DNA from: Oopsacas minuta
Lineage: Eukaryota; Animalia; Porifera
Reading direction: 5' to 3'
DNA length: 64,000 nt
NCBI GenBank assembly: GCA_024704765.1
Contig: JAKMXF010000177.1
Coordinates: forward strand, 434,001-498,000
Position numbers and translations under genes: made by a program
In this document: positions 1 to 64,000 of the stretch, in pieces
How the letters are laid out: the number at the start of each line of letters is the position of its first letter
Position numbering within the stretch: position 1 is the first letter of the stretch
The notes under the pieces: generated by a model
The model's database searches: none
Told to the model about the DNA's origin: nothing
The model's input: only the letters and a program-made list of their open reading frames with translations

Positions 1-3000
1 ACATTAACAACCCCAGCTTCTAGAGAGGCAAGTAATACTTGTTGGAGTGGGAGGAATGCAATTGAGTGAACTATGGAATTGTTTAGCTTAGGAATTGGCC
101 ATTTATTAGTAGGATTCCATGAATCTTGTCTCTGAAACAGAGTTACAGCCATGTCATTGTAGCTGGAACAGATAACTGCTGAATCAGTGAGAGCCTCAAT
201 AGAGTCTGTCTGATTTCTACAGCTGATAGTCTGGTACAGCTGATGACCTTTCGGTGAGAATATCTTCAGTGTGTTGTCAGAACTAGCAATGAACAGGTGA
301 TTCTGATGTAGTAGCATAGAGGAGATGTCTGTATCAGATACAGACCACTGACCTAGTATAAAACCCATCCGTGTGTCTATCATTATAATACCTCCACTAG
401 AAGTTGCTAAGTAGATGGTATGGTTATCCGTTGTCACGTTGATGTGATGGAATGTGGATGGTATTGACGGTGGGACTACCCAGTCAAACGCCAGTCGGGG
501 AACTCTTGTATCAAGAACAGTGAGTGTGCTCTCATTGGTAGCACTGTATATAACTCGTTGTGTCTGAGGGCTGTTACAATGAATTTGATATACTTTGGAA
601 GGATGTGCGTGTTTGTATGAAGTGTACATTGATTCTATATTCCATATGTGAATACAGCCGTCGTTAGAAACAACACTATCTAAAGAATTAAGGTAGGAGA
701 GAGACCTAATCTGCTTGGTATGACTCTTATAAACTCCATTAGCGTTAACATCTGATTGCAGGGTTGAGTCACACACTCTCCAGACCAACACCTGGTCTCT
801 AGATGATCCAAATATAACATTCTCACAGGGGGTGTGACACAGTTTGCTGATACTAGTCTCAAACCCATGCAATGATTGTACGTGATTAAATACAATTGGC
901 TCACTGTTGGTGTTTTCTATGGTTTGTTTGAGGTACTCAATCCAGTTACATTTGGTATGATAGCTGTGCTGAGAGGTTGAGGGTAGACTGGAGAAGAGAG
1001 AGGGAGTTGGCTTCGGATCTGGTCTGATTCTCTCCTCTGTATAAATAGGATGAGAAGAAAATGAACTGATATCTGTACGGCTACTGATGTTACTACTGTA
1101 GAAGAGAGAAACTAACTCTGTAAGCTCTCTTCTATATGCGAATACTTGCTTTATCTTCTTAACAGTAGGTGTGACTGGTGGAGCAAATGAAGGAATGTCT
1201 ATGTCATTATCCTGGAGGAATATATAAATAGAAGAAGAGAATTGTGAGAGCAAATCCGCATTGAACGTAGCCAGCAGTTGTGTATTAATCTTGTGTTGGT
1301 TGTCAGAAACATTTTCTCTTACAATATCAGCCTCACGAATAATCTGAATAGCAGAGAAGGCGTGGAATATCTTTTTGACAGCTGTCTTGACAGGTGACAC
1401 ATTGTGTGAAAAGAGCTTGGGACCGTTAGAGATCAGCTGGGTCATCAGCTGTAGCAAGGCTATATGCAGGTGATATCTGAACTCTTGACCTCTGGTGAAG
1501 AATGTTGAAGTTGAAGATATAACTTGATATACAACATCTACTATTTCTTTGAGGAACTGATAGAGAGTTTGCTGAATAGTGTCATTCGTCACTGACAACA
1601 GCCATATACTAGCTAATGTTAGAATAGCAGAGAGAAATCCTTCAGTCCTAATGTTTAGGATTCTCTTCTGCATATGAGATATCCAGGAGGTGACGTAGTG
1701 GAAACAGAGGAAAGTAGCGTATTTGTCGTTTGTGAGTGTCAGAATAGAATGAATGGTAACATAACATGTGTCGTGTAGGAATACGTTATGAAACATATCA
1801 AAAGATGTAATATGAGTGAATATCTTACATGAATAGTCTGGTAGAAGAGCAATCAGCTCGCTAAATAAGAATCTGGTAGAAATAGGTATCCCGAAGTAGC
1901 TGAAGAGGAACAGAAGAGTCTCAGAAGCTATGAGAGAGGAAGCAGAGTTGTTGAGGAGATCAACAACTTCTGTGTCTGACTCTTCCATGTGGATGGAGGG
2001 TCTCTCAAGGTGCTTGTAAGGAGCTGCTTCCGTCTGTTTGTGCAGCTGAGTTAGACAATCGGAGAGGAGAGAAATAGATACGGGAGAGGAACAATAGGAT
2101 GAAGTAATTGCTTTCAGAAGATACTTCAGCAAAACTGAGAAATAGTAGTTAGGACCGAACATGTTAATGAGAGATGTCACAAAAGAACTTTTGAACAGAC
2201 AAGGATATAAAGTGTGATCTTTCATGTCACAATACACCCTCTGTACACAACTAATATAGTTGTTGTGTAGATAACTGGTGGGTAGATAGCTAGCTATTAC
2301 TGAGAACACCTCTATGAAGCCTAGTGGAGCTAGAAGGGAGTCTGTGAATACCCACTTACAGTAATCTCCCACCAAATGCAGCCCTTCCTGAGGTATCCTA
2401 CACAGCAACTCAACAGACTCAGATCGTAGCAGATTCAAGATAGGGAAGTAGTCACTAGCTCGGAAGCACTTACGAGCTTCTAAGTGAGAGAGTGAGAAGA
2501 GCTTGTTCTTGAATGAGTATAGCCGAGAGAGGAATACGTGTAGAGGTTCGAAGTAGGAAGGAAACACTAATGGGAACTCAATAGTAACACAGTTCTGCAG
2601 AGAACTATTCTTTATGTATCTGTCCAGTAGAGGTAATAATAACTTTACCTCAGGTATATCTTGTAAAAGATCTTCTCTAAGATTAGCTCTAAGTAAGGTA
2701 GCTCTCTCACTAAGAGAAGCAGTAAAAGGATAGGATTTCAACTGATCGCTGGCTGTAAACTCAATAAACACAATTATCAATACAATCTGTGTGTACTCTG
2801 AACTATGAGATGCAAGGTACAAAAGGTCATGTCCATTTCTCTTAGAGAACTGAGTTTCACTACATTGCTGCTTGGCAGGAGACTGGTCGGAGTAGAACAG
2901 ATTTTCCTCTTCAAATTCATTCAACAATCTGCCTAAGTCCAAATTACTAGGAAGTGAAATGTGGCTGCGATACTTCAACACTTGAGTTTCATCAAGAACG

Positions 3001-4970
3001 TCTTTTCCTCTGAACCGACCAGTAAACGGAAAATGTTTCAGCTTTGTGGTCTCGAAGTCAGAAAAGCCGCGTTTTGTCTCTCCAGGCTTCCTGATAAGAG
3101 GCTCCGTTAAGTCAGCTGGAGGGGCCTGCACAACGTCGAAATGATCTATGTGACAGGACCCGTACAGACCCTGTTCATTAGGATCAGAGTCTACCCCGAT
3201 AATGTTATCAGCGACTGTATTTATGTTATCCTGCTCAATGGATATGATAGAGGATCTGTTAATCCCGCTCTCTAACTCATTATTGGTATTAACCTCCTTT
3301 TCTGATGACAGCTTAGTTTCTCTACCTGTGTAGTATTGGTGTAGATAGTTGGAGATTTGTTTCCTGGGGTGTGGCTCTTTGAATAGCTGATTTACTCCGT
3401 AGTTGTAGGGAGAGCTGTGCTTCTTGATTAGGAAATGAGGAATGTTCTTAGCCTTCAATCCCGCCTCGCCTGTCAATTTATAACCGAAGTACAAATCTAT
3501 CCAATTGTGTAGATTGCTAGACACGTGGTCACTCTCCAGAACACCCCTATGCCAGGCGATAAAGTTCTCAGGAGATTCACACCAATCCGGCACCTTCAGA
3601 TCCGGGAGGTCTGGATGGATGGAGTAGAATACAGAGGGGTCTGAGAAGAATTCAGGAATGCATTCGTCTGGAGTCCATTCCTGTATACGGGCCACATTGG
3701 TTGGGTACTCAGACGGCTCCCAGCGAGGCCTAACATATCTACACAGGACGGAGCGAGGAGTGCGTCTAGCAAGGTAGATAAAGTAAGTAATCTCTGAGAA
3801 TGTATCAGTAACGTGATGAGGCTCTAGCTTAGTTTCTGCTATAGTAGAGCTGTAGGTTGGAGAGGTGTAGGTGAAATCTAGCTGAGCATCTCCCTTGGTG
3901 AGACGATATTTGCTCTTAGTGAAATCTCTCGAAACAACGTCAGGAGATTTAAAGTCAGATACCCACGGTAGAAACGGGTGGTTGTTAGGATCTCCTTTCT
4001 TCCTACCAGCTGCTTCGTTAATCAGCAGCAAATAATTTAGGTTAGAGAGTTTGTTGTCTTGCCAGAGACGAGTGCTTTCCTGGAGCATGCTAGCTCTGCT
4101 GTTGAGTATCTCATCTATCTTTTCATCTTCTACGAGACTAATTGGAAGAGGAGGTGTTACTCCAGTGCTGAATAACCAGAGATTGGGATCTATGTAGAAA
4201 CTAGTAAGATTGAGGGAATTCGAGTCAGTTAGCGAATCACTAAGATCTTCAATACAATGTTTGAGTTGGTAGAGTAAGAAAAGACTTTTGATACGAGAAG
4301 AAAAGAGGAGGGGATTAGAGTACTTAACAGCATCTAGCAGAGTTACTTTAGTGTGTGGATGAATGAAATAGAAATGATCTTCAGTCTCCAGAATAAAATA
4401 AGTTGGTAGGAGATGAGAGGGAAATGAAGGTGAGGTTTGTAAGGACGGTGTATCTTGAGGCAAATCATTAGTAGTTTGAGATGGAACTTGTATAACATTA
4501 CAAGCGAAATAACCCTCTAAGAATTTGCTTTCTAACTTTGTGCTTTGAGAATATGACTTATCTGTGGTAGAAGAATAGCAACCTGACAATAGCTGTCTGT
4601 CTCTTAATTTTAAATTATTCTTGAGTTGAATTAAGTGTGTAAATATTGAGTTAGCACAATCTTGTGTAGTAGGATGAGATAATAACTGTTGCTTTCTCAA
4701 AACAGTAATTATAAAACTGTTCCAGCCCTGAGGCAAATTCGTGAGTATTGATGGCATTAGGAAAGATTTGATTGCTGTCTCATCCAGGTCTGATATGGGA
4801 GGAGTGCTGTACTTATTGGCCTCTCTAACCTGTGATATCCATCTGTTGTTGAGTAGACCATAACATATATTAGATGTATTTTCTTTATCAGAGATGTGTA
4901 GCTGTTTGAGAGGAATGTGAAGGTCCTTGGTAACGAGCGAGAGGACAGAAGGTAGGTCAGCCTGGTGCAT
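1..4970 (-). CDS. WDR81: WD repeat and BEACH domain protein WDR81; apparently single-exon, stop codon lies just outside the window
   Basis: ATG at 4970 (MHQADLPSVLSLVTKDL...). The same frame was confirmed at three sampled points: the N-terminus, about 3720 and the window edge. BEACH segment YLARRTPRSVLCRYVRPRWEPSEYPTNVARIQEWTPDECIPEFFSDPSVFYSIHPDLPDLKVPDW matches the WDR81 family signature as I recall it. The C-terminal WD40 end AFLPLQQVLLASLEAGVVNV reaches position 1. Probably missing from the ORF track because it has no stop in the window. Not every codon was checked. Confidence 0.92.
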   Translation of the reverse strand, partial: MHQADLPSVLSLVTKDLHIPLKQLHISDKENTSNICYGLLNNRWISQVREANKYSTPPISDLDETAIKSFLMPSILTNLPQGWNSFIITVLRKQQLLSHPTTQDCANSIFTHLIQLKNNLKLRDRQLLSGCYSSTTDKSYSQSTKLESKFLEGYFACNVIQVPSQTTNDLPQDTPSLQTSPSFPSHLLPTYFILETEDHFYFIHPHTKVTLLDAVKYSNPLLFSSRIKSLFLLYQLKHCIEDLSDSLTDSNSLNLTSFYIDPNLWLFSTGVTPPLPISLVEDEKIDEILNSRASMLQESTRLWQDNKLSNLNYLLLINEAAGRKKGDPNNHPFLPWVSDFKSPDVVSRDFTKSKYRLTKGDAQLDFTYTSPTYSSTIAETKLEPHHVTDTFSEITYFIYLARRTPRSVLCRYVRPRWEPSEYPTNVARIQEWTPDECIPEFFSDPSVFYSIHPDLPDLKVPDWCESPENFIAWHRGVLESDHVSSNLHNWIDLYFGYKLTGEAGLKAKNIPHFLIKKHSSPYNYGVNQLFKEPHPRKQISNYLHQYYTGRETKLSSEKEVNTNNELESGINRSSIISIEQDNINTVADNIIGVDSDPNEQGLYGSCHIDHFDVVQAPPADLTEPLIRKPGETKRGFSDFETTKLKHFPFTGRFRGKDVLDETQVLKYRSHISLPSNLDLGRLLNEFEEENLFYSDQSPAKQQCSETQFSKRNGHDLLYLASHSSEYTQIVLIIVFIEFTASDQLKSYPFTASLSERATLLRANLREDLLQDIPEVKLLLPLLDRYIKNSSLQNCVTIEFPLVFPSYFEPLHVFLSRLYSFKNKLFSLSHLEARKCFRASDYFPILNLLRSESVELLCRIPQEGLHLVGDYCKWVFTDSLLAPLGFIEVFSVIASYLPTSYLHNNYISCVQRVYCDMKDHTLYPCLFKSSFVTSLINMFGPNYYFSVLLKYLLKAITSSYCSSPVSISLLSDCLTQLHKQTEAAPYKHLERPSIHMEESDTEVVDLLNNSASSLIASETLLFLFSYFGIPISTRFLFSELIALLPDYSCKIFTHITSFDMFHNVFLHDTCYVTIHSILTLTNDKYATFLCFHYVTSWISHMQKRILNIRTEGFLSAILTLASIWLLSVTNDTIQQTLYQFLKEIVDVVYQVISSTSTFFTRGQEFRYHLHIALLQLMTQLISNGPKLFSHNVSPVKTAVKKIFHAFSAIQIIREADIVRENVSDNQHKINTQLLATFNADLLSQFSSSIYIFLQDNDIDIPSFAPPVTPTVKKIKQVFAYRRELTELVSLFYSSNISSRTDISSFSSHPIYTEERIRPDPKPTPSLFSSLPSTSQHSYHTKCNWIEYLKQTIENTNSEPIVFNHVQSLHGFETSISKLCHTPCENVIFGSSRDQVLVWRVCDSTLQSDVNANGVYKSHTKQIRSLSYLNSLDSVVSNDGCIHIWNIESMYTSYKHAHPSKVYQIHCNSPQTQRVIYSATNESTLTVLDTRVPRLAFDWVVPPSIPSTFHHINVTTDNHTIYLATSSGGIIMIDTRMGFILGQWSVSDTDISSMLLHQNHLFIASSDNTLKIFSPKGHQLYQTISCRNQTDSIEALTDSAVICSSYNDMAVTLFQRQDSWNPTNKWPIPKLNNSIVHSIAFLPLQQVLLASLEAGVVN

Positions 4971-5074
4971 TTTACTGATAAGATATCGATAATAAGGTTA
5001 AACAGACATACGGTTATACGCAGTCGTTTCCCTAAGATTTATATTACAGCAATGCATTAATTGTATCCACTGAC

Positions 5075-6104
5075 GGGGGCGAGATACAACTTTTCGTGAT
5101 AAAAAGAAATTGTACATTCGACACATGACACATCCACTTTGCTCATTGATTTCATTTTATAAGGATTTATCACCCAAAAAATTATTAGTAATAAAAGTGA
5201 TCATAAACTCAATTATTTGATTGTTGTCTGCATATATCAAGAAATGGTATAAATGGGATAGTAGTTGAATGCAGTCAACTCACACTCGTTTTCTAATCTA
5301 AAGAATTAATGATCTTCAATTAATATGAGTCAAATTGATTACACTTCTGGAGATGAAGATCATTTCGCTCAAAATGAGAATGCATCCGAAACATCCCTAA
5401 GCCCCGCTGGTCAGACTCAAGTTACTTATCCCAACTCAGTTATTAATAACTGAAACATCGAAAGGTGGAATGTGTGCTTTCTTGTAGATGCTACGTTTAC
5501 ACAAAGAATAGAAATATATATATTACAAGAAGTTACTTAGTGATACTGCGTTAACAAATTATGGATTGAGCTACCACCTCAAGCATATGATTTAGCACTG
5601 TACTCTGAATCAAAATATATTGGTATAAGTAGCAAATTCCTCCTTGATGTTTCCACTAAATTTGAGGAACTACCATTTCACGGTACGATCTGGCCTACCC
5701 CGCACCACCAATGTAGTGGAAGCATGGCACCGTTCTTTTGAATGCCACATCATCCGTCAATATTGCGATTCCTTGATAAATTGAAGAAGGAGCAGGGTCT
5801 AGTCGAGATGAAACAAGCATTTTATATTACCAGGAGAAGGCCGCCAAAACATAGATGATATGATGGGAGGGAAAATTCATTAGAGAACTTGATTGATGGA
5901 TATTTATTATTTAACAAGCCAAAAGACGAATTTCTGAGAGGAGTGCCATACCATTTACATTTAACGATAAAGCTTACGATAATTTGTTATTACTTATTCA
6001 TTACCAGATATTCAGATTAATAAAATAATAAGTAATATGAGTTACAAAAGAATGCACAATTTACTTTTTGGCACGAAATGTCTCTTCACGAAAAGTTTGT
6101 ATCC
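5075..6104 (+). mobile_element. Degenerate Mutator-like (MULE) element
   Basis: Direct repeat TCCACTGAC at 5066-5074 and 6105-6113 (9-bp TSD, typical of MULEs). Imperfect terminal inverted repeat GATACAA(A)CTTTTCGTGA. An internal broken frame reads PRTTNVVEAWHRSF...LRFLDKLKKEQ, the C-terminal motif of MULE transposases. Confidence 0.75.
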
Positions 6105-6408
6105 TCCACTGACACTTTAAATGATATATATATACACTTGCCAACCTCAGTGAAGAAAAAGTGGGAAGGAAGACACTAATTAGTGGGACATCGCGGGATG
6201 GAGCATATTTGTATTAGACTGGACTACAAATAACGAGACTCTTGGCAAGTATGTATACATACTGACAGGGTAATCGCCATAATTATGACTGGTTAAACAG
6301 AATCACAAGGATCAGCCTAATGAATAAACCAAATTTCAACAAATAGTGTACAAACAGGATAAAAGCTGGAAATGTTTAGAAAATAAATATGAGTTTAGCT
6401 TGAACGTT

Positions 6409-9400
6409 TTAGCAATGATGAACTTCAAAAGTCTTCTTAGAAGAAAAGTAGTTTTTACATTTGGTGCACTTCATAACGTGAAGTTCCGTTTGTCTGTCAT
6501 TCTCTTCTTTGTGTATTTGGTGTTTCAGGTTGGGAGGCATCCAAATGCAGGAGAGATACTCCAGTTTATATTCCATTATACACCTAGTCAATAATTCCAT
6601 AATAGTTATTATTATGCGTATATGAGTACGAATAACACAGATATTTACATACCTGACAGTTAAGTCTACTAGCGATGCAATACGTGTTTTCACGGTATAG
6701 TAGTATCTCTAGGAGAAATGGTTAACATTATTAATAAATCTACAGTAGAACTCTGAAAGACGTACTTCGGTTAAAACGTACTATTTTAGTACAACTCCTA
6801 TAGGGAGATCCCCTAGTGGCATTAACGATGTACGACGTCCGTATGTATGTCCGTCCGCGGGGCCATGCGAAATCTAGTAGTCCGATGAACATGAAAATTG
6901 GTATACATACACATCGTATATTTGCACCTCGGGTATGAATTTTTTTCTAAAGTGGATACTTCACACATTTTTGGTGATCAATTTTCACACCTTTCTATTT
7001 AAATACCAAAAGCAGCTAGAGATTAGGTTTCAACATGTTGACAGGGGTAATTGGGTGCGTAGAGTCCGATTTTAAGAGTTTCAGAGTCTGAAAGTGACAA
7101 ATACACACATTTATCATATGATTAATCATATTTCACACCTTTTGTTAATATTCCTAAAATGATGCTAGTGAAGTATAATCGAGTATGTAGATCCAATTTT
7201 GACCTCTCACTCAGTGATTAATCATATGACAAATCATAATTTCACACCTTTTGCACATATTTCAAACTGGTGCTAAACACAGCCTATCAAACTATATTTC
7301 ATTAAATTTGATAGGCAATTCTAATATTATTGATCATATAAATTGGTACATTTTGGCTCGAATAAATGTATTATTGATAGTTAATAATAGGAAATTAGGA
7401 ATATCATCAAACTCTCTCAGGCCGAAATGATGTCGTCTGATTTACAAACAGGGAAATATGTTGTCAAACATGTGCCATTTTTTCAAGCTGTGTTAATGGA
7501 ATACTAGTGCGACTTTGATTCCAAAATTAACAATAAATAATTTATTGATGTTTTCATACAAATATTGAAAATTTGTAATGATAAAGCTATCAGTTATATT
7601 AGATACCATGGATGGCACATATTTGGTCAAATCTCCTTATAATTCGATAGTCGCTGGAGTTATTATCAAATCACTCCAGCTAATATGTACCACATACCCA
7701 ACTTCCCATACCCTTCTAATACATTTTGACAGAATTTCTCAGACCAGTGACACCAATCGTGAATATGCCAATATTTGGTCATCATCAAGATTACGCAATA
7801 ATATTTCAAGATATCTTATAAAAATATATTACAAGGGTATGGGGAGTTGGGTATATAATAAATATTGGCTGGAGTGATCTGACGATAACTCTAGCGACTA
7901 TCGAGTTACAAGTGGATATTGCCAAAACAAATGCCATCCATGGTACCTAATATAACTCAGTAACGTGACAACTTTATAATTAAAAAATTTTGTGTATAAA
8001 CATCCTTAGATCACTTGATATTAATTCTGGAATCTAAGAGGCACTAATGATCGTTTATTAGAGCTTTAAAATGATGCATTTTTGACAATATATTGCCTTT
8101 TAACCAACAGATGAAGTCATTTCGAACTGGGAATAGTATGATGACATAACATATGTAATTAGTTAATATCTATAATACATTTATTCGAGCCAAAATGCGC
8201 CAAGTTATATTATAGAGAAAAATAAAATTGCAGGTCAAATTTAATAGACTTGAAATAATCCATGGTCCAGGAAATTCTATACCGTGGACAGGCTATATTT
8301 CCGTAGGAAATAATAGTTGTTCTTATGAAAAGATTCGAGGCACAAAGTGCCAAGTCACATGCGAACACAAAGTGTTTGCAAGCCGCACACCACGGACAGC
8401 GAAGCGGCTCGGTAAATTATTGAAGTTAGAGAACTTACACAAGATATAAAAGCATCAGTTCTGGTGTATCTATTTGCCAAATAGGTTTTCAACTCCAGCA
8501 CGTCTGCAGGTAGGTTGTCAGCTGGAGGAGACATCAGTGATAAATTTCCTTCCAAGAAGACATTGCTTAAAGAATCCAATAGCACCAATTCAGATGGAAC
8601 GAATTGTATCATATTATCTCTAAGAAAAAAAGTATTGTAAGCAGTTGCTTAAATACGTTATTAGTAATACAGTCGATTTTCCTTACAAAACAGTTAGAAG
8701 CAGTGCTAGTATGACCTACCGCTAGGCTACCTAGAGGTCGCAACTCGTCGCGAGGCCCGTTCGAAATCTGGCCAGGCTTCAGGCCTATAATTTAGGGTCC
8801 CGAATAGACGAGGGAATTAAGTTTTGAAAATTTAACAAATTCCTTTTATAAAATTCTAATCAACTTTGAAATTATCATCACCCACAGTTTCAGATAACTA
8901 TTTGATTCAACAATTTTCATTCAATGTAATCGTTGGTTCGAGTTGATAGCAACCTAACTAGAACATCCTGCATCCCCAAAAGAGGAAATGCTAGCTACGC
9001 CTCTGTCCAGACTTAGTTAACTCTAATGAAATTTAAGGCCTATTAATATTTTTACCGCCTCCACTTTAGAATTTCAGGATAGACAATTAGACAAACTCAA
9101 AAATTCTCAAATAAGATAGCTGGAAAAAGAAATTAGAATTAATGCATACGCGTCGAGAGATTTACCTTAAATCAAATATTATAAGTTTCTTCAAGTACCC
9201 TAAAGTCTTTGGGAGTTCTACCTAATAGAAAAAGTATTATCAATTAACAACAAACTACGTAGGTATATTCTGGTATAGGGTATATTATACAATTTAAAAT
9301 ACATAGGATAGCGGGTTCCAATTGCCAAGAATACAAAATTCAACAAATCGGGAACTTTCTAGTACAAAATAAAAACTGATAAATACCATGGCAAGGCCGA

Positions 9401-12400
9401 AGCAACAGTTCTATGGGTGCCTTGTGTATCCGGACACCCTCTGACATGAAAGTCTTTTGCATTACACTCTATGGCGAGGATTGTTTATACTCATTAGCAC
9501 CAAGTTTAGGTACCTGGGGCCGCAGGGCTGTATCAACTCATTTTGAGTAGCAAAAAATCTTGTTTTTTGTCTACCAATTCATTCAATCCATTCAACTCAT
9601 TCGATTTGCCGCTACCAACCCATTCAAAAATATTGAGTTGATTTGACCAACTCATTTTTATAACAAAGAGTTAAACTAGATATAAAGAGTTCAAAACATC
9701 ATAACTGATGCATTGCTGTTACAGCGAGTAAATTATTACATCATTTCCCTAGATGATTCCCAATTCTTGGAACGGATAATGTACCTACTATTCATACCTC
9801 CTGGCCAGATTTGCGTTGTCATCTCATTCATTTGATCACAACCAACTCATTCAAGAAAATGGGTTGATTTTGCCAATTCAAAATGAGTTGGTATAGCCCT
9901 GCCTGGGGGTCTGGATCCCCTAGGTTTGGAGGCAGAGACTTTATTTATACGAAGTTTACATAGAAACCATGCGAAATTTTGAAACGGGGGGTATGTATGC
10001 CCCGTAATATTTCATGTTAGCTAATATTTCTCAGATTTTACCATTGGGAAAATTTTACATTCTCAAGATATTTTCATTTTCGTAATTTGTCATATCCCCA
10101 AATTTCCATCCAGCCACATTATATAAGGGATTTCCTAGTCAATACCGAGTGTTCAATAAGTTCGAGTAAACTATACAAAGCACTTACAGTAGAGCTAATT
10201 TAACGTAACCACATACATACCTAGTGAACCATACTTCCTAACCAAATTTCAGGATTATAAGTACTATACTCGATTTTTTGTAGCCAATTTTATAATCGTC
10301 ACTTTCAATATTTTAATATTATGGAAAATTTGAATAAGAGAGATTTCCGTGCCATCATTTTCTACAATTTCAAACGTGGATTAAACGTTGCGGATTGCAG
10401 TTGTGAGATGTTTTCTATCTTTGGGGATCAAAGTCCAACCCAATCCAACATCTACAAGTGGTATCGTCAATTCCGTTTAGGCCACACATCCCTTGACGAT
10501 GAGGAGAATATCGACAAAGTATCGAAGCTAGTAACTGAGGATAGGAAAATCACTGTCAGACAGTTAGCTTTCGAGGTTTCGGTCTCATCGGGGACAATAG
10601 AAACCATCTTACACCAACACCTTGGGCTAAAGAGGGTTTGTTCTAAGTTGGTCCCCCATTTATTAAATTTTGAGCAAAAAAATCGTCGACTCGAATTTTG
10701 TCGTTTTATGCTGCTAAAGTATTCCAAAAAAGATTCGCGACGCTGGTCAGAAGTCATAACTGGTGACGAGACATGGATCTATTATTAAGACATTCAATCA
10801 AAGCAGCAGAGCTCAAAATGGATCTTTGAAGACGAGCAACCGGACACAATTCCTAAGCAAACCAGGGCGGTCGGCAAGCGAATGTTTGCTGTTTTCTTCT
10901 CTACAAGAGGGATAATAGAATATGTGATGCTTCCTGAGAAGCACACTGTTACTGCAACTTGGTACACTGAAAATTGTCTTCCGCAAGTGTTCCAAGCTGT
11001 CGAGAGGTTGCGTCCAAAGACTGGTCTTCGCGGAATGAAAGTCCACCATGACAATGCTCCAGCTCACACTGCACGAAAAACTAAGGACTATATCAACCAA
11101 TCGGGGCTAGAATTGACCGATCATCCACCCTATAGCCCAGATCTAGCCCCTTGTGACTTCTGGTTGTTTCCTACTATAAAACGCCATCTAAAAGGTAGAC
11201 GTTTTGATTCGGAAACAGAGCTGAGCGCCGCATTTTTGGATGCAATTGACCTCATACCAGAAAGTCGCTACTCAAGACTATTTGACATGTGGTTAGAACG
11301 GTGTCAAAGGTGTATTGATGCTAATGGGGAGTATTTCGAACATTTGAAATAGTATTTTTATATCTATCTGTACTGTAAGCATACTTTTACCCGAACTTAT
11401 TGAACACTCGGTATGTTCAACAATCTAATCATTAATTACGTATATGTATACTTATATGATAGATTTCATTCACCTTTAATAGCATACACTGATTCGTTTA
11501 GCTTCTGAGTTATATCAGGTATGTTTACATGGTGAAGCCGAAAATGATTTGATAGGCCGCATACTTTGGAATTACAGATAAACAAGTAAGTATTATCTCT
11601 AACAGATATTCCTATCCTAACTAATAATGTGAGTGGGACAGTCTTTAATCGATAAAATGGCTGACAAATTCGTTTTTCATAAGTCAATCACATTTCAAAG
11701 TCCATATTCCTTAAATGTTATATTCGTGAAAAAATTATCTCAAGGTTGTGCCAATTCACTCTCTCGTCATATTTAGGATCCTTCTAGGTATAACCTCTGT
11801 TCTTTGCATAATAGAAACCGAAGAAAGAATAATAATAATGCGTAATCATCTTCCTATATCTTGTCAGGTATGCCGATCTACAAGGGAAATGATGGGCCTA
11901 AAATTGAGAATACAACTCAAATTGAAGAATGAATCGAGTTATCTGAATCTGATTTCCAATATCAAAACTCACAGATATATTCGCTTGGAGACTAAGAGAT
12001 ACGCCTGAGAAATGTTCAAAATGCTTTAGCTCTATTATTGATCATTCTTGTACATCAGTCAATACTGCCAGAATATACTAAAATTCTTTGAAGAGAAAGG
12101 AAGTATAGCCGAAGAAATTATTAAAATTTTGCTACTTAAACGGGCTGAAAAGGTCAATTTAGCAGAAATATCGGTTGATAATCTGCGTGTGAGGTTATTT
12201 CATGGCTTTATGGTATACAAGTCCCAAACATTGACGATAATGATCCTATTGAATTTCAGCAAGATCTTGCTATTTCCAACCGTAACTCTCATAAATTTTG
12301 CCAATTTATTTATAAGCATGGATGAAAATCCTAGCCTTACGTCTATCACAAAGTCAAAATGAGAGAAACCACTTAGATCTCTTTGCTCAGACAACTCTCT

Positions 12401-15197
12401 TGTTTAGAGCAAACAATCAACAATATACTCGAGAGAAGAAAGGGCTAATCTATATAAGATACCACAGTTGTTTATTGTATTAATGTAGGAGGTACTTCGT
12501 AGGGTTGAATCGATCCAAATAACTGAGCATGTGCTAAACTGTTGGGGTTGTGATCATGGACAAGGCCTGGTAAAGATGTTAGCCCAGCCTACCTATGGCT
12601 ATCTTTTCTCGATAGCGTAAAGGTAGCCTGCTAGTTGCAGCATCTGATGCTCCAGAAACACCTCACAATTTGGAACAAATATTTCAATTTTTCCAGAACT
12701 GAATTTAGAGAACCCAATTAATGTGTTTACATCGGACTTGAAAGTGATTAGTATGGTATGTGGAATAAAGGATGGAAATACAAATTATCATGTCCGTATC
12801 ATACATGTTTTCGTCCATTCGAAGGAGCTGGATTTCCCAGAACATTGTAGCTTATAATGCTGGATATTGTAACTATACTAAAGAGACATAGAATAGAGAT
12901 TACTTATTGTATATAAGCATTTACTAGCATGGGATTATTGGAAGTAAGGTGAAAATACATGGACATTTGTAACAAATTGTATAATTGCTTGGCTTTTCCT
13001 TATATAGTTAAAAATTGGGAACTTATAGCAAATCGGCTATAAAAGAAAAGAGAATATTACAAACATTTTAGAAGAGATGGGAAACAAGTGAACAAGAATT
13101 TTGTCAGCCATTTTATCGATTGAAGACTGTCCCACTCACATTATTAGTTAGGATAGGAATATCTGTTAGAGATAATACTTACTTGTTTATCTGTAATTCC
13201 AAAGTATGCGGCCTATCAAATCATTTTCGGCTTCACCATGTAAACATACCTGATATAACTCAGAAGCTAAACGAATCAGTGTATGCTATTAAAGGTGAAT
13301 GAAATCTATCATATAAGTATACATATACGTAATTAATGATTAGATGGTTGAACATATTGACTAGGAAATTCAATATGTTTTGGTCTGGAAAAATTCGGGG
13401 AATATGACAAATTTTCCCAACAGCAAAATCTGAGAATATTAGCTAACATGGAATACTACGGGGCAACGCACCCCTGTTTCAAAATTTCGCATGGTGGGGC
13501 CCAGTGCTCGACAATTCCGGTGGTTTGGTGGCTATAAGCTATAGCCACCAGAATATTGCCTTTAGACACCAAAAAATCATGTATTTTGGCTAAGATATGC
13601 GAGGTGGTGGCTAAGTTAGCCACCACGGAATTTCAATTTTGTCGAGCGCTGGTGGACCCCTACAAGTTTGAATTTGTTTCCTAAAACTAGGCACCAATGT
13701 GGTCACCCACTCGCTCTGATAGACGATGCCGGGTAAGCATGGATGGTGAGTGTATAATCCCAAGTTAAGCTATTTTGTCGGGTTTTGTAGGGATATTCCA
13801 TTACATTATAAAATAGCTCTAAAGTATTAAATTTAGTCTCACGATTCGATTATTGGAAAGATTTAAATATTCAAGTTCCTGTAGATAGAAGATTGACCAG
13901 GGAAGGAGAGAGATCTGGTTACTGGACAAGTTTAACTGAGTTATGTTCACAAACTTTCCAATGACAGCAGGGAGTCCAGTCGTTGTAGTTCCTGGAGTAA
14001 ACAGAAATTAATAATCATATAAGCCAACCATTCCGTTTGTGAAGCCAAACTTAGAGATTTGTCCTGCGTCAAACTTTTGCCTCAATTGTTACGCTTTTTA
14101 GCGGGAAGAATGGGAAACTAGATATTTGCTACCCTAGCTTTCGTATTTCTCCTCAAAATCAGGGTAAAATTCTTGATTTAAAACCATGGATGTATCAAAA
14201 GTAATTTTTTACACCAAAATTGAATTTTCCATTCTTATCATCGACTCATATACAAAAGATCTATAAATGTACCAAATTTCAAGATTTAGTCTCCACTCTT
14301 TCATGTGTTTGGCCATGATCATTTTGATAAACATTTTAGGGTCTAGTTTCGCAATTTTCAAATTATGTCTGCCTAAAAAGATCTAAGATATGATGATTTT
14401 TCGGAAAAAATTGATCGGCGATCCTCCTATCGTCATAAATGGATCACGATCGTGATCATACGATCAATAATCGCCCTAGGTATAATTTGGAACACTAAAG
14501 AGATAATAATTAAATATTTTGAGTGATCCTTTAATTCAATAAGGATGTGATTTGATAAAATTACAGCTAACTGGAATGGTCACCTGGGGAGTGTTGCCAA
14601 ATTGTCGATTCGACATGGAATGACCCTATATGTATAATATACGTGATTATATTTGAGTAACCTGTTAGAGTGAGTCTGGTAATGATTCTAGAGTTGGAGT
14701 GTTTTTGTAAAATTTCTTCAAACTCCTCTGTGCTCCGAACTATGTTAGAGAGATCTACTATTTGACTGTCTTCAGCTATCTGTGTCTATAAAATAAAGAA
14801 TAATAAGCAAGAAATACGTATGTAAATTGAGTGATATTATTAGCTATACTACAGGTAAAGGAACAATAATAGCGTGCACTGACCGGGGATAACCTCGAAC
14901 AGCAGATCGGGTTCTACAATAGACTCGGCTTAATAGAGCCACAGTTAATCGGGTCACTTGGCCAGGAACAGAACCATACGAACAGTGTTAAATTACTCCG
15001 ATTAATCGGGTCAAAATGGGCTGGTCCCGAATCTACTGAATACGTATGTATCCTTCAACCACCGTATTATATAATTAGTAGTATAAATTAAGCTATAAAC
15101 ATACAGGAGGAGTGTTGTTGTTGTTGTTATCTTCTCCATCAGTATAAGCAGGTGCAGTAGACGAAGAAGAAAATAAATTTTTAATTGCTTGAAACAT
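6409..15197 (-). CDS. 7-exon leucine-rich-repeat protein (277 aa predicted) with a C-terminal BC-box/SOCS-box-like motif and a CxxC...HxC Zn-finger-like end
   Basis: Hand-spliced exons, all GT-AG and phase-compatible: 15197-15105, 14785-14662, 13991-13843, 9221-9166, 8619-8439, 6708-6653, 6583-6409 (834 nt). The protein contains LPAVIGKFVNITQLNLSSNQISLLPWSIFYLQELEYLNLSNNRI|VELPKTLGYLKKLIIFDLR|DNMIQFVPSEL (LRRs), then SLVDLTVR|CIMEY...MPPNLKHQI and CTKCKNYFSSKKTFEVHHC*. Confidence 0.85.
6787..7350 (+). repeat. Interspersed non-autonomous repeat (Helentron/HINE-like), copy 1, in an intron of the LRR gene
   Basis: Starts in a T-run with TAGTACAACTCCTATAGGGAG, followed by GTCCGT-type repeats and a body shared with 21818-22330 (+) and with 46500-46813 and 47600-47705 (-). 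The family assignment is inferred from structure. The right boundary is approximate. Confidence 0.55.
7592..7957. repeat. Fold-back inverted repeat, arms about 125 bp (7592-7715 and 7833-7957), moderately diverged
   Basis: TCGATAGTCGCTGGAGTT...CCCATACCCTT on the left matches the reverse complement of AAGGGTATGGGG...GCGACTATCGA on the right; ATGGATGGCA is also mirrored. Confidence 0.7.
9523..9901. mobile_element. MITE with 22-bp TIRs
   Basis: CAGGGCTGTATCAACTCATTTT ... AAAATGAGTTGGTATAGCCCTG, with internal subterminal AACTCAT(T) repeats. The flanking 7-mer CCTGGGG is repeated at 9513-9519 and 9902-9908. Confidence 0.8.
9966..13495 (+). mobile_element. Large long-TIR DNA transposon (about 400-bp arms) with a degenerate transposase; left arm interrupted by the mariner
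   Basis: 9966-10144 plus 11414-11670 is the reverse complement of 13096-13495. The interior has fragmented frames with DHGQGLVKM and DLKVISMVCGIKDG...SCPYHTC-like motifs. Confidence 0.7.
10145..11411 (+). mobile_element. Tc1/mariner element, DD34D transposase pseudogene
   Basis: TIR CCGAGTGTTCAATAAGTTCG(A/G)GTAAA at both ends, with TA duplication at 10143-44 and 11412-13. ORFs 10321-10788 and 10882-11352 are in the same frame, separated by one TAA (DETWIYY*DIQSKQQS). Motifs WVPHLL-like (LVPHLL), HHDNAPAH and YSPDLAPCD; 34 residues lie between the last two Asp. The usual RSGRP linker after SLDDE appears deleted. Confidence 0.97.
13502..13651. mobile_element. 150-bp hAT-like MITE
   Basis: TIR CAGTGCTCGACAA / TTGTCGAGCGCTG. 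Flanks GTGGGGCC and GTGGACCC (8-bp TSD, 2 mismatches). Two internal palindromes GGTGGCTA...TAGCCACC. Confidence 0.8.
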
Positions 15198-17314
15198 TTG
15201 AAAGTCTCTTATAAAATAGAAATGATATAAATATCAGAAGCTAGAAGCTAACTGGTAAAATTAATAATTAATTAGAATAGATGTACGTAAAACCAAGATT
15301 TATACATTTGTCCCGTAATATATTAAGTGCGATATAAACAAATTCAATCCTTATAGTCTTCAGATTTAGAATGTGCGGCTCCTATCTGGAGATGTCCTAA
15401 TGTTGTGAACAATGTACGAAGTTCGTCAGCCCAGTCCTAAGAAAGCTATCAATCCGATTACTAGGAAAAATTGGTACATACATACATACTACATAATAAT
15501 ATATACAATTTGTAGATATGAACCTACTTATGAAATTTTTGGGGAATATTATCATTTCAATGAAAATTCAAAAATATACTAGAATATAAGTTATAACTTC
15601 GTCAGGGGAAATTGTGCGTGTTAATATAATTCAACCAAGGAGACCACATATATGGCAGTGCAGCGATTCATGAGTCTTAAAAACTTGCAGCTATGAAACC
15701 GAATGTGAATACAAACATTCCTCTTCACCATTATTACGACCTCTACTGTCAGGTCTAGGCCTAGCTACGGCCCTACTCTCAGCCTTGTCCGACACTGAAA
15801 TCACTCCAATCAGCTATTTCAGAACTTGGTGAGGTCTACAGTTGGAGGACAGAATTATTACTCATGGATAATCATATTCTAACATCTGGGAAGAAAGTGA
15901 AGGGTCTGAATGAACTTGATGCACCCTCAACAGAAATTGACATTGTTGCAGCTTCTTCGTTGCATACATATCTCTGTGTATCTAGGTGTTAGTTAATTAT
16001 CACTTGGACGCAGGTTGTAGTAAGTGATCGCCTTCGAATACCTAAGTTATTAATTCAATGAAGTGCGAGATCAAATATATTAAACAATTTCCTTTTTAGC
16101 ATTGTTTCAATGAAATTATAAAGGTGTGAAGGTTAATATTCGTCCATTAGAAAACAGCACTAATCCTTATTACTTTCCAGTATTTCTATCATTCCTTCTG
16201 AAACGCTACCTCTATTTAATTCCATTATTGACAAGGAAGTATACTTGCACTATCACAAAGGTAGTGTGGAAATGTGAAAATCTAGACTCCTGAAACAAAC
16301 ACAATTGTAGAAAAATGGTTGGGAGTTGTGAAACATTACATACTAATAAAAACGTTGCATTTGCGACGGGTGATTTTTGAGAAGGATGCATACAATCATT
16401 TCACAACGCATCTTGGGAGTAGCATATAACATACCAAAAAGCTCTAGACACAGAAAAAAACGAAATCTTGAGCATTGTGAAGAAGCATTCGAATTTGGAA
16501 ACCAAAGAAAATAAAAGCTTATTATTATCATGAGCCAATGCTAAGTTCAAAATTTACGGGCCAAAAAGCTGAACTCAAAAATTCTCTCCAGAATTAGTCG
16601 AATATGATTCACGAAAACAACAAATCACTCTAACAGTCAAATTACCAATTGAATACTATCTAACAAGGCAATTGAAACTAACATCGAACATCAACTATTA
16701 ATCAGATTCTACGTATGAATTCCAAGATTTCGAGGAGTATAATAGCACCTCAAGTACGAATACTGATTCTACTATTAAACATCTTAGGGATAATGTACAG
16801 GATATCGACCACAATTATGGATCTCATATTTGTTGCATTCATGTTTCAAAAGTGCTCTAGAAAAATAAACAGTAGAAATTTCACACAAACTAAGTCTGAG
16901 TGTCGCCCGGGGCGCCCAACCCCCCTCACTACGCCACTCTCTACAACTATGGTTATCGTCTACAAACCTGTCCGAAGAATGTTTAGAGGATGTAATAATT
17001 ATGTCAGAAGATATCGGGGAAACATCAATAAAAACATCATTTTCGGATAATTTTTGTGACATTTTAGTACTGCTTCTATGTTTCAGGGACCCAGTTTTGG
17101 TAGTCTATCGTTACAAATCGGTAAGAAAGAGTAATCAAAAGAGTCGAACATTGTCATATTAATCTCAACAGGATAGAATGCAAATTTTTCTCTCAGAATA
17201 AATTGATTTTAGACAATTTTGAGTTTTGATGACGTCATTCACACATTTTTGACTGAATATATTCATGATCTGAGTTTACCAATGAAATGTATGGGGTCGA
17301 TCTCCTATATGCAG

Positions 17315-20300
17315 TAGGCCGGATCGAGAAAAGTATAAATCGTCGGTTCAACTTCTACCTAAGGGAAAAGTTGCCTTTACCATTTTCTAGGAAAATGCGA
17401 GACTTAAATTTGAAAAATATTTCGATTTGACCCTTGCGGTTTTATATTTTTGCTGTGTCACTTTCGCAAAATTGATTTTATATTGTCCGAATTTTCAAAT
17501 TCCTTTGACTTAGCCCCTTTATATATATTATTTGGTAATAGTAAGTCGCATATTTGCTATTGAATGGTATATTAATCGAATTTCTATGTCCAAGGATACT
17601 CAAGTTATCAAGATTTTTTTTGCATATTCTATCATACCCTAATATTATTACCCACCCCCCTTTTTTTCCGATTATTTGAAAATTATTAGCTTTTTTATCT
17701 ATCGTGGTATATGATTCAATTATGTTATATCAAGTATATTTAACATGCATAATCTTTCTTTGACTCAAATGCGGGCATTTTTTCTCTTGATGTTAGGGTT
17801 GAAAGAATTAATCCATGCCTCGCATCTTCTCCTGTTACTGAACACGAACTTTTAGTGACTAATTGAATAGTTCTTTCAACAGCTTGTGTATGACATGGAT
17901 ATGCTGGAATTTCTAGTGGAGTACGTACACAATTAATTAGTACTTCTTTTGAGAGGTATCTTGTAAAAGGCGGTTCTGTGATAAAAGAGGTTTCCCAATC
18001 AATCATATCCACATATGTTTCAGCAGTGAACCTAATTGAAGGAAGATTAAATGGGCGAATTTCAATCGGTCTAAATGATGAACTGTTAATTCGGATATCT
18101 AAAATAGTCTTCACTGCCTTTTGTCTAATTTGTTCATCATTATCTGCAAGCATCGATAACAGGAGATTTTCTGGATGACAAAAATATGAGTTTCTCTGTA
18201 TCACATCGCAAATTACTTCTTGGTCAGACTCCGGTAGATCTCGTAGCAAAGATATCGCAAAAAACATATTTTTAGGTCCATCTGTGCAAATCGGGTTACT
18301 CTTGATTCTAAACCAAACTGGTGCATAATAATTGACAATAAAATTGACAAGTCGGGATAATTCAGGTGTGGGATGTATCGTAGAAATGTACGACCTAAGT
18401 AATCTGTTGGCCAGTGTTGTCCATCTAGCATGATTAAAGGACCAGGTTGCATCGATGCCAGTTCAGATGAGCAAATACCAGTCTGAACTGCATGGCAGAT
18501 ATTATATAGATATTTCTGATCTTTATTTAAATTCTTGAGAATATCGCAATCAATAAGTTGAGTTTTACCGCATAAAGGATGATACGCTGCAATTGGTTTG
18601 CAAGTAAAATCACAATTAAGTTCTTTACCAATTACTCCTTTAAAAGAATTGGGTCCACTGGTTTTTCCATCTATTATTTGAAAGAGATGCCTCAATGGAA
18701 GTTCATTACCATGTAATTGGCAAATAAACCAGTGGAGTGGTTTTGTGAACTCTAGTTCAAGTAATCTAATACACCCATTGTAGATTCCAGTGTTAACACG
18801 AGCTCCATCAGCTCCAACCGCCATTAAATTTGAATTACGCTCCCTGCAAAGATCAGTCAATTCCTTTGCTATATCTTTGGCTTTACCAGAACTTGGTGTT
18901 ATATGGGCAACATACTGATTCCCCGGTTCAGATAAGACAGTATAATGTTCTTCATTTGCAGTATCCTGATGCAAATGTCCATCTTCTCTTTCTACCAGTA
19001 CTCGAGTTTGATCTTTACGGCCATCAAAATATATTGCAGATATATCATTGATAGTTTCGTGAGCCTCATTAGCCAATTCCTTTCTCACAGAGAATCTAGA
19101 TCTACGGAGTTTGTTTCTATCAATAATTTGACTATCTTCTTCCTGTGTGATAATACCGTAATCCTGCAGTACTGCGTTAGCTATAGCTGCGCCTGCCCGA
19201 TCGCTAATTTGATATCTATCACACATTATGGCTAAATTTCGTAATTGATTATGATTACGTGTATACTTGTGAGTATTAGATGTACTCGAGTCAAAAGATT
19301 CAAACTCTTCAAAGTCACATTCTATAAATTCCTGCGAAGGTTGAACTGCATGTAATCTCTTCATTTCCCTTTCTTCTCTTTCATATTGTGCCTCTTTTCT
19401 TTTTTGTTTAACAAAATTTTTAGAGGTTGTCATGCAATCCAAGCTGGATATAAATAATTTTCGAGCGTTTCGCTGATCAAAGAGAAATGGCCACTCACGG
19501 CGTGGTATCTTTTTATCGAGAGAGCAAAAACATTTACCTTCCTGAATTAGGCATTTGCAACTTGAGACATCGAACAAGACATTGAATTCGGAAATAATAG
19601 GCTGTATACGGTCAGGTTGTTGCTTGTTTTGGATACTTTTTCCGTAGTATTTAGCTCTCTCAATAATATCAGAATTGATGTACTGTTTTATTTTGAGCTC
19701 TGATATAGTGGGTATGGAAGCCAAATTATAGATACGCACTAATACTTCAGTTAGTTCTTTCGCTATATCATCTCTAGTTGATTTAGAATCTTCATTTCTA
19801 AGCATTCTATAATGATTGTATAGATCTAGTTTTGTTGGAAGTTGATTTTCTGGAATGGGTCCTGGATAGCCAAAAATAGGATGAAATACTTTACTACGCG
19901 TGTTTTCTGCCATTTCAAAAATAAATATATTTTAGGAATATAATCACTCAATAATATGAATGATTTGATCGAGCATTGATATAGATACTATAATTGACCA
20001 TAAATTCCATGCTAGATAAATGGTAACTAAGTTAGAACAAGAGATAAGGAATGTTGGTAAAATTTCTTTGTGGTAACCTATTGATGAATTTGGATCTGAT
20101 AAAGAAATATACTAAGTTTGGTGATTATATAAAAATTTTACTAAGAATATAGAATTTTCAAATAATCGGAAAAAAAGGGGGGTGGGTAATAATATTAGGG
20201 TATGATAGAATATGCAAAAAATTCTTGATAACTTGAGTATCCTTGGACATAGAAATTCGATTAATATACCATTCAATAGCAAATATGCGACTTACTATTA

Positions 20301-20521
20301 CCAAATAATATATATAAAGGGGCTAAGTCAAAGGAATTTGAAAATTCGGACAATATAAAATCAATTTTGCGAAAGTGACACAGCAAAAATATAAAACCGC
20401 AAGGGTCAAATCGAAATATTTTTCAAATTTAAGTCTCGCATTTTCCTAGAAAATGGTAAAGGCAACTTTTCCCTTAGGTAGAAGTTGAACCGACGATTTA
20501 TACTTTTCTCGATCCGGCCTA
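17315..20521 (-). mobile_element. Full-length hAT-superfamily DNA transposon (probably hAT19-like) with about 370-bp near-identical TIRs
   Basis: Perfect 8-bp TSD ATATGCAG at 17307-17314 and 20522-20529. Termini TAGGCCGGATCG...CGATCCGGCCTA. TIRs 17315-17684 and 20153-20521 differ only at a few positions. Confidence 0.95.
17740..19913 (-). pseudogene. hAT transposase (about 725 aa) split by a single 1-nt frameshift near 18434
   Basis: The 566-aa ORF has YFDGRKD, DGARVNTG and CQLHGNELPLRHLF. Restoring one base after PGPL gives HARWTTLANRLLRSYIS...YYAPVWF, which runs into the 175-aa ORF containing PCHTQAVERTIQLVT (catalytic Glu region). Confidence 0.9.
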
Positions 20522-21338
20522 ATATGCAGGTAACATACGGTAACTCGAACATCAAGCGAAGTCAAATACATTAGAGATAGCGAATGTTGGAGTTAACGGA
20601 TGGCCTTCATTTAAGGTACCAATTTCCCAACGAGCTAATATTTTACTGCTTATTCAGTTTTTTGTGATCTTTCCAAAATGCATTTAAAAGCATTCATATA
20701 AAAAATTATTCAAATTTATATTGATAATTAATATACTATTCGAGTTTCCGGGTTAACACACCCGAAAAATCGAATGATTGCGTTGATGGGCATTCGAGAT
20801 AGCGGATGTTAACTGTAGATATATTATAATATTCAGAGGTAGGAGCCATTATTTTGCCTAATCCCCATTTGCTAGATTGAGTGATTCTCTGCTTTATTCA
20901 TGGATGAAGAGAGTTAACAGATATAGTTCGCTAAAATGGAGAACAATCGAACGCAAGTATGTGAATCCTTGCAATTTCGGACAAGAATACGAAATAGCTG
21001 TTAACGCAGCCCTCTGTACAAATGAACTAACTTATAATATCTTGAGGATAGGGCAGCTGCTCAGTACAGAACTGTATACGTAGTTGGAATTATAGCCTGT
21101 ATTATTGTAGAGAATATTCAACCTATATCCTTACTCAATAAGTTACACAAAAGTATTTCCATAGTGTCAATAGATATTCCTTATGGTGCGAATACTATAG
21201 TCTACATTTATATGTAGTTCTGTTTAGACTTTGCTGATAATAATATTATACTAGCAATACTTAACCTGAAGCTACACTTATCAAGATGTTTAGTTCACTA
21301 AGAAGTCAAGAACTAAGTTCGAACTCAACTTCGTAGTG

Positions 21339-21414
21339 CAGCGGTTCCCACCGGGGTTCACAGGATCTATTGCAGTCTATGGGGGTCCACTTGTAAAAAG
21401 GTTGGGAACCGCTG
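21339..21414. mobile_element. 76-bp hAT-type MITE
   Basis: TIR CAGCGGTTCCCA / TGGGAACCGCTG; 8-bp TSD TCGTAGTG / TCTTAGTG (1 mismatch). Confidence 0.85.
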
Positions 21415-21817
21415 TCTTAGTGAATATGGAGGCTTGAGTATTAATAAAGTCCTTGGTATTTCCAAATTAAGAATGATGGTTTTGTTAGATATTTCTGACT
21501 GTAAGGTTTGGCAAATATCGATAGCATACGTTAATAATCTCCGATACGATATATCGAAAAATTCCCCCCATACGATAAATATCGGTTCGATATTTCTATA
21601 AATAGAATATATATCAAGATTATTGTTAATATCGGGAAATCATCGGAATATATCACATTTCGAAGATAATTCCGAAATATCTGGAAAATATCAGGAAACA
21701 TCGGAATCAATAATTGAAATATATCAATAGTTTAAAATATCGGAAAGTATTACATTTTCGATATTTTTCATAACCGAGATATCGGTGCCAATCTGACTCA
21801 TTAATAGTTTAGTTTTT

Positions 21818-22330
21818 TAGTGCAGCTCCTATAGGGAGATGCCCTAATGGTATGGACGATGTGCTACGTCCGTCTGCCCAGGGGGCCGTGCGAAATCTAG
21901 CAGTCCAATTAACATGAAAATTGGCATCCATATACATTTTGGGTCGGAGATTTGCACCTCGGATATGAATTTTCCTAAAGTGAATATTCTCACACCTTTC
22001 TATGTAAAATAGAAAAGCAAGCTAGAGATTAGGTTTCACATGTTTTCAGGGGTAATTGTGTGCGTAGAGTCCGATTTTGAGAATTTCAGAGTCTGAAAGT
22101 TACAAATTAACAGATTTATCATATGAATAATCATATTTAACAACTTTTTACATATTACTCAAAATAATGCTAGAGATTTCGTATTAACTGCTATTCATGG
22201 GTAATCGAGTATGTAGGTTACAAAATTAATATTTCGAATTTATATCTACATTATTAATCATATTTTCACATATTTTTATACATAATTCAAATTGGTGATA
22301 GAGATTTCATTTCAATAGTTCAGGGGATAA
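21818..22330 (+). repeat. Helentron/HINE-like repeat, copy 2
   Basis: TAGTGCAGCTCCTATAGGGAGAT...GCGAAATCTAG...AACATGAAAATTGG...CGTAGAGTCCGATTTT, colinear with 6787-7350; inserted in a T-run. The right boundary is approximate. Confidence 0.55.
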
Positions 22331-23046
22331 TTGTAGGATAATTATTCCGAATTTTATTCATAGGATTTGAGGATAGAATATGACATACATTAGGGGACGA
22401 ATGATATTGAATATACTAAAATATTTATCAGATCCAGGAGCCCAAAATCAGTCAGGTCCGGTGCATTGCGGCTTTTACACGGTGCCTGAAAAGAACAAAA
22501 ATGCATAACCCTGAGTTGCACTACTGGTCTGTCTGCTGGGCATTTTTTGTTATTCTTCTAACTGTACCCAACGGGTTATGTGGAAAGTCTCGACTAACAG
22601 GTATACATACATAACAGAATCGGCATAATAACACAAAGTAAATTAGTTAGACTTGTACTATTAGGAATGCTGCAACACAAAATATAAAATCACCTACTGT
22701 GAGGGGTAATATGTGTACAGTCAACTTCCATTATATCGAAATAGTGCTTGTATAGAATCTGAAATTGTATGAACATGGTCCCAAACCTTCAAAGTAACAT
22801 AAGTTTTATCGGTTCTATCGAACATTACTATCTCAATTGGTCAATTGTGCTATAATTTACTCGTTCAAATTAGAAGCACGAAATACTGAGGGAAATATAC
22901 CGAAGAAGAGTTGTTAAGATATTATTGTATTGTCTACTTATAATGAATACTTTCTAACCTATGTGTAATCAAGGGGTTCTAGTTACCTGGCGGTAAGAAT
23001 AAAACAAACATTAAACAGAATAAGATAGAGGTGGTAAGAAGTAGTA

Positions 23047-23059
23047 TAATAACAATAAC

Positions 23060-23117
<58 letters not shown>
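23047..23117. repeat. (AAT)n microsatellite about 140 bp downstream of the DYRK stop
   Basis: About 20 AAT units, with two AAC variants at the left end. Confidence 0.98.
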
Positions 23118-23255
23118 GGGCATAAGGAGTATGTGCAGCTAAAAAGAGAGCACAATATAGTAAGTGGTTGCATAAAAAGTTAAGTTATCGGTATTAGTGA
23201 GCTTCAGAGAAGAATGAAGTGACGTCATAGTGTATAAAGTGGAAGAACTTGCGAC

Positions 23256-26200
23256 CTATCTCCCCACTATCTTAGGGAGGACAGGTCTGGAATTCATTTG
23301 AGTCTTGCTGCTGTTAGTTACGATAGATGCGTTAGCCTCAGATATCTTGCGGCCCTGAAAGTTCCCTTTTTTAGCTGTCAAGAGAGGTTTAGTCCCCCCA
23401 AGATCTCCGTCAATCTGTTTGACATTATTTCTCTTGCGTAGCCACGGATGTCTCAGAGCTTGGGGAGGGGTCATGCGGTCGTTTGGATCCCATGCGAGAC
23501 ATCTCCGGATAAAGTCAATGAACACGGGATCATCACAACCTCCCATGGCTTTCACAAGATCTTTGGAGTTGGGGGGACCGCGTATCTTACCTCTTCTAGA
23601 TCTTCCACTACCATAAGTAACTGATCCGTCTGGGTGCTGGGTGATTGAGCAGTAGCGAGGGTGGCCACGAGAAGTGAAGAAGGTGCGAGTACGCTTTGAG
23701 TTGTCTGTGAGGAGAGGGGGAGGGGTACCAAACAGCTCCATCGTCAGAGCTAATTGGTCTCCTTCATCCTCTCCTGGAAGGAGAGGATATCCTGTCAGCA
23801 GCTCAGCTAGAATACATCCGAAGCTCCAAATGTCAATTGGCATTCCGTAGCGAGCCCCCAGAATAACTTCAGGTGCACGGTAGAATCTGCTCTGAATGTA
23901 AGTATAGATGCGCTGGTGTTCAAAGCACGAACTTCCAAAATCTATCACCTGAAGAAATAGAGAGAAATGAACTACAATTTAGAGATGTACACTGTTTCTA
24001 ATACTCTCGCACTTTACGGTCTTATCCTAAAGAGTTTGTATAATCAGTGGAATCTGTACTACTGTGTATTGTATAAATAAAGGTAAGATAATATTTAAGG
24101 ACACGTGGTGTGCCAGGCTAGGGCAGCCCTGAACAAATGCCAAAGTAAATCATTTGGTACACTAGCATAGCAATCATTCAGTTTCTTGCTTGGAATTATG
24201 CGTTAAAGCACGGTAAACATGTATTTGTGCCCTAGCACAGTGATTCTCAAACTGGGGTCCGTGACACCTAGGTGGTGTGTTATATTAAATGGTAAGGGGA
24301 TCCGCAGATGAAAAAAGATTGAGAAACACTCCCTAGCAAACTATATTGCCTGGCAACGTCACTGAAAGGACATCATCTAGCAAACAGATGACAGAGAAGA
24401 CAATTGGAGGCCAAATACTTGCTACTTCGTGATTTGCAACGTAAAATATTTAATAATAAAAACAGATAACAGTATTGATGAGGAATAATGAAGAAACTAT
24501 ATGTTGCCTCTCAATTGTTCCCCATCAACAAATCACAAAGTAGTAAGTATATAGATAAGGAACAATTATAAGTAAATGTAGAATACAAATTTGAAATCAT
24601 ATTTCTGATAAAATCAGTTCCCATTATGATAACGAATTTTATCAATAGGATCTACGTGGCTCTGGAAGGACAGATAGAATCGCTAAAATCTCGTAGATGG
24701 TGGTCAATTCGCATACTCTACTTAGTTATGTTCGTTAATGTATACACTACAGCATGCATGTTCACAAATATTTATCCGTATTTGAAATCTCTGAATCAAG
24801 ATACATCAGATTTCTTCTATAGTTGTGTAATTGCTGTGTACCCATTAGGCATGTTCATGTCCTCTCCGCTGCTGGGATATTGGTTCAATATATCCTCCAC
24901 CAGACAACCAATAGTATTTGTTCTAGTTCTAGTTATCATATCGAACATAATCTACGTGTACTGCAACCAGATCCCAGGTAATGTAGCTATATGGATAGTG
25001 TTAATAAGCAGATTCTTGATGGGGGTAGCTTCTGGATGCAGGGCAACAATCTCTGCATATGTTACTGCTGCTACAACAATGGAAGAGCGTACTGGCGTAA
25101 TGACTAACGTGTACCTCACCATACCTCTAGCGTTCACAATAGGCCCACTAATGGGGTTGTTATTTGAGCCTCTGGGTTCAGTTGGATACGTTATTCCCCT
25201 TATTCACCTGTCTTTGAATATCTACACCTGTCCAATTATAGTATGTGCGTGTGTAGCGTTAATAAACCTAGTGTTAATGATATGGTTCAAAGAGTTCCTA
25301 GTAATTACACTAACAACAAGAAATACATCAAAGTTACAAAAGGCTAACTCTAAGTTCCTGGAATACGCTGCATTAATGTCTGAGAGCTCAGAACAAACAC
25401 CACCAATTGTAGTAAATAAGCCTTATGATAGGATAGGATTCTGGTCATTAGTGTTCACCTCGTTCTGTGCATACCTCCTCGTAACTATCAACGACTCTCT
25501 CCTGACTCCTGTGTGTATGGACGAGTTTGGATGGACGAGTGTACAAACGATCACATTTAACAATCTACTCATATCCATTTGCTGTCTCTTAGGCATGGGA
25601 TCGATGCGAGTGTTCACTTTCCTCGTAAAATATGTAGAAGAGAGATCACTGTTCCTTTTAGAGATAATGACTTTAAGTATAGCATTCTTCCTATACATTC
25701 CTTGGCCAGGAGAGCTCCCAGAACTTATCCATCCTCTCGACGGATCGTCCAATAGTACCATTGAGATGGTCGGGTGTGACTATAAAGTAAAACCTTGGTG
25801 TCTCTGGGTACCCAAGATACATTTATTTCAATACATTTTAGGCACGATAATATTCTGTACTAATTTTCCAAATGTCTATTCTGGATCGAACACAATAGCT
25901 TCGAAGGTAATTGGTACTCACCCTCCTGGACTCCTGATGGGGGCGCTCACTGCTGGAATATCAGTAGGTCGGTGTGTCGGTCCAATCATATTTATATTTT
26001 TGTACTCTAATTACGGACCTCAAATAACGTTTGGTGCTATGACTTGTGTTGTAATATCCATGATTTTAATTACTCTAGTTACCTACAAGCGTATTGCTCC
26101 CTATTCAAACTTTGAATAACCAGTATTCAATCCTATTTTAGTAATGAATTAGTGTCTAATCATATTAACATTGCTTCGAAAAAATGTATGTATTTCAGTA

Positions 26201-29200
26201 ATTAATACAATCATAATTATCTACCTCATTATTGCAAATTGACTATCGAGGAATTAAAGTAGTGGAAATTAACGCTTAAGAATTCTACCGCGATTAGAAT
26301 TTGATATTCCAAATCGGAAAAGTAACAAATTCACAGATTTATCATATGATTACTCTGTTTTCAGGTTATTCTAGTGAAATGGAGTACACTGATTCCAAAA
26401 TATGATATCATCAACAAAGTATTGTTAATATTTGTTGTTGTTTAGGTGAATAAAGTAATTAAATTTCTAAATGGCCTTAGAAACTTGGTTACGACGGTTA
26501 TACCGGGGTAATCGCTAATATTCGGACTGACGGACCTTGGGAGCAATTTCCCCAGAGATAGGCAAGATCCAGATTGAGTCCCCTTTTATCGAATTAGGAT
26601 AAAAATCGTCCTTTCTTCAAAATGAAATTTTCACTTAGCAACTGGACTAATATTTCCATTGAAGCTATCAGCATATTTGTATTTTTTATTGTGTAGCTAA
26701 CCATTAATAAAAATCGCTAAAATGAATACCAAAACCCGAAGGGCAAAGTGGTAAAATTCAATGGAGTAGAATACAACAGATTCAGTAAATCAAGTTAAGG
26801 TTCTTATAACCGGCATGTGATTATTTCCTGGATCTACTGTATATTGTATACTATTTTGAATTCAAATTCCGCAATCCCGAGATGTCTTACACAGTGGTGC
26901 CTCTCTAATAGTCCACAATGGCAATGGCCGCAGGGTTGTCGTGGGAAAAGAATTTCAATTCCTATTCCCATCACATTTCCACAGGATTTCTGTGGGAATC
27001 CTATGAAAATTACAAATCCTAAAGGATATCTTATAAGATCTACTTTATATTTTTGAATGGCTTCACAATGCTGCTATTATTATTTACACATTTCTATGCA
27101 ACCACAATATATTTTAGCATTTCTAATACCTAGTACTCTTGCGACTCAAGTGTATTTACAGAAAATGGCAGGGTTGCCGTGGGAATGGGAATTCCCATCC
27201 AATCAACAGGAGTTTCACCACTTGAGCGAAACCATATCACAATGTGTAAAGTTATCAAAATGAGACTTGAATAAAAGGGTGCTTTTTGGTGTTAAAATAA
27301 TACACATTTTGGTATTATAGATCAATTTCGTATAAATGGGAACCTTTTCCATGTCAAAGAAAGTTATTTCATCAAATGGCTTCCCAGTACGAAACAACAA
27401 AAAGTGTCCTGCGTTAAGTTTTGAAGGTCATTCTTATAGATTTGACAAATTGGTGTCGGCCAATACTAAGAAACGATGGCGTTGTCGCACTCGAGATTGC
27501 AATGACTGCATCTATAGCATAAATGATCAGGGGAACAGTGATAATCAAACTAGAACTCCTCACCGTGTACATTGCATTGTATCCCAGATTCAGATGCTAG
27601 GGCCATTGAATTAGTAGTTTCTGACCTGAAAATGAAGCCAAGGACTCAACTAACTCCTATACCAATGTTATATGGTGATGCTGCAGCTACGCTCTCTGTT
27701 AATCCTTCTATTGCTTCAAGATTTCCCCTTTTCGGTCAATTGATTCTTCTTTGTATTGAGAGAGATTAAGCAATCTCCCTATACTTCCAACTTCAAGGGA
27801 GACATTGAATTTACCGGTTAACCTTCAGCAATCAATTGCTGGTGTTAACTTTCTACTCTACTCTTCAATAGGTAATGAAATCCTTATATTTAGTACAGAA
27901 GCTAATATCATGAAGTTTTCTACAAAGAAACATTGGTGTGTAGATGGTACCTTTAGAAGCGTATCTCATTTATACCTTCAACTATTCAGCATTCATGCGT
28001 TTGAAGGTGATAAACTAATTCCTCTCATTTATTGCCTACTCCCTGCTAAAACACGTATCATATATTCTGAAGTAATTCTAGCCCTCAAAGACAAGACAAA
28101 TGAGCTAACCACGATATTATTACCAGAGCTGATCACATGTGATTTTGAAAGCGGACTGATAGCCAGCATTAGATTGGAATTTCCTACAGCCTGTATCCGT
28201 GGATGCTATGTCCATTTTTGCCAAGCAGTTTATCGCAAGGTACAAATTTTGGGCCTATCTCAATTTTATACTTCTGAAGAAAATAATAAAATATATATAC
28301 GAAAGCTTCTTGCCTTGGCCTTTATACCCGTTGAACTTATCCCTCAAACATTTCAAGACCTAAAGCACGAATGCCCTGATGAATTGTAAGCACTTGTAAA
28401 CTATTTCAACAGTACTGGATTGAAATTGTGAACCATAAGCTTTGGAATATGTATGGAGTAGAACGAAGAACAAATAATAATCTGGAAGGTTGGCATTTAA
28501 GATTAAGTAGAGCGATTGGAAAGGCACACGCAAATATCTATGAATTGTGTCAAAACTCATTAGAGAGCAAGGATGTACAGAAACACTATTAGCTCAAATA
28601 AATATCGGAAATATAAAGGCTTATTCCAAGAATATAAAATACAGGCAAATCAACGAAAATATTAGAAGCCTTACTTTATCTTCTAACTTGGGACAGAATA
28701 GTGCTGATGAATATTTAACCGGAATTGCTCATAATATTGGACAACCAACAAATATATTCTCTGTAGTTAATATTCTTATATTTTCATTTATGTACTTGTT
28801 TTGAATCTTATTAAAATAATTCAGTTTTTTATCTGTCAAATAATTGGTTTAATGAATTTCGCTCAAATGAGTTTTGCTCTAGTGGGGACAAATCACAAAT
28901 CCTGTGGGAGCCCCATGGTAATTCACATAGGATAACTACAATTCCCATTCCCATTCCATTCCCACAGCAACCCTGGCAATGGGGCATATGGGGAACTCTG
29001 AACAATTAGATCAGAGAGGACCCACTTTAACTAATTAATAGTTACCGTTTATAGTAAGAAAGTGTATGAATTGATTACCATTCAACTCGTATTCATGTTT
29101 AAATTATACCAGGGAATAATGTATCCTACCCAGACTATACTGTCACGTAGTAACCTATTAATTATAAAGTACCCCCAGGAGGCGTGGGCAACATCTAAGA

Positions 29201-31047
29201 CCACTTATCTACTAATCGAATGTAAATACGCTCGACAGCAACTTGGATAACACGTTAAAATACTCTGGTATAACACAATGGTAAGAGATGTTTACTTCGG
29301 AGTTGTTAAGTCTGTACGAATTGGCTTAATGCACTGGTAGGAGTTGACTGGTCCTCTATGAAGTCAATAAACAAGACTAAATATACTGAAGATGCTGAAT
29401 CCGATTTTCACACTTTTGAATTAATCAGGTGTAAATATATTTGTTATTTATATGAATATAAAGTAAACAAATTTCAAAATTGTTGTAGAATCATACTTCC
29501 AACGACTATACTGGCATACTCGAGTATACTGACTCCGAATATTATAAACAACATCAATATCATTAAATCCCAATTGTTGTTTGCCTGTTTGTTTGTCCGT
29601 TGAATACCTCGAGGCGCAATGCGCGAAGTTCATCGCGAAGCGACGAGCCAAAGACTCGTAGATTATTATACTTCATTGTATTAGGTAGAAAACGGTTTCT
29701 AAATATCAGTTACAGGTTTTCTAACTACTGTAATTATATATCTTTTATGGTGTAAGAAATTTCAACTTGGCTAGCGTATTCCATTCATCTTCTAACTGTG
29801 TTTCTGAAATAATGGCTAGTAAACACAGATTTCGTATATATTTCGTGTGTCATATATTTTTCATTATTATATCCTGATAAGCATTGAATGACTGCTCGTG
29901 CACGTACTAACTGTATATGAAATGTTAAACAGTTTAACTGAATAGTATATTCAACAAATGATAAACTGACCTTAATTCCGCTCCTGCCTGGCTGCTTGAG
30001 CAGCACATTCTCTGGCTTCATATCACAATGTATTATTCGATGTCTAAATAAGAGGTCCAGACATTGCAAGATTGAGTGAGCGAATTTCCTAACCAATCCA
30101 ATGCTGAAACCCTGGAATTTGTTCTTCTTGATTAGTTCATATAAGTTCATTGATAAGAGTTCAAAGGTCATACAGACATGATTTCTGAACTGAAACGAGT
30201 CTAACATGTGAACTAAGTTGTGACTTGAATCCTTGTCGTGTTTCCTCAGATGATCGAGGATACGAATCTCCTCCTGAGCTTGTCTGTGAAATCGCTTCTC
30301 ATTACGCACCATCTTAAGAGCTATGTGTATCTGGGATTTATGGTCATACACCTTCATCACCTGTCCAAAGCTTCCCTTGCCTAACAACTTCAATACCTCG
30401 AATCTATAGGCTACATGATCGTGTGGGACATCAATGTAAGAACCGTGTTCATCGTCATAACCACAATTTAGAGGTGAGCCAATTATTCCCTGCTTCTTCT
30501 TAGCATTCTGTCCTACGAAGTATATCTGTGGGTAGTTGAGGATCTCCTGCTGCTCGTATTCTGTCAGCTTACCGCCATACAGCCTTAGGGCCTGGTCAGA
30601 TGTGAGTCCCCGGTCTTTAGCACGAGAAGTAGAGGACCTGTTCCCGGTACTGCCAGAGCCGTTAGAAGCCTCGGAAGGAGGACGACCATGACTTTCCTTG
30701 TGTATCTGTCTAGCTGGAGCATATACTGGGAGGGGGTTAGTTATTGAGAGGGAGGCTTTGGGGGGTGTAGGCTCGAACATTTGTTCAACTTGTACACTAT
30801 TAATTTGTGCGGTATCTGGACGGACAGGAGAGATATGAGGGAGATGTGTGCTGTGTGTAGGTTGTTGTGTTGCTACATGTACGTTACCGGTAGATTTGAT
30901 GGGCGGGAGACCAGTAACCCCCAAACCGGATGCTCTGCTAGAAGTTTCATTGGATTGTGTACTAACGAAGGATTGGCTCTTTACTACGCTGCCATATTTC
31001 CTGCGTGGGGGGCCGTACATTGGGGGAACTAAGTTGGAGAAAAACAA
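23256..31047 (-). CDS. DYRK2: Class-2 DYRK dual-specificity kinase (DYRK2/3-like), 2 exons (31047-29971, 23948-23256), about 589 aa
   Basis: The splice ATTAAG|gtcagt ... ttcag|GTGATA joins SGIK to VIDFGSS. Motifs: [52 protein letters not shown], and the DH box GYDDEHGSY. The intron is 23949-29970 (6022 bp). Confidence 0.95.
24238..24330. mobile_element. hAT-type MITE in the DYRK intron
   Basis: TIR CAGTGATTCTCAA / TTGAGAAACACT; 8-bp TSD CCCTAGCA at 24230-24237 and 24331-24338. Confidence 0.8.
24626..26119 (+). CDS. MFSD8: MFSD8/CLN7-like lysosomal major facilitator superfamily transporter; intronless, nested antisense in the DYRK intron
   Basis: 497-aa multi-[62 protein letters not shown] and GRCVGP match MFSD8 family features as I recall them. 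Confidence 0.85.
   Translation: MITNFINRIYVALEGQIESLKSRRWWSIRILYLVMFVNVYTTACMFTNIYPYLKSLNQDTSDFFYSCVIAVYPLGMFMSSPLLGYWFNISSTRQPIVFVLVLVIISNIIYVYCNQIPGNVAIWIVLISRFLMGVASGCRATISAYVTAATTMEERTGVMTNVYLTIPLAFTIGPLMGLLFEPLGSVGYVIPLIHLSLNIYTCPIIVCACVALINLVLMIWFKEFLVITLTTRNTSKLQKANSKFLEYAALMSESSEQTPPIVVNKPYDRIGFWSLVFTSFCAYLLVTINDSLLTPVCMDEFGWTSVQTITFNNLLISICCLLGMGSMRVFTFLVKYVEERSLFLLEIMTLSIAFFLYIPWPGELPELIHPLDGSSNSTIEMVGCDYKVKPWCLWVPKIHLFQYILGTIIFCTNFPNVYSGSNTIASKVIGTHPPGLLMGALTAGISVGRCVGPIIFIFLYSNYGPQITFGAMTCVVISMILITLVTYKRIAPYSNFE
26931..28975. mobile_element. CAGGGTTG-ended MITE-like element (a second left end at about 27170) interrupted by a MULE remnant
   Basis: CAGGGTTGTCGTGGGA ... TCCCACAGCAACCCTG, with ATTCCC subterminal repeats. 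The flanking 7-mer GCAATGG is at 26921-26927 and 28976-28982. Confidence 0.65.
27224..28879 (+). pseudogene. MULE transposase remnant with FLYWCH-like N-terminus
   Basis: Fragments [10 protein letters not shown]...[10 protein letters not shown] (FLYWCH-like), WCVDGTF...QLFSIHA...[11 protein letters not shown]...TCDFESG...[14 protein letters not shown] (MULE core), and [11 protein letters not shown] downstream; broken by stops and frameshifts. Confidence 0.9.
29560..29661 (+). repeat. Short Helitron-like derivative in the DYRK intron
   Basis: The 5' part TCATTAAATCCCAATTG(TTTG)n is shared with the element at 36252-36687; GC-rich palindromic 3' part. Confidence 0.4.
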
Positions 31048-31766
31048 TAAGAAAAATCAATATTATATGTTTAGAGCTCCTAGATATGTATATATGAATC
31101 CATTCTCAGGACTCAGGAATTATGACCACAATATTATGTCGAATATTGCCAATATTGGATACTCCAGCTACAAATATGTTACTTCAATTCATAGCTCAAT
31201 TAAATATTCAAGGGGTGGATAGAAATTAACGAGCTATTCATTCGAAATATTTAGTGATCTGGGAAATACTTAGATCCTAATTATCACGCATACCCCATAC
31301 GAGTGGTTGTAAAAGTGTAGGTGGCTAGTATACTCGATAATAATACTTAATTGATCATTGATAAGTAATTAATTATGCTAACATTCAGTATGTGTAATCA
31401 TTTTATTGTTCTATATTTCTGAAGGGGATAGGGGGCGACTACTGGCTAGACACCCCTTGGATCAGCTCCTATAGTTTACACCTTAAAGAGTACTTTCTTC
31501 TACTAATCTACTAGGCGTACTAGCTAGTCAAGGTTCAGAGAGAATGAACTTTCCAAAAGTGCAATATTGCCTACTCAATGAAATGCAATTAAACACATAA
31601 TAATTTATTGTTAACACGCTATTGTTCTGATTTACATCAGATAAATCATAATATAATAATTTTTAAATATTACATAGGAAGTGAACAAAAATCTGAAAAC
31701 TTAATATTAGTAGCACAATTAATTAGAAACTACAAAAATGAAATTAACCTTCATCTTCATTCAGTG

Positions 31767-32031
31767 ACTCATAGCCTACTAAAGATAAGGCCTGATCACT
31801 GAGTCAATTTTAACTGGACCAGGGATAAAAGGAAGTGGATCTATTTTAATGGGAAATTCTTTAATCACTAAGAATATGAAATTGGTACATTTATTCGGGT
31901 GAAAATGTACCAATTTCATATGATTGGTGATTAAAGAATTTCCCACCATTAAAATATATCCACTTCCTTTTATCTCTGGTCCAGTTAAAATTGACTCAGT
32001 GATCAGGCCTTATCTTGAGTAGGCTATGAGT
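31767..32031. repeat. Near-perfect long hairpin (fold-back MITE-like), arms about 125 bp, 10-nt loop
   Basis: ACTCATAGCCTACT...TTGGTACATTT (31767-31892), loop ATTCGGGTGA, then AAATGTACCAA...AGTAGGCTATGAGT (31903-32031); only a few mismatches or indels. Confidence 0.95.
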
Positions 32032-32542
32032 GACCCTAATTATAGCTCTCAATGAATTCAATGAATTTTACATACCAGTCTAGACAAGTTGTAAATAAAG
32101 AATTTATATTTAAAATAAGTTGAATTTATCAGATTCATGTGTGAATCATGTCACTGTATGCTCCTACAGATTGAAAAGTTAAGAATAACATTAATAAATA
32201 TTATACAATTAAAACTAAACAATATATCCCAATAATTATGACTAGTATAGTAATGTCATAACAAACCTTGTCCTGATGGATGAAAATTGATAGAAGAAAT
32301 TAGTTATAAATACTTAAGTATTGTCGTATATACAGCTTCTCATTACAGATCAGAATAGTTAATAAGGAAATGATTAAACTAAAGTAATTAATAATACAAG
32401 TAAGCTAATATATTAGCAGAGAATGAATCTGTACAATCTGCTAAATTGAACTGTCTCCGAGTACAATATTACATCCATTAGGAATGAGTGTTTGTAAAAT
32501 TCTAATAGATTCTCTAAATCCGTTGAAAGACAGTCGTTAGAG

Positions 32543-34370
32543 TTAGAAATAAGTCTTCTCAAACTCCCATTGTTCGTTTGGTGATAGAGAGTCACAATAT
32601 TCTATTATTAGAGCTTGATCACTGTTCTGTGATAAACAATTTCCTGAAATCTGATGCTTAATAAGACCTGAAATTTGGTTAAACTCAAATAGCTGGTTCC
32701 CTCCCTGTCCGTGACAATTGTATAGAGTAACATGGGTACCAGGTTTGTAGTCAGACACGTCTAAACATGTGTCGTCATCCCAGATTAACTCATTCTTATC
32801 TGTATATAGGAAGTATTGGTTAGGAGCATCTAGTTTACAATTATGCATCTTAACATCTCCACTAGTTCTGCCTTCAGAATCAATACACAGTGATGTTCCT
32901 CGATTTTTGATTGGTCCAATTGCAGGAACGTTCTTGCCAGGAACCAGCATTTCTGTAGCAATGTTATTGAGGTACCAGTCAAATGATTTACACTCTAGTC
33001 TCTCTTTAAGAGCCAGTCGTTCTGAAATATCTCCATAAGGTAAATTTCTGTTGTATGGTCTCCTCTTGAAGTATTCCTCTTTGTACTCCCCCATCCACAC
33101 GTTGATGGTCCTGAGAACATTCTTAGTGATGGTCTCAGAGGATCCCTGAGGAAAGGAGTAAGAGGAATGTCTCTCTCGGAAGATATGAGCTACACGAGAA
33201 CAAGGAAGAATCTCTAGTTTCCCGCCACACATCCATATACGAAAGGACATCTCAATGTTCTCAGCTCCCCATATCTCCATCCCTTCGTCGTAGCCCCCTA
33301 TGTCAAAGAAGTACTTCCTTCTGATAGCGAACAGTCCTCCTGCCATCGCCTCGCTGCGGATAGCATCGGTCGGTGAGGTACGTAGTGCTTTAGACTCTTG
33401 ACTCAGTCCTCTCCATCTAATAATAACATTTATAAGAGCAAACTGCTGTGTATGTTATTACTATAGAAATGAACCTGAAGTCCATACTCCAAGAGAAGCT
33501 GCCCTGTAGCTCTAGAGTACCGGGGGTACCTACTAGCTCCATAGTCTCCCAAGAGATGATATCTATGACAGGACACACTATAGTAGAGGGATAATCTGCT
33601 ATTCTCTTCAGGAGAGGCTCTAACCAACCTTCCATACATTCTATGTGAGAGTCCAGGAACACAATAACATCTCCTGTAGCCTCGCTAGCTCCTGTCAGCC
33701 TAGCACGCATTAATCCTCTCCGTGAGGAATGACGTAATAGCTTGACAGAAGGGAAATACTTGTTGAGAGTAGAAGTGAGGTTAGCCAGCTCTCCAGTTGG
33801 ATCATCACTAGCATCATCTACTAGGATAATCTCTCTCAATAGATCTGATGGTGTGGTACGAGTTATGCTTGTCAGAGACCGCATAAGTACAGAGAATGCT
33901 TCGTTGACGAATATAATCACAATAGAAGCAACACCTAGCTCTGAGTGGGGAGGGATAGGCTGAGACAAACATTGGGAATCACGAAAATCAGAGAGGGGTC
34001 GGTACCAAGGCAGACGATCGCTTTTATATTTGTTGAATCCGTATCTGTCTAGTCCGGTCTTGTATTCAGTCTTCTCTTCGTCTGTTATTGGTTCTATGTT
34101 TGAGCTGTGAGGGGAATCAGGCGGTAAAATGAAGGGGCGGAGAGGATCAGGTAGAATATCTCGAAGAGACTCTTTCTCAGACAGAGACATTCCTTTGAAG
34201 GTAGACCGTATAAGTAGAATACTTGTATATATTATGGAAATAAGTAGTGCACACAAGAAGATCAACATAGTCAAAACAAGCAGCATCCAAATACGCTTCT
34301 TGCGACCCCGACACAGATAGTGTAGTCCTCCTAGCACTCCTCTCATCTTAAATAATTTGCCAGCTCTCAT
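32543..34370 (-). CDS. GALNT: Polypeptide N-acetylgalactosaminyltransferase, 2 exons (34370-33475, 33416-32543), about 589 aa
   Basis: N-terminal TM anchor; SIVIIFVNE, IILVDDAS, GLMRARLTGA, DxH motif FLDSH, WLEPLL and MAGGLFAI, WGAENIEMSFRIWMCGG, and a ricin-type lectin domain with QxW-like repeats. A 58-bp GT-AG intron joins DFR to WRGL. The paralog cannot be assigned. Confidence 0.95.
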
Positions 34371-36251
34371 TCATACAGCTACAGCAGTGCTATAATAATT
34401 CTACTGTTGCATTGTATCAGAATTAATTGAGTAACAAGAGTCATTATGCAGTACTTATGATACCACATGTATGTATCATCACATGTGGTATCATATGTAA
34501 AAATTGCTTAGGGGCAACAGATCATATTCTGGATCTGGGTGCCATCTGTATATGGGTTCCGTTCATTGGCATGCCATCATAACTAGAAAACTAGGATATC
34601 GCAAACTTCAGAAATTAGAACAGTGCGAATTCGTAATTCTGTTAATTGATTTTGGTAGAAGGAATCAGCCGAAATCGCAGCAATTGCTTTCATGGCAACC
34701 TACACATATATTTGAAATTTCTTTATCCAGCAGGTTTCTTATTATTAAATTAATATAATCCCTGACCTTGGCTTCTCTATTTGATGGAGAATAAAGGGAA
34801 CTTTACATGGCCGTTACCACCTTTATGTCTCCATAATGCTGAAAATTCTAATAGTACACACTTGTAAATTGTTGTCTTTCCAAACCATGAAGTATGAATT
34901 TGACCAATGAATGACTAGCTATTATAATTAGGGAATTATTATTTGTAATATGATATGTCCACATGAAATAAGAATGGTCAGATTCCTACTTATGGGAAAA
35001 TCGTTGGCAGCATGATGGTATGGCTTACAATAAGTAGCGTGGCCGAGAGAGATATTTTCGGGGACCTCGAGCTCGAAAAGCCTACATCAGCTTTGTGAGG
35101 GTAGTATACTCGTCCCTAGTCAATTCAACACACGAGCCTCCAGCTGTTGATCAGAGGCTCTGATCAACAATTGAAGGCGCGTGTATACTAGAACAAGAAA
35201 AAACTTAAACGCATTGTGTTAATGAATCTGTTGAACAAAAAACAAATATCAGTATATTATTCGGAGAGATATGATACAAACCTATGTACTCTGGTAAAGA
35301 CTTAATTACTTATCACTTGTTACATAATTGTCAAGTCACGGATCCAACGTGAAACTCACGTTTTTGAATACAACCTTACTTTTATTTTTACATTCTAACT
35401 TAAAAAATTTTTGGGGAAATTGAATAAAATTACACTGATTAATAACAAAATGAGCCATATTCTACCATTATCCATTTCATTATTAAAACTAGCTAAATTC
35501 AACGATCTTAAACAAATCTCACGGATATCTAGATGTCCTCATGAAAGGGGTAATTAGCCATACTGAGTGCTTTATTGTCTATCTACATATTCTCAAAAGA
35601 TTGGAGTGGAAGGATCAAAATTTTAGGAAGAAAATCTATCGCGAAAATATGATCGATGATCCCTCTCCGATAGTCAGAAAAGGATCGCGATATAATTGTA
35701 TAGTTCAACCTGACCAATAGAAAACTGCTAGCTACGGTCCTGCGTACTAACCGAGTTATATTATCCGAATAATTTTTATTTACAATTAGAAGAAGAATAG
35801 AAAATTCGTTTGGGAGATAAGTACGTGCTAACCGAGTTCTAGTGTAGATAAATATATCTTGCACTAGAATGTTAAATGTACATCTAATAGCTATCTCTCA
35901 ATTATATCAAGATACACATCACTCCCTTTAAAATACCCATAGCTGTGTATTGTGAACAAAGTCTTTATCGATAAATACAAAATACTTGATAGCGCAGTGC
36001 ATAGATTTGATGTATGCTGCTTAATATAATCAATTGAATATTTAAACCTATTATTTATGGCTCCGTCTACCTATGTGTGATGTAACACAGCCAAACAAAA
36101 CTAATTAGCTGGCTATTTATATTGTTAGAAGATCCATAATCTTTTCGATTAGTAATATGACCAATCTATATACTATCTAAATACATCTAACGTTATTCCT
36201 TATTTTATCATTTTAATGGATAGACATATTCAGGCTCACATATAAATATTA

Positions 36252-36687
36252 CCAGCGAGCTGCGCGGCTTGCGAACACTTTGTGTTCGCATAAGAGCACG
36301 ACACTTCGTGCCTCGAATTGAGCAAAGTATAAAAGTAGCAATATACTCACAATAAGTTGGTGATAAATTCATATTTGTAATCAGCGTACCCGATTACCCC
36401 AGTATACCGGTTTAATTAGAAAATTGTTTAGGATTAATTAGAAAATTGTTTACTTTATATTCATAAAAACAACAATAAATGAACAATGAGACGCTTGAAA
36501 ATGCAAAATTCGGATTCAGCGTACTTGATTACCCTATTTGTCAGTTGAGAGCAAGTCTCTAAGCATAATTAGAGATTTCAACTATTTGTTTACTTTATAT
36601 TCATAAAACAACAATAAATTTGTATATGAAAACTTTCTTTGACAACGAACAAACAAACAAACAACAATTGGGATTCAATAATATAGA
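36252..36687 (-). mobile_element. Non-autonomous Helitron-like element
   Basis: On the minus strand: A|TCTATATT...(TTTG)n ... GC-rich subterminal palindrome ... CTGG|T, i.e. 5'-TC and CTRR-3' ends at an AT target site; internal direct repeats. Confidence 0.65.
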
Positions 36688-38423
36688 TTACGTAATATAT
36701 AATGTCTTAGACTAGATAAGAAATTCCAATAAATTAGCCATTCATAATTGCAGAGAATTGGTAATTATTAATAATACAAAATGGATAAACTATTAAATGA
36801 ATGATAATATCATCCATAGCATAGGGTCACTAATTAGTAATTAGCTTTTAATCAATTCTGTATTCTAAAGAAATATAAACTACCTTTATAACTTGATTGT
36901 AACTAGAATGGAGTGGCTATAATTGTCAAGGTGCATACGATTATAAAGTCATATTAAGGGGGCAATAAGGGACACCTCTAGTGCCTCTAAATGTAATCAC
37001 CTATCATTGGTTGTCCCCAGGTTCCACATTCCGGGAAATTATTGAGAATGTATGGAGGAATTCGATAAGAATTTCCACGCGTGTGGTTTGACATCTAGAC
37101 ATAACATAACAAAAGTAAATAACTAAACATCCTTTTGTCCCTAGTAACCACAAAGATCTACTAAGACGTGTGGAAAATATGTGTGTAATGGCCAAGGGTG
37201 TGGAAAATTTGATAAATCCTCGAATCAAATCCCACCTTTGACCAATATAGGCCCAGATATACCAAATTGTGGTGTTTTAATTATCGGATATTTGTCCTCA
37301 AAAAAACATATAAATTGTAAAGAAAACAGGTATTTGGCTGCAAATACCTTTGGATTATTTTGTTTATCAGATATTGTTGTCTTCATTTCTCGTATAAAGA
37401 AATCGAATAAAAACAATTCAGGAAGTATAGAAGATAATTACAGTAATTTCATAATTCTTCGTTATAGTAGAGCTGTTAAACAATAAAGTATGCATTTTTG
37501 ATAGTAACCGAATATATCCAGATATTCAGTAAATTAACGAGGAAACAAACTAAAATTTCAATGTTTGAGCCTTAGGGCTGCCAGAAATACAATATTAAAT
37601 AGAAATTTCCAAAGTATACGTAGAGATCAAGGATAAATACAAAATATCAATCTCCCGATATCCGGTTATCCGATTATCGGTTTATCTCTGATAAAGAGTT
37701 AAATTATCCTGGGTCAGCCAGGGTGTGGCTATACCACTGCTACTAGGCATATCAGCTATATTTAATAATTAATATGTGAAATATGCTACAGCACACATCA
37801 GGCCCTTATCTGAGCGCGCACCCAGGCGTCCGTGATTTTTGAAAAATATTTATGAATGATCAATATCAGGTGCTATCTCCATGTTCATAATATATTAGGG
37901 TGCGGGGGGTGCCTAACTCTAGATGAAGCCCTGTAACACACTGATAGCATCAGCCTTTAAAAATTCGTAGGATCGAGCGAGGCTAATACGAAAGTCGCAC
38001 ATAGTTAGTTATAGTTGGCACATTGCTATCATAGAACCTGAATTGAAAAAGATTTAAATTCCTTACCTTGTCAAATATCCTCAAAATATTTTCTACTTTA
38101 CATGACTATTAGGACAACTTTGATATAAGTACAATCAAATCCCCTTAATAGAGCCATCGGGTAATCATTCAGACAGGTCAAGATGTCTTGGTCCCGATGT
38201 AATGATCAGATGTGATCCTATTAAGCAAGATATACTGCATTTTGAATAAATATAATAGTTTAAGTAGTTTTAAAATAAATACAAAAATGCAAGAAATAAG
38301 TTCACAAAATAATTTAATAAAATTCTTTGAGGATGGATGTACAAAACCTCACCAATAAACAGGTATTATAAAAATACAGCTTAGACTAGCAAAGTATATT
38401 TAACACTTAGCTAAGTAACAAAC

Positions 38424-41400
38424 TCAGTTCATATTTTGATAAATAGTCTCTGATAATTTGAGAGAGATCTTCATAGCATTAGCAACAATAGTCTGTATCT
38501 GATGACTGTCATTGTTACACTTGACAGCATCTTTCAATTCTTCTTCATTATGATAGAGAGATAGTTCACAGAATTCTCTACCGACGCTAATATTTTGAGT
38601 GCAGTATTCTATTCCAGTAGTCAACTTAGCAATCGTGTTTTCAAATTGGTAGTACTCAACTTTACGGTAATTCTTAAGTAAGATTAATTTGTCTTTGAGA
38701 TGAGCAGTTAGGGTAGGGGATCCTTTCTTATCAACCGTAAGAATGGGGGAGTTAATTCCATCAGGAAAAATCATATCATAGAAGCCAGAATGTTTTTCTA
38801 AAGGTGTAGAACTCTCTGTACGTAGCCTGACATCGTGGGCCTTTGTAGGATCTAGTTTCTTTCTGTCAGCTACAATAGTTGCTAACATCCATACGAGAGG
38901 ACTCTCACTGACGTCAATCACCTGTAGCTGCTCATCTAGAATAATTCTGACAGATCGGTTTAAAGTTACTTGAATATTAACCATCCATGTAATGACTTGG
39001 CATCTATCTAATTGAACAAATTCACATTGCTGGATTGAATTCATAAATATAGATTTAGTTGACAGCTTATGTATGTCATTGGCTAGCTTAATCCCGGGAC
39101 AGAACCCGCAGCCTAGAGCTCTATTGGTGAGACCATGTGGGTCTTCTATCGGAGGAATAGAAGTGGGAGGATCTTCTTGTACTGGTTGAATGGGAGATGA
39201 TTGGATTTTCAAATCTTTTAAGTATTCGGCTAAAAGATTAATGTCCTCTTCAACAGAATCAAATTTGCGATTGTTTCTTCCTTTTAATAAACAGTTTTCG
39301 AAATCATTCAAGTTGATTGATGAGCCGATACTTTGGAAAGAATCAAAACCTTCAAGTACATAGAAGTAACCAAATCTTGTAATGAATTTAAGATTCTTGA
39401 GCATTTCTGCATTTTTCGCAGGAAAGTGTGAAAGTTGGTTACAGAGCAAAGATTGTATCTTAATTGTACCAGCAGTATTCCAATCGTTGTTAAAGGTGTT
39501 TTCGCCAGCTGAAACGAGAACATTCTTATTATTGCGGTAGTGATGTTCTCTGCAGAGTCCATGATCAAAAGTATTCAGCATAACTTTGGGATTAATGCAG
39601 TGGTTTGACATGATCAATGCCAGACTACCTTCAAGAATATAGTGACTGGTGGTTGACTTATAGCTTTTTGTCAGAGCAGTGTTTGACTCTAACTGTGATA
39701 CTTCATTTGAGAGCTTATGAATAGCTGCTGCAGTGCCATGTGCAGAGAGATGAATATACCTATCTCTCACGTCGATATGAATGAAAGCTCCGCTATTATT
39801 AGATAATATATTCTCGAAAAAATGAGTTGAAGTACGAAGGCTATTACTAAGTAAACTAGAAAATCTTTTATTAAACGACAATTCCAATTGAGACCGCTCG
39901 AATAACTTAGTGATATCTCTTGTGAACACGAGACAATGCCATGCCTGGAATAGTAGAACAGATATCCTACGGAGAGCTGACTCTCTAATGACATGTATAG
40001 GCTCACCTGCTATTGGCCACGTGTAGACTATTTCATGCACGTCATTAGAAGTAATCTTATATCCTAACCAGAAAAATTCTTCCAGCATTAGTCCTAACAT
40101 ATTATCTATAGAAGGTCTCCTAAGCAGTTCTAACATGGAGTAGAGCGAGCTATCAATTTCATTATTCACAACTTGATCTTGTTTACATTTCATTTTATTA
40201 TAAATATGCAAAACCAGAGCTTCAAATTGTGCTGTAATTACAACGCACGTGTTGTTTTCAGAATCACGACATTTTAAGATACCAGTGTGTCGTGCCCAGT
40301 GTATTAAAATCCATAAAAACCCAAAGAATACCCCTTCAGTCTTGCGGTATAATCCTAAGATATATTCAGCCTTCAACACTCCGTCGCTCTCAACAGTTAT
40401 ATCTACGCTAATTTCTGTGCATCTCTCATCTTGTGAGTCTACCTTACAGTTAAGAAATGGGAAACCCTCAAATTTCTCTGTTTTACAACTGGAAATATGT
40501 CCGAGGGGAGGGGAGATAAATGATTTCAAAAGATGTTTCCGTTTCTTAGCGATTTCTAATGTTTTGAATTTCTCTGATTGTGGAATTGAATCCATTCCAA
40601 ACTCGGTCAAGGTCACACAAACGTCTAAGTCTGATTGCAATTCACATAGGTATTTGGAAACAGATCCGTATGCTTCTATACGGAAAATATCTTCTACTTG
40701 ACAGGTCTCATCAGTTCTACAAGCATGGAAAGCGTATTTGTTGATAGCAGAATGGATCTTAGGTAGTAAATTAATCTTTCCCTCTACAACATTAACAATA
40801 TTATCACTATTTCTTGATATGTATTCCCGTGCAGACTTCCCTATCCCTGTATGAAGGTTATGTCCGATAGGGATTGGTTGTTGATATATGGATACAATCT
40901 CACACAGGTATTCTCCAACTAACCAAGGAAAAGAGAGGAAAATGATATCATTTGTTTGTTGTTGTTGATATTGGTAAGCTGTAATATACCATGCTGCTGC
41001 TTTACTCCGATAATCACTTCTTGTTGTCCCTCTATAAAACTTTTCCCTAAATTCTTCCGCTAAGCAGGTAGTAGCAGCTTCCAATGTTCTAATAATCTTG
41101 CTTTTATCTGCGATCAAGAGAGGGTGACACTTCAGCACTAAGCATAACACGACTTCTGCTTCTGTTTCAATGCCAAGAGATAGCATTATAGCTCTTATAG
41201 AATTTTGATATTCGAAATATCTAATACTGGCATCTTTCATGTAATCCTCATAGCCACGTATCTTGAACATATCAATTGCTATATTTCCAGGAGTTTTCTG
41301 ATTGAAATTACGCCCGCTATAATAACTGAGAAGACTCTCCCAACCATTTATGTCTCCGAAACAAACAGCACTAGCTTGTTGGTAGAATTCTCCTAGCAAT

Positions 41401-44400
41401 TTGCTTGACTTATAAGAAACATTCTCTGTCTTCTCCATGAAGTCTGGATACCCTTTCTCTCTAATTAATTGCTTGGCTTTTTCAGGAATAACTGGGAATA
41501 TATTAGTTTTAGGAGCATCTACAGCTAATGAAGCTAGCTTAGCTAGTTCTATTGAAAGATTGTCTCTAGCTCCATCAGGCTTCATATCGCTAATGGCTAC
41601 ATGGTAGTGGGATATGATCCCTAATAAGCTATTAGAAATAACATGGCAGTATGACTGCGCTAATATATCCTGGATGTCTGTAGTGTTTGCGTCTAACACA
41701 GTTATTTCTTTATTAACATTCTGTTGCGAATCTCCAACACTATCTGTGTATTCTTTCAGGACCTGATCGTAATTCAGTGAGGGAAATGTAGCAGTTTGGG
41801 GTGGGATTAAGTCTTCATCCCATATAATTGCAAACTCGTCTCCATCCAGATCCCCACCTCCACTACAAGCCGGAAGCGACGTAGTACCTTTGATAGGAAA
41901 CACGATTACATTGTGTAGATTATGGAGCTCCTCCTTGTCTACTGCTGTAGGCGTTAGCAAATCTCCTGGATGAAGACACGGGTTCTTATAAACAAGCATC
42001 CTTCCTGTTAATCTCCGTATGAGAAGTCTATCTGATGGACGTTCCTCATAGGTGATGTATACTTCTCCGTCTTCAAGCACTCCGATTGGATCAGGGATAC
42101 CCATCAAGATACAGCCGTTTTCCATTGGAATATGAAATCTTTTAGACAAATTATTAACATTGTGTGCATAGATACAACGTAATAATGATATGAAGTATGG
42201 TTCACAGAGAATATCGAAATATTTACTTGTTTCTTTAGGGTAATTATGTAAATGTGAGATTAATTGGCGATTAGCAGTATTTACATCAGTGAAGAGCATT
42301 GCGTTGTGTTCCAGCGCATGTGAGAATATCAGTTTTAATTTAGGTTTAGGGTCCCATTGTAGTTTACTCGAGTCTCTTAAACTTGTTAATAAAGTCAGCA
42401 TTTGTGTATTGAGGAATAACCTATTGTATTTACCAGCTTTAACAATACATAACATAGAATCAGTCCATTCTATTTTCTTCATAGATTCCCTATACATGAT
42501 ACTGTATTGTTTGTTAGTAGATTGTAAATCAGTATCTGTATCATCTACTATAGTTAATACGCCTTTGAGACCAGCTAGCCTGATCTGTATTGCAGAAGTG
42601 TTATCTGTAGTTGGATTGTTCTTTAGTTTTATAGCATCAAATATCTCAGCAGCTTTAGATTTAAGAATCTTACCATTCCCATCAGTTAAGTTTCCACCAT
42701 TAGTAGCAAACAAATCTTGTAACATTATAGTATCCTGCTCATTAATCTTACATACAGGATAATCTGTCGTACAAAATAAACCTAGTCTTGTGAGGTATTT
42801 AGTCTCATTCTTAATCTTAGAATTCCCAATCAGCTGATGCCTGATTTCCCTAATTCTATCAGAAACATTATCTGTACCTCTTATATTAATGAAAATAGCT
42901 TTCTTGCTTCTCAGCTGACTACCACTACAAACTAGAAAATAAAAACTAACTCCCTCGATTTCGATCCCAGATTTGAGTATCCGCTCAACTCTGTGAATGA
43001 CGTCAGAATTCTTAAGCGCTTCGCCATGCTCCTCACAGAATGCTAAATTCAGAAACCGTTCATTAGGAAACATCCTGTATAACCTGTTGCATTGCGCTAG
43101 GAAAGGTTGGATTGGAATAACTGTAGCTGGAGTCACCATTGCAGTTTCAATGAATCTGAAATTATTGGATAGAGACATACTAGTGTCAACATGAGTATGT
43201 ACTCTAATAGAATTCAATATATCATTAAAAGTATTGTATAGATCAAAGAAATAATAGGTAATACCAACTGATAATCGTGAGAGTAGCTGTGACAGAGTTA
43301 AGTTAATATCATCAATTTCCTTCACATTCGATTCGTGAATATCACACAATATCTTGCTGAATGTTTGCTGGGGTATACATATATCTCTACAAGATTTTAA
43401 CACATTTAATTTCCATAAGGTATCCTGCATTGGTTTATAATCCAAATATAAAGGATGAGTCATCAAGCATTGAACTGGTTCATAGGTATGTGTATCAATC
43501 TCGACACGTGACTCGAATACTGGAACAGGGAAGATTGCTAAAAAATGTAAAAATGTCCATAACCGACTCCAATTATATTTATCATACTTCAGTGTAATTC
43601 CAACTACAGGGGAATTAGCGAAATCTGTCAAATATACACATTCATCACATGACAATCTTTTACCACATTTAGTATGTATAGTTGGACAATGGATAAGAGG
43701 AATATATAAAGTAACATCATCCTTGGTCCAGTTAGCTAGAATAAACCGATGTATTGAGGTCAATGGTATCTCTATGACGATCAATTGAGGAGAAGTAGGT
43801 AGAGATATTTCAATACATCTTTCTTGAAACAATTCAAAGGTCCCATTTTCATCACACTTGTATGTTTTCATTAATTCAAAAATTTGTTTATCACGAAAAT
43901 TACCCCAAGAAATAGTCTGTAAAGGCCATTTTGAGTTGATTTGTTGTCCACTCTTCCTCGGTAAGATAATTCTAGTCCAGATACCAGTAGACACCTTATT
44001 GATAATGAATCCCCATTCCATGGTTAGTAATTTGTAACGTTGATAAATGTTAGGAGATAATGTCTGTAATCCCAAAACTAGTAAGGAATCTCCAGGAGGG
44101 AATATGTGTTTGGATTTCCACTTAGAATTGTTATCAGCTAGATCAATCAGTTTAACTTTCAAGAAGTATTTTGTAAATAGAAAATCTGCGATTCTATCTT
44201 GAAGTTTAAACAACTGGTGAGAACCAGTTAAATAAAATTCTACTACACATTCTGATGATTGAATGGAAGAATCAGTCTCACGAGGAGATCTTTCCTGTTT
44301 AATATCTGCTAATTTACTCAGTATTGTCTCTGTAGTAGCTGAGGGAATCTTATTATCATTATAACAATTGGTCAATACTTTTTTAACAAGTTTTTCATGA

Positions 44401-46244
44401 AGTTGTATCTCTTCTGTAAAGATTCTCTCATCTTCTGACATTATTATATAAAACTTACTCTCGGCCCATTTCCTAGCCCTTCCCTTACTCTGTGTGAATG
44501 AAATCAGAGATTTAACGCCATCAAATCGTATAACGACATCACAATCAGGATTATCAATACCCTCTTCGAGAACAGATGTGCTAACCAATAGGTGACAATT
44601 TCCATGTCTAAACTTGTCAATAATTCCATCTTGTTCATTCAGCCAATTCATACCGAATGGACCACTTTGTCCTACGATCTTCAGAGGAGAATACTTTTTG
44701 TTAATTGTTTGATCTTCTTTAAGAATGTTTGTCAGCATATGAGCCAGACGTCTGGTTTTGACAAATACTAATATTTTAGAACTTTTTGGTAATTCTGTGA
44801 GTATTGATAGAAGCTTTAACACCCGGGGAGACAATACTTTATCAGGTTTAAGGTCCTTGATTATGTCTAGGTTTTCTAGCATTTTGTGAGCATCTGTAAT
44901 TCCTAGCATTTCTGTAATCTCTAACACGTCACAGATTATCTTCATTGACTTAACATGTTGTTCTAGTAATATATCGTTATTCAATTCTAATTGATATAAC
45001 ATAGTGGATAATTGAATCCTGTTTTTGTTAAGTTTCCAATCTTCTTTAAAAATTAGTTCAACTTGAGAACGGTCATTAATTGCATCAGCTAGTCTGTACA
45101 ACTCTTTCTCTAGTTTTTCTAGATATTCACAAAGTGCCCAAACAGGCTTTTCAGTAATGATCTGTTTCTTTATCTTAGCGTCATCAATAGCATGTTTATC
45201 TAAAGATAGATTGTGACAGATAGGAGCATTGAAGAATACCTTCCTAAACTTGTCTAATAGCACTTTAGTATTCTCAGGATTACCTTTAGTAGAGGGAGGA
45301 GATGCAGTTAGACCCAATACCCTGGGACGAGGATTACAACCAGCGATCATTTCCAGCAAGATAACATAGTCATGAGATTTCGTAGCATGATGACACTCGT
45401 CAAATATCACCAAGCAGAATTTACTCACTCTAACCTCTCTCTCTAAAGCAAGGTAAGCACCAGCTGTTGATACTACGACATCGTAGAATCCTTGATTCAG
45501 TTGCATGCGTTTCAAGTTTGTATTGAATTCACTGGTGATAGGACAAGCTCTCAAGTGTGTGTCTGTGCTAATAGATTCTGCCTGCTGGAATACTAACGGA
45601 ATTCTGTCTACAATGAATAGCACCATCCTGGAAGGATTCAATGCCTTCATTCTAGCAGTAATGATACTAGCTACTAACGTTTTCCCGTAACCAGTGGGTA
45701 GAACTAATACAAGATCTCTCTGTAGAGCTTCTATATAAGCTGTGATCTGATAGTCCCTGGGTGTCACATCTGACATTATGATGTCATCATAATTGAAGTC
45801 TGATATATTTTCAGGGTTTGGCCAGTTGATGGAAACAGCTTTGGGGGTAGTTTTAGTTGGAACAGTCAAAATGTTAGTGAGTCCGGGGAAGCCATAAAAA
45901 TTATGAGGATACCGGATCTTTATTCCATTGTAAGGTGGGTTTGTATACAAATTGTGCCAGCGATCTTTCTTTTCTGATTTTTTCCCCAAGACAACTACTC
46001 CCTGGCCAAATGCCATTATGTCAGCGTGGTTAGGACCAAAGCAGTGCTTCGTGCCAATTTTAGAATTACAATATAAACATATTATAAAATATTGGCTGCG
46101 TTTATCGTTAATGAATTTAAACTTATCTTCGTAGAAAATAGACTCTTCGAATTTTATCATCAGTTCTACGAACTTATCTCGTTTTTGGAAGAAACACAGA
46201 TCATCAGCAGGGACCAAAGCTTTATGACAATGACCACAATTCAT
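38424..46244 (-). CDS. 2606-aa fusion: CxxC/CxxC Zn domain + Dicer/RIG-I-like DExH helicase + eukaryotic RNA-dependent RNA polymerase + Cid1/TUTase-like nucleotidyltransferase + unassigned C-terminus
   Basis: Helicase motifs: PTGYGKT (45678-45698), DECH (45390-45401), LTAS, VFVKTR, STSVLEEGID, QSKGRAR (44472-44492). RdRP motifs: SGSQLR, RLGLF, TDGNG, AIQIRLAGLKGVL, KNPCLHPGD, GGDLDGDEF (DLDGD 41838-41852), KAAAWY, LSFPW. Nucleotidyltransferase motifs: YGS (40662-40670), SDLD (40623-40631), VDIT (40401-40403), LIHWAR, LGLMLEEFF. Confidence 0.95.
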   Translation of the reverse strand: MNCGHCHKALVPADDLCFFQKRDKFVELMIKFEESIFYEDKFKFINDKRSQYFIICLYCNSKIGTKHCFGPNHADIMAFGQGVVVLGKKSEKKDRWHNLYTNPPYNGIKIRYPHNFYGFPGLTNILTVPTKTTPKAVSINWPNPENISDFNYDDIIMSDVTPRDYQITAYIEALQRDLVLVLPTGYGKTLVASIITARMKALNPSRMVLFIVDRIPLVFQQAESISTDTHLRACPITSEFNTNLKRMQLNQGFYDVVVSTAGAYLALEREVRVSKFCLVIFDECHHATKSHDYVILLEMIAGCNPRPRVLGLTASPPSTKGNPENTKVLLDKFRKVFFNAPICHNLSLDKHAIDDAKIKKQIITEKPVWALCEYLEKLEKELYRLADAINDRSQVELIFKEDWKLNKNRIQLSTMLYQLELNNDILLEQHVKSMKIICDVLEITEMLGITDAHKMLENLDIIKDLKPDKVLSPRVLKLLSILTELPKSSKILVFVKTRRLAHMLTNILKEDQTINKKYSPLKIVGQSGPFGMNWLNEQDGIIDKFRHGNCHLLVSTSVLEEGIDNPDCDVVIRFDGVKSLISFTQSKGRARKWAESKFYIIMSEDERIFTEEIQLHEKLVKKVLTNCYNDNKIPSATTETILSKLADIKQERSPRETDSSIQSSECVVEFYLTGSHQLFKLQDRIADFLFTKYFLKVKLIDLADNNSKWKSKHIFPPGDSLLVLGLQTLSPNIYQRYKLLTMEWGFIINKVSTGIWTRIILPRKSGQQINSKWPLQTISWGNFRDKQIFELMKTYKCDENGTFELFQERCIEISLPTSPQLIVIEIPLTSIHRFILANWTKDDVTLYIPLIHCPTIHTKCGKRLSCDECVYLTDFANSPVVGITLKYDKYNWSRLWTFLHFLAIFPVPVFESRVEIDTHTYEPVQCLMTHPLYLDYKPMQDTLWKLNVLKSCRDICIPQQTFSKILCDIHESNVKEIDDINLTLSQLLSRLSVGITYYFFDLYNTFNDILNSIRVHTHVDTSMSLSNNFRFIETAMVTPATVIPIQPFLAQCNRLYRMFPNERFLNLAFCEEHGEALKNSDVIHRVERILKSGIEIEGVSFYFLVCSGSQLRSKKAIFINIRGTDNVSDRIREIRHQLIGNSKIKNETKYLTRLGLFCTTDYPVCKINEQDTIMLQDLFATNGGNLTDGNGKILKSKAAEIFDAIKLKNNPTTDNTSAIQIRLAGLKGVLTIVDDTDTDLQSTNKQYSIMYRESMKKIEWTDSMLCIVKAGKYNRLFLNTQMLTLLTSLRDSSKLQWDPKPKLKLIFSHALEHNAMLFTDVNTANRQLISHLHNYPKETSKYFDILCEPYFISLLRCIYAHNVNNLSKRFHIPMENGCILMGIPDPIGVLEDGEVYITYEERPSDRLLIRRLTGRMLVYKNPCLHPGDLLTPTAVDKEELHNLHNVIVFPIKGTTSLPACSGGGDLDGDEFAIIWDEDLIPPQTATFPSLNYDQVLKEYTDSVGDSQQNVNKEITVLDANTTDIQDILAQSYCHVISNSLLGIISHYHVAISDMKPDGARDNLSIELAKLASLAVDAPKTNIFPVIPEKAKQLIREKGYPDFMEKTENVSYKSSKLLGEFYQQASAVCFGDINGWESLLSYYSGRNFNQKTPGNIAIDMFKIRGYEDYMKDASIRYFEYQNSIRAIMLSLGIETEAEVVLCLVLKCHPLLIADKSKIIRTLEAATTCLAEEFREKFYRGTTRSDYRSKAAAWYITAYQYQQQQTNDIIFLSFPWLVGEYLCEIVSIYQQPIPIGHNLHTGIGKSAREYISRNSDNIVNVVEGKINLLPKIHSAINKYAFHACRTDETCQVEDIFRIEAYGSVSKYLCELQSDLDVCVTLTEFGMDSIPQSEKFKTLEIAKKRKHLLKSFISPPLGHISSCKTEKFEGFPFLNCKVDSQDERCTEISVDITVESDGVLKAEYILGLYRKTEGVFFGFLWILIHWARHTGILKCRDSENNTCVVITAQFEALVLHIYNKMKCKQDQVVNNEIDSSLYSMLELLRRPSIDNMLGLMLEEFFWLGYKITSNDVHEIVYTWPIAGEPIHVIRESALRRISVLLFQAWHCLVFTRDITKLFERSQLELSFNKRFSSLLSNSLRTSTHFFENILSNNSGAFIHIDVRDRYIHLSAHGTAAAIHKLSNEVSQLESNTALTKSYKSTTSHYILEGSLALIMSNHCINPKVMLNTFDHGLCREHHYRNNKNVLVSAGENTFNNDWNTAGTIKIQSLLCNQLSHFPAKNAEMLKNLKFITRFGYFYVLEGFDSFQSIGSSINLNDFENCLLKGRNNRKFDSVEEDINLLAEYLKDLKIQSSPIQPVQEDPPTSIPPIEDPHGLTNRALGCGFCPGIKLANDIHKLSTKSIFMNSIQQCEFVQLDRCQVITWMVNIQVTLNRSVRIILDEQLQVIDVSESPLVWMLATIVADRKKLDPTKAHDVRLRTESSTPLEKHSGFYDMIFPDGINSPILTVDKKGSPTLTAHLKDKLILLKNYRKVEYYQFENTIAKLTTGIEYCTQNISVGREFCELSLYHNEEELKDAVKCNNDSHQIQTIVANAMKISLKLSETIYQNMN

Positions 46245-46377
46245 CGGAATAAGCTAGTGAGATAATTCATTGGTAAATGCATGTAAGTGAAAAGTGAGAA
46301 ATTACTGTATTTCGCTTTTAGTATATACTAGCAGAGGTATTGAAAGTCGAGTGCGGACTAGACTTTTCACTATATGA

Positions 46378-46813
46378 CTAGCGGACGTCGCTGCGCGACT
46401 ACTTAGGGCCTCAAGTTAGCTTAAGATTTATTAAACAGTAACATTTCTTGATGCTTTTCGGCACTACGTGCCTCGGAGATAAATTTTGTGGAAATTTTCA
46501 AATTATGGCTTTATACACCCAATTACCCTGACTTGTTGAAACCTCAACTCTAGCTTGCTTTTGAATTACATAATAAGGTGTGAAAAATGTATTTTAGAAA
46601 AAGTCATTACCAAGGTGCAAATCTCCGACCCAAAAAGTAAAAACATACCAATTTTCATGAAATCTGACTGTTAGATTTCGCACGGCCGCAAGTCGAACAT
46701 CGTCCATGCCATTACTGCAGCCCAGGAGGAAGAAATTTTATTTGTCCGGCAATGGCCGCACCTACTGTACCCACTCCTCCGACCATGATTAGGGCCAGAT
46801 AGGAGCTGCACTA
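46378..46813 (-). repeat. Helitron-like 3' end plus a HINE-like repeat copy, directly upstream of the RdRP gene
   Basis: Minus strand GTCGC-GCA-GCGAC hairpin followed by GTCCG CTAG|T ending at 46378. 46500-46813 is the reverse complement of the 6787/21818 repeat family. Confidence 0.55.
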
Positions 46814-47448
46814 AAAACCTTGATATGTTTCATTTGTATTAATTAGTATTTTATAAAAATACAAAGGATTCTGAATTCAAATTGACCCAAAATTGTGATC
46901 TCAATAATTTATAATAGGATGCCCATGATTCAACCATATACAATAGTTCGAGCATAGATGGGGGCCTGGGCCATGGCCTATTCGGCACGCCTAAATACGG
47001 CCATGTACATGTCTACCAACGTCTAGGGATTGGGCTCCAGGCGTTCACTCAAGGGATTATCTAGGAGCGACGGACGCTCCTCTGGCGCATAATTTTTGAT
47101 GAAATTATATTTAGGAGCGTGAAAATTAAGGATCTTTCCCTATACCCAGAGGCGAATTAGCCCGGTGGGCTGGTTTGATTGGGGTCATAGTGTCTGCAGC
47201 AGACCCTAACAGGGGAATTTGTTTAAATCTCCATGTGAGTCCTAGTCTTTGTTTCGCCCATAACTGACAAACTTTGCCAAACATATCCCTGGACAAAAGG
47301 CTTGTATTCCCTACAAAGTGGATATTTCCCCTGGACATTTATAGAGAGGTCAAACCATAAATTTGCAATCGATCACTACGCTCGTTATACTAGATGAGAG
47401 AGAATGTGCTTTGAAGACGGACTTTTATGTAACTATGTGTACAGACTT

Positions 47449-47853
47449 TGGGCATTATATCGTGCGATCATTGATTGCACGATCACGATCTGTTTTTTAC
47501 GATCGGAGGATGATAGCTGATCATTTTTTCCCGAAAAATTTTGATCTTTTTAGGCCGACAGAATTTGAAAATTTGGGAATGTAGATCCCAAAATGTATAT
47601 AAAATCTATGTACTAATTTTCATGACAATCGGACTGGTAGATTTCGCATGGCCGCCCGGACGGAAGGACTGCCATAGGTAATAGGCATCTCCCTATATGA
47701 AGTGCTTATAAATTTCAGAAATGTGATCGGAAAAATGATCATGATTGTGATCGCGATCCTTTTTGGGTGCAAGGGATCAGAATCACGTCTCCTATCATTT
47801 TTATTGATCGATCGTGATCGTGATCATTAATTTGGTGATCGACTAATACCCTA
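47449..47853. mobile_element. GATC-rich MITE with a nested HINE-like fragment (47600-47705)
   Basis: Termini (T)GGGCATTA...GATC / GATCGACTAATACCCTA and many ACGATC subterminal repeats; related fragments near 14400-14480 and 61640. Confidence 0.55.
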
Positions 47854-48990
47854 TATGTACTACATTATATTACGCATCACCTAACTTATTCGTCATATGT
47901 ATGGTTTGGTGTTCGCAAGAGCGTTGCACCATATTAAAATGAATGTATTTAGAGTCTATCAAGGTATATAATATACATTTGGAGCAACTTCGGATTTAGC
48001 GACACATCGTATATAATGACCTTTTTTGCCTTTCCAAATGAGTGTCGTTAAATCAGAACTTTACTGTACTAATTAAGTATTACACTAAATACTAAGTACG
48101 AAGTATTGTTGGAGTTTTATGAAGGCGGTCTACAAATAGAGAAAATAATAGTTAGTATGTTTATCTATTACTTTACAAGAAATACATCAAAATATTAATA
48201 GAATATATATTAATTCTGTCTCTGTATTATCCTTTATATAGTTATCAAAGAGTTTAGCATAGAATAGCATATAATAACTAGTGCATATTATGCCTGAGGA
48301 TATTAAAGGTAGGATTAATGAATGTTGAAATGGATTTCTTTATGTGGGTATTTAGGTAATAACCATATTCAATTTGAATATTAGTTAATCTACACAAAAG
48401 CAGATAAACATTACATACAATTATCAATATCTTACAAATATTTCGTATTAATCAACAGATAATAATACCACATAAGATTCGTTCAAATATGACCCAATTC
48501 TTATTTCACAGAATTAGGAAATTTACAAGAGTGTAATAATTTCACAATGAATGTGATCATCTTCGTTATATAACCGTTGGAGATAAGGTTTCAACTATGG
48601 GCATTTCCTGTAAACCTCTGGATTGTTGGGTACTACCAATATCTGTATTTATCGAGGTTGCTTGGTGCTTTCTATATCATCACAACAACCCCAAACAGCA
48701 AATGCAAGCTACACCTTTCACATATATTATCAGATAAAAAAACAACAAGTATATATTTGCAGATTACTTATTATCACTATTTTCAAAAAACCGATACTGA
48801 ATACACAAATGAAAACATATTTCCAGATAAACAATTAAACACCCTTCCTTGTACAAGTACATGAAGTAGCTGACATTGAACTATCAGGGTTTACTAGATA
48901 TATGAAAGATATATCATGAAAGATATACACAATGTACAAATGAATAAATAATAGAGCAAAACAAAGCTGTAATAAAGACTGAGTTACATT

Positions 48991-51393
48991 TCACAGTATA
49001 ACTCTCTGAGCACATTTCTTTGTTATATCATAAAGTAGAAGTATCTCAAATGCTAGAATGTGGTATTGAGTATCTTCTGGATAGGAGTTAGAAATTGTGC
49101 GAATTTTTTCTATTGGTTTTTCGCCTAAGAGTTTAATATAAATATCTGGCTGCTTGTATATTAAATTACATATCACCCAAAGAGCACAGAGAGCAACTCT
49201 AGCGTCTCTAGCATGAAGACAGTCTATTAACATTTCTAGCGTATCAAGATAATAGCTGCGAGGTGTCTTATAATCAATCTGGTGGATTGCTTCTACAGCT
49301 AAATCCAGTGCTTGCTCTCCCTTCTCTTCCCAATTCCACATCTCAGCACCTAGAGCATAGTAAGCTGGAATAGAGATAGCACAAGCTACAGCATCTTGAT
49401 GATACTTGTGTGGATTACTGAGTACAGCAAGTACAGGAGACAGCATTTGATAAGACACACTTGCTTTCTCATCCTTCAGACAAAACTCAGCTATATTCTC
49501 TAATGAGGCCATGACGAGATCTACAATTTCCAGCTTGTTTTCTGTTGAATATTCCTCTATTAACTTAACAAGCAGATCACTATGTAGCTTTTGGCTTAGC
49601 TCTAAACAATTAGGTAAAGAATGGTATGTTAAGCTCATGAGACCTGAACTAGCACGTTTGATATGGTCATCACTTTCCTTCTGATCAAACTTCAATGCAA
49701 TCAGTCTCATTAACGTCTTAATACCGCCTAACTTCTGACCAATGAAAGATTTTTGTTCGGGATCTTTGTGGATCACCAAGTTACAGAAGAGACGCAACAT
49801 TTCATTCAATAATTTATAAAGATGGTGATTTGGTGATAACAACAACCACGAGTAATCACACGACTTATGAATAACAGCGAATATGCATTTGCTAATAAAA
49901 TAATTCACATTAATCTGTAAATTAGAGTTATTTTGATCTGTGATTAAGAAGCAAATTGCCAAACACGTATTTGTAGCTAGATAAGCTCCACTTTGCTGCA
50001 AAATACTTTCTATGTTAATTTCATTAAATAAAGCAACGCAAGACTTCATAGTATGTGAAATTACTTCTGATGGGAGATCACGCTTTAGGAGTGCGTAGAG
50101 ACATGCAGTACATCTAAGTAGCATTGCTGTATCTGATTCAACACCAAGAGCATTGTTACATGCATATACATTAATGTATTGGTCTAGTGGATCTAAAATG
50201 AGACGAATAAGTTTAACAGTTGTATCAGTAGAAAAAGATAGTAGTTTGTTCACAATGAAATTGAAAATATCAGAGTATAGCAGAGCCATATAATCGTAAA
50301 CATGACAGTAATGCTGTACTGTAGTTAGTATCTGCTCTTCGTTAGCACTACCGGCGATCTCATTACAGTCTATACTCAAACTTTTCTTCAATTGTGTAAG
50401 AGGTGTGTGGTAAAGCCCGAAAAATATCAAACCATGACTCATATGCGATATCATTACATCCGGTACCTCATCAAGTGCCGACCATGCGGACAAATCTAGA
50501 TGAGTGAGAGTAGTAAACTTAGAGAGAGCTGTGTAGAACAGAATCAGATGGGAAATATCGACAGCATTAAAGTTAGTTACAGTATAGAGAATAAGTTCTC
50601 GTAGCTGTAGATTAGAGTACAGATCATTAGCTGAATTATAGTGTATCTCTAAGAGTGTCTTATAGTCACGTATTTCAAAAAATGAATCAGGGAAATTTGT
50701 GAAATGCAAATCTAGCGATCTCAAGTTTGGAAATGATTTTAAAGCGAAGCAAAGAATTTCTACGGGCACCAGTCCTTCAAAATCTAAAATATTTTCACCT
50801 AGGTCAAGATGTGTAAGATTAACAAAAGAATTCAAAGATGATATTCGTTGAAATTTCTGACAATTTCTAAGCTTCAGTATCTTTAAACTAACTGCAGTTC
50901 TATTGGGAAAAGATTGGAGGATGGAATCAGTGACAATAAAACAATCTGATAAATTAAGAGAGGTGAGCGCGAAGGTACACAGTTGTGAGAATCTGTCGAG
51001 GATATAAGGTTCATTCTGTATGGGGAGGGATACTTCAGAGAGAGAACAAAACGATATGGAAAATAATCTGTTAAAACATTCTTTCGGGACATTTTCATCA
51101 GCTATAAAATGACTTAATAGTTTGTCAGATATCCAGTGGGGAAGAAGTGGTTGATCTGATCCAGATTTCAACAAATTAGATTGAAAATAATTCAGAACTT
51201 GACTTATTGCATCATTTATCAACGTTACAGAGTTGATATTCTCACATTCACTGTAGCTACACTTAATAGAGCTAACTAGTGAAGAAATACAGCATTCGGA
51301 GAGAGATAACAAGCGTTGCTGATGAACAGAATAAGTATTATAAGTTCCTTCTTCAACAAACCAGTTCATTTTAGATATTATTAATATAATCAA
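48991..51393 (-). CDS. ZER1/ZYG11-family protein (BC-box, LRR, armadillo-like repeats); CRL2-type substrate receptor
   Basis: 800-aa single ORF with N-terminal LSLSECCISSL (BC/VHL-box-like), LRRs (LTSLNLSDC, LTHLDLGEN, LRSLDLHFT, LTHLDLS), GLYHT, ANEEQIL and C-terminal ALWVICNL...PDIYIKLL. The start may be the second Met (MNWF). Confidence 0.8.
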   Translation of the reverse strand: MIILIISKMNWFVEEGTYNTYSVHQQRLLSLSECCISSLVSSIKCSYSECENINSVTLINDAISQVLNYFQSNLLKSGSDQPLLPHWISDKLLSHFIADENVPKECFNRLFSISFCSLSEVSLPIQNEPYILDRFSQLCTFALTSLNLSDCFIVTDSILQSFPNRTAVSLKILKLRNCQKFQRISSLNSFVNLTHLDLGENILDFEGLVPVEILCFALKSFPNLRSLDLHFTNFPDSFFEIRDYKTLLEIHYNSANDLYSNLQLRELILYTVTNFNAVDISHLILFYTALSKFTTLTHLDLSAWSALDEVPDVMISHMSHGLIFFGLYHTPLTQLKKSLSIDCNEIAGSANEEQILTTVQHYCHVYDYMALLYSDIFNFIVNKLLSFSTDTTVKLIRLILDPLDQYINVYACNNALGVESDTAMLLRCTACLYALLKRDLPSEVISHTMKSCVALFNEINIESILQQSGAYLATNTCLAICFLITDQNNSNLQINVNYFISKCIFAVIHKSCDYSWLLLSPNHHLYKLLNEMLRLFCNLVIHKDPEQKSFIGQKLGGIKTLMRLIALKFDQKESDDHIKRASSGLMSLTYHSLPNCLELSQKLHSDLLVKLIEEYSTENKLEIVDLVMASLENIAEFCLKDEKASVSYQMLSPVLAVLSNPHKYHQDAVACAISIPAYYALGAEMWNWEEKGEQALDLAVEAIHQIDYKTPRSYYLDTLEMLIDCLHARDARVALCALWVICNLIYKQPDIYIKLLGEKPIEKIRTISNSYPEDTQYHILAFEILLLYDITKKCAQRVIL

Positions 51394-54300
51394 CTTATAT
51401 TATAATAAATATTTATAGCATCGTCTACCTATTATGCAACTTGATAACTATAATTATGCATTATTGTTCTGTGATACAATACAGACAGTTGAAGTAAATT
51501 ATCTAATACAAGCTAAGCCAAGCACATTTACACTGTCGCAATATTTATAATTCTAGAAATTGAGTGATATCAACCTGTCTGAGGAATTATTTGTTACATT
51601 ACCGATAATTAGTAATTAGAGTATAGCCTACATCAGGTTAGAAATAGCTGAATCCTAACAAAAGCATAGTATCTTATCATCATATTTGATCGACCAAGTA
51701 TGTTATTACATAAAATTGAACTACTTTAGGTTTCTAGGACCGAAGAATCCATTACTATTACTTCATTTCACTTAAATTCAAATATAAAGAATTTGAGTGG
51801 AATCGTCATTGAAAATTGTGCTTGCATGAAATGCGATAACATACAGCCCAAAATGACCGGCCAAATGCTGGTTTAACCAGTATTTGTAGCTACAAATTAT
51901 ATTACGAAATTGAATATTGGAATAATTCTTGTAAATGATTCAAATTATTCACTCATTGTTATGTTAGAGTAATATTTTTCATATGTTTATATTTGGAAAT
52001 AAACCATAAAAATAGTGATAACCAGAATAGGGTCATATTTTCATAGAAGAGGAGTTATTCTCAGGACCCTAGGGTCCTAGCATTATTTCTGGGACCCTGT
52101 TTGAAACTAATCAAAATAAAAATACACTAGACTGATAATAAGTTTTTAAAATACAATAAATATAGGGTCCTTGGGTCCTAGATATAATTTTCCTTCATAG
52201 AAACTGTTATCATTACTTGTCTATATTATCAAACTTTACCTCATCGGGAGCCATTATATTCTATTGATTCTAAACTCGAGCTATATTTGACCAGTTAATT
52301 GCGGTATGAGAAATATACTAGGTTAACCGAAGAGTGTCGTCCCCATCATATATTCATTGCATTGTTCCTTGTGTGTTGAGAGGTAAAAACTACAAATTGA
52401 TTTATGAACAGAACGAATTCTGATTTTCTATTTTAGGTTCATATTCTCAATTTCAACTTTTGTGTCGGATATATTTGCATCATGATTGTGGATGGATATT
52501 AAAATTTTAGTATAAAAACATAATATATTTTATAGGCCAAGAATAACAGCGATTAAATGGTTCAGTGTGGCAAAATGGCGATTATGGGGTAATAGGTACT
52601 TACACTGAAGATATATGTTGAAATGTTGTCATATATAGTAAATCGACACTGTAGATTTCAAAAATGGCACTAGATTTTTAGTTCCACTTCTGGAAATGGG
52701 ACTATGACGTAATCTGTGGTATTTTGATATAATTAATAATTATGGTTGAAGAATAAATGAGTTCTAAATTTGTGAGTGTTTTATACCAGCTAGCACTAAT
52801 TATTGATAAACTTGAATAACAATGCGTATACTGAATTAATTGATGCATTGGATATTTCATAAAATAATACTAATGAATTAAAAATACAGAAATTATAAAA
52901 TGTTATAACGAAAATAAAATTTTTCTAAAATACATTTCATCCGAATGGATGTGCTCCATACACTTAATGTTAAGAAAAGTATAAGTGGACGGACGCCTTT
53001 GGGCGGGTCTAGAAATTATTGAAAATTAAATTTAGAATGATATACTATGCGAAATTACCAACTATTCAACTCGCAATTGTTTGCATTGTAAGATCGGGAT
53101 AAAAATAGACGGCTAAAAACGCTTGAGAATAAAAAATAAAGATTGAATTTGTTTTGCAAACGAAGTAAAGTGAATCACATAATGCATACGAATACTAATA
53201 AATGCCATTGAATTACTAAAAATCTTTGAATGCTGAAATATCACAAGGGTATTTGAAGGATCAATATTTGCGGTTTTCGGGTTTTCAAATTTCAAATTTT
53301 AGCCTAAGTTTGAGACTTTAGTTAGACATGTTATGAGTTCATTAAGTAACTAATAATCGCATGTTTCTAGGTTCGAAATATTGTAGAATCGAATGCACAC
53401 AAATTTTGGTAAATAGCGAGGTTAAATTTTCAGCTATTACCGCATAGGTCCGCACTGTGTGGTTTAGCTGATTATATTGAACCAAGTTATACCATCCCCT
53501 TTATTCGATTAACCAATCCCAGCCCGAGTTTCCCTGTTTAATAAAGTTTATATTACGACAATATACATTAATGTGATGGGTAATGCATTTGTGTATATTT
53601 ATAAGTTGATGTATAGTGAGAGCACATTTTGAAGACCCCTGAGCTAGAGCGTAATAAGTTGTGGTCTATGCTACAAATCTATAAGGTACTGTGACTACCG
53701 TCCTAGGCTATGATATGTTGTTGTATTTGTCATATACCTACTTCTACATTGTCATAATGTTGAACTAGTAGATATAGCATTCATATATTAAAATCAACTA
53801 CCAGGTGTATGCGTCTAAGGTTAATAGAATACTACTACGCTTCTCTTTGTAGGAACCAAAAGTGGCCAATCTAGCTCCTTTCGATCAAAATTTTATTTTA
53901 ATCGCGAGATAATTGACATCAGATCTCCATAGTTGCTAGAAAATTATCCCCAGGCCCGTAAAATAATCATGTCCCTAGCTATTGTCCCGGGTACAATTAA
54001 TAAGGCAGCAGTTTTGACTTTTGATACGGTTACCAAGGGCACAGAACTTCTAACAACTCCAGGAAGGGCTCACTAATTTGTATTAGCTCTTTCAGGCTGT
54101 AACCAAACGAGGGGAGCTAAAGCCCCCCCAGCCCCCAAAAAACACCACTGATAAGTTACTGGGTATATGAGAAGCAAAAACTGGGTAGGCTTTGTAACCT
54201 GGGAGGAAATCTATAAGGGGCATATAAAGGCACCTGGAACAACAATGAGGTAGCTGTAAATCACTAGTAGTCTATGAATGACGCTGACACTACATCTTCT

Positions 54301-54649
54301 AGAGAGCGTTAAGAGACACTAGTCCTAGATTGACCAGGTATAGCCCGTACAAAAAAAAGCGTGACAGTACAAGGCCATAGGAGCCTTTACCGCAGCGCCG
54401 CACCAACTATTTCTCTGCTACCTACGTCCCTACAGTCCCAATATATAAACACGCTAATCACTATATAATTGGGAAATAATCAAACACAAATAAATACGTG
54501 AAATAGTTTATAAACAAGAGGGTTAGAGATTAGAGCCACTGTAGACAGTTATCCACCTTCATGTCACCAAATGTAATATAGCCAGGGTCTTCTATAATGT
54601 GCAAGAGGGACAGAATGTTTAAGACAGTCCATATCCTATCCCACAAACC

Positions 54650-54695
54650 TTTTTGACTTGGGAGGGAACTATGAAATTCCCTCCCAAGTCAAAAA
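54650..54695. repeat. Perfect 19-bp stem-loop
   Basis: TTTTTGACTTGGGAGGGAA-CTATGAAA-TTCCCTCCCAAGTCAAAAA. Confidence 0.9.
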
Positions 54696-55223
54696 CTGGA
54701 ATTGTCCGAGAAATCGCATATGTAAATTCTCAATTCACGTTTGATATTATTAATTAAGGGACAAATTGAAGTTGTATGCTCCTACTATCTGATCCTCTAT
54801 GAGTATGGATTCTAGTGAGTTCTCCTTTGTAGAGAAAACCTTTGGAGAGGACAGGGGATCCGGGGAAGAGATAGATAACTTAATTTCTAACAACCTTCAT
54901 TTCTTGTAGCCATGGAAACCTGTTGAGTATCTTTGTATGCATGATGGAAAAGCGTACGCGGGGCAAATCCCAAATTTGGCCTAAAACGGACGGTTGTAAG
55001 CTTCCACCAGCTCTATACTTTTTAGTATTATGGTGGATCTGGCCCTGGGTGGGCTGACGAATTTCAGCGTGGATATGAGCCAACTTTAGTTGCGGCTATG
55101 CCCTATGGCAGCAAGTGTCACCAATTTATGTGACCTAATTCCTCCGATTTATTATTCTTATAAACCCAAAAATTCTACTCTTAAATACTAAAATTAAGTA
55201 ATTTTATCTATTTTAGACATAAA

Positions 55224-56151
55224 ATGTTTCGGTTGCCAAAATCAATATCCAAAGTTCGATACTTATCATTCAGGAATCCTTATGAAGCTGAAACCGGAAG
55301 TATAAATAAACCACAATTACTAGAACTTAGTGAAAGCGCTTTGAGACAAAAGGACTATTTCGGCGTAGAGAAAATGGTGACAATAAAGGAACTTTTTGAA
55401 AACAGGGTACATATAGGGCATAGATCAGGGAAAGTACACAGTGAAATGAATAAATATATACTCGGGACCATGGATGGTATTTCCATTATAGATTTAGATA
55501 AAACTCTACCACGAATGAGACAGGCACTCAATTTCGTGAGTCATGTCGTATATAGGAATGGGATAATTTTATTTGTGAATGAGAGGCCACATTTTACAAG
55601 AGTGACACAAGAAACAGCGAGAGAGTGTGGGGAATATTTTGCCACACGATGGGTACCAGGTATGTTTAGCTAATTTTAGAATAGTTTAATAAAAAACAAT
55701 GTGGACTATGGACTTGTTTCTCGATACTTTTGTTCCTAGTTTAGCTAGATTATCTGTACTGTCCAAGTCCAAAACTTTTATAATAATTATTCATTGGTGG
55801 ACAAATACAAGTTAGGTGTAAATATTTATTTACTTAATTAGTTATTTTGGATTAGGTACATTCTCAAATTACGGAACTTATCTGAAAACTGCTCCCTTTC
55901 CAGACGCAATAATCGTGTTCAATTGTATACTGAGCGAAATTCTAATCAAAGAAGCTCAGAGTTGCGGAATACCTGTCATAGCAATTTGTGATTCAGATTC
56001 TAACCCAGATAACACAATGTATCCTATACCTGGTAATGATGATACATCTCAAACAGTTGTGTATTATAAAGACCTGTTTAAGAGGGCTGTTATACAGGCT
56101 AAGATTAAACGTAATCAAGATTTCATCAGACACGATAATACATTGAATTAA
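55224..56151 (+). CDS. MRPS2: Mitochondrial ribosomal protein S2 (uS2m), 2 exons (55224-55659, 55856-56151), about 243 aa
   Basis: LFENRVHIGH, YILG...IIDLDKT, GIILFV, ETARECGEY; the splice WVPG|TFSN; FPDAII, IKEAQSCGIPVIAICDSDSNP...YPIPGNDD. A basic N-terminal targeting-like peptide is present. Confidence 0.93.
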
Positions 56152-57108
56152 TTGTTTAAGGGTTTATCACTTAATTTAGTTCCCAGCATAATTAATGCTT
56201 TGTATTAATCCCATACTTTCAATAAATATATTTAATTGTCTCTTCACTTAACCGAATACTGACGGGAAAATGTGTGATTTTATGATGTCAAAAAGGTGCT
56301 AAATCGCGGTTTGGTGCGGGAATTTGTTAAATCGATGTGGTAAATTTTAGTAGTGATCAGTTATAAAGAGGGCGCTGTAAACAATCAGAAATGTCCAGTA
56401 GCGAAACCCATCGCAAGAAAAACGTTTGATTTGCAATTAACACATTAAGTTACCATATTTCTGTTCCCTTGGGGTAATAATGTGGGAGCACATATAGCAC
56501 GACACCACTGCTCCTACTTATATCTAATTTATTCCAAAATCATGGTTGACCAAAAAATCGATAAAGCAGATTTGAAATTCACAGAAAATACAATTAGAAA
56601 AATTAATAGCAATGTTTTGTTTTTTGACGTAATTATCCTAATTAGGAGCCAAAAATGATGAATCTAATTCAAATTGAATATAGTCCACTGTAAAAAAAGG
56701 TAGGATATATAACTGGGGAAAGCCGGTATTTTTCCAATTTTTCAAAATTCACTCTATGAATTAGCCAGCTTTCAGTGAAAAATATCAACAGAAAAGTTAA
56801 ATAAAATTCTAACACAATGAATTTATTTTTGGTAAATTTCAAGCCAAATTCAACAAAGAAAATCCCAAATAGTCTGTTATTTGAGAAAATCGGCCTTTGG
56901 CCGATTTCATTTTTAATTTCTTTGCACAAACATAGCAGAGACTTCATCCCTGCAGTTTCTATTAACCGAATACTGTATAACAGGCCATGGCAAAAATTAG
57001 TCAGACCATAGCCTGACTGGCCTGAACGTTTGCGCCGCCCCTGCAGTGAATTACCTTTTAAACATCTGTCTATTAATAATGAAATATACACAAAAATATA
57101 TCTACAAA

Positions 57109-59150
57109 TCAACGTTCAAATGAGTATCTGTTTAAGAATGTATATGTTTGAATAGCAGTGTTAATTATAGTTTTCATATCTTGGTTCCACTCTACGCTCT
57201 GTCTACTCTTCATAGCGGTAGAGAACACACTTTTAGAGGCTTTTTCCAAATAAGAATTGCTACAATATATCTCCATATGATTGCACATTATTTTTAAGGA
57301 TAATATCGGATTCGTGATAAGATCTTCATGATGGAGAGTTAACATTCTTTCTCCGAAGTAGTCAATGTATCTTCGTATTTTTTGTAAGGAATTTATATGT
57401 CTCTTCACAAAGATACTCAAATTAGCATTTTCTATTATTAATTTATTTTCTCCTAACAGAGCGTCTTTTCTTGCTTCCCCCGAAATTCCGTAGAGAAACT
57501 TGGTTGCTATGTTATCATAAGGGTTTCGTACAATGTGAAATATTTTGAGAGGACAGCCAACGAAATACTGGAACCTTTCAAGCTTTAAGAGGATGTCTTC
57601 TGATCCCCTTCTTATCCATCGAGACCAGAGATCCTCCTTCTAGGGAGTACAGTTTAGAAGTAATAACGATCTCTACTTTAGAGAGCTAGTTAATATCAGC
57701 CAAATTATTAATATAAAGCACCAGTTGACCCAATTTCTAATGAATAATACATCGCATGTAAATGTTCATCTATATTCCCCATTGTTCTATCATACAGCTC
57801 GATTCGTAAGCTATTTGTTCCTAGCACACTCAGTATGGTACTGAAAGAGTTGCTCTATTTGAAATTTCTTTAATACAAAAGAACATTCGTGGAATTATAC
57901 TAGCAAATAGGTGCATTGCATTAGATTCGGAATTCCCGCAATCAAACACCATTACCATAAATTTAATTATTTCCTCACTTTTGTCTCCAATAATTTGTAT
58001 GTAATCTTCGTAATGTCCTTGATATAGTCCCGGTACATCTAGTGTATAGTACTTTCGGGTTGAGTTTGGACTTCTGAACCCGCCCTTTCCATTTGTAGTT
58101 GACCTAGCCTTGTTCATAATCTCATTAAATAAATCGTATCTATTATATGGCTCTGTTTCATTTCTAGAATTGGTCCATCTTTGCACAGCATGCAATTCAT
58201 GAGATATAACAATATGTGGATGAGCGTCTAAGAGAGCTGCTACAATGCTATGACCACTACGTGCATATCCTATGAACAGCACAAAATACTTTATCATATT
58301 TCCCGCTTTACCATTTCGGAATATATTTTGATCTTCAGGTCTCAGGAATTCTTCAGGAAAACAATGCTTATTCTTGTTCTTCAATATATTTCTATAGACG
58401 TATGTATTATACTTGAATATAGAATATTGTTACCTGTAGGCTGTAGAATTCCAAATTGGGTACTGATCAAGACTTACCTCTTCTCGAAACATTCATCTAA
58501 CTTTTCCTGTCCTATCTTTATTATTTCTTGTAAACCTATTTGAATTGAAATATGTAAATCAATAATACTACAATAAAGTCTATAGAATCATTATGAACAT
58601 GTAGTTCACGAATACCTTAATGCCTTAATAGAATAATCGGGTAATCGAGTCAATTAGTCATAAACAGACCATAAAAATACAGTGGAACATACTTAATGGC
58701 CGCTTAAATAAATATAGTCCTGTCGGAAGATTTTCATTAGCAATCGACTTCTGTATGCCTAGTCCCCTCGGTGGCAGTTATAGACAAATTCGAATTAAGT
58801 CCTGTTAATGTAGCTAACACCTTTACTCCGAATAATCAGGTTTATTGGTTACCTTCATGCTCTACTTCAGTCAGATTTATATTCTGTTTTTGTTTGACTT
58901 TGAAATCAATACATTTATCGATATAAGTTCGTTTTGTTTGTATCTCCTCTCCACATAATCTCATGGCTAATTCTACTCTATCCACAGCTAACTCAGACTC
59001 TATTCCTTTCTCTCTCAGCGAATTCTTCACTATCAACATTTCCTCCATTATTCCCAGTATCCTATTCCTCTGATGAATATAGCTTATTCCTCCAGATATT
59101 ACAAGAATGGATAGGAATATGTTTAGTATTGAATGCTTATGCAATATCAT
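57109..59150 (-). CDS. Type II membrane sulfotransferase-family (P-loop) protein, 4 exons; exon 3/4 junction ambiguous
   Basis: Exons 59150-58853, 58535-58478, 58391-57979 (or -57956) and 57639-57109, with GT-AG and matching phases for introns 1-2. N-terminal TM; 5'-PSB-like IGYARSGHS...LLDAHP; HIVRNPYDNIAT; LHHEDLI. Confidence 0.7.
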
Positions 59151-61286
59151 TTGATGTTAATAGTTACAAAAGGGCCAGATTGTCTATTTGGGGAGAGTAG
59201 AGTACTTAAAATACGTAGATAATTATCTTAACGTAAATAAGAATAAGATAACCTGACCTGAGATTGTCTATACTTTTGACAAACGTAAATATTTTGTTAA
59301 TATATTATTAAGTCTATTGTCTCATTAAAATAACAAAAGCCTGTGAAATTTTCCATAACTGACACTTAGAAAAGCGGAAAATTAGTACGATTCTTCCCGC
59401 GTGCAATGTCTGTGTTCTGAGGTTCAATGTATATAACGTGAACGGTTATACGTCATTTAATCAGTTTCAAAAAGGTAAGTCTATCATGGTGCAGTGGTGG
59501 TGATAACTGAGTCATTAAATGCTGGTCTACATACTACACAATCCGTGATTGATAAATTGTGACAGTACGCATAAGTAAAATTTAGACATTATGTAAATGA
59601 GTAAGCAGTGACAGAACTTCCAGTGTACCATCGCAATGCCATGCCGTATGTATGGAATGACCACTTCATTCTTTGAGACTTACCGATGCATTTGATAGGT
59701 AAAGTCAGTGCCTATGTCCATTAGCATAAATTACATTTGCTAATTAAGTACATAATAGATGAATCGCTACAGGTTTCTTTACATTTATATGGTGTATGGT
59801 GTATGGTGTATGGTGTATCTAGCCATCAGATATTATTCATTGTACTTAATTAACAGAATTCGTATTACATTTCTAAAGGTCATTTTATTTGCAAGAGAAA
59901 TGAAATTCGCATATTATTATGAGTTCCGTAAGTATATAATTGTAATGTATACAATAATGAGTAAATCCTACAGAACAAATATGCGAGAAGATAAGGATAA
60001 ATAATTCATTAGATTTACCTAAGAGAAATCGCCTTTCTATTATAATTAAAACTCAATTATTGTGTGTTTGTGTGTGTTTGTTTGTCCACTATGTATTATA
60101 ATAATAGGGGGAGATGATCTGCGTATATAATATAGGAAAAGTAAACAATTACATTAGGGTAATCTAGTATCCTGATTCCGATTTTCACACTTCGAGTAAA
60201 TCATATGTAAATTTTTTTTGTTTGTATATTAAGTAAACAACTACTTGGTAGTTGAAATCTCGAAATATACTCAGATATTTGCTCTCAACAGCAATATAGA
60301 GGTAATCAAGTACGCTGAATCTGAATTTCGTATTTTCAAGTTTCTCATATATAAGTTATTGTTGTTTTTATGAATTTAAAGTAAACAAATAGTAGAAATA
60401 TTAAAATATACGTGAGACTTGCTATAAATGGCTATAGATGGGTATCAAAGGAAGCTGAGTCCGAATTTTCGCATAATCAACATTCTTTGTTGTTTTTATG
60501 AAGATGAACTAATGAGAGATAATTATGAATACACGGTTTTGTATAAGGAACCCTAACTCAAAATTTGGCTGAAGTTCCTTATGTTTTTGTGCCAATCTAG
60601 GGCCTCAAAGTTCCTCATCGGTTCCTTATTTTCTTGTGCTCGAAATATGTGTTGCTACTTAGGGCGGTACCTAACTACTAATAAATTATACATTACTCAG
60701 TTTGATTATTCACTTATTTATTGATTAACTTCAATAACCGGGAAATATAGACAAATCGAATTAATTGAAGTTATTTATGTACGCACTTAACAGCCTCGCA
60801 TATTCGGGCAATAAATAATCTCACCAGGAGTGTATACTTGACTGTAGACCCTCCCTCATCAGAACAAATTCTGGTCGGATTAGTGAATTGCATTAAAACA
60901 ATACTGATAACTCTCAAAATTGGAGCCAATTTTTTTTTAATTTTTACAGACGATAAAATTTCTTATCACTCTTCGTGGGTCTTTCTGAACATTTAGATCT
61001 TTCAGCAAAATAATTCATTTCAATGCTCTGATAGAATTAACCAAAGGTTTACTATAATAGTTTATTATTTCATTAAATTAGCCAAATATAAACTAACAAG
61101 TGTTTGTATATTTAACAAAATATATTGTCATTTAATCGTTAGTATATAACATCAGACATTATTTATACAGAATAGGAATGAATTAACTGTCCATCATGAA
61201 ATTATAAATGAATTTATATCACAATTACTCGATGAAGTAATCTGAGTGAAATCTGATAGAACGAGTTTAAATTATATGAGAGTTGA

Positions 61287-64000
61287 TTAAAACACGATTA
61301 ATCGGAGATGTAAGGTATCACAAACAAACACCTGCTTCTTATTATTCATAACGACACCAGCTGGAAAACTCAACAAATCATCCCCAAACTTGTGTAATAT
61401 ATTTCCATCTGTATTTATAACTCTGACTTGATGTTTTGAAAATTCAGTTACTATAAATATCCCAGTTAACGGGTCAATACAAAAGAACCATGGATTACAT
61501 AGAAAAATTTCAGTAGAAATTTCACGTAAGAAATCGTTATCAGTTGAAAATATTTTGAAATGAGGTTGTAGGGCTTCTAACACAAATATTTCATCTCTCA
61601 AAACCTAAAATGATATAATAATAAATACAATACACAAGCGTAGGGCATTAGTCGATCATCAAATGTATTGCTCACGACTAGTAATAATATTGCCTTATTA
61701 GTACAGCCGGCACAGAAAAACATGACGTTAGATGTTTGTCTATGTATTGTTATTACAAAAATGGTTCCCCTACTTTTCTATGTAATTGTTAGTTTAGAGA
61801 AGAAGTGAATGTCTATTACATTACCAAGAATGTCTATTACACATTAGAGATGGTAGTAAGTAGATAAAAATACAATTAACACGACCAATAAATTTTCCTA
61901 ATCAGTCTTTAAGCTTGGTTGTTTGGGACTTTCCATGCGATCGTAAGAGTATCATCCATCATCCATTTTGACTCTCATGCAAAATATATCCCAATATGAA
62001 TTGTGAATGCGATGAGTGAGTAATACAGCCTTTCATCTTTGTGCACTAGGATATCTTCAGAGAAAGAGCCATCATTACTGAGGGTATCTAAATGGTGAAA
62101 TTAGTTGGCGGAGTTTCTCTGGTATTGTTGATCCGTCTTTTCAAAGGTTTCAGTCTAGATCTCTTAACAAGCTGTAGGGAGTGATTCGAAGTACTTGGAC
62201 AGTAGTACGGTTAACTTTAGTAACTGGATATGGACCGAACCATCTATCCTGTAATATTCTTCCTTTCTTGTTTCGATAAATATTTTCGATCAAAACATTA
62301 TCTCCATTCTGAATTTTACTAAAGGCGATTGGATGTACTTTCTTGTCGTATTGTTGTTTCTTGAGAGTTTGTGAATGTGAGAGATTTTCTCCAACTTTGT
62401 TACTATTAAACTCTTGGGTTTCCTGCATGAAATCAACGAGTTCTTCAATCTGGTCGTCTCCGGCCCACTCATCCAGAGGTAAGTCTTCTGGATATTGATG
62501 AGTTAAGTTCTGTGCTTGAATAGGAAGTCGAGATTTCGTGAACCGTGCATTAGCTTAAAAACAGAGAAGGATGTAGTTGTTCTTGGCCAGATATTGATTA
62601 CAAAGTTTATTTCTTCAAGGAAATTTGACGAGTTTTAATGTTTTTCATCCAAACATTTAACCAGAGATCCTTTGATGGCCTTGTGTGATTACTCGATTAA
62701 TTCGTTTGTTTGAGGATGATAGGGCGTTGAGAGTATAAGCTTACAGTTATAATCTTCATACAATGCTTTGGATATTTTATTTGTAAATTCTGTGCCGTTG
62801 TCATTAATGATTTAAACAGGTGCCCCTTGTCGACAATATATCGAGTAAATACCTTTGGAGGGTATGATTTTGAGTTGATGTAAGTGGAGATGGTTTCATA
62901 TTCTACTGTATTAATTATTGTAGAAAAATAGAACGAACTTTTCGCTAACAACATAGGGAATAATTAAATAAAAGCCAAAATTTAGTTCTCATAAAGTTAA
63001 GGTAACAAATAAGATAAAAACCTGAAATAAATCTGAAACATAAAATGATTTGCGGATTACAGAGAAAAATAGGGAACCATTTTTGTCAAAACAGCATATC
63101 TCTTACCCTGAATTTAAGATATGAATCCTTTAGCACAATCACATAACCTATTTATCTATTTAGGAGCGATCAATTTTTGCTAGATAACGCGAAACCGATT
63201 TAAGTGCATGACGCGCACTTGAGGGTGCGTAGCGGGCACCCAGATTAAGGCATGATTATGCGCACCATCTTAACGTTGTTTCTAAATTTCGCGGACTCCT
63301 GCATGCGCCCCACGCACCAAGATAAAGGCCTGGCCGCCATCCACTGTGTACTTATACAAACTTTAACTAACTTTAACATCTTTAGGAGCTTCTAGAAGAT
63401 CTTTACCAATATGAGAAATAATCTTAAATTTAGTTGACAGAACTTTGACACAATTCTCCCAAGAACTAACCACATAAACAGCTCCCTCTGTTCCGACACA
63501 AATCCCACCGATTTGAGCATATTTCTCAACACTTCCGAATTTAACTCTTTGTACCACCTGGCTCACTAGATCAAACGATTGAACACTTGGTTGTATGCAG
63601 TCACTAACAATAATTCTGTTTGTGTGGGAACAAAATGAAATGGACCATGGACATAAAAATTCTCCAATTTCATGTCCATGCTGTCCGAAAGAATATTTGT
63701 ATTTGAATTCTGAGTCAAATATGTGGATCTATACGATTGATAGGTAAATAAAAATGATAAATTCAACAATTACACAAACATACCTGAGTATTGCCTCTAT
63801 CCACTGCATATATATCTCCATTTGCTCCAATAGTAGCATCCTGAATGATGGAAGATTTTAATTGATCAGGAACAGACATATATTTCAATGGGATATTTAA
63901 CGAAGAATAATCTCTATCATAAACAATAACATTTTCTGGTACCAATCTTCCTGTTAATAGTGCTGATATTGAAAGTTGATCTATCTCAAATTTATACTCA
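61287..64000 (-). CDS. NHL-repeat beta-propeller protein (probably TRIM/NHL-type C-terminus), 5'-truncated by the window
   Basis: Exons >64000-63784, 63728-63372 and 61604-61287, joined by phase-0 GT-AG introns (55 bp and 1767 bp). The product reads DIYAVDRGNTQ|IHIFDSEFKYKYSFGQHGHEIGEFLCPWSI...APKDVK|VLRDEIFVL...FPAGVVMNNKKQVFVCD. Confidence 0.85.
62130..62900 (-). pseudogene. Ty3/gypsy integrase remnant inside the NHL gene intron
   Basis: Broken frames with INDNGTEF, STPYHPQTN and RWFGPYPV (GPY/F motif). Confidence 0.8.

Follow-up and report, generated by a model that had tools for sequence, protein, structure and literature searches.

A single intron-free reading frame in the window, by which we mean the whole 64,000-nucleotide stretch of Oopsacas minuta DNA analysed here, encodes a protein whose modules run in the order zinc domain, RLR/Dicer-type helicase, middle region, RdRP, Cid1-type transferase, RRM-like domain and a tunnel resembling RESC and Cet1. 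In our judgement the gene is probably nuclear and functional, belonging with Dictyostelium Rrp and the cnidarian and oomycete helicase-RDRs to the cellular RdRPs that carry a helicase, and its product is probably a single-chain counterpart of the RDRC. The features, all on the minus strand, are as follows.

38424..46244 (-): complete single-exon open reading frame, 2606 codons plus stop, ATG start
45900..46244 (-): 4-Cys zinc domain, residues 1-115, C3/C6/C56/C59 (conserved cysteines; AF2 model)
44325..45779 (-): RLR/Dicer-type SF2 helicase with Hel2i insertion, residues 156-640 (Pfam, profile, fold)
43155..44282 (-): beta-rich middle region, residues 655-1030 (family conservation; confident model)
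40905..43136 (-): cellular RdRP catalytic and head domains, residues 1037-1780 (PF05183; PF26253 RdRP_head)
39873..40898 (-): Cid1/GLD-2-type non-canonical poly(A)/(U) polymerase, residues 1783-2124 (fold and catalytic residues)
39645..39872 (-): small beta-alpha-beta-beta-alpha domain, residues 2125-2200, RRM-like as in canonical poly(A) polymerase (secondary structure)
38427..39635 (-): triphosphate-tunnel (TTM)-like domain, residues 2204-2606 (nearest fold RESC1/RESC2)
38250..38423 (-), end approximate: probable short AT-rich 3' UTR (depth fall in run X4)

A transcribed gene under purifying selection

The reading frame is a real gene and is transcribed as unspliced RNA, although contigs cannot prove one full-length transcript. 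Its 2606 amino acids are free of internal stops, as a sequence-only reading of the window had said of a single uninterrupted frame, and its N-terminus can be aligned from M1 in about 30 full-length homologues. Run X4, apparently an RNA run (its type is a guess), contains 95% of the words sampled from the whole frame. Over 38401-43600, the 3' two-thirds of the gene, the depth is even at about 360-740 and no splice joints within the frame were seen. Splicing that removes a domain, which the sequence-only reading had named as grounds for abandoning its claim, leaves no trace over that region. Past the stop codon the depth drops more than 100-fold, from about 650 through 119 to 2-8 between 38400 and 38200, ending about 100-200 nt beyond the stop, and an ATTAAA lies near 38317 within the probable 3' UTR.

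Comparison with the syntenic orthologue points to purifying selection, with dN/dS of 0.08-0.22 in every module where it could be computed. These NG86 values are rough, because dS is saturated in the modules concerned; the transferase and RRM-like parts gave no value.

Helicase, polymerase and transferase modules

Pfam places ResIII/DEAD at residues 161-318 and Helicase_C at 479-590. Motifs I (PTGYGKT, 183-189), II (DECHH, 282-286) and VI (QSKGRAR, 585-591) do not vary across the family alignment, and a Hel2i insertion lies between the two RecA domains, as in RLR/Dicer-type helicases. The helicase profile finds, among PDB sequences, the ancestral Dicer helicase (E 1.6e-78), then DCL1, LGP2, MDA5 and RIG-I, and the model matches in fold with Z 31 over residues 160-632. 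Neither the PAZ and tandem RNase III domains of Dicer (E up to 0.1) nor a CARD or other signalling domain was found by Pfam in the 2606 residues. The protein also departs from RIG-I-like receptors in that its sole 4-Cys zinc domain is N-terminal rather than C-terminal of the helicase. The four cysteines of this zinc domain are conserved in the family alignment (A4), and its model has a pLDDT of about 80-90. From weak profile matches to the Mis18 Yippee-like domain and MsrB (E 0.2-0.9), the domain is probably Yippee/Mis18/MsrB/RLR-CTD-like, kinship to the RLR CTD itself being weakly indicated. The middle-region profile found no match among PDB sequences.

The RdRP assignment rests on PF05183, which matches residues 1037-1623 with E 2.1e-113 over profile positions 1-581 of 582. 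Its DLDGD catalytic loop, at 1465-1469, is kept in at least 30 of 32 family members. The RdRP_head, PF26253, comes from precomputed annotation.

For the transferase, the Pfam match in the protein itself is below threshold (PF22600, 19.1 bits against a cutoff of 27, E 1.4e-3). The identity is nonetheless confirmed, because homologues exceed the cutoff with 29.5-51.7 bits, the fold matches CutA, Cid1, GLD-2, TUT1/4/7 and trypanosome TUTases with Z 19-20, and G1860, S1861, D1872, D1874 and D1948 are present without exception in the 46 distant relatives aligned. K1958 supplies the Lys of the invariant GS...DxD...D...K set. Profile matches to PDB sequences are sub-significant (E 0.16-0.9 for the zinc, tunnel and transferase profiles) and consistent with the fold. 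The catalytic and central (PAP-associated) domains superpose over about 260-280 residues on those of CutA, Cid1, GLD-2 and TUT4/7, with GS, DxD, third Asp and Lys all present; in contrast to these enzymes, the sponge module is fused behind an RdRP, and identity is just 11-16%. The module is predicted to add untemplated nucleotides to 3' ends. Structural alignments with yeast and bovine PAP run as far as model residues 387-400, reaching the RRM-like region.

The sequence-only reading had therefore been right about the intact Dicer/RIG-I-type helicase motifs, the cellular RdRP with DLDGD, the pol-beta-fold transferase and the lack of RNase III and PAZ. Its three-enzyme architecture was incomplete, since it overlooked the N-terminal zinc domain and the C-terminal RESC/Cet1-like tunnel.

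A putative triphosphate-binding tunnel

The structures used for the sponge protein are AlphaFold2 models (pLDDT 79 and 81). In the tunnel domain, where pLDDT is mostly 80-95, the modelled chain forms an antiparallel beta-barrel tunnel. Its best structural matches are RESC1/RESC2 (Z 21-23, rmsd 3.2-3.6 A over about 280 residues), followed by Cet1 (Z 17.3, 227 residues) and Pct1 (Z 15.1). By sequence, Pfam gave no meaningful match in this region in any of the 26 family members searched, an ESM Atlas feature search with residues 2195-2606 returned low scores (about 0.55) to unrelated families, and the best PDB sequence match of the tunnel profile, the mimivirus RNA triphosphatase, is sub-significant at E 0.25.

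With the Cet1/Pct1/mimivirus RNA triphosphatases of the TTM superfamily (Z 15-17), the sponge domain shares the eight-strand tunnel and a [KR]FG on the first tunnel strand. It differs in that the catalytic glutamates are apparently replaced, and it has in common with RESC an N-terminal extension. Like RESC1/RESC2, it has the tunnel fold, apparently without the full Cet1 metal site; the RESC proteins, unlike the sponge fusion, are stand-alone, mitochondrial and form a domain-swapped heterodimer, and the likeness shown is one of fold. RESC2 binds the 5'-triphosphate of guide RNAs and is catalytically inactive (PMC10201420). By analogy, binding of a 5'-triphosphate end, and not its hydrolysis, is the most likely role of the sponge tunnel, which has a set of conserved basic residues (R2290, R2473, K/R2475, R/K2519, R2524). 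The modelled pocket, apparently shaped to hold RNA 5'-triphosphate ends, would be a previously unnoticed module.

Relatives and known counterparts

Relatives that match along the full length come from Hydra, Hydractinia, an acoel, dinoflagellates, diplonemids and a liverwort. Those from a green alga, oomycetes and a dictyostelid are partial or more divergent, yet have the helicase, the RdRP and at least some portion of the C-terminal modules. The C-terminal profile matched 233 representatives, many with the full seven-module order. Proteins of Hydra, Hydractinia, Heterostelium and Plasmopara are homologous and share the helicase-RdRP domain order, the Dicer-like helicase lying N-terminal to the RdRP as in the Dictyostelium Rrp type. 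Since this old family is found across eukaryotes, the architecture is not a sponge or animal invention, and the sequence-only reading of a new or animal-restricted Rosetta-stone fusion falls. The sponge gene adds one member to a family already widespread.

That helicase and RdRP are fused in Dictyostelium, as the same reading stated, is published, together with the oomycete, Hydra and Nematostella cases (PMC4791657). In Dictyostelium RrpA/B/C, the Peronosporomycete RDR and the Hydra and Nematostella RDRs, a Dicer-like helicase likewise stands N-terminal to a cellular RdRP in one chain; these descriptions give two functional domains only and do not mention tailing or tunnel modules (PMC4791657, PMC3950715). 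In contrast, the sponge, Hydra, Hydractinia and dinoflagellate proteins carry transferase, RRM-like and tunnel domains after the RdRP. The dictyostelid protein has a PF22600 transferase domain at 45.6 bits, but a tunnel could not be demonstrated at its C-terminus (hhalign E 0.056 with the tunnel profile), and the tunnel signal in oomycetes is weak. Full-text literature searches found no paper on an RdRP joined to transferase and tunnel; a description in Burroughs, Ando and Aravind 2014, the comparative-genomics review likeliest to have covered such fusions, is possible.

Elsewhere the same trio of helicase, RdRP and Cid1-family transferase works as separate subunits: Rdp1, the helicase Hrr1 and Cid12 in the S. 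pombe RDRC, Rdr1 and Rdn transferases in that of Tetrahymena, and an RdRP with DRH-3 and RDE-3/CDE-1 in C. elegans. The comparison with these complexes, drawn in the sequence-only reading, is apt, with the three activities combined in one conserved polypeptide. The sponge chain adds the zinc domain and the tunnel, and Hrr1 is not an RLR/Dicer-type helicase.

Discussion

As a single-chain RDRC counterpart, the protein would work in steps. The helicase, perhaps with the zinc domain, would engage RNA or an RNA end and translocate using ATP; the RdRP would copy the engaged RNA de novo, so that its products begin with a 5'-triphosphate; the transferase would add untemplated nucleotides to the 3' end of template or product; and the C-terminal tunnel, through its conserved Arg/Lys set, would bind the 5'-triphosphate end without hydrolysing it. 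In other organisms 3' tailing is done in trans by Cid12, the Rdn proteins, RDE-3 and CDE-1. We know of no established function for the cellular RdRPs of non-bilaterian animals. The pathway served could be siRNA amplification or a dsRNA-induced antiviral response.

The label of silencing amplifier given in the sequence-only reading goes further than the data. Nematostella RdRPs are induced by the viral mimic poly(I:C) with no secondary siRNAs detected; which of them carry a helicase is not stated (PMC12768352). This finding also favours the reading of the protein as mainly an innate-immune sensor or effector for foreign RNA and not an RNAi amplifier, in which the RLR-like helicase, zinc domain and tunnel would recognise viral 5'-triphosphate or double-stranded RNA, and polymerase and transferase would mark or convert it. 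The helicase is equally close to RIG-I, LGP2, MDA5 and Dicer, the zinc domain's four cysteines follow the pattern of the RLR-CTD/Yippee fold, and each sponge genome holds several paralogues, as is common in immune gene families. Against it, signalling domains such as CARD are absent, RrpC, a family member, is required for siRNA spreading in Dictyostelium (PMC3950715), and strict conservation of the catalytic residues in RdRP and transferase argues for a core activity of RNA synthesis. We consider the immune reading the less probable one, though it keeps appreciable weight. Less probable again is an active RNA 5'-triphosphatase in the tunnel, trimming the triphosphate ends of RdRP products as a built-in counterpart of nematode PIR-1. 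The Cet1 and Pct1 fold matches and the mimivirus triphosphatase as best PDB sequence match speak for it, as do the conserved acidic residues that persist (D2437, E2447, D2471, E/D2560). Yet the strand where Cet1 motif A, ExExK, is expected reads KFITRFG (consensus K-x-K-x-R-F-G), and the candidate counterpart of motif C reads DVRLRTE (D-x-R-x-R-x-E), both residue assignments being approximate; moreover, the top structural match is the inactive RESC1/2 pair (PMC10201420). The metal-binding glutamates of Cet1 thus seem to be absent, a loss judged from alignment ranges and the [KR]FG motif rather than residue-level superposition, and nothing points to a capping role.

A foreign origin, whether by contamination, recent transfer from a dinoflagellate symbiont or carriage by a mobile element or virus, is highly improbable. 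It drew some support from a first search, whose best named non-sponge matches were Symbiodiniaceae proteins (28-29% identity, full length), from the lack of introns in a gene whose neighbours have them, and from a MULE/FLYWCH transposase upstream in the orthologous locus. However, the gene lies on a 760-kb contig with ordinary animal genes around it, keeps its synteny with GalNAc-transferase and kinase genes in a species 70% identical, and has the G+C content of its flanks, and the tree joins the sponge clade with Hydra and the acoel, apart from dinoflagellates (SH-aLRT 80). On contig context, synteny, G+C and tree we rejected contamination and mobile-element cargo; pseudogene and mis-assembly were also rejected.

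A wider and rather unlikely scenario is that the RdRP machinery of eukaryotes began as a single chain that unwound, copied and tailed RNA while a RESC-like tunnel clamped the 5'-triphosphate of the newly started strand. The separate subunits of the RDRCs in yeast, ciliates and nematodes would have arisen by later splitting of this chain, and RESC1/RESC2 would derive from the tunnel domain; diplonemids, the kinetoplastids' sister group, retain the fused protein. To our knowledge these kinetoplastid guide-RNA binders have had no relatives so far, and the tunnel domain is a first candidate relative of this orphan fold.

The value of the work lies in the fuller domain map rather than in the sponge locus itself. 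Having helicase, polymerase, tailing enzyme and a likely 5'-triphosphate-binding tunnel in one chain yields specific, mutable predictions on how the choice of template is tied to tailing at the 3' end and to handling of the 5' end, and the family offers one recombinant target with which a whole RDRC-like reaction might be reconstituted.

A single open reading frame joins helicase, polymerase and transferase modules

The ORF at window positions 38424-46244 (reverse strand) comprises 2606 codons, begins with ATG and contains no internal stop. Pfam, which detected neither RNase III nor PAZ in the product, placed four domains on it.

Domains placed by Pfam on the 2606-residue product
Residues 161-318: ResIII/DEAD
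Residues 479-590: Helicase_C
Residues 1037-1623: cellular RdRP, PF05183 (E 2.1e-113)
Residues 1854-1966: MTPAP-like palm of non-canonical poly(A) polymerases (sub-threshold, 19.1 bits against a cutoff of 27)

The sequence-only reading had proposed an uninterrupted frame uniting helicase, RdRP and a Cid1-like nucleotidyltransferase without RNase III or PAZ; given these placements and the absence of RNase III and PAZ, its description of the sequence is correct, and the transferase was the sole part needing more proof than Pfam. An upstream ORF of 13 codons lies at window 46241-46282 (reverse strand; ATG at 46282-46280), its TGA overlapping the main start (ATGA, 46244-46241).

A profile built from the first 1040 residues had its best PDB match in a reconstructed ancestral Dicer helicase (E 1.6e-78), followed by DCL1, LGP2, Dicer, MDA5 and RIG-I. 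Over residues 160-632 an AlphaFold2 model (pLDDT 81) aligns with RIG-I, LGP2 and MDA5 at Z ~31, Hel2i insertion included, and the family alignment shows no variation in helicase motifs I, II (DECHH) and VI. Cysteines C3, C6, C56 and C59 are conserved in the stretch ahead of the helicase (residues 1-115), whose profile gave weak matches to the Mis18 Yippee-like domain and MsrB (E 0.2-0.9), which fits, without proving, an RLR-CTD/Yippee-like zinc domain.

The transferase is of pol-beta type

Conserved motifs, Pfam scores of homologues and fold matches together bear out the proposed pol-beta-type nucleotidyltransferase. The pattern FGS...C...SDLD...(V/I)D...SDG..K is kept across the family alignment, and G1860, S1861, S1871, D1872, D1874, D1948, G1955 and K1958 are invariant across 46 representatives, one per distinct 50%-identity cluster. 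PF22600, the Pfam domain of this palm, exceeds its cutoff in homologues from Hydra, Effrenium, Riccia, Convolutriloba, Oopsacas, Montipora and Heterostelium. In a model of residues 1780-2606 (pLDDT 79), model residues 4-345 align with CutA, Cid1, GLD-2, URT1, TUT1/4/7 and trypanosome TUTases (Z 19-20 over 260-280 residues), a match reached both by re-aligning Foldseek hits and by a Foldseek-independent search. Alignments with canonical poly(A) polymerases extend to about model residue 390-400, and this extension takes in a beta-alpha-beta-beta-alpha unit similar to the RRM-like RNA-binding domain of those enzymes.

A C-terminal domain resembles triphosphate tunnels

The three-module description was incomplete, as it missed a C-terminal domain at residues 2204-2606. 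This region aligns with the trypanosome guide-RNA binding proteins RESC1/RESC2 (Z 21-23 over ~280 residues, rmsd 3.2-3.6 A) and with the RNA triphosphatases Cet1 of yeast (Z 17.3) and Pct1 of S. pombe (Z 15.1). No Pfam model matched it, and the top match of its profile among PDB sequences, the mimivirus RNA triphosphatase, was not significant (E 0.25).

On the candidate strand for the ExExK signature the sponge family has K-F-I-T-R-F-G, and on the strand near motif C it has D-V-R-L-R-T-E. The charges conserved family-wide are mostly basic (R2326, R/K2448, R2473, K/R2475, R/K2519, R2524), with a few acidic residues as well (D2437, E2447, D2471, E/D2560). RESC1/2 share the tunnel fold of Cet1 without two of the three glutamates that bind metal, and RESC2 binds the guide RNA 5'-triphosphate (PMC10201420). 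Because the candidate strands appear to differ from ExExK and motif C, the conserved charges are mostly basic and RESC1/2 offer a precedent, we read the modelled domain as a putative triphosphate-binding tunnel rather than a hydrolase, with strands assigned from alignment ranges and not by residue-level superposition.

Three proteins of ~410-520 aa from protist transcriptomes and metagenomes (P0083, P0109, P0120; one flagged as a complete ORF) match the tunnel part only, some with the RRM-like part (E 1e-20 to 1e-42), so the module may occur on its own as well. Among AlphaFold DB clusters, the RRM-like-plus-tunnel part also has fold matches (Foldseek E 1e-6 to 1e-11) in fungal DUF7905 and DUF7903 proteins, in one protein of SLS1 type, in one named RRG9 and in an entry of 1058 aa that carries a poly(A)-polymerase palm domain.

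The best-supported reading of the protein is a single-chain counterpart of the multi-subunit RDRC complexes: the helicase module would engage RNA, the RdRP would copy it de novo, the transferase would tail a 3' end and the tunnel would hold a 5'-triphosphate end. Among related enzymes, RrpC supports siRNA spreading in Dictyostelium (PMC3950715), and in Nematostella a viral mimic induces RdRPs, with secondary siRNAs not detected (PMC12768352).

The architecture is widespread in eukaryotes

A C-terminal profile recovered 233 representatives among 1.84 billion proteins, 153 of them at E <= 1e-10. With HMMs built from the sponge family, the seven-module order (zinc domain, helicase, middle region, RdRP, transferase, RRM-like domain, tunnel) was complete in many proteins of 2300-2900 residues.

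Modules found in homologues
Sponge, Oopsacas minuta: two paralogues
Cnidarians, Hydra vulgaris and Hydractinia: full order
Coral (cnidarian), Montipora: helicase, RdRP, PF22600 transferase
Acoel, Convolutriloba: full order
Dinoflagellates, Effrenium and Prorocentrum/Polarella: full order
Dinoflagellate, Symbiodinium: partial record stopping inside RdRP
Diplonemid, Diplonema: zinc domain, helicase, RdRP, transferase, tunnel
Diplonemid, Sulcionema: tunnel not found
Liverwort, Riccia: zinc domain, helicase, RdRP, transferase, tunnel
Green alga, Bryopsis: tunnel not found
Chytrid, Zopfochytrium: only partial helicase, RdRP, tunnel
Oomycete, Plasmopara: C-terminal matches weak
Dictyostelid, Heterostelium: helicase, RdRP, PF22600; tunnel comparison ambiguous

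With relatives in dinoflagellates, diplonemids, a liverwort and other eukaryotes, the architecture is not an animal invention. A quick maximum-likelihood tree places the sponge clade, which contains several deep paralogue groups, all single-ORF, as sister to a clade holding Hydra and the acoel (SH-aLRT 80) and apart from the dinoflagellates; this topology speaks for vertical inheritance within animals and many later losses.

Helicase-RdRP fusions are known from Dictyostelium, Peronosporomycete oomycetes, Hydra and Nematostella as the RDR-gamma group, in a paper that makes no mention of a nucleotidyltransferase (PMC4791657), and the Dictyostelium rrp genes were described with 'both functional domains' (PMC3950715). 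PF22600 is already annotated on several homologues in public domain tables, so anyone consulting them can see the transferase. Full-text searches of the accessible literature returned no paper tying these RdRPs to a transferase or triphosphate tunnel. Judged from that literature, the transferase-plus-tunnel module is an undescribed part of a known helicase-RdRP family; the finding is genuine and richer than first described, yet no animal novelty.

The gene is resident, constrained and apparently transcribed

The neighbouring genes, of ordinary animal type and interrupted by introns, encode protein kinases, a ZER1-like protein, an MFS transporter and a polypeptide GalNAc-transferase that carries a ricin lectin domain, and G+C content is constant across gene and flanks. 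In another assembly a 70% identical protein (P0002) is likewise encoded by a single ORF, and its locus (L001) is orthologous and syntenic, since the GalNAc-transferase and kinase neighbours match. Between the two, dN/dS is 0.08-0.22 in every computable module, values that are rough because dS is saturated.

The GalNAc-transferase gene (window 32543-34370, reverse strand) occupies two or more separate ORFs, with a GT2 domain and then Glyco_transf_7C plus ricin lectin; at L001 16526-18362 the same gene adjoins the orthologous RdRP gene. Directly upstream of the latter, L001:1621-3612 holds FLYWCH and MULE transposase ORFs, and the corresponding window stretch is without any long ORF. A 566-aa ORF at window 18213-19913 (reverse strand) had no Pfam match at E <= 0.01.

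Between 95 and 98% of sampled ORF words were present in four sequencing runs of one sample, three of which showed flat, DNA-like depth over gene and flank. Depth in run X4 was 2-8 at 37601-38200, 119 at 38201-38400 and 360-740 throughout 38401-43600, the part of the gene covered, with zero joints; this profile is contig-based and so not proof of one molecule. The signal looks like RNA ending ~100-200 nt past the stop codon, near ATTAAA, the run type being a guess. At window 38474 (codon 2591), X1, X3 and X4 carry C at full depth against T in the window, with zero depth in X2, probably an assembly or haplotype difference.

What the first reader, a model, noticed from the sequence alone, without database searches (positions are those of the whole stretch)
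39920..40700. Nucleotidyltransferase module has an intact catalytic triad but an unusual nucleotide-recognition loop
Seen: YGSVSKYLCELQSDLDVCV, a third Asp in SVDITV, LIHWAR and the PAP-associated helix LGLMLEEFF are all present. Where Cid1/TUT/Trf4 enzymes have the acidic I(E/Q)DP nucleotide-recognition motif, this protein reads VYTWPIAGEP. Known: this loop sets U versus A versus UG specificity in the family. Inference: the enzyme may add a non-standard tail, for example mixed or pUG-like, that primes or licenses the adjacent RdRP.
Basis: partly seen in the sequence, partly recalled or inferred. Interest (0 to 1): 0.72.

Follow-up and report, generated by a model that had tools for sequence, protein, structure and literature searches.

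The report
RdRP-fused tailing enzyme, remodelled nucleotide pocket
A glass-sponge gene for a giant RNA-copying enzyme carries a built-in RNA-tailing domain that keeps its catalytic core but has replaced most residues that normally choose the nucleotide, and this variant is shared by an old, unstudied eukaryotic family, so what it adds to RNA cannot yet be predicted.

Summary
They lie in residues 1859-2082 of one intronless 2606-aa ORF (38424-46244, minus strand). Residues 1800-2119 fold as a complete Cid1/GLD-2/TUTase-type nucleotidyltransferase (Z 18-19.5 to about 50 solved enzymes). A profile of the family reaches GLD-2 at E 3e-11.

Across 42 relatives (glass sponges, Hydra, dinoflagellates, unnamed metagenomic proteins) the Gly-Ser and the three Asp are invariant. 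The base and sugar contacts are not:
- Cid1 Asn171 is an invariant Lys.
- Tyr212 is Ala or Gly.
- Lys193 is hydrophobic.
- No member has an I(E/Q)DP motif. An invariant Trp-Pro hairpin sits in that place.

So the unusual recognition region is real and is a family hallmark. The proposed pUG-like or mixed tail cannot be tested here.

Two further domains follow the transferase: a KH domain and a Cet1/RESC-like triphosphate-tunnel domain. The protein is therefore Zn domain, helicase, RdRP, transferase, KH, tunnel. The genome is Oopsacas minuta and holds five intact paralogues.

The scan had already noted this architecture on this window (s1-226612). A follow-up report described it on a paralogue elsewhere in the same genome (s1-261134).

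The parts
38424..46244 (-). Single intronless ORF of 2606 aa (the end coordinate includes the stop codon). Domain order: Zn domain, DExH helicase, RdRP, nucleotidyltransferase, KH, triphosphate-tunnel domain.
   Evidence: It is 100% identical to P0001.
39888..40847 (-). Cid1/GLD-2-type nucleotidyltransferase module, residues 1800-2119 (catalytic palm plus central helical domain).
   Evidence: VIA-align Z 18-19.5 over model residues 1-320. Foldseek E about 1e-7. Profile against PDB E 3e-11. hhalign against canonical sponge and other TUTases gives 98% probability, E 3e-14.
40614..40670 (-). hG[GS]-x10-DhDh motif. G1860 and S1861 with metal ligands D1872 and D1874.
   Evidence: Invariant in 42 of 42 sequences.
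40392..40409 (-). SVDITV, carrying the third catalytic Asp D1948 (codon 40401-40403).
   Evidence: Invariant in 42 of 42. It aligns to the third Asp of GLD-2, TbTUT4 and Tailor.
40368..40382 (-). G1955-x-x-K1958-A1959. The invariant Lys sits at the position of the canonical Asn-Thr/Ser (Cid1 N171-T172), which contacts the ribose 2'-OH and the base O2.
   Evidence: Alignments (TbTUT4, Tailor). G and K are 42 of 42. The role of N171 is taken from PMC3479196.
40290..40307 (-). LIHWAR helix. R1985 is the counterpart of Cid1 K197 (kept). I1981 is the counterpart of K193 (lost).
40224..40235 (-). T2004-A2005-Q-F2007. It is the counterpart of canonical S-Y (Cid1 S211-Y212). The base-stacking Tyr is replaced by Ala.
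   Evidence: Three independent alignments agree (GLD-2, CutA and TbTUT4; hhalign).
40071..40097 (-). LGLMLEEFF helix. This is the first helix of the PAP-associated region and the last element that aligns to canonical enzymes by sequence.
   Evidence: All HMMER and hhalign alignments end here. G2051 is invariant and F2057 is 41 of 42.
39987..40028 (-). Beta hairpin VYTW-PIAGE-PIHVI (residues 2073-2086). It holds the invariant W2076, plus P2077, P2082, H2084 and I2086, and occupies the place of the canonical nucleotide-recognition motif.
   Evidence: Model strands 272-276 and 284-288 in A1 numbering. W is 42 of 42, P2077 34 of 42, P2082 28 of 42, H2084 15 of 42. No IEDP-like motif in the family.
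39669..39893 (-). KH-fold domain, residues 2118-2192, without a GXXG loop.
   Evidence: Z 8-9, about 70 residues aligned, rmsd 2.2-2.6 to hnRNP K, PCBP and Nova KH domains. Sequence.
38427..39647 (-). Triphosphate-tunnel (Cet1/RESC-like) domain, residues 2200-2606.
   Evidence: RESC1/2 Z 21-23 (274 residues, rmsd 3.1). Cet1 Z 17, Pct1 Z 15. Foldseek E 2.5e-10.
41376..43136 (-). Eukaryotic cellular RdRP domain, residues 1037-1623, with DLDGD at residue 1465.
   Evidence: PF05183 E 2e-113. Motif located.
44475..45764 (-). DExH helicase, residues 161-590 (GYGKT at 185, DECH at 282).
   Evidence: PF04851, PF00270 and PF00271. Motifs.
45945..46244 (-). N-terminal CxxC...CxxC domain with weak similarity to the RIG-I C-terminal domain and to Yippee.
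   Evidence: PF11648 E 0.011 and PF03226 E 0.014, both below cut-off. The domain is conserved across the family.

Best explanation
Residues 1800-2119 are a divergent but probably active terminal ribonucleotidyltransferase of the Cid1/GLD-2/TUTase (Pol-beta) kind. It is built into a single-chain version of an RdRP complex.

Shown:
- The fold is complete, with both the catalytic palm and the central helical domain.
- The metal and phosphate-binding set is kept: Gly-Ser, three Asp, and the Arg and Thr that correspond to Cid1 K197 and S211.
- The residues that read the sugar and base in canonical enzymes are replaced by a family-specific set that is itself conserved: invariant K1958 for Asn171, A2005 for Tyr212, I1981 for Lys193, and an invariant-Trp hairpin in place of the IEDP...His/Asn loop.

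Inferred: the domain adds untemplated nucleotides to the 3' end of an RNA that the same polypeptide's helicase and RdRP handle, either the template or the product. This would parallel what Cid12, Rdn1/2 or RDE-3 do in trans for their RdRPs. The following KH domain would hold single-stranded RNA. The tunnel domain would hold or process a 5'-triphosphate end.

Which nucleotide is added cannot be read from the sequence.
For: - Fold: Z 18-19.5 to about 50 solved ncPAP/TUTase entries over the whole module. Foldseek probability 1.0.
- Homology: A4 profile against PDB gives GLD-2 3.4e-11, CutA 1.3e-9 and Cid1 2.3e-8. hhalign gives 98% probability, E 3e-14. PF22600 is above Pfam's cut-off in three of the five paralogues in the genome.
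- Catalytic residues and K1958, G1955, W2076 are invariant in 42 sequences drawn from glass sponges, Hydra, dinoflagellates and unnamed metagenomic proteins. Further relatives from the same search are named as an acoel, a flatworm and a diplonemid.
- The domain almost always lies C-terminal to an RdRP with DLDGD, and the whole architecture is conserved end to end.
- RdRP-transferase partnerships are documented in S. pombe, Tetrahymena and Paramecium (PMC4066745).
- KH and tunnel folds.
- The ORF is intact, and an organism-B relative about 95% identical carries an in-frame 3-nt deletion at 39486.
- One run of the same sample shows contig depth of about 400-860 inside the ORF against 2-7 just outside it. 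This suggests transcription.
Against: - There is no biochemical data for any family member.
- This copy scores below Pfam's gathering threshold for PF22600 (22.6 against 27 bits).
- One of the two triphosphate-binding lysines, the ribose-sensing Asn and the stacking Tyr are all missing. A loss of ordinary NTP binding cannot be excluded.
- The models gave no coordinates, so I could not check which residues line the pocket.
- The run that looks like RNA has no recorded library type, and contigs cannot prove expression.
Confidence: 0.6

Rival explanations
1. The domain is an ordinary oligo(A) or oligo(U) tailing enzyme. The divergent loop is drift, and specificity is set by other residues, so nothing non-standard is added.
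For: - Canonical poly(A) polymerases also lack the IEDP-type motif, and they score as high structurally as the TUTases (yeast PAP Z 18.5).
- H2084 is present in the sponges and in several dinoflagellate and unnamed members (15 of 42). It could play the part of the uridine-selecting His of Cid1 (PMC3479196).
Against: - Asn171 makes its dual sugar-base contact in every uridylyltransferase structure solved by 2012. Its counterpart here is an invariant Lys.
- The stacking aromatic is Ala or Gly.
- The replacement residues are conserved as strongly as the catalytic ones. That is not what drift produces.
Confidence: 0.3
2. One reading: the enzyme makes a mixed or pUG-like tail that recruits or primes the RdRP in cis.
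For: - The base-reading residues are remodelled.
- The domain is covalently linked to an RdRP.
- From my own knowledge, C. elegans RDE-3 pUG tails recruit RdRP.
Against: - Nothing in the sequence points to alternating U/G.
- No comparison with RDE-3 could be made, because no tool returned its sequence.
- Eukaryotic RdRPs of this class commonly initiate de novo, so a primer is not required.
Confidence: 0.1
3. The domain is a catalytically inert scaffold or RNA-binding module. It keeps the fold for structural reasons, like the inactive N-terminal modules of TUT4/7.
For: - Three canonical NTP-contact residues are lost: the counterparts of K193, N171 and Y212.
- The neighbouring tunnel domain also appears to have lost its metal-binding Glu pair.
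Against: Pseudo-transferases normally lose the Asp triad. Here G, S and all three Asp are invariant across 42 sequences that fall to 20% identity with this copy.
Confidence: 0.12
4. The domain does chemistry other than RNA 3' tailing. Examples are OAS/cGAS-like synthesis of a nucleotide signal on the dsRNA made by the RdRP, or nucleotidylation of a protein or small molecule.
For: - OAS and cGAS share the same two-domain fold, from my own knowledge.
- The pocket is unlike that of any characterised tailing enzyme.
Against: - All top structural matches are RNA-tailing enzymes. The significant sequence matches are too, apart from a few weak, sub-threshold hits to minimal bacterial-type nucleotidyltransferases.
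- No OAS or cGAS entry appears among the 50 best rows or among the profile hits at E up to 10.
- A KH domain follows directly.
Confidence: 0.05

Closest known systems
Cid1 / GLD-2 (TENT2) / TUT4-TUT7 / CutA non-canonical ribonucleotidyltransferases
   Same: - Same two-domain fold over the whole catalytic module (Z 18-19.5).
- Same hG[GS]...DhD...D catalytic signature.
- Same WA[KR] and LGxLLxxFF helices.
   Different: - No PAP_assoc Pfam match and no I(E/Q)DP...H/N recognition motif.
- The Asn171, Tyr212 and Lys193 counterparts are Lys, Ala and Ile/Val.
- The segment between the FF helix and the last helix is about 20-30 residues shorter and carries an invariant Trp-Pro.
- It is fused to an RdRP rather than free-standing.
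- The same genome has ordinary members for contrast: a TUT4/7 orthologue with ICIEDPFNLNHNLG, and two others.
RdRP complexes with a separate nucleotidyltransferase: S. pombe RDRC (Rdp1-Hrr1-Cid12), Tetrahymena Rdr1-Rdn1/Rdn2, Paramecium Rdr-Cid pairs
   Same: The same three activities are brought together: RdRP, helicase (in S. pombe) and a Cid1-type transferase (PMC4066745).
   Different: Here all three are one polypeptide, with a KH domain and a triphosphate-tunnel domain added. The transferase belongs to a separate, divergent subfamily. No functional data exist.
Helicase-RdRP fusion proteins of Dictyostelium (RrpA-C), oomycetes, Hydra and Nematostella
   Same: The DEAD/DExH helicase, Helicase_C, RdRP architecture is already described for these organisms (PMC4791657). 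The Hydra vulgaris protein LOC105846402 is a member of the present family.
   Different: That paper reports only Pfam-visible domains and does not contain the word 'nucleotidyl'. Papers on RrpC found here do not mention a transferase either. Whether the Dictyostelium and oomycete proteins carry this module was not tested.
RESC1/RESC2 and Cet1-type RNA triphosphatases (for the C-terminal domain next to the transferase)
   Same: Same tunnel fold (Z 21-23 and 15-17). In RESC2 the tunnel binds the 5'-triphosphate of guide RNA without hydrolysing it (PMC10201420).
   Different: No detectable sequence similarity. The strand that resembles Cet1 motif A reads K-F-I/K-T-R-F-G instead of E-x-E-x-K-F-G (equivalence inferred from the pattern, not from a superposition). 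Catalysis is therefore doubtful.

Membership tests
Cid1/GLD-2/TUTase-type ribonucleotidyltransferases (Pol-beta superfamily) | hG[GS]-x9-13-Dh[DE]h motif plus a third carboxylate about 50-80 residues later | tested here: met
   G1860, S1861, D1872, D1874 and D1948 are invariant in 42 of 42 sequences.
Cid1/GLD-2/TUTase-type ribonucleotidyltransferases (Pol-beta superfamily) | Two-domain fold: catalytic palm plus the central PAP/OAS1-type helical domain | tested here: met
   Model residues 1-320 align to Cid1 43-377, GLD-2 155-479 and TUT7 1000-1333, among others, at Z 18-19.5.
Cid1/GLD-2/TUTase-type ribonucleotidyltransferases (Pol-beta superfamily) | Significant sequence or profile similarity (Pfam PF22600 palm domain) | tested here: met
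   - Family profile against PDB: E 3e-11.
- hhalign: 98% probability.
- PF22600 is above the cut-off in three paralogues.
- This copy alone scores 22.6 bits, below the 27-bit cut-off.
Cid1/GLD-2/TUTase-type ribonucleotidyltransferases (Pol-beta superfamily) | PAP-associated domain (PF03828) with the type-2 nucleotide-recognition motif I(E/Q)DP...(H/N) | tested here: not met
   - No PF03828 hit at E up to 10.
- 0 of 42 members carry the motif, against 7 of 8 canonical controls.
- All alignments stop at the LGxxLxxFF helix.
Cid1/GLD-2/TUTase-type ribonucleotidyltransferases (Pol-beta superfamily) | Canonical NTP contacts: Asn (Cid1 N171), stacking Tyr/Phe (Y212), two Lys (K193, K197), Ser (S211) | tested here: not met
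   - N171 is K1958 (42 of 42).
- Y212 is A2005 (A 27, G 7).
- K193 is I1981 (V 23, I 7).
- Kept: K197 as R1985 and S211 as T2004.
Sources.
Cid1/GLD-2/TUTase-type ribonucleotidyltransferases (Pol-beta superfamily) | Template-independent addition of nucleotides to RNA 3' ends | not testable with these tools
   Needs an enzyme assay.
RdRP complex (RDRC-like: RdRP + helicase + nucleotidyltransferase) | Physical association of the three activities | tested here: met
   They are covalently fused in one ORF. The architecture is conserved end to end in Hydra, dinoflagellate and other relatives.
RdRP complex (RDRC-like: RdRP + helicase + nucleotidyltransferase) | Role in siRNA production or silencing | not testable with these tools
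   No small-RNA or genetic data are available for this organism.
Triphosphate tunnel metalloenzymes (Cet1-like), C-terminal neighbour | Eight-strand (or more) tunnel fold | tested here: met
   RESC1/2 Z 21-23, Cet1 Z 17, Pct1 Z 15, T. cruzi Cet1 Z 14-15.
Triphosphate tunnel metalloenzymes (Cet1-like), C-terminal neighbour | Metal-binding glutamates of motifs A and C (Cet1 E305, E307, E496) | tested here: inconclusive
   - The motif-A-like strand reads K-F-I/K-T-R-F-G, with no Glu.
- One invariant Glu (E2560 in FCELSL) remains.
- No residue-level superposition was available.
KH domain (type I), between transferase and tunnel | beta-alpha-alpha-beta-beta-alpha fold with a GXXG loop | tested here: inconclusive
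   The fold is met: Z 8-9, about 70 residues, rmsd 2.2-2.6. No GXXG is present between the first two helices in this protein or in the consensus.

The most novel reading that the evidence does not exclude
The invariant Lys/Trp pocket defines a new specificity class of terminal transferases. It writes a 3' mark that no characterised TENT makes. Together with the KH domain and the 5'-triphosphate tunnel domain, it would let a single polypeptide recognise, tag and copy an RNA. That would be a self-contained silencing amplifier inherited from early eukaryotes.
Probability: 0.2. Interest if true: 0.8.

Novelty: new variant of a known kind. Interest (0 to 1): 0.55.

Why it matters
RdRP-based silencing repeatedly depends on a partner nucleotidyltransferase (Cid12, Rdn1/2, RDE-3). 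How tailing and copying are coupled is still unclear.

This family fuses the two covalently, so the functional link is fixed by gene structure. It also pairs the transferase with a KH domain and a 5'-triphosphate-tunnel domain. Its nucleotide pocket is conserved but unlike that of any characterised enzyme.

A single recombinant domain could therefore show a new specificity rule for this enzyme class. It could also show what mark these RdRPs need. The family occurs in experimentally tractable animals (Hydra, Macrostomum), so the question can be tested.

Tried and rejected
- Single-sequence search of the module against PDB found nothing. The sponge-only profile gave only CutA at E 0.3. The broader 42-sequence profile was needed.
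- Residue-level placement of the recognition motif failed in four attempts. hhalign against three canonical sponge enzymes stopped at the FF helix. Forced global and low-threshold runs gave alignments with near-zero confidence that disagree with one another. One puts IEDP under TRDI.
- The word search for more canonical enzymes returned only five.
- The only IEDP in the whole protein (residues 2366-2369) lies in a low-confidence loop of the C-terminal tunnel domain, about 250 residues past the module. I rejected it as a displaced recognition motif.
- No run on record as RNA holds the gene. The contig depth pattern in one run is suggestive only.
- PF26253, listed in the precomputed annotations, is absent from the local Pfam library. 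It could not be identified.
- Literature searches found no description of a transferase domain in helicase-RdRP proteins. The library is partial, so this does not prove the domain is undescribed.
Full report
**What is there.** The finding lies inside one uninterrupted minus-strand ORF, 38424-46244, of 2606 aa.
- Pfam sees a DExH helicase (residues 161-590) and a eukaryotic cellular RdRP (1037-1623, E 2e-113).
- It also gives a sub-threshold match to the palm domain of mitochondrial-type poly(A) polymerases, PF22600, at residues 1854-1966. The score is 19-22.6 bits against a cut-off of 27.
- The finding's coordinates correspond to residues about 1849-2108.

**Organism and copies.** The window is contig C177 of a 61.46-Mb assembly in 365 contigs.
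- Two NCBI proteins named Oopsacas minuta 'RNA-dependent RNA polymerase 1-like' are 100% identical to two paralogous loci of this assembly. The genome is therefore that glass sponge.
- It holds five intact copies of about 2600-2670 aa with no stop in the frame. They are 47-52% identical to this one within the transferase module.
- The scan had already noted the whole-protein architecture on this window (s1-226612). A follow-up had described a paralogue on another contig (s1-261134). My results agree with these and were reached independently.

**Is it a nucleotidyltransferase?** Yes.
- An AF2 model of residues 1800-2250 was built on 26 sponge homologues (pLDDT 77).
- Its first 320 residues match the complete catalytic modules of GLD-2, CutA, MEAT1, TUT1, RET2, URT1, TbTUT4, yeast PAP, Cid1 (43-377), TUT7 and mtPAP. 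Z is 18-19.5, with 250-275 residues aligned at rmsd 3.2-4.3. Foldseek gives E about 1e-7 and probability 1.0.
- These subfamilies are tied, so the fold does not assign a subfamily.
- By sequence, the single protein finds nothing in PDB. A 42-sequence family profile (A4) reaches GLD-2 at 3.4e-11, CutA 1.3e-9, TbTUT4 5.6e-9, Tailor 6.5e-9, Cid1 2.3e-8 and Trf4 6e-5.
- hhalign against canonical enzymes, three of them from this same genome, gives 98% probability and E 3e-14.
- PF22600 exceeds Pfam's own cut-off in three of the five paralogues.

**The family.** A profile search of 1.84 billion representatives found 92 proteins at E up to 1e-3.
- Nearly all the long ones carry the RdRP signature DLDGD a few hundred residues upstream.
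- Named members come from Hydra vulgaris, the dinoflagellates Prorocentrum, Polarella and Effrenium, the diplonemid Diplonema papillatum, the acoel Convolutriloba and the flatworm Macrostomum.
- Every segment of the sponge protein has counterparts in these proteins, in the same order: N-terminal Zn domain, linker, post-RdRP region, transferase and both C-terminal parts.
- This is therefore an old or widely spread eukaryotic architecture and not a sponge invention.
- The helicase-RdRP part is known from Dictyostelium, oomycetes, Hydra and Nematostella (PMC4791657). That paper and the RrpC papers I found do not mention a transferase domain.

**The catalytic core is intact.** In A4, ten columns are invariant (identity to this copy 20-70%). 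They are G1860, S1861, S1871, D1872, D1874, D1948, G1955, K1958, G2051 and W2076. The Gly-Ser and the three Asp are the metal and phosphate set of the Pol-beta superfamily. In Cid1 these are S90, D101, D103 and D160 (PMC3479196).

**The nucleotide pocket is remodelled.** Three independent alignments agree on the counterparts of the Cid1 contacts described in PMC3479196. The alignments are HMMER to GLD-2, CutA, TbTUT4 and Tailor and hhalign to sponge and other TUT4/7-type enzymes.

| Cid1 residue | Role in Cid1 | Counterpart here | Frequency in 42 sequences |
|---|---|---|---|
| N171 | Dual contact to ribose 2'-OH and base O2; seen in all uridylyltransferase structures solved by 2012 | K1958 | K 42 of 42 |
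| T172 | Ribose hydroxyls | A1959 | T 22 of 42 |
| K193 | Beta and gamma phosphate | I1981 | V or I 30 of 42 |
| K197 | Gamma phosphate | R1985 | R 37 of 42 |
| S211 | Gamma phosphate | T2004 | T or S 39 of 42 |
| Y212 | Stacks on base and ribose | A2005 | A or G 34 of 42 |

An aromatic or large hydrophobic residue lies two positions after A2005 (F2007). The phosphate and metal side is largely kept, while the sugar and base side is replaced by a set that is itself conserved.

**The recognition loop.**
- In Cid1 the motif is residues 327-339. D330 and E333 read N3 through waters, and H336 reads O4.
- The sponge's own TUT4/7 orthologue reads ICIEDPFNLNHNLG.
- In the fused family no member has [ILVFM][EQ][DE]P anywhere in the module (0 of 42, against 7 of 8 controls).
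- The only column with an acidic majority downstream of the FF helix is D2110, in a TRD motif at the end of the last long helix.
- Every significant alignment stops at the LGLMLEEFF helix.
- What follows in the model is a short hairpin and then a helix: strand IVYTW, loop PIAGE, strand PIHVI.
- Conservation in the hairpin: W2076 invariant, P2077 34 of 42, P2082 28 of 42, I2086 28 of 42. H2084 is present in 15 of 42, namely the sponges and several dinoflagellate and unnamed members but not Hydra.
- The segment is about 20-30 residues shorter than in canonical enzymes.

Two registers are plausible.
- Register (a): hhalign's low-confidence extension puts W2076 under the Trp that precedes IEDP in TUT4/7-type enzymes and A-G-E-P under I-E-D-P. 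The seven-residue FNLNHNL loop is then deleted.
- Register (b): an ungapped count from that Trp, which also matches strand to strand, puts I-H-V-I under I-E-D-P.

In both registers the acidic pair and the His/Asn-bearing loop are absent. I could not settle the register because the tools return no coordinates or residue-level superposition.

**What follows the transferase.** A second model covers residues 2118-2606 (34 sequences, pLDDT 82).
- It shows a KH fold at 2118-2192. Z is 8-9 to hnRNP K, PCBP and Nova KH domains, with about 70 residues aligned at rmsd 2.2-2.6. There is no GXXG loop.
- It shows a triphosphate-tunnel domain at 2200-2606. RESC1/RESC2 give Z 21-23 (274 residues, rmsd 3.1), Cet1 gives Z 17, Pct1 Z 15 and T. 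cruzi Cet1 Z 14-15.
- RESC2 uses this tunnel to bind the 5'-triphosphate of guide RNA. It is inactive because two of the three metal-binding Glu are missing (PMC10201420).
- In the sponge family the strand resembling Cet1 motif A reads K-F-I/K-T-R-F-G, with no Glu. One invariant Glu (E2560) and several conserved Arg and Lys remain. A 5'-triphosphate-binding role therefore seems likelier than hydrolysis. This is an inference from the sequence pattern only.

**How it most likely works.**
- Shown: a complete, conserved Cid1-type module with intact catalytic residues, fused after an RdRP and before a KH domain and a tunnel domain.
- Inferred: it tails the 3' end of an RNA engaged by the same polypeptide. 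This would be the cis equivalent of Cid12 with Rdp1, Rdn1/2 with Rdr1, or the Paramecium Cid-Rdr pairs. KH would hold single-stranded RNA, and the tunnel would hold the 5'-triphosphate end that de novo RdRP products carry.
- Unknown: the nucleotide added.

**Expression.** No run recorded as RNA holds the gene.
- Among runs of the same sample, two have flat contig depth across the gene and its flank (about 52-90).
- A third has about 400-860 inside the ORF against 2-7 in the intergenic DNA beyond the stop, apart from a repeat. Its contigs begin about 100 nt past the stop codon.
- That pattern is what an RNA library would give. However, the library type is not on record and contigs cannot prove expression.
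- An organism-B run carries a copy about 95% identical, with an in-frame 3-nt deletion at 39486.

**Verdict.**
The product and its role remain open.
- The module is a divergent, RdRP-fused subfamily of a well-known enzyme class: a new variant of a known kind.
- Its interest lies in a conserved, uncharacterised nucleotide pocket and in its domain company, not in this one loop alone.

Noticed in passing
window 38427-39893 (residues 2118-2606): A KH-fold domain and a Cet1/RESC1-2-like triphosphate-tunnel domain follow the transferase. Neither is seen by Pfam. The Cet1 motif-A glutamates appear to be replaced by basic residues, as in the 5'-ppp-binding pseudo-enzyme RESC2.
   Followed up: partly
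window 45945-46244 (residues 1-100): The N-terminal CxxC...CxxC domain has weak, sub-threshold similarity to the RIG-I C-terminal domain and to Yippee (E about 0.01). It is conserved in Hydra and dinoflagellate relatives.
   Followed up: partly
L001-L005 (G000 contigs C177, C354, C321, C348, C33): There are five intact paralogues of the whole roughly 2600-aa gene in a 61-Mb genome, with no stop in the frame. They are 47-52% identical in the transferase module. Two are 100% identical to NCBI proteins named Oopsacas minuta.
   Followed up: partly
L006, L007, L008 (G000 C354:970327-973500, C299:72168-75329, C354:785077-788244): The same genome has three ordinary Cid1-family genes with canonical IEDP/IEEP motifs. 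One is a TUT4/7 orthologue with a CCHC knuckle and the uridine-type His (ICIEDPFNLNHNLG). All appear as single long ORFs.
   Followed up: partly
window 37794-37990: A short interspersed repeat lies just downstream of the gene. Contig depth is several-fold higher in all runs, with many loose ends and divergent copies, also in the related organism B.
   Followed up: no
window 38325-43300: One run of the source sample (library type not on record) has contig depth of about 400-860 inside the ORF but 2-7 in the flank, while two sister runs are flat. It looks like an RNA library and suggests that the gene is well transcribed, with a 3' UTR of about 100 nt.
   Followed up: partly
window 39486: A run from a different organism label carries a copy about 95% identical, with a 3-nt (in-frame) deletion.
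   Followed up: no
window 39138-39149 (residues 2366-2369): The only IEDP in the protein sits in a low-confidence loop of the tunnel domain, in a stretch that is not conserved. It is not a displaced recognition motif.
   Followed up: yes
residues about 1626-1799 (window 40848-41369): The region between the RdRP and the transferase is conserved across the whole family. The precomputed annotations list a Pfam family (PF26253) that the local library lacks. It may cover this region.
   Followed up: no
window 39915-39938 (residues 2103-2110): A conserved H-x4-[TS]-R-[DS] motif lies at the end of the last helix of the transferase module (H 37 of 42, R 35 of 42). Its role is unknown.
   Followed up: no
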